DNA from: Octopus vulgaris | Taxonomy: Eukaryota | DNA: 64,000 nt | Direction: 5' to 3' | NCBI GenBank assembly: GCA_951406725.2 | Contig: OX597833.1 | Coordinates: 19,716,001 to 19,780,000 of the forward strand | Part shown: piece by piece, positions 1 through 64,000 of the stretch | Numbering within the stretch: position 1 is the stretch's first letter | How the letters are laid out: each line of letters starts with the position of its first letter | Notes under the pieces: generated by a model | Databases searched by the model: none | The model's input: the letters and a program-made list of their open reading frames with translations, nothing else | What the model was told of the DNA's origin: nothing | Program-made: the position numbers and the translations under genes

Positions 1-178
1 ATTTTGACATGGGTTGAACTAGTTGTGGGTGTGCGGTAAGAAGTCTGCTTCTCAACCATATGGTTCTGGGTTCAGTCCCACTGAGTGACATATTTGGCAA
101 GTGTCTTCTACTATAGCTTTGGGCAGATCAAAGCCTTGTAAATGGATATGGTAGACAGAAACTGAAAGAAGCCTGTCA

Positions 179-249
<71 letters not shown>

Positions 250-513
250 ATCATTATCATTTAACGTCCATGTTCCATGTTAGCATGGGTGGGATGATAT
301 CTTTGTGGGTCTTTGTGTCAGTGCTTGTCACTCCATCACCCCTTGACAACTGGTGCTGGTGTGTTTATGCCCCCGTAACTTAGTGGTTTGGCAAAAGAGA
401 CCAATAAAGTAAGTACTAAGTTTTATAAAAAGTCCAAGGGTTGATTGTTCAACTACAACCCTTTAAAGCGGTGCTCTAGCATGGCCATGGTCAAATGACT
501 GAAACAAGTAAAA

Positions 514-560
<47 letters not shown>

Positions 561-757
561 CATACATACATGAGTTAGCTGAGTCAGAGGTAAAAATAAC
601 TGTCTAAGGGATAGAAGTATCCATTACACTACCAGTATACAACATTGGATGGTGAGACAGCTGTTAGATGGGATACAGTTTATTTGCATTGAATTAATAA
701 ATAATAATTGATGTCAGTCAATTGTTGTTCATCAATATTTCTCGATTTTCTGTTTTC

Positions 758-803
<46 letters not shown>

Positions 804-811
804 CATATATA

Positions 812-1460
812 CAGTGGCGGCCAAAATGTTCAGAACGGCATTGTTTTCGTCAGAAAATTAGATATAATTTTTATCAAAGTTGTTTTATATTCTATAATTT
901 TCACAGACAATAAATACGATATTATTTGTTATTGCCTGAGATTTTGGTGTAATTTGAGAGGATAATACAAAAGTTACGGTTGATTTAGTGATTTACTGCA
1001 AAACCCATGGTGGCCAAAATGATCAGAACGGTTGCTTTTACTCCGTGTTATAGTATATTTAACCGGCGAACTCTAATGTTTTGAATTTGTTTACGTGACG
1101 GTTTGGTTACTAAACATTAGTAAGAATATTTGCAGTGTACTTTGTTAATATAATGCCACTTACTCCGTTACCAATTCGTCAGCAGATTATTAAGCTTCGA
1201 AGGAAGGATAATTTAAGTATTGGATCTATTGCAAAGATTAACAAGTCAAAAAATCATTTTGGCCGCCATGGGTTTTGCAGTAAATCACTAAATCATCCAT
1301 AACTTTTGTATTATCCTCTCAAATTACACCAAAATCTCAGACAATAACAATTAATATTGTATTTATTGTCTGAAAATTATAGAATATAAAACTACTTTGA
1401 TAAAAACTTATACTTACTTTTCTGACGAAAACAATGCCGTTCTGAACATTTTGGCCGCCA

Positions 1461-1463
<3 letters not shown>
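812..1463 (+). mobile_element. Internally deleted Tc1-family IR/DR transposon
   Basis: About 210-bp TIRs (CAGTGGCGGCCAAAATGTTCAGAACGG...), each with an internal direct repeat, inserted in (TA)n. Residual transposase HTH start MPLTPLPIRQQIIKLRRKDNLSIGSIAK at 1153. Confidence 0.9.
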
Positions 1464-1507
<44 letters not shown>

Positions 1508-2057
1508 CAGTTTGAAGTGAAATTTCAGAATAATAATGAAACCGAAAAGTTTTAACAAAATGAAACTGCATGTATATTGGGAAAGTGAAACTGATCTATG
1601 AATACATGCTAAAATGAAATCTTGAGTTTGCTTCTGTTGAGGAATTCCCCTTTGGAAGTTTTATTCTAATTTTAGTTTTTAAAATTACTCCATTTTCCTT
1701 TTTCTCCACCACAAGTTCAATATATGGAACCATTCCAATTCTATGAAATTCAAATTGAACATGTGTTCTGACATGTCTGCATAGTTAAGAAGTGTCTTCT
1801 GTAATTTCCTAGTTTCAGATTTGATTGTTCTGTGTAGGATTGGGTGTTTTCTACCATAAGTTTGGGTTGATTGGTAACATGTAAGTGGTATTTGGTAAAG
1901 AGGACCTGTGTAGAAACCTGTTTTTTTGTCTGTGACCATGCTGGTACCACCTCAAGTTTTAGTCGAACAAATTGACCCCAGTACTTATTTATTTTTCCTT
2001 TCTTTGTGAGTCTGGTACTTTATTCTGCTGGTCTCTTTTGCTGAACCACTAAGTTAC

Positions 2058-2250
2058 ATCATCATCATCATCGTTTAACGTCCGTTCTCCATGCTAGCAT
2101 GGGTTGGACGGTTCGACCGGGGTTCTGGGAAGCCAGAAGGCTGCACCAGGCTCCAGTCTAATCTGGCAATGTTTCTACAGCTGGATGCCCTTCCTAATGC
2201 CAACCACTCCGTGAGTGTAGTGGGTGCTTTTTACGTGCCACCTGCACAGG
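2058..2250 (-). mobile_element. Short RTE 3'-end copy (others at about 14520-14757, 19348-19680, 34331-34579, 39438-39770, 41574-41790, 57742-57987, 61697-61900, 63858-64000)
   Basis: (CAT)n-TTTAACGTCCG..CCATGCTAGCATGGGTTGGACGG..GGATGCCCTTCCTAA, the same sequence as the 3' end of the RTE at 7238. Confidence 0.88.
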
Positions 2251-2761
2251 GATATAAACACACCACTTGTCAGGCAGTGATGGGGAACAAAAAAACATTC
2301 AGACACACACACACATGTGGCAGACTACTTTCAGTTTCTGTCAATCAAATTCATTTACAAGGCTTTGATTGTTTCGAGGTTATAGTAGAAGACACTTGTC
2401 AAAGTTACCTATGACTGTATCTTTTGTCAATGCTTACATTTCCAAGAGAATATAAAGTGTTTGAAGCTTATGGAACAAAGCCCCATGCAATATTTGTTTG
2501 GCTCTGAGTTACAAACTTTCTCTTGTTTCACTCTCAAAAGTTGGGTAAAGTAGTTCTTTGTCCATTGAAGACCCGTTCCCAAGTATGAAGTACCACAGTT
2601 AAAATAATATAATTCTCTTATTGTATACAGTGTTCAAGTGCACTACAACTCATCAGAGTTGAGTTGGATGACTGGCTGCTAAGCATTTTGCCAAGTATGC
2701 TAATGAATCTGCCAGCTCACCATCTTAAACAGTAATAATAATAATAATAATAATAATAATA

Positions 2762-3058
2762 CGATCGTGAGGTTGTGAATTCGAATCCTGGACCGGGCTG
2801 CATGTTGTGTTCTTGAGCAAGACACTTTATTTCACATTGCTCCAGTTCACTCAGCTGTAGAAATGAGTTGCAACATCACAGGTGCCAAGCTGTATCGGCC
2901 TTTGCCTGTCCCTTGGATAACACTGGTGGCGTGGAGAGCGGTGGCCAGTATGCATGGGCGACTGCTGGTCTTCCATAAACAACCTTGCCTGGACTTGTGC
3001 CTGGGAGGGTAACTTTCTAGGTGCAATCCCATGGTCAGTCATGACCGAAGGGGGTCTC
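2762..3058 (+). mobile_element. SINE family D (second copy about 21700-22160)
   Basis: B box GAATTCGAATCC, CORE-like TGTTCTTGAGCAAGACACTT, shared 3' body; inserted in (TAA)n. Confidence 0.75.
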
Positions 3059-3074
3059 AATAATAATAATAAAA

Positions 3075-4090
3075 TAGACATGAGAAGATTTTACTAAAAG
3101 TTAAACAAAAAAAAAAACTATCAATAGATGACATGCCATCTTCAGTGATTCAGTCATATGGAGCAAACAAGAAAAATAATAAAAATGCTCAATGGAAAGA
3201 TAGGGAAAAGGAAAGGAAGAGCAAAATAGTACCACGTGTATGGCCCACTATCACACGAGTCGAAATCATAGAGACACTGAGTGTATCAGCAACTGGAAAA
3301 CTCCAAGGATAGACAAGGTCCCCAACTTCTGGTCGAAACACCTTACCAGCATCTCATAGCAGCAACATCTAATCTATTATATAAAATCCATTCTGTCTGT
3401 CTGTGTGTCTTCTAAGATCTCGGACATCCTCCATCCAATTGTGCTCAAATTTGATATGTAGATACTAACGGTATCAGGGCGTGTATAAGTCTTGAAAAAA
3501 TTACAAAAATCGACTCCAGGTGAGAATGCGATTGATAAAGCCGTGGGAATGTGCATTTGTATGCGCAAGTACATCAGTCGAAATCCGTCTTTTGCTGGTG
3601 TATCAAATTTAGGTTAAATCAGTGTTTCTCAAAGGGGAGGCCTATGGGACGGTCAGACAAGTTGTTTTGATAAAATTTGGTTTAAATGTTTGACAACTCA
3701 GCACCGTCCATTGGACGGGGTGGAGGTGGGGGTGTTTTACTCATTTATTAATAAGCAAGCCAGAATCAACACGAAACTGGATATGGAAAGACAAACCACC
3801 CTAATTCCCCAAAACGAAGACACCGTACAACCACAAAATAATGGGTCGATAACATGCCTATCAATATCGTACAAAACCCTCACGCCAGTCACTATCTATA
3901 ACTGGCGTATAATACATCTGGAAAACATTTTACCAGAAAAACAAAGGGGGTGCTGGCGAGGGATGTACGGCTGTGTGGAGCAACTTCTGATAAATTGTAA
4001 GCCCCATACTTATCCTATCGGTCTCTTTTGCTGAACCACTAGGTTACGGGGACAAAAAACACACCAACATCGGTTGTCAAGCGATGGTGG

Positions 4091-4157
<67 letters not shown>

Positions 4158-4400
4158 ATACATACAATGAGCTTCTTTCAGTAAGAAGAGAACAACAAAC
4201 CTGAACATAACTTAGACTGATTACCAGAAAGCATTTGACAGTGTTCCATACTCATGGATATTGGAGCCTCCCCACATAAATAAATAAAATAGCTTCAGCA
4301 CTTCTAAGATATATCAATCATACAATGACAACCTGGGAAACCTGTTCAAGACGCAATCAAATCAGTAATACAACCCAAACAGAACAATTCACAAACACAA
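3075..4400 (+). mobile_element. Decayed R4/Dong-like non-LTR reverse transcriptase fragment interrupted by a Helitron 5' end and a SINE
   Basis: Remnant motifs DKVPNFWSKHL, TTLIP...ITCLSISYKTLT, LPEKQRGCWRGMYGCVEQLLIN, DYQKAFDSVPYSWILE; adjacent to (TAA)n. Confidence 0.7.
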
Positions 4401-4597
4401 AATGCAGTCGGGCGCAGGAGTGGCTGTGTGGTAAGTAGCTTGCTTACCAACCACATGGTTCTGGGTTCAGTCCCACTGTGTGTCATTTTGGGCAAGTGTC
4501 ACCTCGGGCCAATCAAATCCTTGTGAGTAGATTTGGTAGACAGAAACTGAAAGAAGCTTGTTGTATGTATGTGTGTGCGTGTGTGTGTATGTGTGTG

Positions 4598-4628
<31 letters not shown>

Positions 4629-5098
4629 TTCTCCCCCTCCATTGCTTGACAACCGATGTTGGTATGTTATTTGTCCCTGTAACCTAGTGGTTCAGCAAAA
4701 GAGACCAATAGGATAAGTACTTGGCTTACAAAAAATAATTCATGGGTTTGATTTGTTCGACTAAAGGTGGTGCTCCAGCATGGCCGCAGTCAAGTGACTG
4801 AAACAAGTAAAAGAGTAAAAAGAGTATATAGCAAATGACCAATGAAATAAATTACCACCCACAGACTGGGTACTTAACGCATTACACACACAACACAAAC
4901 ACTAATACAACAAAATTCTGCACTGCACCCCTTAATAAAAAAAAAAAAAAGAAATTGATGCAATACAATATCAGGAATTGTTTGCACACTCCCAAGAACA
5001 CAGTGCTGCACCCCTACCTCCACCCAGAAACACAGGTGTAGCAAGTGACGTAGTATAAATTTACCTGAAACTAACCAAATGCTTAATAATAGTAATAA

Positions 5099-5888
5099 CT
5101 AGCAGTATAACCCGGCCTTGCCCAGGATTAAGTTACGATTATTAAGCTAATCAAGTTCTTTATTCAAACCAAACTAAGTAATATCGACTCTCAACAAAAC
5201 ACTTTTTTACTCGGCGTAAAATAAAAACAAAACTCTTTTGCACCCAAAGTAATGTGTGTGAGAGAGAGAGGGGAAAGAAAGATGAACGATTTAAAATAAA
5301 TAAATGATTTAAAATAAATATATTGTAATTGTTGTGTGAGAAAGTATATATACTATGATTATAAAATATATGTCTTTCAAAAACATCCTGAATTTGAACA
5401 CTATATCTCTTGTTTAAGAAAAAACAAAACATTTTACATTTTATTTTTTATGAACGTTGTCACTTACTCTCTCTCTCTATCTCTCACTTTGTCTTTCCCG
5501 TTTTCTTGTTTAGACGCCGTGAAACTCTCTTCTACTTTTCTTTATCTTATTTTTTTTTGTTAGACGCCGTCAAAAAGCTAAGGCTGAAAATAGATTTTTA
5601 TGAACGTCGTCATTTACTCTCTCTCTCTCCCTCTCTCACTTTGTCTTTCCTGTGAAACTCCGCCCCTCTTCCACTTTTCTTTATCTTATTTTATTTTTGT
5701 TAGACGCTGTCAAAAAGCTATGGCTGAAAATAGAATTTTACCGCCATCCGCGGGTGCCTTGGGAAAAAAATAAGTTGACAAAACCCAGATAGGATGTTGA
5801 TGAATGTCCTCCTAAAATTTGATCGACATGCATGCTAATTTGTGGATGTACACACATACACACACATCTTGCCTTATATATATACAGA
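5099..5888 (-). mobile_element. Non-autonomous Helitron
   Basis: On the minus strand starts A|TC(TGTATATATATAAG), ends with a GC-rich hairpin and CTAG|T; internal short tandem duplications. Confidence 0.8.
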
Positions 5889-5950
5889 TAATAATAATAA
5901 AGTGAAAAACTGTTTGTTATTGCTAAATCTTGCATTCTTTGTTTTGATAG

Positions 5951-6106
<156 letters not shown>

Positions 6107-6351
6107 TGATATTTAATTATTGCTTATTGAAAAATGCTTTTTTTTTTGGTTGAGTTGAAATGTAACCTTGTCGAATATTTAGTTGGATGATAAATCTGGT
6201 GTCGGGATGAGATGGTTGGGCACAGCTCTTTGGATGCTGATGGTATGGCCCAGCCGATTGGACATTCAGCCTGTTTTGGTGGTTATACTTTTTGGTGCTG
6301 GAAGCAAAAACACACACATACAAAAATATAAACACACTGATAGACAGATAT

Positions 6352-6740
6352 AGGCGCAGTAGTGGTTGTGTGGTAAGTAGCTTGCTTACCAACCACATGG
6401 TTCCAGGTTCAGTTCCACTGCGTGGCACCTTGGGCAAGTGTCCTCTACTATAGCCTCAGGCTGACCAAAGCCATGTGAGTGGATTTGGTAGATGGAAACT
6501 GAAAAGAAGCCCGTCGTATATATGTATATGTGTGTTTGTGTCTGTGTTTGTCGCCCCAACATCGCTTGACAACCGATGGTGGTGTGTATATGTCCCCGTA
6601 GCTTAACGGTTCGGCATAAGAGACCGATAGAATAAGTCCTAGGCTTACAAAGAATAAGTCCTGGGGTCGATTTGCTCAATTAAAGGCGGTGCTCCAGCAT
6701 GACTGCAGTCAAATGACTGAAACAAGTAAAAGAGTAAAGA
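6352..6740 (+). mobile_element. tRNA-derived SINE family A (others at about 24-516, 4411-4823, 20745-21161(-), 24077-24480, 38708-39063(-), 39938-40258, 40509-40902, 51193-51592(-), 61043-61450(-))
   Basis: Pol III A box TGGTTGTGTGG and B box GGTTCAGTTCC, CORE-like CACCTTGGGCAAGTG, internal TA/TG microsatellite, shared 3' part ending GAAACAAGTAAAAGA. Confidence 0.88.
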
Positions 6741-7237
6741 GATAGAGAGAGACATTAGACATTCAAACATATCTAAAATGCTCATATACACAAACAGTGA
6801 GACACACACACACACACACACATTACAATTAATTGAACACACATGATATAATATTTTCTTCTAGCGAGACATGTTTTTTTTATTGAAGACAAAAAATGAA
6901 TAGCTTCGCTTGTATGATGGTGACACTTGTTTACAGCCATCACAAAATGTTGAACATGGGTGCACACTCACATCCTTCACCAAACTTGGAACCTGCAATT
7001 CACTTGGATCTTGAGTCTATAGACAGCTGTGCAATAGATGCAGTGAGTGTGTGACCTTGATGCCTTAGTCAGTGTAATTAGTCAGCCAATTGTGAATGTA
7101 TCAATGACTGGACGAAGTGAATAAGTATTTGTCATTATACATTGTTATATTGTATAGTGTTCCATTCTCACGGATATTGGAGTCTCTCCACACAAATATA
7201 ATAACTTCATCTATTTAGTGAGTAAGTATTTGTCATT

Positions 7238-9592
7238 ATCATCATCATCATCATTTAACGTCCGTTTTCCATGCTAGCATGGGTTGGACGGTTCAACTGG
7301 GGTCTGTGAAACCGGAAGGCTTCATCAGGCCCAGTCAGATCTGGCAGTGTTTCTACGGCTGGATGCCCTTCCTAACGCCAACCACTCCGTGAGTGTAGTG
7401 GGTGCTTTGTATGTGCCACTGACACAGGTGCCAGACGAGGCTGGCGAACGGCCACGCTCGGATGGTGCTTTTTACGTGCCACCAGCACAGAGGCCAGGTG
7501 AGGCTGGCACAGCCACGATCGGATGGTGTTTGTTACATGCCACCAGCACGGAGGCCAGTCGATGCAGTGCTGGCTACGGCCACGTTCTGATGGTTCTCTT
7601 ATGTGCCACCGGCACTGGTACCACAAACTACAAATTCCATTGATGTTGATTGATTTCGATTTTGATTTGATTTTTTGATTCTTTGATTTTCACTTGCCTC
7701 AACAGGTCTTCACTAGTAGAGTTATGTGTCCCAAGAAGGAAGGTATGCACAGGTGGACTGACTACGTCCCAGGTAGGGGCCATGGGTTATGGCCTCACTT
7801 GTTCTGCCGAGTCTTCTCACACACAGCATACTTCCAAAGATCTCGGTCTCGGTCTCTGGGCATTTCCTCGGTGAGACCTAAAGAGCGAAGGTCGTGCTTC
7901 ACCACCTCATCCCAGGTTTTCCTGGGTCTACCTCTTCCACAGGTTCCCTCAACTCCGCTAGGGTGTGGCACTTTTTCACACAACTATCTTCATCCATTCT
8001 TACCACGTGTCCATACCAGCGTAGACGTCTCTCTTGCATACCACATCTGATGCTTCTTAGGTCCAACTTTTCTCTCAAGGCACTTACACTCTGTCCGGGT
8101 ATGAACACTGACATTACACATCCATCGGAGCATACTGGCTTCATTTCTTGCAAGCTTACGCATATCCTCAGCAGTCACGGCCCATGTTTCACTGCCATGT
8201 AGCATGGCTGTTCGTACACATGCGTCATACAGTCTGCCTTTTACTCTGAGCGAGAGACCTTTTGTCATCATGCTCAGGCTATTCTTACTCTAGCAGTTAC
8301 ACTTTTGGCACACCCGCCCCTGCTACTGACTTGATCTCCTAGGTAACGGAAACTATCAACTATTTCTAGTTTGTCTCCCTGGAATGTGGCAGAAGATGGT
8401 CTCTGTGCATTTTCAGTGTTTATTGCACCAGAACATCTGTCACATACAAAAACTATATTCCTAGTTAGCCTTCCTTTGATATTGCTACACCTCTTATGTG
8501 TCCATAGCTTACACTTGGTGCATCTTATAGAGTTTCTATCTACACCTTTTCTACAGATCGAGCAGGGCCATCTTCCTGAAGACATTTGTGGATTGTCTAC
8601 CTTCCTACTTATTAGGACTTTGGTTTTAGCTAGGTTGACTCTAAGGCCCTTCGATTCTAATCGATTCCACATCTGAAACTTCTCCTCCAGTTCTGATAGT
8701 GATTCAGCAATTAGAGCAAGGTCATCAGCATAGAGGAGCTCCCAGGGGCATTCTGTCTTGAATTCCTCCGTTATTGCCTGGAGGACTATGATAAATAGGA
8801 GGGGGCTGAGGACTGAGCCTTGGTGGACCCCAACCTCTACCGGAATTCTTCACTGTACTCGTTGCCAACCCTCACCTTACTAACAGCGTCCTTGTACATG
8901 GCACGCACAGCTCTCACTAACCATTCATCTATCCCTAGTTTCCTCATTGACTACCAGATAAGGGATCGGGGGACCCTGTCAAAGGCTTTCTCCAAGTCAA
9001 CGAAAGCCAGGTACAGAGTTTTATCTTCGGCTAGGTATTTCTCCTGCAGCTGTCTCACCAGAAATATGGCATTGGTGGTGCTTTTCCCTGGCACGAAACC
9101 AAACTGCATCTCGTCCAGGTTGACTCTCTCCCTAATCAGTTGGGCTATGACCCTTTCCGTAACCTTCATTACCTGATCCAACAGCTTGATACCTCTGTAA
9201 TTACTTGTATCTAGGGCGTCACCTTTACCTTTGTAGCAGTTGACTATTATGCTACTACACCAGTCATTGGGTATGACTCCTTCGTGTATCACCTGGTTAA
9301 CTATACGGGTGACTAGGCTATAGCCAACACTGCCAGATATTTTGAGCATCTCAGCAGTAATTCCTGATGGGCCTGGAGCTTTCCCTGTCTTCATGCTTCT
9401 AATTGCCTTAACTACCATGGAACTGTCAACTCAGATGGCTGGTCCCTCTGTTGGGTTGACATTCGGCAGACTCTCTTTATCCCATTCATTCTCTTTGTTG
9501 AGCAGCCTTTCATAGTGGCATCTCCAAACCTCTCTCTTTGCATCCTCATTAACGCAAGTGAACCATCATCCATGCGGACATGTTTCTCTCCT
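7238..9592 (-). mobile_element. 5'-truncated RTE-clade LINE (RT, PHD-like finger, 3' UTR, (GAT)n tail)
   Basis: KAPGPSGITAEMLK, NYRGIKLL, QFGFVPGKST, AFVDLEKAFDRVPR, LLYADDL, FRYLG, MLHGSETW, RRLRWYGHV, GRGRPRKTW, with a few stops and frameshifts; continues into a 3' UTR with ~60-bp repeats and a (GAT)n tail. Confidence 0.95.
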
Positions 9593-9847
9593 ACCACATA
9601 TATATATATATATCATCATTAACATTCGTTTTCCAGGAACTGGCATGGCTGGGTACACACAAAGCTTCATGGTCTGTTTTGACTTGGTTTCTACAGCTGT
9701 ACGACCTTCCTAATGCCATCCACTTTACAGAGTGTACTGGGTGCTTTTTATGTGGCACCAGCACCAGTGTTTTTTAAATACACACACAAAGCACGTGCTT
9801 ATTTTGGTTCCTGTTTTCTAAATCTATCCACATGGCTTTGATCAGCC

Positions 9848-10333
9848 TGAGGCTTGAAAGAGTCCAGAAGCTGGCTACCCGCATGGTTCTTGGTCTCAAG
9901 CATTTGTCTTATGAAGAAAGGCTGAAGACCCTCGACCTTTATTCTCTAGAAAAACGCCACCGCCGTGGTGATCTCATTCTTGCTCATAACATCATAAGCG
10001 GAAAGTGTAACCTCTTGAAAGAGCTGTTCTTCACTCCTGCTCCAGAAGCGTCGGCTGCAGGGTCACTCTGAAAAGCTCTATCTGCGACGATTTCATCTCA
10101 ATCGAAGGAGAGGGGCTTTCTCCGTCCGGGTTGCGGATCCGTGGAATAAGCTGCCGGACGAGATAGTGAAGATGCCGACAACCGCTCGGTTCAAAGTCTC
10201 CCTTGACCACAATTGACCTGAACTCTTTGCATGAACACCACCCTGTACATAACTCCATGTCCCCCTACATGGCCTTGCTTTTTGCTTTTTGAGCCAAAAA
10301 ATTAACTTAACTTAACTAACTTAACTTAACTAA
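9848..10333 (+). mobile_element. CR1-clade LINE 3' end
   Basis: LERVQKLATRMV..LSYEERLKTLDLYSLEKR..RGDLI..; FSVRVADPWNKLP; (TTAAC)n tail. Confidence 0.9.
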
Positions 10334-10410
10334 AATATTTGCATAAGCTGCCATGAACAAACTCTATCAATCTGAGAATTTTCATTTGAATATTTCTTTC
10401 TTCTTTCCAG

Positions 10411-10503
10411 CAAGAAATGTTGCGGTTTCCGAAATTACATGAAAGAATAGTGGATGTTGTTACATATTTACTTCGGCGCCGTCTACCACCAACCAATGCA
10501 ATG
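10411..10503 (+). CDS. DNM1L: Drp1 exon, middle domain
   Basis: Polypyrimidine-ccag|CAA...ATG|gtaagt, 93 bp, phase 0-0. [31 protein letters not shown] continues the previous exon in frame. Confidence 0.97.
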
Positions 10504-10547
10504 GTAAGTGAACTTCTTGTTAAAGAGTGATACTTATTATATCTAAG

Positions 10548-11267
10548 GTTGAGGGTTGGACATGAACCTTCTTTGGCGGTGGTGAGTTATCACACTTCCA
10601 TTGCTTCGACTGGACTTTAGTCTCAGGATCATAGTGATGGACCCATGTTTTATCCTGTGTGATAAGTCTGCTGAAAACATCCTTCTCTTTTTCTTGGTAT
10701 TTTACCAAAAGAGCCTGGGAGCTATTGACGCGTTCTTGTTTCTGAAAAGGTGTGAGCATCTGAGGAATCCATTATGCAGACAACTTCTTCTTGTGCAGAT
10801 GGCCCCTGCACTTCACTTCTTGGGCTAGTTACCAAATAGTTATGTGGCAATTCTCCAAAACGGTGGATTCCACTTTGTTGATGGTGCTGTCATCAATGGC
10901 AGCATGTGGTTGTTCAGGAATAGGAGCAGTTCCCATCGATGTCCAACCACATTTCAACTGGCCATGCCAGTGCTTCACTATGTCATATGATGGTGCATCA
11001 TCACCATAAACTCCTTTCAGCTCATTGAAAGTCTCTTTTGGCGTACAACCTTTCAAGTATAAGAACCTGATCACTGATCCGCATTCGACTGCCTCCATTA
11101 TATCTCCTTAGTCCACTTCAGCAGCCATAAAAGACAAATGAATACTAGTGGAAAGCTGCAATTTACAATGTGACATGGAGGGACATGTATGATTATACAT
11201 GTACAAGTTCCGTTTCCTGCAATAACCAGAAGCGTATCAGGGGAAATCTTTAATGACCACCCTCATA
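10548..11267 (-). mobile_element. Mariner transposon 5' part (transposase pseudogene and one TIR)
   Basis: MEAVEC..IRFLYLKG..VYGDDAPSY; WIPQMLT (WVPHEL-like); ITQDKTWVHHYDPETKVQSKQW; TIR TA|TGAGGGTGGTCATTAAAG. Confidence 0.9.
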
Positions 11268-11408
11268 GTATGCTCAGTTGGGAATCGTGTTATGCTTATC
11301 ATGTATTGGTCTCTAATGACAGGTTGGCAATCATTGATTCTTCTACTGCAAAAATGCCTCCCAGCGACCACCTAGAATGCTCAGCTAACCAGAATGCATG
11401 GGCTATAA

Positions 11409-11638
11409 GGCGGCAAGCTGGCAGAAATGTTAGCACACCGGGCGAAATGCTTAGTGGTATTTTGTCTTCCACAACATTCTGAGTTCAAATTCCGCCGAGG
11501 TTGACTTTGCCTTTCATCCTTTCGGGGTTGATTAAATAAGTACCAGTTATGCACTGGGGTTGATATAATCGACTTAATCCGTTTCTGTCCTTGTTTGTCC
11601 CCTCTGTGTGTAGCCCCTTGTGGGTAGTAAAGAAATAA
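11409..11638 (+). mobile_element. tRNA-derived SINE family B with Meta/Sauria-like central domain (others at about 14295-14457, 25655-26098, 52915-53140, 55695-55918(-), 61945-62385)
   Basis: GCTGGCAGAA A box, GAGTTCAAATTCC B box, GACTTTGCCTTTCATCCTTTCGGGGTTGATTAAATAAGTACCAG core. Confidence 0.82.
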
Positions 11639-12199
11639 GAATGCATGGGCTATTGCTTGTGTTTACATGACCATGCTGTGAGGCTGTGTATGCTTTATAT
11701 GGATTTATGTACTTGTATCCATCAACATGGGACCAGTGGGGAAAAAAACAATATGAAGGCGCTTAATCCTAACAAACAATGCAGACAAATGTATTTTCTA
11801 CGATCAAGTGGAAGCTTTGCTGCTGTGGCTTGTGAGTTTAGTGCAAATGAATCTACCATTTACAAAGTACAAGCAGATGATAGATTTATCACTGTGTTGT
11901 TTTAGGAACCATGCTCCCATGATAAATGAGGAGAGATGTACATGCTTGTCCAAGTAGTAGCCATACATTTAACTATTTTGTTTTCTATGCTTGATACTTT
12001 TGAACTGCTTCTCTTCATAACCCAAACTTGTTACATTTTATGCTTTTTACTGATACAGTCTATCACAAATTTCTTTGGACTCTTCTTATTCATTTTTTTT
12101 CTCCATTTCTCCATTAACCAACATAAAATGAAATTATTCAGTTGTCATTATGAGTTCAAGTATTTGGTTGTTGTTTATGCTTTTCTCTTCATTTTCCAG

Positions 12200-12391
12200 G
12201 TAGAAAACCTTGTTGCTGTCGAGCTTGCTTACATCAACACTAAACATCCAGATTTCACAGAAGCTAACTTAGTTCACAAGACAGCTGTAGAAGACACTCA
12301 GGATAGGCGACTGGTTAAAGACAGTGGTACTCCAGCTAAGACGGCGCCAATACCTGATGTGACAGAAATTAGAGAAAATAAAGAGCTTAAA
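12200..12391 (+). CDS. DNM1L: Drp1 exon, end of middle domain and start of variable domain
   Basis: ttttccag|GTA...AAA|gtaagt, 192 bp, phase 0-0. VENLVAVELAYINTKHPDFTEANL... contains the conserved ELAYINTKHPDF motif. Confidence 0.97.
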
Positions 12392-12510
12392 GTAAGTGTA
12401 AACCAATTTTCCCATGATTCCAAATAAGATTTAATATTTCACCAGATATAACAAAGCTAGAATTTTCTATACATTTTCAATTTTTTTCAAAAATTATATT
12501 TTGTCAAAAG

Positions 12511-12556
<46 letters not shown>

Positions 12557-12641
12557 AGAGTTTACAAAAAAAACAAAAGACGAAGACAAGTGGTGTACAA
12601 AACAAACAGATGTATTAGTATAACGCTCAGGAATAGAAAAA

Positions 12642-12681
12642 GTCTTTTACGTTTCAAGCCTACGCTCTTCTACAGAAAGGG

Positions 12682-12683
<2 letters not shown>
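12642..12683 (-). ncRNA. Minimal hammerhead-like motif with A6U core change
   Basis: cuuu-CUGUAGA-A-gagc(guag)gcuu-GAAA-cg-UA-aaag. Confidence 0.62.
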
Positions 12684-12713
<30 letters not shown>

Positions 12714-13074
12714 GTATACACACTTATACACACACACCTGTTTTTTTTCACAGGAGTTTTGTAGATTCTCTTCCTCAATGTGTTAGTAACTTACATTTCA
12801 CAAGCAAGAAAATTCCATAATGGTATTTAAAAAGCAGTTTTTGTAATGTTTGGTCAAGGGACCAATCTCACTACCCCTGATTGGAACCTGGTTTATTATA
12901 TCAAGTAGCATTCTTCTCCATTAACAATCAAAGCAGAGACGATCAAAATTAAGTAAGTGCCTTGCCCTCAGACATAGAAAAAGATGTCTTGTGATAGGGA
13001 CACATGCTCCATAAGATGGCTGTTTGCTAGCTCTCCTGCTGGGCCATTTTTACCACTTTCATAGATGATATTAT

Positions 13075-13950
13075 ACAGGGTGCAAGAAATATTTGAGGAC
13101 CTATTTGGTGATTTTATAACAACTCTAATCTATCAAAAACCAAATGTATTTTATGAAGAATGTGAGCACATATGTTCTTGATAAGCTTTCTTAAAAGGTT
13201 ATTCTCTGAATCTGCCTTCAGCTTTGATGACATTTCAGTGTGGGACAGGAATCAGTGATATGTCTGCACTAAAGGAACCTTATTTCTTTTGAAATCACCT
13301 GAACAATGGTGGCCTTCAGTGAAGTATGGTATTGTGAAGATGTCTTTTTAACAAGGCTTCAAACATGGTAATCCATGGGATCTGACATGTTTGGAAGCCA
13401 AAGTTTGGTGCTATGTTATTGTAAAGACTGTCTGATATCTGTTCTTGAGTTACGTGAGCTTTGTGAGATAGTGCTGAGACCCATATGGCTTGCTACTATG
13501 TACTTCATCCATCCAGGGCTTAACAACTGTCTACAGTACCTTAGTGTATCCAGCAGCCTTAATTCTAAGACCCTGTATAAAGATGTGTGTTGACATAAAA
13601 TGACCTTCATTTCTCACCACTCCTAAAACCATTACAGTTGCTGGAAACTTAGTGTGCATCACTCTGGAGGCATCAGAAGGGTCTGCAGATAACCATCAAT
13701 CATTTCTCCTGTTACACTTTTGGTCTTGGTCAAAGTTTTTCTCATCAGAGAAGAACCAAATCATGCTGTCTTCATGAGGATTTTTAACCTTGCTAAGTAA
13801 CCACTTGATATTGGTCAAGTAGTTTTCCCATGTCTTTACAGACATGAATTGAGCTCTCTCCTTAGTAGGTACAACTTCTATCAAATGTCCTCATGCATCA
13901 TAATTCTGATAATCCACTCCAATACATTTGGCAGTTCTTTAGCAGTAAGT
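13075..13950 (-). mobile_element. Decayed Tc1/mariner-superfamily (maT-like) transposase fragment
   Basis: FFSDEKNFDQDQKCNRRND, HTKFPATVMVLGVV; terminus TA|CAGGGTG. Confidence 0.7.
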
Positions 13951-16900
13951 CTTCATTAAAGGTAAAGGTACCTTCTCAAGTCATGCTGACTCATAAGGGC
14001 TGGTTTCCATGCTGTTATAAATTCCCCATTTGGATGGGACACCTGTCTGTCACTAGATTACTCATTTTTGCCAGATAAGTCAGTTCATAGTTGTGGCCAA
14101 TGCTGGTGTCATGTAACTCTCACCCATGTGAGTGGCATGTAAAAAGCACCTTTTGAGCATTGGGCCTCACAGAGGCAATGTGGCTGATGCTGGTGATTAG
14201 TAACTGGTACACATGTTGGTAGCATGTAAAAAGCACCTTTTGGGTGTTGGGCTTCAAGGAGCAAATGACCAAGACCTTCAGCAGTATGCCTTTAAGGCAG
14301 CAAGCTGGCAGAAACTTTAGCACGCTGGGTGAAATGCTTACTGGCATTTCATATGTCTCTACGTCCTGAGTTCAAATTCCGCTGAGGTCGTCTTTGCCTT
14401 TCATCCTTTCAGAGTCGATAAATTAAGTACCAGTTGTGTACTGGGGTCAATCTAATCAGGTATTGTGCCTAGAGTAGGAAAAAAAAAGTATGCCGTACTT
14501 GTGTAGAAGACCCATTAATCCAAGTAAAATCGTTGTCATGGAAAACACTGGTGTCACACAAATGGCATCCATGCCGGTGGTATGTAAAAGCACCGATTAC
14601 ACTCTCGGAGTGGTTGGCATTAAGAAGGGCATCCAGCTGTAGAACCCATGCCAAATCAGACTGGAGTCTGATGCAACCCCTCAGGTTACCAGCTCTGCTC
14701 AAACCATCCAATCCATGCCAGCATGGACAACGGATGCTAAATGATGATAATGAGATGATGATATCCAATTATGGAATAGATAAGATCACTCATTGTCCTG
14801 TTTTCCTACAGATGTATTTGTATTAATCATGAGCAAACTGTATCTGCACGATTCTTGGAATGGCACACCAATTAAAAATGACCTCAAATTATATCTTTAG
14901 AAGCATGGCCCACTTAATGATGAACTAGGTCTCATGCAGTCAGCTTCTCAAAAATCATTTCCCATGCCTGTCCTGTATAATGGCCTGACTTGCTAGAAAC
15001 AGCAGTCAAATCTCTCTCAGACCATTATGTCTTACCTTAAAAAAAAATGGAAAGATATATTAGATACAGTAGTTGGAGATACATTGTCTAAAAAATGGTT
15101 ATGTCAAGAACAGTTTTGGTGATAGATTTGCTCAGAGTTGTGCTGAGGCTAAATAGCAACAATTACAAATAGTTCTCATCAATCATTTAGTATTATGTTA
15201 GTTGCAAACCTTTCTTGAATTTCTTAAAGTATCAGTGGCAGTTGAAGTGTTTCCATATACCAGTTGTCTGTGGAAATTTCGAAGGCTTGAACAACTCTAG
15301 CTAGCTTGTTGTGATTTGTCACTGGTGTGAACTCTACTCTTTTATGGTGTGTGTGTGGATATTACCGTGAAAATCTTACAATGATGACCTAATGAGAGGG
15401 CCTCCACACAGTCGCTTGACATGCTAGAACTTACAACCAAATGTCCCCCATATCATACTTAATTTAAAAAAACAAAATGAACATTGGTGCAAGCGTGGCT
15501 GTGTGGTAAGAAACTTGCTTCCTAACCACATGGTTCCAGGTTCAGTCCCATTGCATGGCACCTTGGGCAAGTATCTTCTGCTATAGCCTTGGGCTGACCA
15601 AAGCCTTGTGAGTGGATTTGGTAGATGGAAACTGAAAGGTGCCTCACTGTGGGACTGAACCTGGAAGCAAGTATCGTAGCACACAGCCTCACCTGCGCAA
15701 TAAATTGGTTACACTTCTACAGACACAAAATATAAAAATTTTTTTATACACTTTCTTATAATATTTTATTATAAATTATAATAATATTTGTTAAACATTG
15801 AATGGCTATGGGGATCCAGTGGAGTAAAATAGGAATCAAAGGGGACCATAGGTATAAAATAGTTGAGAATCACAGCTTCATGACAAGAGAAATAGCTGAG
15901 ATTTTAATGGATTGTTTTCTTTTATGCTGCTTATCGAACAGAATAATAAACCTCAGATAATTATTTGAGATTTTTCTCAAAGGATTATGCTTTAATCCTC
16001 ATTCAAATCTTCTTATTTGTGATGAAATGCTTTCTGTTGTTTGAGGAGGAAGATGGAGAGTATAGTTTGTATAATGCTTTATATGTTTTGTTTTTTTTTT
16101 GGTGGTGGTGGTGGTGGTGGTGGTGGTGGACTTTTAGAATAAGTGTAGTGGTGGAGAGATGGTAATAAGCATGATGGATACACTAAGTGGAAATTCAGAA
16201 AAACTGAAACTATTGTGTGATTATCATTCTAATTATTTTGATCTATTTATCACACTTCACATTTAATTTTAGAGTGAAGTAAATGTGACCATTTCTCTGT
16301 GTTGACGATGTTCACGTTAACATAGGCCTTTGTCTCATTTCTCATGTATTGGTAATTGTGTTGCATTGAAATAAATATGTTTGCAACCTTAATTTCTTTT
16401 GGATCTCAACATGATCCACATTTATATTACATTGGATGGACTTCAGAACAAAAAAAAACCCACAGGATTCATTATTTACAAATAATTACATAAATAGTAT
16501 GTGGATATTTGAATGGTTAAGGTATCATTTGACTAGGATTAGCTCACAATCAAGTGTTTTTTCTTTGTTTTTTTTTCCCTTTTTTTTCTTTTTTTTTTAA
16601 ATGGAGTTGAGAAGTCGGGTATACAGGTTTGTATTAATCACTAGTATCCTTGAAAAAGAATCCGAAATCAATATCTGACTTCTTATAGCATTATTTTAAC
16701 AATAGAAGCTTTATTGTGTATAATATTCTCATGTATTTATTACTTTGTCCAATAAAAATTTTTTGTAAGTATTTTTATTATCAAAAATAAGATAAAAAAA
16801 TAAAGGCGTAAAATTAACTGAAAATTACTGAATATTAATTTCTTGTCTATTAAAACAAATGGCAAAATTGGAATTTTTCTTTTATTTTCTCATTTAATAT

Positions 16901-17788
16901 TTTTATAATTCTATTTTCCTGGATATAATCTTAACAGCAGAACTTCAAAGAGAATGTACAATCAATACAGTTCAAGTGTCTTTTATCGTCTACAAAGTCC
17001 AACTGTAATTCTTATTATTAGCCTCTCTCTATTTATTCTACTTCTAGTTCTAATCATGTTAATTTCTGAAGTAGATCAAGTAACAATGGCCTCTTGAGAC
17101 TTCTCAATAACAGTAGATTATTCTATTGTTTCCTCTCTCAACAAATTATTTGAACTTTGATTTTACGTTCTGAGTTCAAACTCCCCTGAGGTCGTCTTTG
17201 CCTTTCATCCTTTCAGAGTTGATAAATTAAGTACCAGTTGTTAATTAAGAATGGGAGTGAGTGTGGCATTGTCCAAATTTTGCCTGCATTTGTATTTGAC
17301 TTCCCACTTATAAAATCCTATAAAAATCTATTGAAAAGACACGACAATACCTGGCTAAGTATTAAAAATACAATTATTTTTGAAGGTCTTGAAAACACTT
17401 TAGTTTTCAGATTACTCTGTCAGGTGTAATGTATTTATTCACACTGCTTTGAATTAATTATGCATCATCTCATAGCTTCAAGATTTTGATGTGATTGTTT
17501 AGTGTTAGAATGACATTTTGATGTAGGTGTAAGAGGTCAGATTTGAATTCGAATGCAGTAGAATATTTGGGCCAGATATGGTCTGTTTAAATGCTAAAAG
17601 GTTAATATATATATAAATAGCCTCTGAGTGTTAGATGTCCTCAGGCAAGGAAAATTTTGCTTTTTATCCCAAACCATATAATAATAATAATAAAAATAAT
17701 AATGATAATAGATTCCTTGTAAGATTTTTTCTCAGATTCCTTTTCTGTTTGTTATGTCTTAGTTTACAGATAATATTTTCTATGCCAG

Positions 17789-17911
17789 GTTGTAGACTCA
17801 GTCAATAAAAAAGTTCAGTTTTCTTCTACTGTCCACCCATCCAAGCCATCTCTCCCAAAGGAGGGAAGTTCTGTACCCTTAGTTGATGCTAATTCCTTGG
17901 ACAAAACTGAT
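17789..17911 (+). CDS. DNM1L: Probable Drp1 variable-domain (insert B) exon, possibly a cassette
   Basis: ttttctatgccag|GTT...GAT|gtaagt, 123 bp, stop-free, phase 0-0, in non-repetitive sequence. VVDSVNKKVQFSSTVHPSKPSLPKEGSSVPLVDANSLDKTD is S/P/K-rich as expected for the disordered insert. No recognisable homology. Confidence 0.75.
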
Positions 17912-18687
17912 GTAAGTGCCCAGCTATCACTTTTCTCTTGGCTGCCACCACCATCACTGCATGCAAGTCTCTGTTGGTTACTGAATAATTCTGTTCCAAT
18001 TCCCAGCAATGCAACCAAACACAGCTTCCGAATATTAAGCTTCTTTTCATATGCGTGTGTGTGTGTGTGTGTGAGTTTGTGTGTGCAGTCTGCTTTTATA
18101 TAACATCCTGTATATAACCTCCACATTTTTAATACTTTGACATTCTCTGCAGTTTCTCTGGTTTTCAATTTTTGTGTTTTTATTTGGCAAGATTTCATGA
18201 AGCTGTGCATATCTGTAACTAAACCAGCACTCTGTCAGTTCTGATGATGATGACTCCTGGTGATCCAGTCGATGAAACAACCTACTTGTAAAATTAACAT
18301 GCGAACTCCACAGACACCTGTACCCTTAACATAGTTCTCAAGGAGATTCAGTATGACACAGAGTGTGACAAGACTGACCCTTTGAATTACAGGTGCAACT
18401 CAGTTTTGCATGCTGAGTGCACTGTAGCAACATGAAATAAAGTGTCTTGCTCAAGAACACAACATGTCACCAGGAATCAAACTCACAACCTTACAATTGT
18501 GAGCTGACTATCCTAACCACTAAACCACATGCCTTCTCAGATATCTTTAACTATAGGGTTTTTATTATTATAAATTCTTCAGTTTTTCTCCATCTGATGG
18601 TTAAAATGACTATTTCTCTAGTATTGTACATGAAAGACATGTATTTATTTCATGCACAATTTTATTCTGAGTAGAGAACATTTTGTG

Positions 18688-19000
18688 GAGGTGCAATGGC
18701 CGAGTGGTTAGGGCAGCGGACTCGCGGTCGGAGGATCGCGGTTTCAATTCCCAGACTGGGCGTTGTGTGTGTTTATTGAACGAAAACACCTAAAAGCTTC
18801 ACGAGGCTCCGGCAGGGGATGGTGGTGACCCCTGTTGTACTCTTTCGCCACAACTTTTTCCCACTCTTCCTTCATGTTTCTTGAGTAACACTGCGATGGA
18901 TTGGCGTCCCGTCCAGCTGGGGGGAACACATACGCCATAGAAACCGGCAAACTGGGCCCATGAGCCTGGCTAGGCTTGAAAAGGGCGAGGAAGGAAGGAA
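18688..19000 (+). mobile_element. tRNA-derived SINE family C (others at about 48578-48935, 51776-51930)
   Basis: TGGCCGAGTGGTTAGGGCAGCGGACTCGCGGTC..GGTTTCAATTCCC tRNA-like head followed by a shared non-tRNA body. Confidence 0.8.
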
Positions 19001-19721
19001 GAGAACATTTTTCACTTTGTTTCTTTTTATTTTATTAAATATTAGTAAAGCAAATAAGAGATGACATTCTTTTTCTCCATTGGCATTTATGCACTGAAAA
19101 TTCTTTTAGATTGTATAAACTGAAACCATGGTTGCCACATGACAATGCTCATTAGGTTATGTATTTTATGTAAAACAGAAGTTATCAACGTCGCACATGG
19201 CTTCTAACACAGAATATTATTAAAGTGCCACCAAGTTCATTGTTAGCAATGAGTTTAGATTCAAGATTTGATATAACTTTCTCTTTATATTCACCACTCC
19301 ATGTAGATATTTTAATGAATTCTCTGTGAGCTCTCTCTCTCTCATATATCATCATCATCATCGTTTAGCGTCTGCTTTCCATGCTAGCATGGGTTGGACG
19401 GGTCAACTGGGGTCTGTGAAGCTGGAAGGCTTTGTCAGGCCCAGTCAGATCTGGCAGTGTTTCTACGGCTGGATGCCCTTCCTAACGCCAACCACTCCGC
19501 GAGTGTAGTGGGTGTTTTTTACGTGCCACCTGCACAGGTGCCAGACAGAGCTGGCGAACGGCCACGAACGGATGGTGCTTTTACGTGTCACCGGCACGGG
19601 GGCCAGCCGAGGCTGGCAACGGACGCGAACGGATGGTGCTTTTACGTGCCACCGACACGGTTGCCAGACAGAGCTGGCAATATATATATATATATATATA
19701 TATATTATCTCTTTCCAGTAT

Positions 19722-20070
19722 AGAAGTACCCTTGTGAGACATTTGGTATTAAGTTGGCAAGCTGTAATGTTGCTGCTATTGCATTGTGGTATTTGGATTG
19801 GGTGTTTTTCTGTGACTTTGGTTGTAGTGGGATACTTGGGTTATGATGCTTTCCAAGCAAGTGTAGCTAACTTTAACATTATTCTTATTGAAAAGTTTAC
19901 AAGCATTTATGTTGCAGAAAAATGTTTCCAGGAAATTACTAGCTAAGCTCATATTGTAGGAAGTGATGTTTTTAAACACAATAGCACTAGGAAAAAAAAT
20001 TGATTTTTTTTTTTTTTTCCCCTAGTGTTATTGATTTGTAGAGGGTTGCTCCATATATATTCTAGTTTTT
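19722..20070 (-). mobile_element. Penelope-like element remnant
   Basis: KLFNKNNVKVSYTC...HYN matches the PLE RT-to-GIY-YIG linker also seen at 26600-26660. Confidence 0.6.
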
Positions 20071-23000
20071 CTTTTATAGTAAACAGCAAGTGACTTTGTG
20101 TATGTTTGTGTATGTAAATATGTGTGTGTGTAAAAGTTACTTGAACATCTGAGCAAATAGATTATTTTATCATGGTAAAAAATTTAAATTTTGTGTTATA
20201 AAGCATTCCTCCTATTTGCAAATTGATAACTTTGGGCTTATAGTCTGTATGCAGGATGGATCCCATTCATGCAATGAAAGTGGTGGGGAGGGTTATAAGG
20301 CAATACCTGGAGGCAAATCTAGCTGGACTTTATGGTGTGTATTAGTTTATTACCAAGTGAATTATGGTAAACAAGCATCAAATATTATCATGAAGAAGTT
20401 AAAGATAAGCAGAACTATGAGCTCTTGTCTGTGGGAGACCAGCAGAGCTTTAGAACCACTTTAGAAATACATTGGTTGGTAAATTTAATGTGATACACTC
20501 TGGATGTTGCTCTATGTTACACATAGCTAGCACTTCACTGCAGTGTGTGCAGGCTGACATATACTTGGTACAAAACCTGGATGTGAATTTTAGCTTCATA
20601 TAACTACTTCCATGTTGGATCTCTATTTATCACTACCATGTTGGAGCCTATACTTGGTCATTCTTAATACAAATACCAGCCAAATCTTCCTCAAATTATG
20701 TCCCCCGTGTCTTGATATGGAAAAGGTACATCGAATAATGTAATTTTTATTTTATTTATTTTATTTTACTTGTTTCAGTCATTTGACTGCAGCCATGCTG
20801 GAGCACCGCCTTTAGTCGAGCAAATCGACCCCGGGACTTATTCTTTGTAAGCCCAGTACTTATTCCATCAGTCTCTTTTGCCGAACCGCTAAGTGACGGG
20901 GACGTAAACACACCAGCATCGGTTGTCAAGCAATGCTAGGGGGACAAACACAGACACACACACACACACATACATAAACATATATATATACATATATACG
21001 ACAGGCTTCTTTCAGTTTCTGTCTACCAAATCCACTCACAAGACATTGGTCGGCCCGAGTCTATAGTAGAAGACACTTGCCCAAGGTGCCACGCAGTGGG
21101 ACTGAACCCGGAACCATTTGGTTGGTAAACAAGCTACTTACCACACAGTCACTCCTGCACCTAGATTCCCTGAAATATAATTGTGATTACCATGGCCAGA
21201 ATGCCTTTGATTATAAATTTGTGTGACTGGAGCTGACTTAGGCTAAACAATACCAACTACTAATTTTCCGAGTCTTCAAGGGAACCCCATATAGTGACTC
21301 AACCTGCTAGAAATAGCAGCCAAATCTTCATATATCTTACCTTCTTAAATGAAAGGACACATTGGATAATTTAGTCCAGAATACACTATGCCTTTAAAAA
21401 ACTGGATGGTCACTGCTGGAATGCTTTTAATTAGTTTTGCTTGATGAGAACTGACTTGGAGACAAACAACAACAATAATGACTCCCTGTATGGTTACTTG
21501 AACTGCTAGAAATAGCAACCAAATACCCCACCCGGTTTTATCCTTAAAATAGGGCGCCTTGAATAATGTAAACAAATATACAAAAGAAGTGGTTTAATCC
21601 TTTTGTATTCAAACTGGTTATATCAGGCCTAAATATTCTGTTTCATGTTCAAACCAGTCAGATCTAGCCCCCCCCCTCCTACCCTGCATTTTTTGGTTTG
21701 AGCATTCGGCTCATAATCATGAGATAGTGAGTTTCATTCCCGGACTGAGCTGTGTTGTGTTCAAGATGCTTTATTTCATGTTGCTCCAGTTCACTCAGCT
21801 GTAGAAATGAGTTGCAACATCACAGGTGCCAAGCTGTATCGGCCCCTTTGCTTTTCCCTTGGATAACACTGGTGGCGTGGAGAGGGGAGGCCGGTATGCA
21901 TGGGTGACTGCTGGTCTTCCATAAACAACCTTGACCGGACTTGTGCCTGGGAGGGTAACTTTCTAAGTGCAATCCCATGGTCAGTCATAACCAAAGGAGG
22001 TCTCTCAATATACACATATATATAAATGCCCATGCGATGCCATGTAAAAGTTCCCAGCACACTGGGCGACTGCTGGTCTTCCATAAACAACCTTGTGTCT
22101 TGGAGGGTAATTTTCTAGGTACAATTCCATAGTCAGTCATGACCGAAGGGGGTCTTTACCCTCTACATTTGACAATAATCTGAATGCCAAAGTGTTAACT
22201 ACAGCTTGAATGTCCTTCTTCAGTAGGCCTCTTAGATCTTTTTTGAATTTGGGTGTGCCTAGTTGCCTAGCAAGTATAATTTCAATACGATTATAAAAGA
22301 CCTTTCTTTAATGTAGTTTACACTAGAATTAGAAGCAACAAGGTTTTCTATTGAGCTATAAATAAATTCAAAACTGAAAAATTGTTTATTGACCGACATT
22401 TAGACAGATTTAGTATTATATTTTCTTATGCATTCTTTTTTATGTTAAGAATTTGACACTTGATTTTTTTTTTCTTTCCCATTAATGGGTTGGAGATTTC
22501 TCTATAGAATTTATTAGTTTAGATATCACTTAATTCTGAGTGTAGGGCTGTACAGATGAAAATTACTGCTGTATTGGTGTGTCTAAAATGCTTATGGGCA
22601 ATGGTCACTAAAAGTAGTAGTAGTAGTAGTAGTAGTAGCAGCAGCAGCAAGATTCACTATGTGACTTTGTCAGTTGAAACAAATTTTTTGGAGGGTAGGA
22701 AGTTACAACACAACAAAATATATATGCTAGCTTAAAAGTCATGCTCCATGCAAACTTTTAATACATGCAATATAACTATAATACATGTAATGACCATATG
22801 CCTCAGTGATGTTTGATCAGAGAACAGATGAGAATTCTGTAGTACAATCATTCCATTGTTTTAGTTCAAAGCTGAATTCTAACTGTTGGCTAGTTTGTTC
22901 CAAAGTTCCTATCTTGATGTAAAATTAACGAGGCAGATGTCATTTATCTCACCCTCGATTTCTGATCCCCTCTGACTAATGCCAACCAAAATGGTGTGAA

Positions 23001-23309
23001 TCAGCCAAACTTTACCTCTAGAAATAACCCTAATGCTTTTAAATCAGATCCCAATGCTGGTTGTTCAAGAACCAAATAAAGGGCAGATTTTCAATCCAGG
23101 ATCATCCTGATACCAAAAAAGATGTATGTCTATGAAAAACAAAATGTAGACTGAGATACAGACAATTTTGCTTTTATTATTATTATTATTATTATTATTA
23201 TCTTTAAGAGATATCAAGCATGTCAAATTTATTATACGTAATAATTGGTTATGGAAATATACCCCAACTGCAGATGACACCAAGTAGCCCAATTCGTGTG
23301 AGTGCTTTA

Positions 23310-24050
23310 TATGAGGTGGTATCAAAAAGTTCTTGCACTAGTTACGTTTAATAAAAAATAACATGCCAGTGGCACGTAAAAAGCACCTTCTGAACGTGGT
23401 CGATGCCAGCGCCGCCTTGACTGGCTTCCATGCTAGTGGCACGTAAAAAGCACCAATCCGATTGTGGCTGTTGCCAGCCTTGCCTGGCACCTGTACTGGT
23501 GGCACGTAAAAAGCACCCACTACACTCATGGAGTGGTTGGCGTTAGGAAGGGCATCCAGCTGTAGAAACACTGCCAGATCAGACTGGAGCCTAGCGCAGC
23601 CTTCTGGCTTCCCAGACCCCAGTCGAACCGTCCAACCCATGCTAGCATGGAGAACGGACGTTGCATGATGATGATGATGATGATGATGAACTTATTTACC
23701 TAAGTTTTAACATCATCTCCTTCAAAATAGCCACCTTGCACAGCAATACACTGGTCCCAGTGTTCCTGCCACTTTTGGAATCCAGCCTAGAAGTCGTTTT
23801 CTGTAAGCGAGTTGAGGACCTTCTGAGATCTTCACAGTGCATGCTAAATCTGGCAAACAGGGTGGGTGTGGAAGTGATACCATGTTTCTGGAAAGAAACT
23901 CTCGAGTGAGGAAGCTTGGTGACAGGGTGCATTGTCATCATAAAGAATCCACTTCTTTGCACTCCACAGATTTGGTTGCTTTTACCTAATGTCCTCCCTC
24001 AAATGCTTCAAAATGTTGCAGTAGAACTCTCAACTGATGGTCCAGCAGGG
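23310..24050 (-). mobile_element. Mariner 3' fragment with an RTE tail inserted (23360-23688)
   Basis: FQKWQEHWDQCIAVQGGYFEG C-terminus and TIR TATGAGGTGGTATCAAAAAGTTC. Confidence 0.75.
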
Positions 24051-26100
24051 GGTGGGGGGGTATTTGATGCACAATAGGTGCAGGAGTGGCTATGTGGCAA
24101 GTAGCTTGCTTAACAACCACATGGTTCTGGGTTCAGTCCCACTGCATGGCACCTTCGGCAAGTGTCTTCTACTATAGCCTTGGGCCGACCAAAGCCTTAT
24201 GAGTGGATTTGGTAGACGGAAACTGAAAGAAGCCCGTCGTATGTATATATATTTATATATGTGTGTGTTTGTTTGTGTGTCTGTGTTTATCCACCCCAGC
24301 ATCACTTGACAACTGATGCTAGTGTGTTTATGTCCCCATAACTTAGCGGAGACCGATGGAATAAGTGCTAGGCTTACAAAGAATAAGTCCCGGGGTCGAT
24401 TTGCTCGACTAAAGGCGGTGATCCAGCATGGCCGCAGTCAAATGACTGAAACAAGTAAAATAAAATAAATAAAATAAAAATTACATTATTCGATGTACCT
24501 TTTCCATATCAAGACACGGGGGACATAATTTGAGGAAGATTTGGCTGGTATTGGGCTACCTGGTGTCATCCGCGGTGTCATCCGCAGTTGGGGTATATTT
24601 CCTTAATCAGTTATTATGTATAATATATTTAACATGCTTGATGTCTCTTAAACAGAATGATGTTTCTCACTTATGTGTGTATATTTGTGTATGGGCATGT
24701 CTATGTGGTTAAGGCATTTGCATTGCAATTCGTGGTCCAGGTTTCAATCTCACTTCATGGTGCTGTGACAATTTTTTAATTATAGCCTTCGTTAACCTAG
24801 ATTTGATAGATGAAACTGTGTAAAAGCAGTTTCTGTATACCAGTTATCTCCTTTGCTCTCTCTCTCTCTCTCTCTCTCTATTAAGTGCTATTAAGTTAGA
24901 CATGGCATGGGCCTATACTGGCTGAAACCCATCAAAGTTATATTGATCAAAACAGTTTGATTCAAATTCGTTGGTCCTCTTGAGTTTTAAGCGTGATGCT
25001 AGTCATCAGCCATTTTGAATTTGAATGACAGAAGTTGATTGTTATTACAATAAGGTGAGCTGTGATTGGTAGCGGATGGTCAAGCAGTGGCGTGGGTTGG
25101 TGTTAGTACATGAGTAACAGTTGGAAAATACCACATGATGAACAGGAAATTGACGACATGGAGGACAGGAAATCGATCACGTAGTGATTAGAAAGTCGGT
25201 CAGGTTGTTGGTGAGGAAATAGGAAGGGGTGGCATGTGCAACTATATATGGGTAAACAGACATGCTCATATAGTTTTGTGTGCATGTATATATTGATGTG
25301 AGCATGCACATCTGTACATGGGTGCGTGTACACATGCCTGCATACACATTTGGGTGAACATGCACACACATATACACATACATGCATACACACACACAAG
25401 TGTATTCATAAATATGTTTATGCACACACACACACATACACACACATGTGCATTCACATGCATGCAGGTGCGAATATACATTCGCAAAACAATCTTTGGG
25501 GATTGGTAAGCATCAAGGACTGGTATACATTGGGGATTGATATGCATTGGGGGTTGGTAAACGTTGGGGATTAGTAAATGGTAGTCTTGCTCATGGGGTT
25601 GGTTGGTAGCAGTGACCTTGGTGCAGGCAGTGCAAAGTAGCAGCTGTTGCTAAGGTTAGCATGCTGGGCGAAATGCATAGCCATATTTCGTCTGTCGTTA
25701 CGTTATGAGTTCAAATTCCGCCAAGGTCGACTTTGCCTTTCATCCTTTCGGGGTCGATAAATTAAGTACCTATTTCTTTACTACCCACAAGGGGCTAAAC
25801 ACAGAGGACAGACAAACGGATTAAGTCGATTATATCGACCCCAGTGCGTAACTGGTACTTAATTTATCGACCCCGAAAAGATGAAAGGCAAAGTTGACCT
25901 TGGCGGAATTTGAACTCAGAACGTAGCGACAGATGAAATACACCTACGCATTTTGCCCGGCGTGCTAACGTTTCTGTCAGCTCACCGCCTTAAATTAAGT
26001 ACCAGTTACACACTGGGGTCGATATAATCAACTTAATACCTATGTCTGTCCTTGTTTGTCCCCTCTATGTTTAGCCCCTTGTGGGCAATAAAGAAATAGG

Positions 26101-27497
26101 TATATCCAGGTCATCAGCAGTCAGAGGCCTGAAATTTGCCAGAAGGGCATACCTCTGGTGACAGCAATACGATAAATCTTATTTCTTTTTGATGGATACT
26201 GCAGGTTGTTGGAGGATATGCAGTTTTTTTGTGGTGGCAGAGCTGGCAGTTGTGGGTGTCGAGTGAATTTGGTGGCGCTCTGTCAACAATAGTCTACATG
26301 ATGCTGGGTATTTCATCTCAGAAATCATGGAGTCTCCAGAAAAAACGAGACAGAGAAGTAGAATTCTCTCTGTCCTTGAATCTGAATGAGTGCATATGCT
26401 GGGAGTATCTTCCCTTGAAGTCATTAGCTGTCATACCTGTATAGTGCGTAGTAATGCCATTGGATGGTGTAAGGGTGGCTCTGTATACTACGGCCCTTGA
26501 GAGGCAAGATGCTTCGAGAGGGCATGTGTTGGGGTTTCGGCAGTTGCAGGTTGGGGGTGGTGTGGGTGCATTTTTATGTCTGTTGATGCGTGCTATGTTA
26601 GATGCAGTGTTGTCTAAGCAGGAGTAGCTCACCTTGATATTATGAGGGTTGATGAGTGTGTAATACTTAGGGCCTCTGGGGAGGTGTTACTTAATTAGCG
26701 ACAGGAAGCCCCTAGCTATATTGGTGGAAACTTCTAAGTTGAAAGGGGGCGGTTATACCATATAATTTTCCTCCTCCTAATCCTTTTGAGGTGTTGATAG
26801 AGTGTTTGAGGGTTGTTCATATATGTGAACTTCTCAGTAAACCTGCTCCTAGCCAGAGAATCATTGTAGTGAGGCGTGGCCCTGTATAAGATCTCTCTAT
26901 TGGCTGACAAATTAGATAGTCATTTACTAATGCCTGGAACCAGGTTTCTAATTATAGTGGGGAGATGGTTTGAGCTCTTGTGGATGTATACTGTATCCTC
27001 ATTTGGTTTCCTGTACAGGTAATACTTGCCTGTACTCAGGTCTAAGATTATGTCAAAGAAACTGACCGTAGTCAAGTTGATGGTAAACATTATGGACATG
27101 CTGAACTCCTTAAATATTTTTATCAAATCCTTCCTGAACCTGTCCATGGCGTGGTCATTCATATGGCTTGAGATAGCCAGGCCATCGTTCCTATAGAGGG
27201 CCAACCTATATTAGAAGGAGGAAAATTATATGTCTCTTGATGGTATCCAAGATGTATAACCTGACGAGGTCAGCAATTTCAACCCTGTCAAAACTCCCCA
27301 CAGAGACATCGAACAATGGGTCGCCTTCTTTTTTCACCCAGAAGGAATCGTCATGGGCCACAATTGACTTTCTGGCATTCATGATAATTCTGATGTCAAG
27401 GTCACTAATGCTGATGCATTGCTCAGCAAAAGTTAGGGCCTTCAGAAGGAGGGGCTTAGATACAGAAGGGTAGAAGTCGACAATGTCGAACTGGGTG
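26101..27497 (-). mobile_element. Penelope-like element (Neptune-type): RT and GIY-YIG endonuclease, disrupted
   Basis: QFDIVDFYPSV, FDVSVGSFD, LYRNDGL (YRDD mutated), YRKPNEDTVYIHKSSNH, CNCRNPNTCPLEASCL, VVYRA..YTGMT..FKGRYSQH. A CTGATGA at 26117-26111 in the 3' repeat is cut off by a SINE. Confidence 0.92.
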
Positions 27498-28331
27498 CAT
27501 CAAATACACATGGCAGCAAAACTATGAGTGTCTGCTCACCCACATATAGAACTATATAATTACATATGCTGCTCCTTTCTACTCCCCCCCCCCACACACA
27601 CACAACCTGACTCATTTCCTAATCACTACATAGTCTGTTTCCTATCCTCAAGATAGTCAATTTCCTGTTCGCTATGCAGTATTTTCCAAAGAACTGTGAC
27701 CCATATACCAATATCAAACCACGACACCGCATGACTTTCCTCGCTCAATCGCAGCCCACCTTACAGCCTTGTGTATAAGTGACTTGGCATTATCCCACAA
27801 ACATTTTTATCCGGAACATAATCCTTCTGGAATAGCAAGTATGACCTAGTGTGTGGCAAAGTTAGGTCTTTCGAATTACAGACACTAACAAGCTTCCACA
27901 GTTTCTGTACCTCTCAGTTTCATTCACAAATTTTAGAGTGGCCCAAGGCTATGGGAATTTTGACATTTGCTCAAGATACCATGCATCAGGATCACATCTG
28001 AGAAACCTTAATTGCAAAGTTTACGGTCTTAACCCTTAAGCTACACTTGTGCACCTCCACGCCCTTCCATACATATGTGACTCTACATTTTGTATTCAGT
28101 TCTATATCAGATGTTTTGAATCAACTTTTAACACCCCCACCATGCTTGTTAAACACTTTATATTACTAATATATGTATTTCCTGTTTATAACTTCTAATC
28201 TCTCTCACTCTCTCTCACACTCTCTCTCTCACACTCTCTCTCTCACACTCTCTCTCTCACACTCTCTCTCTCACACTCTCTCTCTCTCTCTCTCTCCTCC
28301 TCAAATAATAATATATATATATATATATATA

Positions 28332-28370
<39 letters not shown>

Positions 28371-28462
28371 AAGTTCCCCAGTTCTTTTTGACATGGGGTC
28401 GAGAATCAGAAACACGAACCACAAAAGTTTGGCTATTTTTTTATATCTCCCTCAAATAATAT

Positions 28463-28501
<39 letters not shown>

Positions 28502-28594
28502 TTATTTGAGGGAATAAAATCCAAACTTACAAGGAAAAAAAATTCAATTTAGAAATACTAAATCAAATTTTACACAATATAATATATATATAAA

Positions 28595-28893
28595 AAATTA
28601 GAAAAAAAACACCTTTTATCAATTCAAAATGAACAATTAAATTACACCATCTAGAAAATTACATATAATAGAAAAATTATATAAAATAACAATAAAATGT
28701 CAAAGATTAAGTAAATTGCAAAAAATAATAAAAACATATATAATACGTTTTTATTATTATTATTTGCAATTTACTTAATCTTTGACATTTTATTGTTATT
28801 TTAATTTCAATTTTTTCTATTATATGTAATTTTCTAGATGGTGTAATTTAATTGTTCATTTTGAATTGATAAAAGGTGTTTTTTTTCTAATTT
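28595..28893. repeat. Near-perfect AT-rich inverted repeat, ~140-bp arms
   Basis: 28595-28735 is the reverse complement of 28747-28893 with few differences. Confidence 0.92.
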
Positions 28894-29579
28894 CATATAT
28901 ATATATATATATATATTTGTATTGAAAATTTAAGAGGTTTTATATATGAGAGAATTGATATTAAAAATAAAAACAAGAAGAAAATGCTTTTGAAAATTTT
29001 GGTTTTGCTTGTTTTAAAAGTATGTTTACTTATACTGTAACAGAAGGTAAAATAATTAAAATAAATTAAATTAATCTCAAAGTTTACTTATTTTCTTAGA
29101 AAATTCTTAACAAAATCAACAACGAGCAAAGGAAGCAACTACCAGCACTGCATTTTGAAAGAAAAGTATGTGAGCTTCCAGGAATGATACCATAAAATAT
29201 TAATTTAATTTACTTCAATGTATTTAAATTAAATTAATCTTCCCTCTACATCATGACTAAATTGTCTTTTAAAACAATTGAAACCAGTAGCATAGTTTGA
29301 TAATAATGTAAATACTTTCTTTTGTCCATGATAAAATCCTGAAAGCATTTTCTTCTTTAAATATATATATGTGTGTGTGTGTACACATATCTATATGTGT
29401 ATGTACACTCACACAGACTTACATGTATGTATGTATGTAAGAAAATTTATCTTTGTAGTGATTTCAGTGACGAGTATTCAAATTAATCCATCAACTCATT
29501 AAACTATAGTATCAACATTGACTCATTTCAGTGATTCTTTCTAGCAATGGCTTTGCTCATATATGAGAAAGCAGCTAAG

Positions 29580-29611
<32 letters not shown>

Positions 29612-29638
29612 ATATATACACACACACACAAACATGTA

Positions 29639-31660
29639 CAGTAGCAAGCAAAAAAAGAGAATGATTAATTTTTTTTTAATTTCGGGAAAACTAATAAACA
29701 TACAAATTCGCAGTTGGTTTCATAAATACGGTTAACCATTAGCTAAATTCTGTGAAAAATCTAAGTTTGTACAATGGTCTGAATAAAATTACATTGAAAG
29801 AAATGTAAATATGAATACAGTTAGTACGATGTTTGTAGACCTTTGTTGGAGATCACCTCTGCACATCAATTACCACAGGACATAATAAGTTTCCTGCACA
29901 AGTCAGGTCTTACTTTCTTCCATTTCTCTTCTAATCATCATCATCATCATCATTTAGCGTCCGTTTTCCATGCTAGCATGGGTTGGACGGTTCAACTGAG
30001 GTCTGTGAAGCCAGAAGGCTGCATCAGGCCCAGTCTGATCTGGCAGTGTTTCTACGGCTGGATGCCCTTCCTAACGCCAACCACTCCGTGAGTGTAGTGG
30101 GTGCATTTTACGTGCCACCGGCACAGGTGCCAGACGGAGCTGGCAAACAGCCACGAACGGATGGTGCTTTTTACGTGCCACCGGCACGGGGGCCAGGCAA
30201 GATCTCCCATAAATTCATCCTAGTAGTTGGTGCCCTTTGTCTTACTTTGTCTCCAAGTATTTTCTAAAGGTTTTCAATTGGATTTTAAGTCTGGACTTTG
30301 TGATGGCTACTTCATTACTTGGATATTTTGTTCACTATTATAGTGGGGAGATGGTTTGAGCTCTTGTGGATGTATATCTTATCCTCATTTGGCTTTCTGT
30401 ACAGGTAATACTTGCCTGTATTCAGGTCTAAGATTATGTCAAAGAGACTGACCGTAGTCAGGTTGGTGGTAACCATTGTGGACAGGCTGAACTCCTTAAA
30501 TATTTTCATCAAATCCTTCCTGAACCTGTCGATGGCGTGGCCATTCATATGGCTTGAGATGGCCTGGCCGTCGTTCCTATAGAGAGCCAACCTATATTAG
30601 AATTTGAATCAATTACAAGGGGCATTATCTTGCATGAAAATGCACAGTTGATTTGGAAATGCTCGTGATGATGGGATCACATGCGGTTTAACTAAATTCA
30701 AATAGATATTAGCATTAATAGTTCCTTCAATCTGCACGAGAGGGCCAACTCCTTCAGAAGAAATCATTCCCCACACCATATTTCTTCCTCCAAACTTGGC
30801 ACATTTCTTCAAGCATTTGGAATTTAGCCGATCTCCTGTGAAGTGCCTAACATACTGTCTACCATCTGAACTTACTAAATTGAATTTGCTTTCATCACTA
30901 AAATGAACTTTTGACCAATTTTCATCCCTCCAGTTCACATGGGCTTCTGCAAATGAAAGTCTTTCCAATTTGTTCTTGCTAATGGTAGGTTTCATTGCCG
31001 GGGAACAAGTCTTTAATCCAAATTCCTTCAGACGATAAGACGCTGTAAAGCAGCTCACTTCCATACCACTATTTACTTTTATTTTCTTAGAAATTCCAGC
31101 TGCAGTCTCAAAAGGATCCTTGAATACGTACCATTTCATGGCTCGATCATCTCGCATTGTAGTTTTGCGTGGTCTACCACTTGCCTTTTTCGGTTCAGAA
31201 CCTTTAGTTTCTTCATAGAGCTTAAGAACACATGAAACTACACTCTTAGATTTCCTTACGTCTTGTGAAATAGCTGAGAGAGTCATTTCTGGAACTTTCA
31301 TCCTGACGATTTCTTTTCAGAGGTCAGGAGTAACTTTAGTGTGGTGTGCCATGTTCAGAAGCTAGCACAATACTGGGACAGTTGTAATGTTGAGCCTGCA
31401 AATGTAAGCAATGTTTGAAATTTCCAGAAATTTCTGAAGGAATCTAATCGTTCTCTTATTTTGCACATGAGACATTTGGACGAAATTATATGTATCAACT
31501 TTTATTAAGACCATTGTACAAACTTAGAATTTTTAGAGAATTTAGCTAATTGTTAGCTATGCTAATTTAGCTAATTGAAACCAATTACGAATCTGCACAT
31601 TCACTAGCTTTTCCAGCATTTAAAAAAATATTAATTGTTCTCTTTTTCTGCTCACTACTA
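29639..31660 (-). mobile_element. Tc1 transposon, long diverged TIRs, transposase pseudogene (31352-29821) with nested insertions
   Basis: SGRPRKTT, VHFSDESKFNL, MVWGMIS, FMQDNAPC, PSQSPDL..PIENL, KGLQTSY*; an RTE tail (29935-30199) and a PLE fragment (30315-30602) are nested inside. Confidence 0.92.
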
Positions 31661-32079
31661 TATATATATAGCTTAAAAGCCGCCCTATTGGGCAGCTTTT
31701 CAACTAGCTCCTGTAGAGGGCTCTTCATTAAGCCTTGGGCCCAACTGTGACACTTCATGCATTGAGTACATATTAAATTTTATTAAACTTCAACAATATT
31801 TTTCAAGCAATGAACAATTTTCGTCAAAACAATGATACAATTTGTCGACTTGGAACTTACTGCAAAGCTACATGATAAACAACAGTACCACTACTATTGC
31901 CACTATGTCTGCCATACACACACCATTCAGACTTCTGGCATCACCACCATTGATACCTTTGACTTCGCTGCCTTCCTCTCCATCACCATCTCTACTGTCT
32001 TTCATATTGCTTACTCTCACTTCATTCCCTCATCACCTCTGCCTCTATCACAACTACAGCTCATACTATTACTAAAATT

Positions 32080-32760
32080 TTACTAATATTTTAAGCATCT
32101 CAGCATTGATTCCTGATGGGCCATATGCTTTCCCTCTCTTCGTATCCTTAATTGCTTTATCTACCAGGGTGCTGTTGATTTGGGTAGCTGATCCCTCAGT
32201 TGAGTCAACCCATTTATTCTCCACATTCAGCAGTCTCTCATAACGGCATCTATAAGCCTCTTTCTTTGCAGAATCATTAAATGCAAGGACACCCTCATCC
32301 ATGCATACACATTTCTCTCTTATGACATCACAATTTTCTCTCACACACTGTCTTGCAATCCGAAAGACTTCAGTTCTTTGGTCCTCATGTCACCGAGCAT
32401 TGGCAAACTTCTTTTCTGCTATTCCCTTAGCTATATATACCTATCTCCTAGCTTCCTTTCTGGCTATCTGATACAGTCGCCTGCTACCTCCACTCTTCCA
32501 AGCCTGTTTCTTTGCTCTAGTGGCCCTATCTACAGTATTGTTCTACCATGTTATCCTAGGTCTGGAAGGGACTTTGCACTAGCCACAGATTTGGTCTGTA
32601 GTGCTCAGCAAGTTGTCTCCCTGGAATTCCCAGCTGCCTTCTATGCTCCTCCTCCCTCTCATCAAATTTCTTGTTAAGGATATCCCTAAATCTCACTAGA
32701 CCTACCTTTCAATGAGCCTACATTTACAGTGCCAACTCTGAAAACTGGGAAAGAGATATG
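32080..32760 (-). mobile_element. Older RTE LINE fragment
   Basis: EKCVCMDEGVLAFND..YERLLNVENKW..KAYGPSGINAEMLKI parallels the element at 9340-9590. Confidence 0.8.
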
Positions 32761-33711
32761 AGAGGTAACACGGGAAGGAGAGATGTTATTTAGCACCTGA
32801 GAAGAAGGTTCCTGTGATCGTTTGTAACAGGTGTCGTAATAGTTGTTCTTGCTTTTAACATACCGTCATTCAAACCTGTTAAAATTGTTAACCCTTTCCT
32901 TACTCTATTTATTTTGAGATGCTCTGTTTTTCTTTCAATTACTTTAAATATAACAAAGAATTTAGTAAAATAACTTAGTTATCATTCAGCTAGTGTTAGA
33001 ATATAAATTGTGACTACGGTTTGATGGAAGATTTTAATTCAAAACTTATGAAAACAAGACATTTGTACTTAGAGCCAGAGCCGGTTTCTGCCGGGTTGGT
33101 AACGAACGAGTTAGGGTTGTTGCCTCTACTGCGGGGTGGGAGTAAGGAAGCATTGTATATGAAAGTGTTTGGGGCATTGTAAATATAAGTGATTATGAGC
33201 ATTGTGGATGTGAGCATTACTGATGTTGCAGGGTTAAATGTAAAAAAAAAAAGAAAAATGAGAGAGAGAAAGGTAGAAGTATAAATATGCCAATGTAAAA
33301 TAGGGTAAGTGGGCTGCTATCAGGGTTTCGTTAGTCCAGAGAGGGGGAGGGAATGGAAAGGGTGACAAGATTACCAATATAAAAGAGGGAGAGAAGGGAA
33401 GGGCAACTGGCTGTCGGTGGGGGAGGGGGGTTGGAGAGGTTGGGCGCAACCATGAACAATAGAGTGTCATTTTAGGGACCCAGAGCAAACAAGAAAGAAT
33501 TATTTTAGAGAAAAGTACGAAATATGTATATGCATGTAGCCAAGAAACGGGGTTGGTCATTTTGGGGGCAGAACAAACAAACAAGGAATTATTTTAGAGA
33601 ATAGTGCGAAATATGTATGAATATGTAGCCAAGAAAGAAGGGTAGTAATATTGTGAGTTAGATGGGTCTGAATGAATGAGTCAGTTAAAAACAAGAAATT
33701 CTTAGCTGTGC

Positions 33712-33715
<4 letters not shown>

Positions 33716-33745
<30 letters not shown>

Positions 33746-33756
33746 GCATAGGTAAG

Positions 33757-33788
<32 letters not shown>

Positions 33789-33789
33789 T

Positions 33790-33864
<75 letters not shown>

Positions 33865-33871
33865 TAGGATA

Positions 33872-33906
<35 letters not shown>

Positions 33907-33913
33907 TAGGTAA

Positions 33914-33954
<41 letters not shown>

Positions 33955-33960
33955 TAGGTA

Positions 33961-33995
<35 letters not shown>

Positions 33996-33996
33996 T

Positions 33997-34037
<41 letters not shown>

Positions 34038-34038
34038 T

Positions 34039-34091
<53 letters not shown>

Positions 34092-34138
34092 TAGGTAAGT
34101 ATATATATATATATATATATACATATATGCATAGGTAA

Positions 34139-34177
<39 letters not shown>

Positions 34178-34273
34178 TGCATAGGTAAGTGTATATATAT
34201 ATATATATATATACATATATGCATAGGTAAGTGTATATATATATATATATATACATATATGCATAGGTAAGTG

Positions 34274-34311
<38 letters not shown>

Positions 34312-34330
34312 TGCATAGGTAAGTGTATGT
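33716..34330. repeat. Compound (TA)n-TGCATAGGTAAG minisatellite
   Basis: More than 10 units of GCATAGGTA(AG) separated by variable (TA)n. Confidence 0.95.
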
Positions 34331-34578
34331 ATCATCATCATCATCATCATCATCATCGTTTAACGTCCGTTTTCCGCGCTAGCACGGGTTGGACGGTTTC
34401 GACCGGGGTCTGGGGAGCTCGGGACTGCCCCAGGCTCCAGTCTAGTCTGGCAGTGTTTCTACAGCTGGATGCCCTTCCTAACGCCAACCACTCCGCGAGT
34501 GTAGTGGGTGTTTTTACGTGCCACCTGCACAGGTGCCAGAGGGGTCTGGCATCGGCCACGTTCGGATGGTGCTTTTTA

Positions 34579-35474
34579 TGGGGGGTGCAGAAATATAGGG
34601 GAGCACCAGTGGGAGGGGTGGTTCAGAGGACAGGTACTAGTCAAGTAGAACGTAGGATATCGAGAGAGGGGTAATGCATGGTGAAATAGCGTATTGAAGA
34701 GGGGGTTCAAAGAGTAGACACCTATAATGGTGGTGGGGGGTGCAGAAATATAGGGGAGCAGCGTATTGAAGAGGGGGGTTCAAAGAGTAGACACCTATAA
34801 TGGTGGTGGGGGGTGCAGAAATATAGGAGAGCACCAGTGGGAGGGGTGGTTCAGGGGACAGGTTCTAGGCAAGTAGAACGTAGGATATCGAGAGAGGGGT
34901 AATGCATGGTGAAATAGCGTATTGAAGAGGGGGGTTCAAAGAGTAGACACCTATTATGGTGGTGGGGGGGGGATGCAGAAATATAGGGGAGCACCAGTGG
35001 GAGGGGTGGGCACCAGTGGGAGGGGTGGTTCAGAGGACAGGTTCTAGGCAAGTAGAACGTAGGATATCGAGAGAGGGGTAATGCATGGTGAATAGCGTAT
35101 TGAAGAGGGGGTTCAAAGAGTAGACACCTATAATGGTGGTGGGGGGGTGCAGAAATATAGGGGAGCACCAGTGGGAGGGGTGGTTCAGAGGACAGGTTCT
35201 AGGCAAGTAGAACGTAGGATATCGAGAGAGGGGTAATGCATGGTGAAATAGCGTATTGAAGAGGGGGTTCAAAGAGTAGACACCTATAATGGTGGTGGGG
35301 GGATGCAGAAATATAGGGGAGCACCAGTGGGAGGGGTGAGCACCAGTGGGAGGGGTGGTCCAGAGGACAGGTTCTAGGCAAGTAGAACGTAGGATATCGA
35401 GAGAGGGGTAATGCATGGTGAAATAGCGTATTGAAGAGGGGGTTCAAAGAGTAGACACCTATAATGGTGGTGGG
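34579..35474. repeat. G-rich tandem repeat, ~155-175 bp unit, 6 copies (one internally deleted)
   Basis: TGCAGAAATATAGG recurs at 34586, 34741, 34814, 34974, 35148, 35304. Confidence 0.95.
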
Positions 35475-35558
35475 AGAAAAACGACATCCGGTATAGTTGG
35501 AGCAAAATAGAGATATCCGGTATTGGTGGTGGGGGTGGGGGTGGGTAGGGCGGGCGCG

Positions 35559-36456
35559 CCGCGAAGAATCGGCAGCCAATTTCTATAAGGGAGATAGATC
35601 TTAAAATATCAATAACGATAACTAGTGAATTATACAGAATATGCAAAACGAGACGAGGCGAGGCGAGGCTGAAATAGTAAACAGAGTGGCGACTAGGGGG
35701 ATCAGAATAATAATAATTAATAAATAATAATAATAAATAGAGATACGGATGAATTAAAGTTCAAAGATTTCTTATCTTGAGATCACTTCGTTTACGGACA
35801 GACTTGGCAAAAGGAATTCGGAATCAAGAATGAGGCAGTTTACTAGCTTAAGTATGCATAGCCATGGCGGGTGGTAGGAAGAGAGGAGTCCAGACAGACG
35901 ACAATGTAACAAGAGGGGGAGAGAAGGAAGAGAAAAGAAAAACCCCGCGAAGAATCGGCAGCCAATTTCTATAAGGGAGATAGATCTTAAAATATCAATA
36001 ACGATAACTAGTGAATTATACAGAATATGCAAAACGAGACGAGGCGAGGCGAGGCTGAAATAGTAAACAGAGTGGCGACTAGGGGGATCAGAATAATAAT
36101 AATTAATAAATAATAATAATAAATAGAGATACGGATGAATTAAAGTTCAAAGATTTCTTATCTTGAGATCACTTCGTTTACGGACAGACTTGGCAAAAGG
36201 AATTCGGAATCAAGAATGAGGCAGTTTACTAGCTTAAGTATGCATAGCCATGGCGGGTGGTAGGAAGAGAGGAGTCCAGACAGACGACAATGTAACAAGA
36301 GGGGGAGAGAAGGGAAGAGAAAAGAAAAACCCGCGAAGAATCGGCAGCCAATTTCTATAAGGGAGATAGATCTTAAAATATCAATAACGATAACTAGTGA
36401 ATTATACAGAATATGCAAAACGAGACGAGGCGAGGCGAGGCTGAAATAGTAAACAG
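35559..36456. repeat. 386-bp tandem repeat, about 2.3 near-identical copies
   Basis: GCGAAGAATCGGCAGCC at 35561, 35947, 36333. Confidence 0.95.
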
Positions 36457-36491
<35 letters not shown>

Positions 36492-36502
36492 GCACAGCTA
36501 AG

Positions 36503-36544
<42 letters not shown>

Positions 36545-37077
36545 AGGTAGGTATATATGTGTATGTGTATAGGCTGTAGTTTCTGGCTCAGAATTTCTGG
36601 AACCACTGTTGACCCTGGCTTATACTTATTGTCCAATCCCCATATACTGCATTAATATCCCTTGCACTTTCTGTTGCATTGTTGCCTTTATTGAACTCAT
36701 GAAGAAAAATATGACGAATATACTCCTTTGTCACTTCCATTATAGCTTTGAAAAATAACTGTTAAAATCGAACTGCACTCTTCAAAACTTGCACTAAGAA
36801 TAAGGACAAGGTAAAGTTACTACCTACTTTGAAAGCAAGTTGATGCAGGTTGTTTATCCTGTGTCCTGCTGACTATTAATTCTTAAAATTGAAAAAAAAA
36901 AGACATTATTTATGGGATGATCCAATATACACATATAGTCAGACATGCATATATTCACACACAAATACAGATATATATATATATATATATATGCATACAC
37001 ACACACACATTCATACACACGTATGTATTTATGTTGACATATATTTATATATATGTATGTGTATATATATATATATA

Positions 37078-37894
37078 ACCTCAGAGCGTTGGGCCTCACT
37101 GAGGCAATGGCGAAGGACCGAGATCTCTGGAGATGTGCTGTGACTGCAAAGACCCGGGATGCTTCCGGCACCAGTTCTGCATAGCCCCTGCCCATTCAAA
37201 GTACCTTGGATCCCAGAACATCTCGCTGTGCTTGAGGAGACCTGTTGAGTCAAGTGCATGTACATGAACATCGAAACAAATATCAATGGAAATAGTAGTT
37301 GTGATACCTATGCCAGTGGCACATAAAAAGCACCATCCGAACATGGCCGTTGCCAGCGCCGCCTCGACTGGCTTCTGTGCCGGTGGCACATAAAAAAGCA
37401 CCATCCGAACGTGGCCGATGCCAGCGCCACCTCGACTGGCTTCTGTGCCGGTGGCACATAAAAAGCACCATCCGAACGTGGCCGTTGCCAGCGCCGCCTC
37501 GACTGGCTTCTGTGCCGGTGGCACATAAAAAAGCACCATCCGAACGTGGCCGATGCCAGCCCCACCTCGACTGGCTTCTGTGCCGGTGGCACATAAAAAG
37601 CACCATCTGAACGTGGCCGATGCCAGCGCCGTCCTGGCTGGCTTTCGTGCCGGTGGCACGTTAAAAGCACCAACCGATCGTGGCCGATGCCAGACCCCCC
37701 CCCCCTGGCACCTGTGCAGGTGGCACGTTAAAAGCATCCACTACACTCACGGAGTGGTTGGCATTAGGAAGGGCATCCAGCTGTAGAAACACTGCCAGAT
37801 CAGACTGGAGCCTGGTGCAGCCCCTGGCTTCCCAGACCCCAGTCGAACCGTCCAACCCGTGCTAGCGCGGAAAACGGACGTTAAACGATGATGA
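37078..37894 (+). mobile_element. RTE LINE 3' end with about 7 tandem ~60-bp UTR repeats
   Basis: LRALGLTEAMAKDRDLWR C-terminus, tandem GCCGGTGGCACATAAAAAGCACCATCCGAACGTGGCC units, (GAT)n tail. Confidence 0.9.
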
Positions 37895-39892
37895 TATATA
37901 TATATGTATATATATTGATAAAAATGTTAAGATAACAAAAGAATGAAAGAGACCTCGATATTTATCTTGGCTACCGAATAATAGTCACATTACATTTACA
38001 TATAAATTCCTCTATTTACATAATATCGAGGTCTCTTTCATTCTTTTATCTTAATGTTTTTATCAATATATATATATATATGTCAACATAAATACTTATG
38101 TGTGTTTGTGTGTATGCATATATATATATATAGGCACATGTGTTTATATATATTTACATACATGTATATACGTACATGTATGCACACCCAACCCATGCTA
38201 CCATGGAAAGCGGACGTTAAACAATGATGATGATGATACATATACACATACACACACTTTTTTTTAAGCTGCAAAAATTTTCAAGGACTGTTGCTCTAAG
38301 TTTCATATCACCGTTTGTTGAACTGTTCTGATTGCACTAATTTGAAATTATATTGTTGCATGTGTCTTAATATATGTTAAAACAAATAAGCATTTGAATT
38401 TGATTGGATAAAACAAATAAGCATTTGAATTTGATTGGATGATTGACTTTCAAAAATAGAACTTGGGGTTTTCCCAACAGTTGCCAGGGTAAACATTAAC
38501 AGTATAAGGTCCACAACAAAACAAAAAAAAGAAAAGAAAAAGAAAAACTGTTTAAACGTGAGTGAAAATGGGTGAATATTTATCCAGAAAATAATTAATT
38601 ATTAAATTGAATAAACAGAATTGCAAGGTGAGATTATAATGAGTTAAATGAAAAAATAGTGGACAAGTAATTCAATAGTGAGTGTGCAATATACAATAAG
38701 TATAGTATTTTACTTGTTTCAGTCATTTGAGTATGGTCATGCTGGAGCACCACCTTTAATCAAACATATCAACCCCAGGACTTATTCTTTGTAAGTCTAG
38801 TACTTTTCCATCGATCACTTTTGCCGAACTGCTAAGTTATGAGGGCATAAATACACCAACATCGGTGTCAAGTGATGGTGGAGGGACACACACACACACA
38901 TGCATGCACGATGGGCTTCTTTCAGTTTCCATCTACCAAATCCACTCACAAGACTTTGGTCAGCCCACGACAATTGTAGAAAACACTTGCTCAAGGTGCC
39001 ACACAGTAGGACTGAACCCAGAACCATGTGGTTGGGAAGCAAACTTCTTACCACATAGTGCCTGTATATATATATTTTCTTTTATTTGTTTCTGTCATTT
39101 GACTGTGACCATACTGGAGCACCACATTTAGTGAAACAAATTAACCCCAGAACTTATTTTTTGTAAGCGTAGTACTTATTCTATTGATCTCTTTCGCCAA
39201 ACCACTAAGTTACAGGGGTGTAAACACATTAACGTCAGTTGTCAATCAATGGTGAGGGTGAACAAACACGCATGCACACATGTGCGCGCGCGTGTTTGTG
39301 TGCATGAATTGTTTATATCATGTGTTTGCCTTTGCTTTGTCACGAGTTCTTTGTATCGTATTACAGTCTTTGTTTCTATATTTAGAGCATATAGAAACAA
39401 AGACTGAAATACGATACAAATATATATATATATATCTCATCATCATCATCGTTTAACGTCCGCTTTCCATGCTAGCGTGGGTTGGATGATTTGACTGAGG
39501 ACTGGCAAACCAGATGGCAGCACCAGGCTCCAATCTTGATCTGGCAGAATTTCTACTGCTGGATGCCCTTCCTAACACCACCCACTCCGAGAGTGTAGTG
39601 GGTGCTTTTATGTGCCACCGGCACGGGGGCCAGTCAGGTGGTACTGGCAACCGCCTTGAAAAATCGTGTTTTATTTTTTACATGTCACCTGCACACCAGC
39701 ACAAATGCCAGTAAGGTGACGCCAGTAATGATCATGCTTGAATGGTGCTTTTTACGTGCCATTGGCACGAATGGTTCAAATTTGAAACATTTTTTGATAA
39801 ATCCAAAAACGGAAGAAAGCACTAAAAATGTAAATAAAATGTAAATAAATAAAAAAAAGTATATATAATCATCCAACATTTTGACTACCTTA

Positions 39893-39939
<47 letters not shown>

Positions 39940-41211
39940 TGCAGGAGTGGCTGTGTCGTAAGAAGCTTGCTTACCAACCACATGGTTCCGGATTCAGTCC
40001 CACTGTATGGCACCTTGGGCAAGTGTCTTATAGCCTCGGGCTGAGCAAAGTCTTGTGAGTGGACAGAATTTGAAAGCCCATATATGTTTGTGTCTGTGTT
40101 CATCCCCTGTGCTTGACAACCGATGCTGGTGTGTTCACATCTCTGTAACTTAGCAGTTCAGCATAAAAGACCGATAGAATAAGTCTTAGGGTTGATTTGC
40201 TCGACTAAAGGCAGTGCTCCAGCATAGCTGCAGTCAAATGCCTGAAACAAATAAAAGAATATATATATATATAAAACAACAGAAATCATGTTAGCGATAT
40301 TTGACAGCAAACGGCAATGTGGGGGGAAGGAGAAAGTAAAGGAAGAAAAAAGAAAGAATTGAGAGAAGCAGAAAAAAGAAAGTAATTGGTGTGGGTTACT
40401 TATGGGAGTGGGGAAATATGTTAGTCTTACCGATGCTTTCTACCAAATAAGCATCCAAAGCAAACTTAAAAGAGAAAGTAATCTGAGAGTAGTGATAGAA
40501 AGCATAAATGTAGGAGTGGGTGTGTGGTAAGTAGCTTGCTAACCAACCACACGGTTCCGGGTTCAGTCCCACTGCGTGGCATCTTGGGCAAGTGTCTTCT
40601 GCTATAGCCCCGGGCCGACCAATGCCTTGTGAGTGGATTTGGTAGACAGAAACTGAAAGAAGCCTGTCGTATATATATATATATATATATAAGTGTATGT
40701 GTTTGTGTGTCTGTTTGTCCCCGTAGCATTGCTTGACAACCAATGCTGGTGTGTTTACGTCCCCATCACTTAGCGGTTCGGCAAAAGAGACCGATAGAAT
40801 AAGTACTGGGCTTACAAAGAATAAGTCCCGGGGTCAATTTGCTCGACTAAAGGCAGTGCTCCAGCATGGCCGCAGTCAAATGACTGAAACAAGTAAAAGA
40901 GTAATGAGATATATATGTAAACAATCTATATATACACACATTACAACCGTTGCATCTATATGCATACACAAATATATATGTATATGTATAAATACTTCTT
41001 GTATTCAATCTAATAATGTTATAATGTATTTATATTTTCTGGTTAATTTTTCCTCCCTTGCCCTCAACTGGTAGCAAAAACCAGACCGTTACGTTTTTGA
41101 AAAACAGTCACCCAATCAAATTCAAATGCTTATAATAGTTATTTGAGTCTGTTTTTCTCCACCTTGTTTTTTTCTATTTGTGCTTTCTTGTGTGTGTGTG
41201 TGTGTGCGTGT

Positions 41212-41265
<54 letters not shown>

Positions 41266-41469
41266 CAGAGGTAGAGTAATATGCTTTATTTAAAAGCAGC
41301 AGAAATATAACACTCTTTCTTCCTGTTTCTGTTGTACTTGTATTTCAAAGGGCCAGTCTTGTCATACTCTGTGTCATGCTGAATCTCCCTGAGAACTACG
41401 TTAACGGTACACGTGTCTGTGGAGTGCTCAACCACTTGCATGTTAATTTCACATGTTCTATTTCTATTT

Positions 41470-41524
41470 TAACAAAACTCTCTGACGAACGGGAACGTGA
41501 AACTCTGAGTAACAGCTTTTGTTA
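41470..41524 (+). ncRNA. Minimal type I hammerhead ribozyme
   Basis: uaacaaaacucu-CUGACGA-acg(ggaa)cgu-GAAA-cucugag-UA-acagcuuuuguua; AATAAA about 30 nt downstream of the cleavage site. Confidence 0.82.
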
Positions 41525-41794
41525 TATTTCTGCTGCTTTTAAATAAAGTGTATATATATATATATATATATATATCATCATCATCATCATTTAGCGTCCG
41601 TTTTCCATGCTAGCATGGGTTGGACGGTTCAACTGGGGTCTGTGAAGCTGGAAGGCTTCATCAGGCCCAGTCAGATCTGGCAGTGTTTCTACGGCTGAAT
41701 GCCCTTCCTAACGCCAACCACTCCGTGAGTGTAGTGGGTGCTTTTTACGTGCCACCCGCACAGGTGCCAGACAGAGCTGGCAAACGGCCCACAC

Positions 41795-42190
41795 CTGGCG
41801 ATGTTTGTCAAATCAGAATTCGGACACCATGTCCCACCCAAATAGAGAGTTATAGTTTACAGAGACATATCTTGGTAAACGAAGTTTATGCGGGATTTTT
41901 TGAAGGAATTTTTCCAGAGACTTCTTGAAATTTATGGGGTCTGTTTCTGCTTTAATGTGTTTTGATATTATGTTAAAGAGAGTGGGGCCACTTGATGTGA
42001 GATAATTGTGCCAAATTGTTATTATGAGATGCAAGTGGGATTTATGTGGTTGGTGGACCGCATGGGGCAGAAGTCTTGGGTGTATCTTAAAGGAGATGCC
42101 AGCATCATTCGGGAACTGCTGCTGGAATATTTTCCACATCATGCAGATGATACAGCGCTCGTGACGACATTGACAAGGTTAACACATCCC
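41795..42190 (-). mobile_element. CR1/L2-group LINE C-terminal remnant
   Basis: GPTLFNIISKHIK..FKKSLEKFLQKIP..YVSVNYNSL. Confidence 0.65.
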
Positions 42191-42430
42191 CTAATTCTAT
42201 ACTTATATGTATATACATTCAATTTATATATATATGTATATATGAGTATATACATGTATGTATAGACAGATAGATGAATTGATGGATAGGTGTGAGCGTA
42301 TACATATTTCGGTCTTACCTATTTTTTCTAAATACATACACCCACATACATTCATACATGTGTGTTTCTAAATTGACACAAAAGGTTGACCTAAGATTTG
42401 AATAGGGATAAGAAATTTAATGACAATAAA

Positions 42431-43947
42431 TCATCATCATCATCATCATCATTTAGCGTCCGTTTTCCATGCTAGCATGGGTTGGACGGTTCAACTGGGG
42501 TCTGGGGAGCCCGAAGGCTGCACCAGGCCAGTCAGATCTGGCAGTGTTTCTACAGCTGGATGCCCTTCCTAACGCCAACCACTCCGAGAGTGTAGTGGGT
42601 GATTTTATGTGCCACCGACACAGGTGCCAGACGAGGCTGGCGAACGGCCACGCTCGGATGGTGTTTTTATGTGCCACCGACACAGGTGCCAGACGAGGCT
42701 GGCAGACGGCCACGCTCGGATGGTGTTTTTATGTGCCACCGACACAGGTGCCAGACGAGGCTGGCAGACGGCCACGCTCGGATGGTGTTTTTATGTGCCA
42801 CCGACACAGGTGCCAGATGAGGCTGGCAGACGGCCACGATCGGATGGTGTTTGTTACGTCCCCAAAGCACGGAGGCCAGTCTATGCGGTACTGGCTACGG
42901 CCACGTTCGGATGATTTTCTTGTGTGCCACCGGCACTGGTACCACAAAGATACAAATTCCATTTATGTTCATCTATTTTGATTTGATTTGATTTGATTTT
43001 CACTTGCCTCAACAGGTCTTCACAAGTGTCACAAGAAGGAAGGTATGCACAGGTGGACTGTCTACGTCGCCGGGTCTTCGGATGGTGTCTTTATGTGCCA
43101 CCGACACAGGTGCCAGATGTGGCTGGCGAACGGCCACGATCGGATGGTTTTCTTGTGTGCCACCGGTACTGGAACCACAAAGATACAAATTCCATTGATG
43201 TTCATCTATTTTGATTTGGTTTGATTTTGATTTTGATTTTTTGATTTTCACTTGCCTCAACAGGTCTTCACAAGTGTCACGCGTGTCACACACTTGCCTC
43301 AACAGGTCTCCACAAGTGTCACACACTTGCCTCTGCCTCAACAGGTCTTCACAAAGTGTCACACACTTGCCTCTGCCTCAACAGGTCTTCACAAGTGTCA
43401 TAAGAGGGAAGGTATGCACAGGTGGACTGACTACGTCGCCGGGTCTTTGGATGGTGTTTTTATGTGCCACCGACACAGGTGCCAGGTGAGGCTGGCGAAC
43501 GGCCACGATCAGATGGTGTTTGTTGTGCCCACAGCACGGAGGCCAGTCGATGCGGTACCAGCTACGGCCACGTTCGGATGGTTTTCTTGTGTGCCACCTG
43601 TACTGGAACCACAAAGATACAAATTCCATTGATATTCATCTATTTTGATTTGGTTTGATTTTCACTTGCCTCAACAGGTCTTCACAAGGGTCACACACTT
43701 GCCTCAACAGGTCTCCACCAGTGTCACACACTTGCCTCTGCCTCAATAGGTCTTCACAAGTGTCACACACTTGCCTCAACAGGTCTTCACAAGTGTCATA
43801 AGAGGGAAGGTATGCACAGGTGGACTGACTACGTCGCCGGGTCTTCGGATGGTGTCTTTATGTGCCACCGGCACAGGTGCCAGATGAGGCTGGCGAACGG
43901 CCACGATCGGATGGTGTTTGTTGTGCCCACAGCACGGAGGCCAGTCG
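42431..43947 (-). mobile_element. RTE 3' UTR with nested tandem amplification
   Basis: (CAT)n tail, 61-bp repeats, then repeated larger blocks and 27-33 bp CACTTGCCTCAACAGGTCTTCACAAGTGTCA repeats. Confidence 0.9.
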
Positions 43948-45502
43948 AGATATTTTAGAATTTCTTTAGAATTGTTAAAGAAAAGAAATAGTGAGTCACA
44001 AATTTGAATGTGTGTTTCATTGTGTAAGAAATAGCAGGTACGCAGATAGCTATGTATATGTACATATATATGCATATAAATACGTGTGTATGAATGTATG
44101 TGGGTGTATGTGTACAGTTGTATTTGTATTTCAGTATGTTGTTGTTTATGTTTGCACACACATGTGTGTGTGTGTGTGTGTGTATACCTATGTTTGGATT
44201 TATACGTGTGTGTATGATTGTTTGTAGTTATGTATATACGTAAACATGAATTCTTCATGTATGTATATATATATTTATGTATATATGGTGATAATGATGA
44301 TGGCTATCCACTCATGAGTAAAAAAGGCCATCACTGACCATCTACCATGCGAAATGTCTGCAAGGACAGTTCTAAGTAGTATTGTGTTCATGGTCAGCTT
44401 TATTCAGATTCGCAGCTGTGGCCTTCATGCATGCCACAGGGCCCTCCTAATTGACCAAGCATCGTAAATGACTCTTACCTAGCGATTGTACATCCTACAA
44501 TTTTAAATCCAATAAGGCTTGGCTGACCCCTCACTGATCCTTTGCACCCTATTGACATGATCCAGAGACAAGCCAGGACAAGCTATCAAGTGCCAATGTG
44601 TGTCACAGTCTGAATGTGGGGGTATTATGATCCCATGCGCAATCTGTTGTGTCTGGGGAGAGTCATTCTCTTTTAGTACCTTATTATTTAACACACTCAC
44701 CGGTAAAATTTCCACTTATTTCGTCTTTTTATTTTCCTAAAATTTTCGTTGCGTCTTGCAACCTTTTCAATAGTTTTGACTCTGTCTGTTATTTAAACTG
44801 CGTTCCCTTTTGTTTGTTTGTGCGCATGTGTGTGGGTCAGTGTGTGTGTGTGTGTGTGCCTATACATGTACGTATGTATGTGTGTGTGTGTGTGTTTGCA
44901 TGTGTATGTATGTATATATGTGTGCATGCATATGTATGTATGTGTGTGCATCTGTATGTACGTATCCTGCATATTTATGTGCTTACCTGTCTGTGTTTGT
45001 GTATTTTCTATGTATGCGTGTGTGAGCATGTGTTTGTATATGTATGCACCTCTGTCTCCTTGTGTGTGCATATCTGTGTGTGTGTGTGTGTGTTATGTAA
45101 CTATGTACCATGTTTGTATGTATGGATGTGCATCTTTATATGTGTGGATCCGTGTCTCCATATGTGTCTGTTCTTGTAACCTATGTACCTATCCGTCTGA
45201 AATGGTTTTTAAAGAAATATTTCCAGAGTTTTCAAATGCAAAGAACACTTTCCCTTTTTCTCTGTGACTCTGTCTCTCTTTTTTGAACTGTTGTGGGTTG
45301 TAGAGGCGTGTTTGAAGTTACACAGTATAAACATGGACATCTTCCAAACACATACGCACACACGCATGCTCACACATACACACGCACTCACACATTTTTA
45401 AACATCTTTTTCTTGATTCTGTCATTTCGCTGCGGCCATGCTGGGGCAGCGCCTTGAAGAATTTTCGTCTATAGAATTGACACCATTGATTATATATATA
45501 TA

Positions 45503-45897
45503 CTAGCAGTATCGCCCGGCGTTGCTCGGGTTTGTAAGGGAAATAATTATATAAGCATTTTTAGAGATGTAAAGTATAATAGCCATCTCAATATGGCTAA
45601 CCACAAAGGGGGAGGGGTGTTACTGTAGCTTTTTACGTTCTGAGATTTAATAATAAATTTTAGAGAGTTACTTCCCTTATATATGTCAAAAATGGATTAA
45701 AAATGGGAAAAATTGATGGTAATTTTTTTTTAAAATCGTAGACTCATCGTAGACGCGCGCTAATACCCAGACAGTCTCGATATGAATCACGACTATAAGA
45801 TACCTGGTTTTGGTTAAACTGCACCGCAAAATGTGGGAGTAGTTAGGAATCTAAATCGTAGGAGACAGACACACAACCTCACTTTTATATATAAAGA
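45503..45897 (-). mobile_element. Non-autonomous Helitron
   Basis: Minus strand A|TCTTTATATATAAAAG...CCCGAGCAACGCCGGG hairpin...CTAG|T, no TSD. Confidence 0.88.
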
Positions 45898-46191
45898 TTT
45901 CCTCTATTTACATAATATTGAGGTCTCTTTCTTTCTTTTGTTATCTTACTGTTTTTACCAATATACATATATATATATATATATAAATGTATAAATAGTT
46001 ACAGAGATGTACTTGCATAGCAAGTGACTTGATCTGAGATCGTGTGCTGGAACGAAAACAGTTGCAGCGTTGAAGGTGTTTATAAGCCATTTAAGAAACA
46101 CACAAAAACCGTTAGATTCACTTCAACATTTAAATTTAATTTGTCAAAATATTTTCGTCGCTTTGAGACCGCGACCTGTTAGCACGATATT

Positions 46192-46242
46192 TTTGTCAGT
46201 GAACAGGTCGCGGTCTCAAAGCGACGAAAATATTTTGGCAAA
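46192..46242 (+). ncRNA. Type I hammerhead variant with G3-C8 core
   Basis: uuuguca-GUGAACA-G-gucgc(ggucucaaa)gcgac-GAAA-auau-UU-uggcaaa. Confidence 0.78.
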
Positions 46243-46665
46243 TGAAATTTAAATGTTGAAGTGAATGTAACGGTTTTTGTGTGTTTCTTAAATGGCTTAC
46301 AAACACCTTCCACGCTGCAATATATATATACACACATATATATATATATATGTATGTATGCATGTATGTGTGTGTGTGTGCGTGTCTGTGCTTGTGATTG
46401 TCCTCCACCACTGCTTGACAACGAATGTTGGTTTGTTTACATCCCTGTCACCTAGTGGTTTGACAAAGGAAACAGATAGAATAAGTACAATGCTTACAAA
46501 AACAAAACTGGAGTTGATTCATTAAACTACAATTCTTCAAGGCATTGCCCCAGCATGGCCACAGACCAATGGCTGGAAAAAGCAGAAGAATAAAAGAATA
46601 CATTCTCTGCTTTGGTCTTATGTTCAAGGCATAAGAAAGCTTGAGTTTACATGAGAATGCCTAAC

Positions 46666-47140
46666 AGACCTGGTAGAAACAGCAGCCAAATCTCCCTCAA
46701 ATCACACCTTACTGTCTTATGTATGTATATATATATGAGCCAATGAGGGGGACCTCTACATGGTAGCTAGACCTGGTAGAAATAGCAGACAAATTTCCCC
46801 CAAATCACACCTTACTGTCTTATCTATGTATATATGTATGTATGAGCCTATGAGGGAGACCCCTACATGGCAGCTAGACCTGGTAGAAATAGCAGCCAAA
46901 TTTCCCCCAAATCACACCTTACTGTCTTATCTATGTATATATGTATGTATGAGCCTATGAGGGAGACCCCTACATGGCAGCTAGACCTGGTAGAAATAGC
47001 AGCCAAATTTCCCCCAAATCACACCTTACTGTCTTATCTATGTATAATGTATGAGCCTATGAGGGAGACCCCTACATGGCAGCTAGACATGGTAGAAATA
47101 GCAGCCAAATCTCCCTCAAATCACACCTTACTGTCTTATC
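46666..47140. repeat. ~107-bp tandem repeat, about 4.5 copies, derived from a dispersed repeat
   Basis: AGACCTGGTAGAAATAGCAGCCAAAT..CAAATCACACCTTACTGTCTTAT repeated; monomeric relatives near 14990, 21300, 21500. Confidence 0.92.
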
Positions 47141-47224
47141 TTTCTGCTACTTATATTCGTGGTAAAAAACTTTCCTGTCACACACTCACGCACACACGCA
47201 CCCTCACACACACACACACGCGTG

Positions 47225-47271
<47 letters not shown>

Positions 47272-47820
47272 GTTAGCTTACAATTTTATTTATATATTTG
47301 CGTGTCTATGTGTTGAAAGAGGAAGTGGGAGGCAGAGTGAAAGAATCACTCACTACAGTAAGTAAATTACTTTCATTTTATTCGCTGCCCACTGTGTGTG
47401 TGCGTTTGCGTGTGGTGTAAACCAGACTAAGAAAAGCATTTGACACACACACCAGAATGTGAGTTTTCTGTAAATTTTGCTTAATTGGAGTTTAAATTTT
47501 AAAAACTGGACCTGGCATGACGCGATGCATTGTACTCTTAAAATTGCTAGGTAAATTGTAATTGAAGAAATCCTATATTGTAGATTTGTATAACTCCCAA
47601 AGGGAGGCAGATAAAATCTGCCTTTTATAATAAGAGATATATATATATATATACTTCGTGGAAAATAGCGATTTTGACGTCTATATCTAATATGTTGACC
47701 GTCCACTTTTAGTGGTCAGTCCTTTAAATTTTGTATGTAAAAATATTTTAATCTTCGTATTTTTTCTAATATGCTAGGCCACTGGTTTTAATTGATTAAT
47801 ATCAGTTTCTACCCTTATTA

Positions 47821-47863
<43 letters not shown>

Positions 47864-47867
47864 AATA

Positions 47868-48450
47868 TAGAAGGTGGTATCAAAAAGTTCCAGGAGTAGT
47901 TGTATTTAATAAAAGAACTCGTTTACTTAAGTTTGAACATCATTTCTTTTGAAATAGTCACCTTGTGCAACAATACACTCGTCCTAGTTTTTCTGCCACT
48001 TTTGGAATCCAATCTGGAAGTCATTTTCCATGAGTCAAGGACCTTCTGCGATTCATTCCGGATCTTGACAACAGTGATCTTTGAGCTGCGTTTTCATCTT
48101 GGGGACAGAGCAGGAATCCCGCAGGTGTTATACCTGGCAAATAGGATGGGTGTGGAACTGGCACCATGTTATTTTGGGTGAGAAACTCATGAGTGAAGAG
48201 AGTTCGGTGGCAGGGTGCATTGTTATGAAGAACCCCATTCTTTGCACTTTCACCGAATATCCTGCCACAAACACTTCAAGACGTCACAGTAGAACTCTTG
48301 ATTGGCAATCTGGTCCTGGGGGGACAAATTCTAGATTCACAATACCACATTTCTGGGAGTGATGCTTGTGGCATGTCTTCCAGGGATGTTCTTCCACTTT
48401 TGAAGCTCCTGTACCACTTGAAATATTGCATACAACCCATTGCCTCATAT
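47868..48450 (-). mobile_element. Deleted mariner of the same family as 23310-24050
   Basis: Same TIR; FQKWQKN*DECIVAQGDYFK C-terminus; EFVPPG motif. Confidence 0.7.
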
Positions 48451-48536
48451 ACATACTGACATACATATATACACACACACATACATACATATATATATAC
48501 ACACACACACACATACGTATATGTACACACATATAC

Positions 48537-48569
<33 letters not shown>

Positions 48570-48996
48570 TACATATATAGGGCAGCAGACTCGCGGTTGT
48601 AGGATTTCGGTTTCAATTCCCAGACCGGGTGTTGTGAGTATTTATTGATCAAAAACACCTAAAGGTTCACGAGGTTCCGGCAGGGGGTGGTGGTGAACCC
48701 TGCTGTACTCTTTCACCACAATTTTCTCTCACTCTTTCTTTCTGTTTCTGCTGTACCTGTATCTCAAAGGGCCAGCCTTGTCACACTCTGTGTCACGCTG
48801 AATATCCCCGAGAACTACATTAACGGTACACATATCTGTGGAGTGCTCAGCCACTTGCATGTTAATTTCACGAGCAGGCTGTTCCGTTGGATTGGATCAA
48901 CTGGAACCCTCATCATCGTAACCGACGGAGTTCCATCAATATATGTACACACACATCATACATACGCATATAAGTACACATGTGTGTGTATCGTTC

Positions 48997-49385
48997 TTAA
49001 ACAAGAATGTTGTTGACAGTAACTTCTAAGTTTCGGCCAGTTAAATCTGATGACTGCCATGTATTACTTAGTTTTGACTTTATATAGTCTCTGTTGAGTT
49101 AACATCATTTTGGGGTGTGTGAGAGTATGAGCAGGGTGGTAGTTAGGTTTTTATGGTAGGTTGTTATGGAAAGGTGTTTTTTAAAATTTTTTAATTGATT
49201 AAAGACACATTCCCATAACAACATGCCATAGAAACCAAATTACCAACCCACTCACACTCACCCATTCAGAGATGAATTTAACTCAACAGAGGCTATATAT
49301 GAAGGCAAGACTAACTCCAATGCATCACAGTCTGGTGATAACTGGCCGAAACTTTGAATTCACTGCCAACAACATTCTTGTTTAA
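48997..49385. repeat. Imperfect fold-back inverted repeat (MITE-like)
   Basis: Arms pair along most of their ~190 bp, e.g. TTAAACAAGAATGTTGTTG/CAACAACATTCTTGTTTAA and AAGTTTCGGCCAGTTA/TAACTGGCCGAAACTT. Confidence 0.9.
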
Positions 49386-49620
49386 AAATAATGAATTTGT
49401 ACTCTACAAAAATATAGAGTATCCCATCAGATGAATGTGAAAATGTTTTATTATAAAGTAGTTGTATACTGTCAACTTAATGTGACAGTCCCATGAAGGG
49501 AATCACACCACTGCTATTTAGCCCTAGGAAGCATCAACGCTTCCTGTTGGCCTTGACGCATTTCCTGTGTCCTTATGTTTACAAGGGGGAGACAAGCACC
49601 CCCACCCAGCTAAGCCTGCA

Positions 49621-49662
49621 TCCAGAGACTAGTTTCTGAGTTTTGCTCGTCATCAGTCTGGA
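49621..49662 (-). ncRNA. Minimal type I hammerhead ribozyme (PLE/retrozyme type)
   Basis: uccaga-CUGAUGA-cgag(caaaa)cuca-GAAA-cuag-UC-ucugga; perfect 6-bp stem I, palindromic ACUAGU stem III, GUC site. Confidence 0.9.
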
Positions 49663-50574
49663 GTAGCATGGCCTGCTAGCTGGAGATGCTTATCTAGGCC
49701 TTGTAAACATAGAGTAGTTGTATACTGTCAATTTAATGTGACAGTCCCATGAAGGGAATCACACCACTACTATTTAGCCCTATCGAACTACTACAGCTTA
49801 TATTTCTCTGAGATATTTAGAAATGTAATATTTCTATGTTTTATTATAATTGAACATAAAGAAGCACACACAAATTTTATGTATGGTGTGTATAATTCTT
49901 TTTTTTTTGTTTTTTATTCTCTTCATATCTCTCCATATTGCAGATCATTCCCTTACATTTTAGGACCTGCAGTCTTTGTTTTTAATTGTTACCCAGCTCA
50001 AGCTTTCATTCTTTTCAGTTCTCTGCCTGCATGAATTTTATTTTGGTTGTAGTATCCCTTACTAACCATTTCATCTTAATAACAATAATCCATTATCTGT
50101 CATTATTCAGAGAACTTTAATAATCAATCACTTCTAATGCTGGAAATATTTAAAGAACCACACAAGAAATATATGTGATTTATCAATTTCAGAATCAAAA
50201 ATTTTTTGAAGTGTTGTTTCATTATTCAATTTTAATTCTAAATATAATGCTCTCATGTTCAGTTGAAATAATTAGTTGAAATAACCAACTATTAAAATCA
50301 AGGTGGAAATTATTTTTTATATCCTGTTATTGCAGAGAGAATAGTTTGGGGGTAAAACCTAGATTTAAATATATGGTGGTTTTTGTGGCTGAGTGGTTTA
50401 CACCACAGTTCAGCTTTGATCCCTACTAAAGGTAGCCTTTTGAAAACAGCAAGAAGACCCCTAGGAGTCTTTAGAGGATCAGAAGCTAACAAGCTGAAAC
50501 ACTTGCTTCATGGGAGTTCTTCTGTAGATTCCTCCTGTCTGTTCACCCTATGGCAAGTTTCCACTTATTCCTCA

Positions 50575-50877
50575 CTAGCAGTATCACCCGCCGTTGCTCG
50601 GGTTTGTTTCGACACTTTAGAATTGGAATTTTTGAAAAGCAAAAATTTTGCATCATGTAGCTTGTTTTTCTCTTTCAGTGAACATTTTGATGTAAAAAGT
50701 TTTTGGTCTTAACATGGTCTGATTTGATTTTTTTCTTCTACGGAATGAAGAGCAAGCCTTCTTCTATCATACTCTCAATGTTGGTCAACTTGCGCTGCAG
50801 GGTCTCGGAGGAGATAGTGTTAGTTGAAGGCTACCAAACCTGCCATACACAGACAACTTCAGCTTTATATATAAAGA
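50575..50877 (-). mobile_element. Non-autonomous Helitron
   Basis: Same TC.../hairpin-CTAG termini as 45503-45897, inserted between A and T. Confidence 0.85.
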
Positions 50878-52646
50878 TTAGTTGACTGTGTAATTCTCTC
50901 TCTCTCTTACTTTCTTTTTGCAGGAAGTACACTTATCTAACTTCTATATCACGTGTGATGAAAGTGGTTCTAAGTGGGACTTAGGGTTTTATTGCTGTTT
51001 CTTCCCAACTAATATACTCATTAGTTTATTGTGTTATTTGTCCCCTCTTTCTCTCCATTTGTTGCTGTCTGTCTCTCAGTCCAGTCATTATGTCAAATCT
51101 GATCTTTACTTTTGTTTTTGATATCAGTTGTCAAAGAGTCTACTTCCCTGTAAATGATGTAACCCTTAGTCATGTCCTTTCGTCAAATGCTTACTCTCTT
51201 ACTTGTTCCAGTCATTTGACTGCGGCCATGCTGGAACACCGCCTTTAGTTGAGCAAATCGACCCCGGGACTTATTCTTTGTAAGCCTAGTACTTATTCTA
51301 TCAGTTTCTTTTGCCGAACTGCTAAGTCACGGGGACATAAACACACCAGCATTGGTCATCAAGCGATGTTAGTGGGGACAAACACAGACACACAAACACA
51401 CACATATATATATATGCATATAAATATATACGACGGGCTTCTTTCAGTTTCCCTCTACCAAATCCACTCAAGGCTTTGGTTGGCCTGAGACTATAGTAGA
51501 AGACACCTGCCCAAGGTGCCACACAGTGGGACTGAACCCAGAACCATGTGGTTGGTAAGCAAGCTACTTATCACACAGCCATTCCTGTGCCTAGTTTAAA
51601 AAATTTTTTTAAATTTTTTCCCTGGCATTGATTACTTCCTTTAGCAGGATGTAAACTTTCAATGACTCATCCTGCAAATTCACTTTCTCTTCCTGGTTTC
51701 AGTTCACTTTATTTAGCTCACAAAAATATTCCCAAGAAATGGCACAAATTCTGTTGCAAAATTCCATATGCCCTTAGTGGCCTAGTGGTTAGGGCAGCGG
51801 ACTTGCGGTCGGAGGATCGCGGTTTCGATTCCCAGACCGGGCGTTGTGTGTGTTTATTGAGCGAAAACACCTAAAAAGCTCCACGAGGCTCCGGCAGGAG
51901 GTGGTGATCCCTGCTGTACTCTTTCACCACTCTAAAAGGCGGTGCTCCAGCATGGCCGCAGTCAAATGACTGAAACAAGTACAAAAAAAAAAAAAAACCC
52001 CATTTTCTGTCTATTTTGTATTTTAAGTAATAATCTTTTCAAATATATGTACAGGGCCTGTAATTTCGGGCGACCCCTGACCAGTTTTCAACTGGTACTT
52101 ATTTCATTGACCTCTGAAAGGATGAAAGGCAAAGTTGTCCTCAGCAGAATTTAAACTCAGAACGTAACAATGGACAAAATGCCGTCTTTATGCTTCAAGT
52201 AATAATAAATCAATATTCAGTTGTTTTTGCAATGGGGATTTTTCAGGAAGCTGTTACTGTGCCCATTAGATATTCCTAGAACAAAGGATTTCCTATTAAT
52301 AAGGTTGTTTTTTTCTGTTTTACTTCCTTTGTTATTTTTTTCTATTGAACAGGATATGTTTTGACACACACACACACACACATATAGACTTTTCTTTACT
52401 AGTTTCAGCTCGATAGCTGCAGCCAAGCTGGGGCACTGCTTTTAAGATATTTATATATAAATACATATATATTAGAAAATGTGTGAGATCCTTGGTACAG
52501 TTAGGTATATTTGAAAAAAAGGAAAAGAATGATTTCACTGGTAGTTCTAATCAGTTTAACTAAAATTTATATTATCAAAAAAATTTTTAAATAATAAATT
52601 AAACTGATTAGAACTACCAGTGAAGTCACTCTTTTTCTTTTTTCAA

Positions 52647-52683
<37 letters not shown>

Positions 52684-52721
52684 GTAATTGTCTTCCCAAA
52701 TAAATTGCACTTTATGATTGA

Positions 52722-52802
52722 GGCTCTGATGAAGCTATAAAACGTTACTCAGACACCCAACTATGAGTCCAATGCATCTTATTGCAGAAACAGCTGTAAG
52801 CT
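52722..52802 (+). ncRNA. Type I hammerhead with elongated stem II
   Basis: ggcu-CUGAUGA-[54-nt imperfect hairpin]-GAAA-cagcug-UA-agcu. Confidence 0.72.
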
Positions 52803-53466
52803 AATGAAGTTCATAAGATAATTGTTTATTACTTTGTCATCTCATTTTCTTTTATATATAAAAACTTTATACACTATTAGTTTCACTATTATATTCATAT
52901 TAGATGATATGATAGTGAGCTTGCAGAATCGTGAGAACCAGACAAAAAAAAATGCTCAGTAGCAATTCTTCTAGCTTTATATCCTGAGTTCAAGTTCTGC
53001 TGAGGTCAACTTAGTCCTTCATCTTTTCAAGGTTGATAAAATAAGTTGTAGTTGAGCAATGGGGTCGATGTAACTGACTAACCTCCCCACCACAAAAGAA
53101 ATTTCAGGTCTTCTGCTTATAGTAGAAAGAATATTATATTAGGTGAATCTTAGTGTACAAGATGTGTGTTAATCCTCATGTCTTATGTTAATTTTTTTTC
53201 TTTTGTATAGCTTTAAGAACTGTAGCTGGCCAAAACTAACAATATCAGACTGATAACCGAAAGTTTAAAGGTTTATATGCATCATTGCTAGTATTGTTTA
53301 ATGTTTGAGCAAAACTTAAATCTGAAATTATCCAATCCATGGAGCTGGTGCTGCTTGCTGCTGTATGTTCAGGAGACTTGTATAATTGATGAGTTTTGTT
53401 ATCTTTTTCTCTGGAATTCAAATCATCCCATAGCTTTTGCTGGAGAAGAATGATCTCCATCCTTTT

Positions 53467-53505
<39 letters not shown>

Positions 53506-54611
53506 TGTTATCCTGTTTGGTGAGGTTACTCTAGATCTACTACCATATATAGTCATGGATAGGTCACACCAGTGGGCCAGTTGCATCGTTAGTTTGGGGC
53601 TGTCAAAGTAGGTATTTGTAATTGACTCACAGATAAGTCGAACTGTAATCTGGGGAGTTACATGACCCTTTTTTGATGTAAACCCTCTTTCTGCAGATCT
53701 GTTTCCACGTCCTTCTGCATAATCCACTTCTTACAACTTGAAACCTACTTCATAACTCTTTCTCTTACTCATGATTAAGGTTTGCAATTATTGTAATTTT
53801 TAAACTAAAAATTGTGGTTAATCGATGTTGTCATAAAAGACCAATACACCAACTTCGTTTTCTGCTTTCTAGTAAACAGACATCACAAAAACGTTTCAAT
53901 AACAACTTGAAAACTGAAAAGCCCAGGCCTAAGGTACACTTGAGCCCAGGCTATGCACTTGGACGACTAACACACTGCTGTCTGCTTCAGATACCTGTGA
54001 TGTTAATTTAGGACCTATTTTGTTGTTTACAAAATTTACTTCATTGCTATCTTGAGGAAAGATTTTGTGTTGATTTTTACAAAAGGAATAAAAAAAAAAA
54101 AAGCACATTTTTCTACTGAGTTTGTTTGTTATGATATGGTGATAGTTTGTGATTTCCAATAGAAGTTAAAAATTGTTAGAGGCTTTCATCTAAGGCACTA
54201 AAAGAGTCATATACAAAATATTTGTTTCTCTGCTAATATTGACCAGGTATTATTCTACGAAACCTTACATTGTTTGACTTCACATAAAGTCTTACTAACT
54301 TTGCCCCTCTGTGTATGCAATTTTATACCAGCCAAACCATGAATTAATAGACGTTTTGCCTGGTGATATTTTACTGTTGACCATAATTGTGAGGTTCTCC
54401 TCCTCCCCAATTAATATTAATAATCTCTAGTTATTATTTGCTAGTCAGTGCCATTGTGGTGGCCATCTCTAGTCATCAATGACTTAAAAATGACGAAAGT
54501 ATTTCTGTAAGTAATGTTGTGTGACACTGCATTCCTCCATCTTCTTTCTCTTAGTGAACATTGGTCTTAGTAACCCTTCATCTGCTATGCCTTGTGCCTT
54601 CCTGTTTGCAG

Positions 54612-54803
54612 GTAGGGTCCCTACCCGCTACTAATGGCAGTCGCTGGATCTCCTCATGGGTGAAAAGCAATAGGATTGAAATGCTAGTGGCCGATGACTG
54701 CTCCGAGCGCAGTGTGGCATCTTCACGGCCCAGTAGTGCCCCTGGCAGTGCTGTCCAGTCGCCTGTGCACCAGAAGAAAAGCCTGAATCTCTTACCCGAG
54801 GTG
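54612..54803 (+). CDS. DNM1L: Drp1 exon, end of variable domain with Ser616-equivalent SP site
   Basis: cctgtttgcag|GTA...GTG|gtcagt, 192 bp, phase 0-0. Ends AVQSPVHQKKSLNLLPEV, matching human SPQKGHAVNLLDV; Ser codon at 54759-54761. Confidence 0.92.
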
Positions 54804-57800
54804 GTCAGTATCCAATAAGTCACCACTGCATGTTTTCTTCATATCTGTTGTCTCTGTGTTTGCTATTTACCCATTTCACTGCTGCTTGCTACCTTTTTTT
54901 CATTCCTCATTCTCTTTCCATTCTTTTTTTCTCTCCTCAACTAACAATGTTTTATTTGACATTTAACCAAATTAGCTCTAAGTTCAGTTTGCTTTTCCAA
55001 AACCAAGTTTAAATGTAACTCCCCTTTTCATAAAACTAACTTTACGACTAACAATGCTTGCCTCTTATTTACGCTATTCCAGCTTAAAGTAGATTTGAAT
55101 TGCGTATTATTTTGCCCTAATAGTCTTTGTATTGTTATGTGGCCTGATATATTTTTATTCATCACCATCATGTTGTCTCTCTGTGTTGTGTCTACATACC
55201 TTTTCAATACTGGGCTTTACAGAACCATCAACTCACAAACACACATGTCCTGTCACATAATGTTAAGGCTGTTCCCATGGAAACAGACTGTTGCAACTTC
55301 TGGTATGTCAGCAATGGGTGCTTCTAAGTGACTAAAATTATATAATTTTCAAAGCTTTTAACTTTGTTATTATTAACTTCTGTGAATGTGATTGTCATTG
55401 TTCAGCATGCAAAACTACACTGGAGTAGAAAATTCAAGAAAATTCTGACATTTCCATGAGTACGTTTCATGGGTGCCATTTATATGGGACCAAAAGACCT
55501 GACCTCTCTATCACCTATATAAACTATTGAAGTTGAAACTGGCAAAAGTCATACTACCCTTGTTGATATCAGCAGGTTCAAATTCCATTCCTCGTTGGCC
55601 TACGTAATACTACATTAGAAAGTTCGAAAGAATGTGTCATTAGTTTGGTTCATGAATTCTTCTCTTCTCAATAGAATTGTCATGTCCTATTATTAGTTTC
55701 AAATTTTGGCACAAGGCCAGCAATTTTAAGGGAGGTGGGAAAGTTGATTACATTGAACCCCCTCTCCCCCCAGTATTCAGCTGGTGGTTGTTTTATTCAC
55801 CCTGAAAGGATGATAGGCAACGTTGACCTCGACGGAATTTGAACTCAGAACGTGAAGACGGATGAAATGCCACTAAGCATTTTGCCCAGCATGCTAATGA
55901 TACTGCCAGCTCACTGCCATGTCCTAAAATATTATTGCATGTATGCTTCTCTCTGTGTGTGTGTGTGTGTGTGTATGTGTGAGAGAGAGACAGAGAGATC
56001 CAAGACTTTCTTCGTCATGCTATCAGAAGTTCTAATTCTTTTGAAAGTTGGTTAGATATTTTATGTTGTAACCGTTGCATGGAATCTTGTTCTTTGTCTC
56101 AGTTCAACCTTTAAAAAGAAATTATAACCAGTAACATAGATGACATTGACTTTGCATGTTGGTCATTTTCTGAGATCTGAATTTTCGAAAATAGGCACAG
56201 GTTCGTGGTTAAGATGTCTGCTTCTCAACCACATGATTTCAGGTTCGATCCTACTATGTGGAACCTTGGGCAAGTGTTTGCTACTGTAAGTGCAGGTTAG
56301 TCAAAGCCTTGGGCAAGTATCTGCTACCATAAACACAAGTAGACCAAGACCTTGTGAGTGGATTTGGTAGATGGAAACTGAAAGAAACCCATCTTTGTAT
56401 GTGTGGCGGGGGCTCTCTTTGTCTCATCATTGTGTGATAGTTGCAAATAAGTGTTACTGTCATAGAATCAGTGTCATTCTTTTCTGATAATCAGTAGAAA
56501 TGTGTCTGGCCATGCACAAATATTACCTTGCCTGGAAACAGGTGAGAGTTGGCAACAGGAAGAGCATCCGGCCATAGAAAATCCGCCTCAATAAACTCCA
56601 TCTGACCCATGCAAACATGGAAGATTAGATGTTAAAATAATGATGATGACAGTAATTTTTGTATGTGTGTCCAAGGAAATGCTGAGCAATGATTTTGGGT
56701 AGGCTTGACTTACAAAAATGACTGTCTGTAAATTCAAATTTTAACTCCACCATGTTTCAAGCGATCAAACTCTTGTGCTGAAATAACTATCAAAAGACAT
56801 TTCTAACAATTTCTATGCCATTTGTTTATTGTACTATAACTTTATCTTCTGTTTATATTAATATTTTGTGCTTTAATTGTTGTAAAGGTGTTGATGTATC
56901 ATGTTTGTATGTTTGTACATGTGTAAACACCAATTGCAAATATACCTGTCCTTGTTTAGTGTGGGTGTTTGGTTAAAAAAAAACAGAAAAGAAAATAGTA
57001 TTAAATGAATCTGAAATAAATGAATAATAAACTATTTGGGTGAAATAGGTTTCGTTCCAAGGCCCTTAATTGTCTTGAGCATTATAGATGGTTGTTTGGG
57101 GTATGCTTTTGTAGTTGGTAAGCAAGCTACTTACCACACAGCTACTCCTGGGGATGTACTTACATAGCAAGTGACTTGGTCTTAGATTGTGTGCTGAAAC
57201 AAAAACATCTGCAACGCAGAAGGTATTTGTGAGCCATTCCAGAACACACAAAAACTGTCAGTTTCACTTCAATGTTTAATTTTCATTTGTGTTGAAATGT
57301 TTTCATCGCTTTGAAACTGCGACCAGCTCACTGACAAAACTTTGTGCTGCATCTGAGAGAGCAACAATTAGTTCATGATATATATATGTGTTTGTTTGTG
57401 TATGTATGTATATATGTGTGTGTATGTATGCATGTTTGTGTGCATGTATGTACATATGTATGTGAACAGACGCACATATCAGTACATAAACATACATACA
57501 CATATGCACACACGCAGATACATCTACACACTTACATACATAAATGCTCACATACATACGTACATACATAAACACACATATATATCATGAACTAACTTGT
57601 CAGTGAGTGGGTTGCGGTTTCAAAGTAACAAAAATATTGTGACACAAATGAAGATTAAATGTTGAAGTGAAACTAATGGTGTTTGTGTGTTCTTGAACGG
57701 CTTACAAATGTCTTCCATGCTGCAAGCGTGTGTGTGAGTGTATCATCATCATCATTGTTTAATGTCCGTTTTCCATGCTAGCATGGGTTGGATGGTTTGA

Positions 57801-57992
57801 CTGGGGTTTGAGAAGCCAGGAGGCTGCACCAGGCTCCAGTCTGATCTGGCAGTGTTTCTGCAGCTGGATGCCCTTCCTAACACCAACCACTCTGTGAGTG
57901 TAGTGGGTGCTTTTTACATGCCACTGGCACAGGTGCCGGGGGAGGTTGGCAACGGCTACAATCGGTTGGTGCTTTTTATGTGCCACCAACAC

Positions 57993-58028
<36 letters not shown>

Positions 58029-58148
58029 TTATTTATAAGTTGCACCCTAGTTTTTTTTAGTTGAAATCAGTATGAAATAGTGTGATTTATACAGGAGTAA
58101 ATTTGTGTGTGTGTGTGTGTGTACACACACGCATACACAAATACATAC

Positions 58149-58189
<41 letters not shown>

Positions 58190-58380
58190 AATAAAATATA
58201 TGCATATATATAAACATATATGTACGTACCTACCTCTACATGTACATATACACGCATATATGTGTACAGGACACCAAAAAGACGTCGAACACATAGAGAG
58301 ACGAAAAACATAGACACAAACCAAGGAACAAGACAGGCAAAAAAAGGAGGAGATACAGGACAATAAGCACAACGAAAAAT

Positions 58381-58443
58381 CCCCTTCTTCAGTCGCTAAA
58401 GTTTCATCTACTAAACGTTTCGAAGGATAAAAGCGAGACGTAT
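58381..58443 (-). ncRNA. Second diverged copy of the permuted hammerhead
   Basis: auacg-UC-ucgcu [uuuauc] cuuc-GAAA-cguuu [15 nt] agcga-CUGAAGA-A-gggg, with compensatory changes relative to 63019-63079. Confidence 0.7.
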
Positions 58444-60081
58444 ACTTCGAAGAAAAATTCCTTCCTGAGAAAAGCAAATCAATTAAAATTCTGAGATCTT
58501 TTCGCAGAGGGGTAAAAAAAGCAAGACGGTAACGACAGTACAAACATATAAACAGTAAAAAATATATATATAAACAGTGGAAAAATAAATATATAACAGT
58601 GAGAGACAGGACAAGGAGAACAAGATAAGAAGGGCTGTTAACGCCAGACGAAAAAAGTATTGCAAACGCTGGATTATAGTGGACGACGAGAGAGGAAGAT
58701 GTCGACCAGTAGCCTTAGAAGGCGGGCGAGAAAGGACAGGATAGCAGTTACGACGGAAGTATCGTCGCAGATGGACGACATATATATATATGAAAATTAG
58801 TAGGATAGAAAGAGGATCAATGAAGTGAAATAAATAGTTATTAACTGATAATTTCAGCTGAGATTGTTTGAAGGAATTCTTTGCATATTTTAGTGTAGAA
58901 GAGCAAAATAGTGCTAATCTCTTACACTTGAAATCAGGTAAGGATTAATGACAGGAAAGGCATCTGGCTGTAAAGCAATGCCTCATGAATATATTCATTT
59001 AATCCAGTGGTTCTCAACCAGGGTCCACATGACCATCGGGATTTTATATTAGATTAGGGGGTGGGGGGTCCACACAAGCAAAATAATAGGATATTAAGTA
59101 GCCATAAAATGAATTTTGATTTTAATGAATTTATTGCAAGAAACGGCTGGGTTTCTTTCTCTGTCTTACGTAGTTCAACCTACACACGTTAAGCCTTTTG
59201 TTACTGTATTTATTTTGAGATGCTCTGTGTTTCTTTCAATTACTTTAAATATAACAAAGAATTTAGTAAAATAAATTAGTTATCATTTAGCTAGTGTTAG
59301 GAACGTAAAATGTGACTAGGGTTTTAGTGGAAGATTTTAATTCAAAACTTATGAAAATAAGACATTTGTACTACAGAGCCAGAGCTGGTTTCAGCTGGGT
59401 TGGTAATGAAAGGGTTAATGTTTGAAAAACAAATTAGGAATTTTGAAAGAAGCATCAATAAAACTAGTTTTTAAACCCCAAGCAGCTATGGGAGTCCACG
59501 AGGGTAAAATAGTAATCAAAGGGGTCTACAGGTAAAAAAAAAGATGGTTGAGAAAACCAATGATAGAAAAAGCAAATTGAGTAAATATTATTTACAATGA
59601 TGATACGGCATTGGTCGGCCCGAGGCTATAGCAGAAGACACTTGCCCAAGGTGCCACACAGTGGGACTGAACCCGGAACCATGTGGTTGGTTAGCAAGCT
59701 ACTTACCACACAGCTACTCCTCCTCCTCCTATGTAGTCTTTTTTTTTTTTTGTAAGATGTCAGGGTGTGATTTTAGATTTTGCTACTGTTTCTAGCAGTT
59801 TGAGCAACCACATGGCTGATCCTTTGTTGGATCGACTGTTGCAGTATTTGTTATGTATTATTACATATCATTGAAGTTGTTTGGTTTTTGGGTGCCTTTC
59901 ACAGAGTGCATTCTGTTGTAAGCATTCAGGCTAGCTCTCGAGTTTGACAATAACTTCCCCTACTTCTTTCCACTAGTTTGAAAGGACCCGACAAAAAATA
60001 AATGCATCAATAAAGAGCTTATGGGTGCTTCCCTTCCAATCCTGACTAAACACTAAAAAAATTTAATTCTGCTTCTCAAAC

Positions 60082-60480
60082 TCTTCCTCCCTCTTTGCTC
60101 TCCCTCTCTCTTCTTTATTCTCTCTCCCTCTCTCTTCTTTATTCTCTCTCCCACTCCCTCTTTGCTCTCCCTCTCTCTTCTTTATTCTCTCCCTCTTTGC
60201 TCTCCCTCTCTCTTCTTTAGTCTCTCTCCCTCTTTGCTCTCCCTCTCTCTTCTTTATTCACTCTCCCTCTTTGCTCTCCCTCTCTCTTCTTTATTCTCTC
60301 TCCCTCTTTGTACTCCATCTCTCTTCTTTATTACCTCTCCCTCTTTGCTCTCCCTCTTTCTTCTTTATTATCTCTCCTTCTTTGCTCTCCCTCTCTCTTC
60401 TTTATTATCTCTCCCTCTTTGCTCTCTCTCTCTCTCTCTCTCTCTCTTCCTCTTTGCTCTCCTCTCTCTTCTCTCTCTTA
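60082..60480. repeat. Pyrimidine-rich ~33-bp minisatellite
   Basis: CTCCCTCTTTGCTCTCCCTCTCTCTTCTTTATT units. Confidence 0.9.
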
Positions 60481-61254
60481 TACACACATTCCAAATGGAG
60501 ACAAACTTTTGATTTGTCAGGTTTTTTGTCTGGGCAGTGCATTGTGTTCTCAAGCAAAACACTTCATCTCATTTTACTCCAGTCTACTCAGCTGTAAATG
60601 AGTAACCCTGTGACTGACTGAATTTCTATCCAGTAGGGAATGTTCTCAATCACTTATACACCATGGAAAGTGGGCAACTAGCCCTGTGAGTCCTAAGGCT
60701 CAAGACTGTAATGCCAAGAGATTGATGATGATGATGATGATAATGGCCCTTGTATTTGTGTCTTTGAACATAACACTCATTTCTGTTTGAACCAATCACA
60801 TCAGGGTTATGAGTTCAACCTAAGTATGGCGATGTGTTTTAAGAGCTTCGTTTGCAGTCGCTTGGTTCTGAGTTTGATCTCACTATGGTACATATTGGAT
60901 AAAGCGCTCCCTTCGACACAAATGTCACGTTGAGCCCATAACTTTGTGAATGAAATTGAGTAAACAGAAACTGCAGATGGACTGCATCTGCTCTTGGATG
61001 GTCAGCTTAATTCATCATCCAATTCAACACGACCAACATGGCTTACTCTCTTTTACTTGTTTCAGTCATTTGACTGCGGCCATGCTAGAGCACCGCCTTT
61101 AGTCGAGCAAATCGACCCTGGGACTTATTCTTTGTAAGCCCAGTACTTATTCTATCGGTCTCTTTTGCCGAACCGCTAGGTGATGGGGACGTAAACACAC
61201 CAGCATCGGTTGTCAAGCAATGCTAGGGGAACAAACACAGACACACGAACACAC

Positions 61255-61285
<31 letters not shown>

Positions 61286-62644
61286 CGACAGGCTTCTTTC
61301 AGTTTCTGTCTACCAAATCCACTCACAAAGCATTGGTCTGCCCGGGGCTATAGCAGAAGTCACTTGCCCAAGATGCCACGCAGTGGGACTGAACCCGGAA
61401 CCATGTGGTTTGTTAGCAAGCTACTTACCACACAGCCACTCCTGCGCCTATCCACACAGCCACTCCTGCTCTTTTGGACACTTTTTAATGAAGTCCGTTC
61501 TGTTACGAATATTTGGCTCCTGTATCCAGTCTTAGGATAATTTTATCCTTTTCCTGTCATTTATCTTAAAGACCCTGTAAAAGATCATAGGTGCTGCCTG
61601 TCCTCTGGCTAAGCTTCTTAATGAAAAAAGAAACTAAGTGCTGTCTATGTCTGTCTTATGGGCCACAACACTGATGCGGTTAAGTCATGATGTTAATCAT
61701 CATTTAACATCTGCTTTCCATGCTGGCATGGGTTAGATGGTTTGATTGGAACTGGTAAGCTGGAGAGCTGCACCAGGTTCCAGTTTGATTTGGCATAGTT
61801 TCTATGGCTGGATGCCTTTCCTAATGCCATTCACTCCAAGAGTATAATGGGTGCTTTTTATGTGCTACTAGCACAGGTGCCACTCACATGACACTGGCAA
61901 CGGCCTTGGCTATGATTTCAATATTTTGACAAATTAAGATGGTAAGCTGCAGAATCATTTACACCACCAGGCAAAATGCTTAATGGAATTTCGTCTGTCT
62001 TTATGTTCTGAGTTCAAATCCTGACAAGATCGACTTCACCCTTCATCCTTTTGGGGTCAATAAAATAAGTACCAGTTGAGCACTAAGGTCAATGTAATTG
62101 ACTTATCCCCTCTCCCAAATTTACTGGCTTTGTGCTAAAATTTGAAGCCAATTATCAAATTTTCTTATAGCAGTGAGCTGGGAGAATCATTAGCACACCA
62201 GGCAAAATGCTTGGCAGCATTTCATCCATCTTTACGTTTTGAGTTCAAATTCCGCTGAAGCCGACTTTGCCTTTCATCATTTCAGGGTCGATAGAATAAT
62301 AGTTGAACACTGGTGTGAATGTCATTGACTCACCCACTTCCCCTCAGAATTGCTGGCCTTGTGCCAAAACTTGAAACCAGTATTTTGACAACTTCAAACT
62401 GTGTATGTGTGTATACTTTGTCTCTAACTTTCACACTTTCTCACTTCCTACTTTGTATCATATCTATCACTCATGCAACCTGCAGATGATGTCCTGTGGC
62501 TATTCTCTCTATATGAATTAATATTGCTTTGGCTACTACTCTTACCCAAAGGAAAACGTCCTTGCCTCATTGTCTGTCTGTTTCACAAAGTGTAACTATT
62601 TTATCTCATTTTAATTATTTTGTATTTCTCTTATTTTCTTCAAG

Positions 62645-62705
62645 CCCACAATTACACCCATGAGAAAGCTGTCTGCCCGAGAGCAAAGAGATTGTACTGT
62701 TATAG
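62645..62705 (+). CDS. DNM1L: Drp1 exon, start of GED with Ser637-equivalent PKA site
   Basis: ttttcttcaag|CCC...ATAG|gtaggt, 61 bp, phase 0-1. PTITPMRKLSAREQRDCTVI matches human RKLSAREQRDCEVI; Ser codon at 62672-62674. Confidence 0.96.
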
Positions 62706-62804
62706 GTAGGTTGATTATAAATTTTTTATTTTTTTCTGGAACTTTCTTGTTTAAACTTATGTTATTGTCTTTATCTATCTATCTATCTATCTATCTATAT
62801 ATAT

Positions 62805-63822
62805 ATAACAAATTAATAAATAAAACATATGCATATATACATACATATATGTACGTACCTACATCTATATGTATATATACATGCATATATGGGTACAGGA
62901 CACCAAAAAAACGTCGAACACAATGAGAAACGAAAACATAAACACAAAACCAAGGAACTGGACATTTTTCTTAAACAACGAAAAAATAGAGTACAGGACA
63001 AATAACACAAGGAAAATTCTCCTTCTTCAGTCGCCATGGTTTCATCTACTCCGCGTTTCGAAGGTGAAGGCGAGACGCGACTTCAATGAAACATTCCTTC
63101 CCGCGAAAAGCAAATTAAATAAAATTTGAGATTTTTTTGTGGAGGGGTAAAAATGGTAACAAAAACAGGACTGTAAAGACAGTACAAAATATAAACAGTA
63201 AAAGACAGGACAAGGAGAATAACAAGACAAGAAGGGCTGTTAAGCCGAACAAGATAAAGTATATGAACGCTATTTTTGGGAACGGCAAAGGAGCAACAGA
63301 AAATGCCGTCTACACTCGGGTGAAGCAAGGTCAGAAAAGACAATAGTTTCCTCGTCGCTGACCAGCGACGGGACAGGGGAGGAGGAGTAAGAGAAAGGGA
63401 AGGGGAGAGAAAAAAGAGGAATGGTTGTAGAGAAAACCAGAAAGAATGAGAGAGAGGGAGAGACAGTAAGGTAGAAGAAAAGGAAACCAGAAAGAAGGAA
63501 GGCTGAGAAAGAGAGGGGGACAGAAAGGTTAAGAGTGCGCATCAGTATTAATATTAAGAACAAACTTACTTAGAAATGAATGCGTGCGTTCTGTCGTCTA
63601 ATAACAAATTAATAAATAAAACATATGCATATATACATACATATATGTACATACCTACATCTACATGTATATATACATGCATGTATGGGTACAGGACACC
63701 AAAAAAACGTCGAACACAATGAGAAACGAAAACATAAACACAAAACCAAGGAACTGGACATTTTTCTTAAACAATGAAAAAATAGAGTACAGGACAAATA
63801 ACACAAGGAAAAATACCCCTTC
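62805..63822 (-). mobile_element. Non-coding element with ~220-bp terminal direct repeat (796-bp period), PLE pseudo-LTR-like; diverged relative at about 58188-58785
   Basis: 62805-63025 recurs at 63601-63822; flanked by TA-rich microsatellites; carries the permuted HHR. Confidence 0.7.
63019..63079 (-). ncRNA. Candidate hammerhead ribozyme, non-circularly permuted strand order
   Basis: Minus strand: cgcg-UC-ucgcc [uucac] cuuc-GAAA-cgcg [16 nt] ggcga-CUGAAGA-A-ggag. All three stems pair. Confidence 0.72.
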
Positions 63823-63853
<31 letters not shown>

Positions 63854-64000
63854 TATAGATCATCATCATTTGACTCATGTTGGCATGAGTTGTACAGTTT
63901 GACAGAGGGCTGGAAAGCCAGCAGCTCCACCAGGCTCCAATCTGATCTGGCAATGTTTCTACAGCTGGATGCCCTTCCTAACACCAATCACTCTCAGAGT

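Follow-up and report, generated by a model that had tools for sequence, protein, structure and literature searches.

Two permuted hammerhead cores in the window

The window, the whole 64 kb stretch of Octopus vulgaris DNA that was analysed, holds two copies (E1 and E2) of a repeated element, both read from the minus strand. Their parts are as follows.

58187..58780, minus strand: copy E1, a 5'-truncated member of subfamily A of a non-coding tandem element, sitting in (TA)n
58432..58441, minus strand: E1 block S, with the stem III 3' strand ACG at 58441-58439, U16.1 at 58438 and C17 at 58437
58436-58432, minus strand: remainder of E1 block S, the stem I 3' strand UCGCU; predicted cut at 58437/58436
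58415..58425, minus strand: E1 block G, with the stem II 3' strand CUUC, GAAA (G12-A15.1) at 58421-58418 and the stem III 5' strand CGU
58398..58414, minus strand: E1 purine-rich G-to-C linker, containing AGUAGAUGAAAC, a possible partner of the pyrimidine tail
58381..58397, minus strand: E1 block C, with the stem I 5' strand AGCGA, CUGAAGA at 58392-58386, an extra A at 58385 and the stem II 5' strand GGGG
62805..63822, minus strand: copy E2, a subfamily B partial tandem consisting of a short 3' fragment and then a full unit, period 796 bp
63019..63079, minus strand: E2 candidate type-SGC hammerhead, with U16.1 at 63075, C17 at 63074 and the predicted cut at 63074/63073
63059-63056, 63030-63024 and 63023, minus strand: GAAA, CUGAAGA and the extra A of the E2 hammerhead

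The 3' end of E1 near 58187 is the fixed 3' end of the element, and E2 is flanked by TA/TATC microsatellites. With a slash marking the predicted cut, the minus strand of E1 from 58441 to 58381 reads ACG-UC/UCGCU ... CUUC-GAAA-CGU ... AGCGA-CUGAAGA-A-GGGG and that of E2 from 63079 to 63019 reads CGCG-UC/UCGCC ... CUUC-GAAA-CGCG ... GGCGA-CUGAAGA-A-GGAG. The cut position in E1 is predicted by analogy and is also supported by the 5' junction data given below. An initial annotation of this DNA had proposed a permuted hammerhead in both copies, and we find minus-strand blocks S, G and C in each of them. The order of the blocks, S (cleavage site), G (GAAA) and C (CUGANGA), is the non-circular permutation called type-SGC, and the core features CUGANGA, GAAA and UH with A15.1-U16.1 are all present. 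We ran a descriptor covering all six block orders on the window, with 200 dinucleotide shuffles as the control. It matched exactly twice, at E1 and E2 and both times in SGC order; the 200 shuffles gave no SGC match and one CSG match.

Rfam gave no gathering-level match in the window, and none of the 44 matches at E<=10 around E1 lay over the ribozyme or belonged to a hammerhead family. Such misses are expected because the hammerhead models have the canonical block order. Single-strand folding returned minimum free energy structures other than the hammerhead (z-scores from +1.1 to -1.3), which is uninformative because the three stems cross.

The initial annotation described the two copies as widely different. 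They do differ, but only to the extent of 78-87% identity (123/158 in the 5' part, 50/62 in the ribozyme, 163/187 in the 3' part), and in this comparison the ribozyme is not better conserved than its 3' flank. Both of the compensatory changes that it pointed out are real: pair 1.5/2.5 of stem I is U-A in E1 and C-G in E2, and pair 15.4/16.4 of stem III is A-U in E1 and G-C in E2. What its list left out is the next stem III pair, U.U in E1, which relative to E2 is a double change with pairing lost. The ggag/gggg difference that it cited in stem II is also present but carries no evidential weight, because the ggag of E2 is a rare single-copy variant (A at 10.3 in 4/122 copies of subfamilies A-C). 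If the stem I strands are swapped between E1 and E2, the distal end of the stem has a U.G wobble one way and a C.A mismatch the other. The two copies alone are suggestive; the chance that four changes in 16 paired positions fall in two matched pairs, calculated post hoc, is about 1.5%.

A large non-coding tandem family

We scanned the 2.8 Gb genome (227 contigs) on both strands and compared pattern counts with a control. A pattern built on blocks G and C only gave 2738 + 2706 matches against 0 + 1 in the control, and a disjoint pattern for the older subfamilies gave 793 + 808 against 0 + 0. The two non-overlapping patterns thus total 7,045 genome matches against one control match, these being counts of G-C block pairs rather than of whole ribozymes. 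The unit is arranged head-to-tail with periods of 752-886 bp and one hammerhead each, and up to three anchors occur in tandem. We saw no credible ORF in the unit. Its 3' end is fixed and runs into (TA)n, and its 5' ends vary. Most copies are truncated monomers or partial tandems, and inverted truncated pairs are also present. Partial tandems, inverted truncated copies, microsatellite targets and a fixed 3' end are together hallmarks of Penelope-like elements, as these are characterised in the portions of PMC8557442 used here.

To describe the ribozyme across the family we took 272 candidates, of which 180 had upstream homology and 179 were unique; two without block S were dropped, and the remaining 177, a sample in which near relatives of E1 and E2, and copies from contig C1, are over-represented, were sorted into eight coarse subfamilies, A-H. 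All stems and the core are intact in 135/177 copies and in 0/7 of the old family H. Conservation of the G and C blocks is partly by construction, these having been chosen by the search pattern. The positions of block S played no part in selection, and U16.1 is kept in 172/177 copies. Throughout the 177 copies position 17 is C, A or U, never G, and N7 is A, U or G.

Twenty sequencing runs from eight studies and four organisms contain the element, as assembled contigs of which none is labelled RNA. The contig sets of four runs that we compared cover the unit and show no starts or ends. Runs X16-X20, DNA-sized or unlabelled and from three other organisms, hold 50-60% of E1 words, which indicates that the family reaches related species.

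Covariation in stems I and III

We compared the stems at the level of subfamilies. Seven of the ten variable stem pairs are double-changed and canonical in all eight groups, compared with 49 of 3,918 background column pairs that pass the same test; subfamily B and some other groups are partly defined by stem letters. The double changes fall on four of the five pairs of stem I and three of the four pairs of stem III. Stem II has one single and one double change, found only between A-F and G/H, and within A-F none of its pairs is double-changed. When 30 real copies were aligned with MAFFT, blind to structure, the picture was similar: 94.7% of cells paired and seven pairs changed on both sides. 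None of 500 shuffles, a control that ignores the relatedness of the copies, matched the paired fraction on this alignment, and sliding the registers lowered pairing to 38-66%. Tree-based parsimony found double changes at 5/15 pairs against 9/5,550 in the background; this count split double changes across neighbouring branches, and the subfamily-level count was used in its place.

The initial annotation had concluded that the fold is under selection. For stems I and III we accept this because the covariation is seen in the genome-wide family, beyond the two copies. It had also named uncompensated mismatches in most homologs as the observation that would speak against it, and this objection falls because each of the two pairs that it named is paired in 173/177 copies. 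We regard the fold as genuine, with selection acting on it in the source elements.

The register of stem II

In the predicted active register of stem II, one extra A follows CUGANGA, leading to G10.1-C11.1 and a helix of 3-4 bp. A viroid hammerhead with an extra core nucleotide is reportedly a precedent for this. A rival pairing, GAAGG/CCUUC, is perfect in all of A-F and would bury G8 and A9. Calculated for isolated duplexes, the rival has -6.2 to -6.4 kcal/mol in A-F and the active stem -1.7 kcal/mol in A-E and +1.4 kcal/mol in F, so that the rival is at least 4.5 kcal/mol more stable throughout A-F, E1 and E2 included. By contrast, the older G/H strands GCUC/GGGU pair as G-C, G.U, G-C and U.G when placed in the active register, and they disrupt the rival. 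Because of this we take the active register to be the conserved one. Because the rival pairing is the more stable in A-F, the ribozymes of the window copies, as read from sequence, may be slow or regulated.

Two other registers were considered and rejected as the conserved one. A stem II with no insertion has A.C as its first pair in every subfamily and is broken in G/H, and the G8-burying register is likewise broken in G/H, though viable in A-F.

The purine linker and the pyrimidine tail can pair in all subfamilies, in various registers rather than a single one, as a possible stem I-II interaction helix; in no subfamily does this linker-tail duplex surpass background at a level better than 9%. 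The stretch just 5' of block S (58470-58445 of the window, minus strand), which has equivalents in all subfamilies, holds a small hairpin and a GGAAGGA-type purine run that is predicted to pair with the pyrimidine tail after block C, with -5 to -11 kcal/mol in B-H and -3.6 kcal/mol in A.

5' junctions of truncated copies

Reverse transcription from the fixed 3' end on a cut template is expected to leave copies that start at or just after the cut. With an anchor lying approximately 145-180 nt downstream, we located the 5' ends of 99 among its first 100 matches; 61 of the 99 copies reach upstream of the predicted cut. Eleven ends fall at 0 to +15 after the predicted cut, where flanking rates predict 2.2 (Poisson p=2e-5), and the interval from -19 to -1 contains no end at all. 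The best 16-nt window of all begins at position 0, the width having been picked after seeing the data. The background is inflated because a part of the mapped ends comes from subfamily divergence or internal deletions. In the sample of subfamilies A-C the ends lie at +4 to +15, with none at 0. No excess of ends is seen at +50 to +60, the 3' edge of the fold.

Counts of TA sequence next to the ribozyme were made on the reverse strand, those on the forward strand being inflated by overlaps and left out. Among 382 reverse-strand copies with TATATA no more than 30 nt from block G, 288 have it no more than 11 nt away. In a microhomology-matched comparison within subfamily A, 75 junctions lie at TAT just after the predicted cut and 5 at TATA/ATA just before it, the latter count being somewhat lowered because the before-cut pattern fixes more letters. 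The G/H copies show the same tendency, which is ambiguous there since the bases before the cut resemble TA; upstream-window counts for G/H were inflated by long TA tracts and discarded. We also observed that the inverted fold-back copies L063, L128, L275, L279 and L200 change direction no more than roughly 10 bases past the predicted cut, L063 at stem I.

The ends of truncated copies thus pile up just past the predicted cut, which is indirect evidence of cleavage in vivo and makes self-cutting of the RNA in the animal likely. The proportion of ends (11 of approximately 70 copies reaching this point) suggests that cut RNA is a real template in about one-sixth of passes.

Comparison with known systems

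Type-SGC hammerheads have been validated in metatranscriptome RNAs, where 583 sequences, presumed circular RNA replicons, were reported and none came from the genome of a known organism (Eckert et al., 2023; PMC10085705). Published SGC RNAs of like size self-cleave during in vitro transcription (PMC10085705). The present family resembles HRIMA-1 and the SGC variants in its S-G-C order, its CUGANGA/GAAA/UH core with G10.1-C11.1, one insert after A9, a short S-to-G linker and a core of about 60 nt (PMC10085705). Validated SGC ribozymes also have one inserted base at this place, which is a U in the constructs, patterns and rows compared from that source, whereas it is an A here (PMC10085705). Unlike published SGC ribozymes, this family has a G-to-C linker of about 15-17 nt and a G.U-rich stem II with a rival register. 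The published SGC-3 needs an interaction helix that joins stems I and II at their distal ends (PMC10085705). The patterns of Eckert et al. cannot match this family because they call for CUGAUGAG or CUGAUGAUG together with a linker no longer than 15 nt. In every feature tested other than the interaction helix, the predicted fold is that of a type-SGC hammerhead.

The carrier is, in its organisation, an element of the non-LTR retrozyme kind. Like the metazoan non-LTR retrozymes described in the cited parts of PMC7229834 and bioRxiv 10.64898/2026.07.22.740005, it is non-coding and head-to-tail, with one hammerhead per unit and thousands of copies, and autonomous Penelope-like elements co-occur with it, as in the cited part of PMC7229834. 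It falls outside that class in two respects: according to those parts of the two sources, non-LTR retrozymes have type I (CGS) hammerheads and units of 150-450 bp, whereas here the hammerhead is SGC and the units are 750-890 bp. Partial tandems, inverted 5'-truncated copies, TA microsatellite targets and a 3' end that is fixed, internal and followed by a short tail are shared with the Penelope-like elements that carry hammerheads in pseudo-LTRs; unlike these, the present unit has no ORF and a full three-stem permuted ribozyme in place of a minimal dimeric type I (cited sections of PMC4209133, PMC8557442 and PMC11167929). In the literature searched, mainly non-subscription papers, we found no report of a genomic SGC hammerhead.

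Penelope-like elements in the same genome

The genome holds intact ORFs with reverse transcriptase (RT) and GIY-YIG domains, and these elements also end in TA tracts. We found no sequence shared between the unit and the one intact autonomous family examined, and no SGC ribozyme in the best 30 GIY-YIG loci. At one locus (L047, reverse strand, approximately 1850-2350) the unit continues past its tail-head junction directly into a Penelope ORF that is 5'-truncated and has the same orientation, and no TA tract separates the two; this single observed chimera is compatible with either template switching or nested insertion.

According to PMC11167929, a purified Penelope protein introduces nicks into AT-rich DNA and initiates reverse transcription within its own RNA. 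The same source reports that an anole hammerhead of this kind cut only with its protein, that hammerhead mutants left insertion in vitro unaffected, and that cleavage ends of the Penelope hammerhead were not found in RNA-seq. Metazoan hammerheads of Penelope-like elements are weak and act as dimers (PMC4209133, in part).

Proposed mechanism and alternatives

The explanation that we favour, and regard as probable, is a hammerhead core in S-G-C order inside a 750-890 bp non-coding tandem unit, with an RNA that likely self-cleaves after UH and that a Penelope-like element likely reverse-transcribes in trans. Transcripts that read through tandem units would fold into three mutually crossing stems and be cut once per unit. 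Primed at a nicked TA tract, the Penelope RT would begin synthesis internally on the RNA, where the fixed 3' end of the element lies. On cut linear RNA it would run off about 250 nt upstream, giving a copy that starts at the cut or a few bases after it, and on uncut or circularised RNA it would read through to give partial tandems.

One alternative is that the three strands pair between two RNAs or together with the Penelope protein, the single-chain triple pseudoknot not being the active form. Covariation is blind to the difference between pairing in cis and in trans, single-strand folding misses the structure, and the rival stem II is the more stable one in A-F. The dimers of PMC4209133 and the protein dependence of the anole hammerhead (PMC11167929), as far as the cited parts of both sources go, lend this reading precedent. 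By contrast, stems I and III are full helices of 4-6 bp rather than the minimal palindromic helices of dimers, and the like-sized SGC RNAs of PMC10085705 cleave alone during in vitro transcription. We judge this alternative unlikely, while giving it some weight.

It is also conceivable, in our view distinctly improbable, that the ribozyme was active in the old G/H subfamilies and is mostly switched off in the young ones, the window copies included. The fold would then be a recognition or pausing signal for the RT or RNP, and the pile-up of 5' ends would come from fold-back or stalling. This would agree with a GAAGG/CCUUC complementarity that is perfect throughout A-F, with inverted junctions of L063, L128, L275 and L279 in the same few bases, and with the insertion in vitro of hammerhead mutants (cited part of PMC11167929). 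However, young subfamily A itself has a strong junction step (75 versus 5), and position 17 is never G. A stall would moreover be expected at the 3' edge of the fold, where there is no excess of ends, because the partner strands have already been copied when the RT reaches +15 to 0.

That a high-copy repeat happens to contain complementary stretches, whose covariation would come from shared ancestry, is barely credible and largely refuted by the present data. In its favour, eight coarse subfamilies are few independent lineages, 49 background column pairs pass too and the shuffle ignores relatedness. Against it, 7/10 stands opposite 49/3,918, the pairs that pass stack into two helices of exact hammerhead geometry, slid registers lose pairing, and the evidence from the junctions does not depend on the alignment.

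Self-cleavage in the S-G-C fold with reverse transcription in trans can be extended to a more ambitious claim, to which we give an even chance. This would be the first genome-encoded animal non-circularly permuted hammerhead, monomeric in vivo, with the 5' junctions of hundreds of insertions preserving a record of its cleavage; the young, expanding subfamilies would have gained the G8-burying stem as a brake that leaves most RNAs uncut or circular for read-through. If so, the family is a natural series bearing on how SGC ribozymes arose and on the role of hammerhead cleavage in Penelope transposition. Earlier, non-circular permutations had been validated only in unassigned environmental RNAs, and animal surveys sought type I by descriptor. 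That one animal genome contains approximately 7,000 matches to the patterns suggests that descriptor surveys miss a class of ribozyme-bearing elements. The finding may bear on the 'half-core' motifs in Naiads, as treated in part of PMC8557442. For the question of what Penelope-linked hammerheads do, the junction step gives an exact predicted cut site.

Other hammerhead-like motifs

A young autonomous Penelope-like family with a 765-aa RT + GIY-YIG ORF occurs at L470:1487-3784 (G000:C5:1040500-1046500), where a 466-aa ORF lies upstream, and also at L157, L162, L469 and L471. At its 3' end (approximately 4660-4715 of L470) is a canonical-order, minimal hammerhead-like motif starting UUGAUAA, which may be a C3U/G8A variant. 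Further small elements, flanked by TA or inverted, have hammerhead matches in canonical (CGS) order on the reverse strands of L159 (428-530), L162 and L154, and these matches indicate that several ribozyme-bearing families coexist in the genome. The window itself has a TA-flanked tandem element with 155-bp and 386-bp units at 34600-36456, in which the hammerhead descriptor found no match in any block order. Outside this genome, there was no SGC relative among the 179 metagenome and viral matches listed (at least 120 metagenome and 58 viral); the two passes in that scan are one canonical-order tandem. In a metagenome contig (L304:18-112), a 50-nt tandem repeat can be read as a minimal hammerhead in canonical order, in which CUGAGGA is followed by an extra A.
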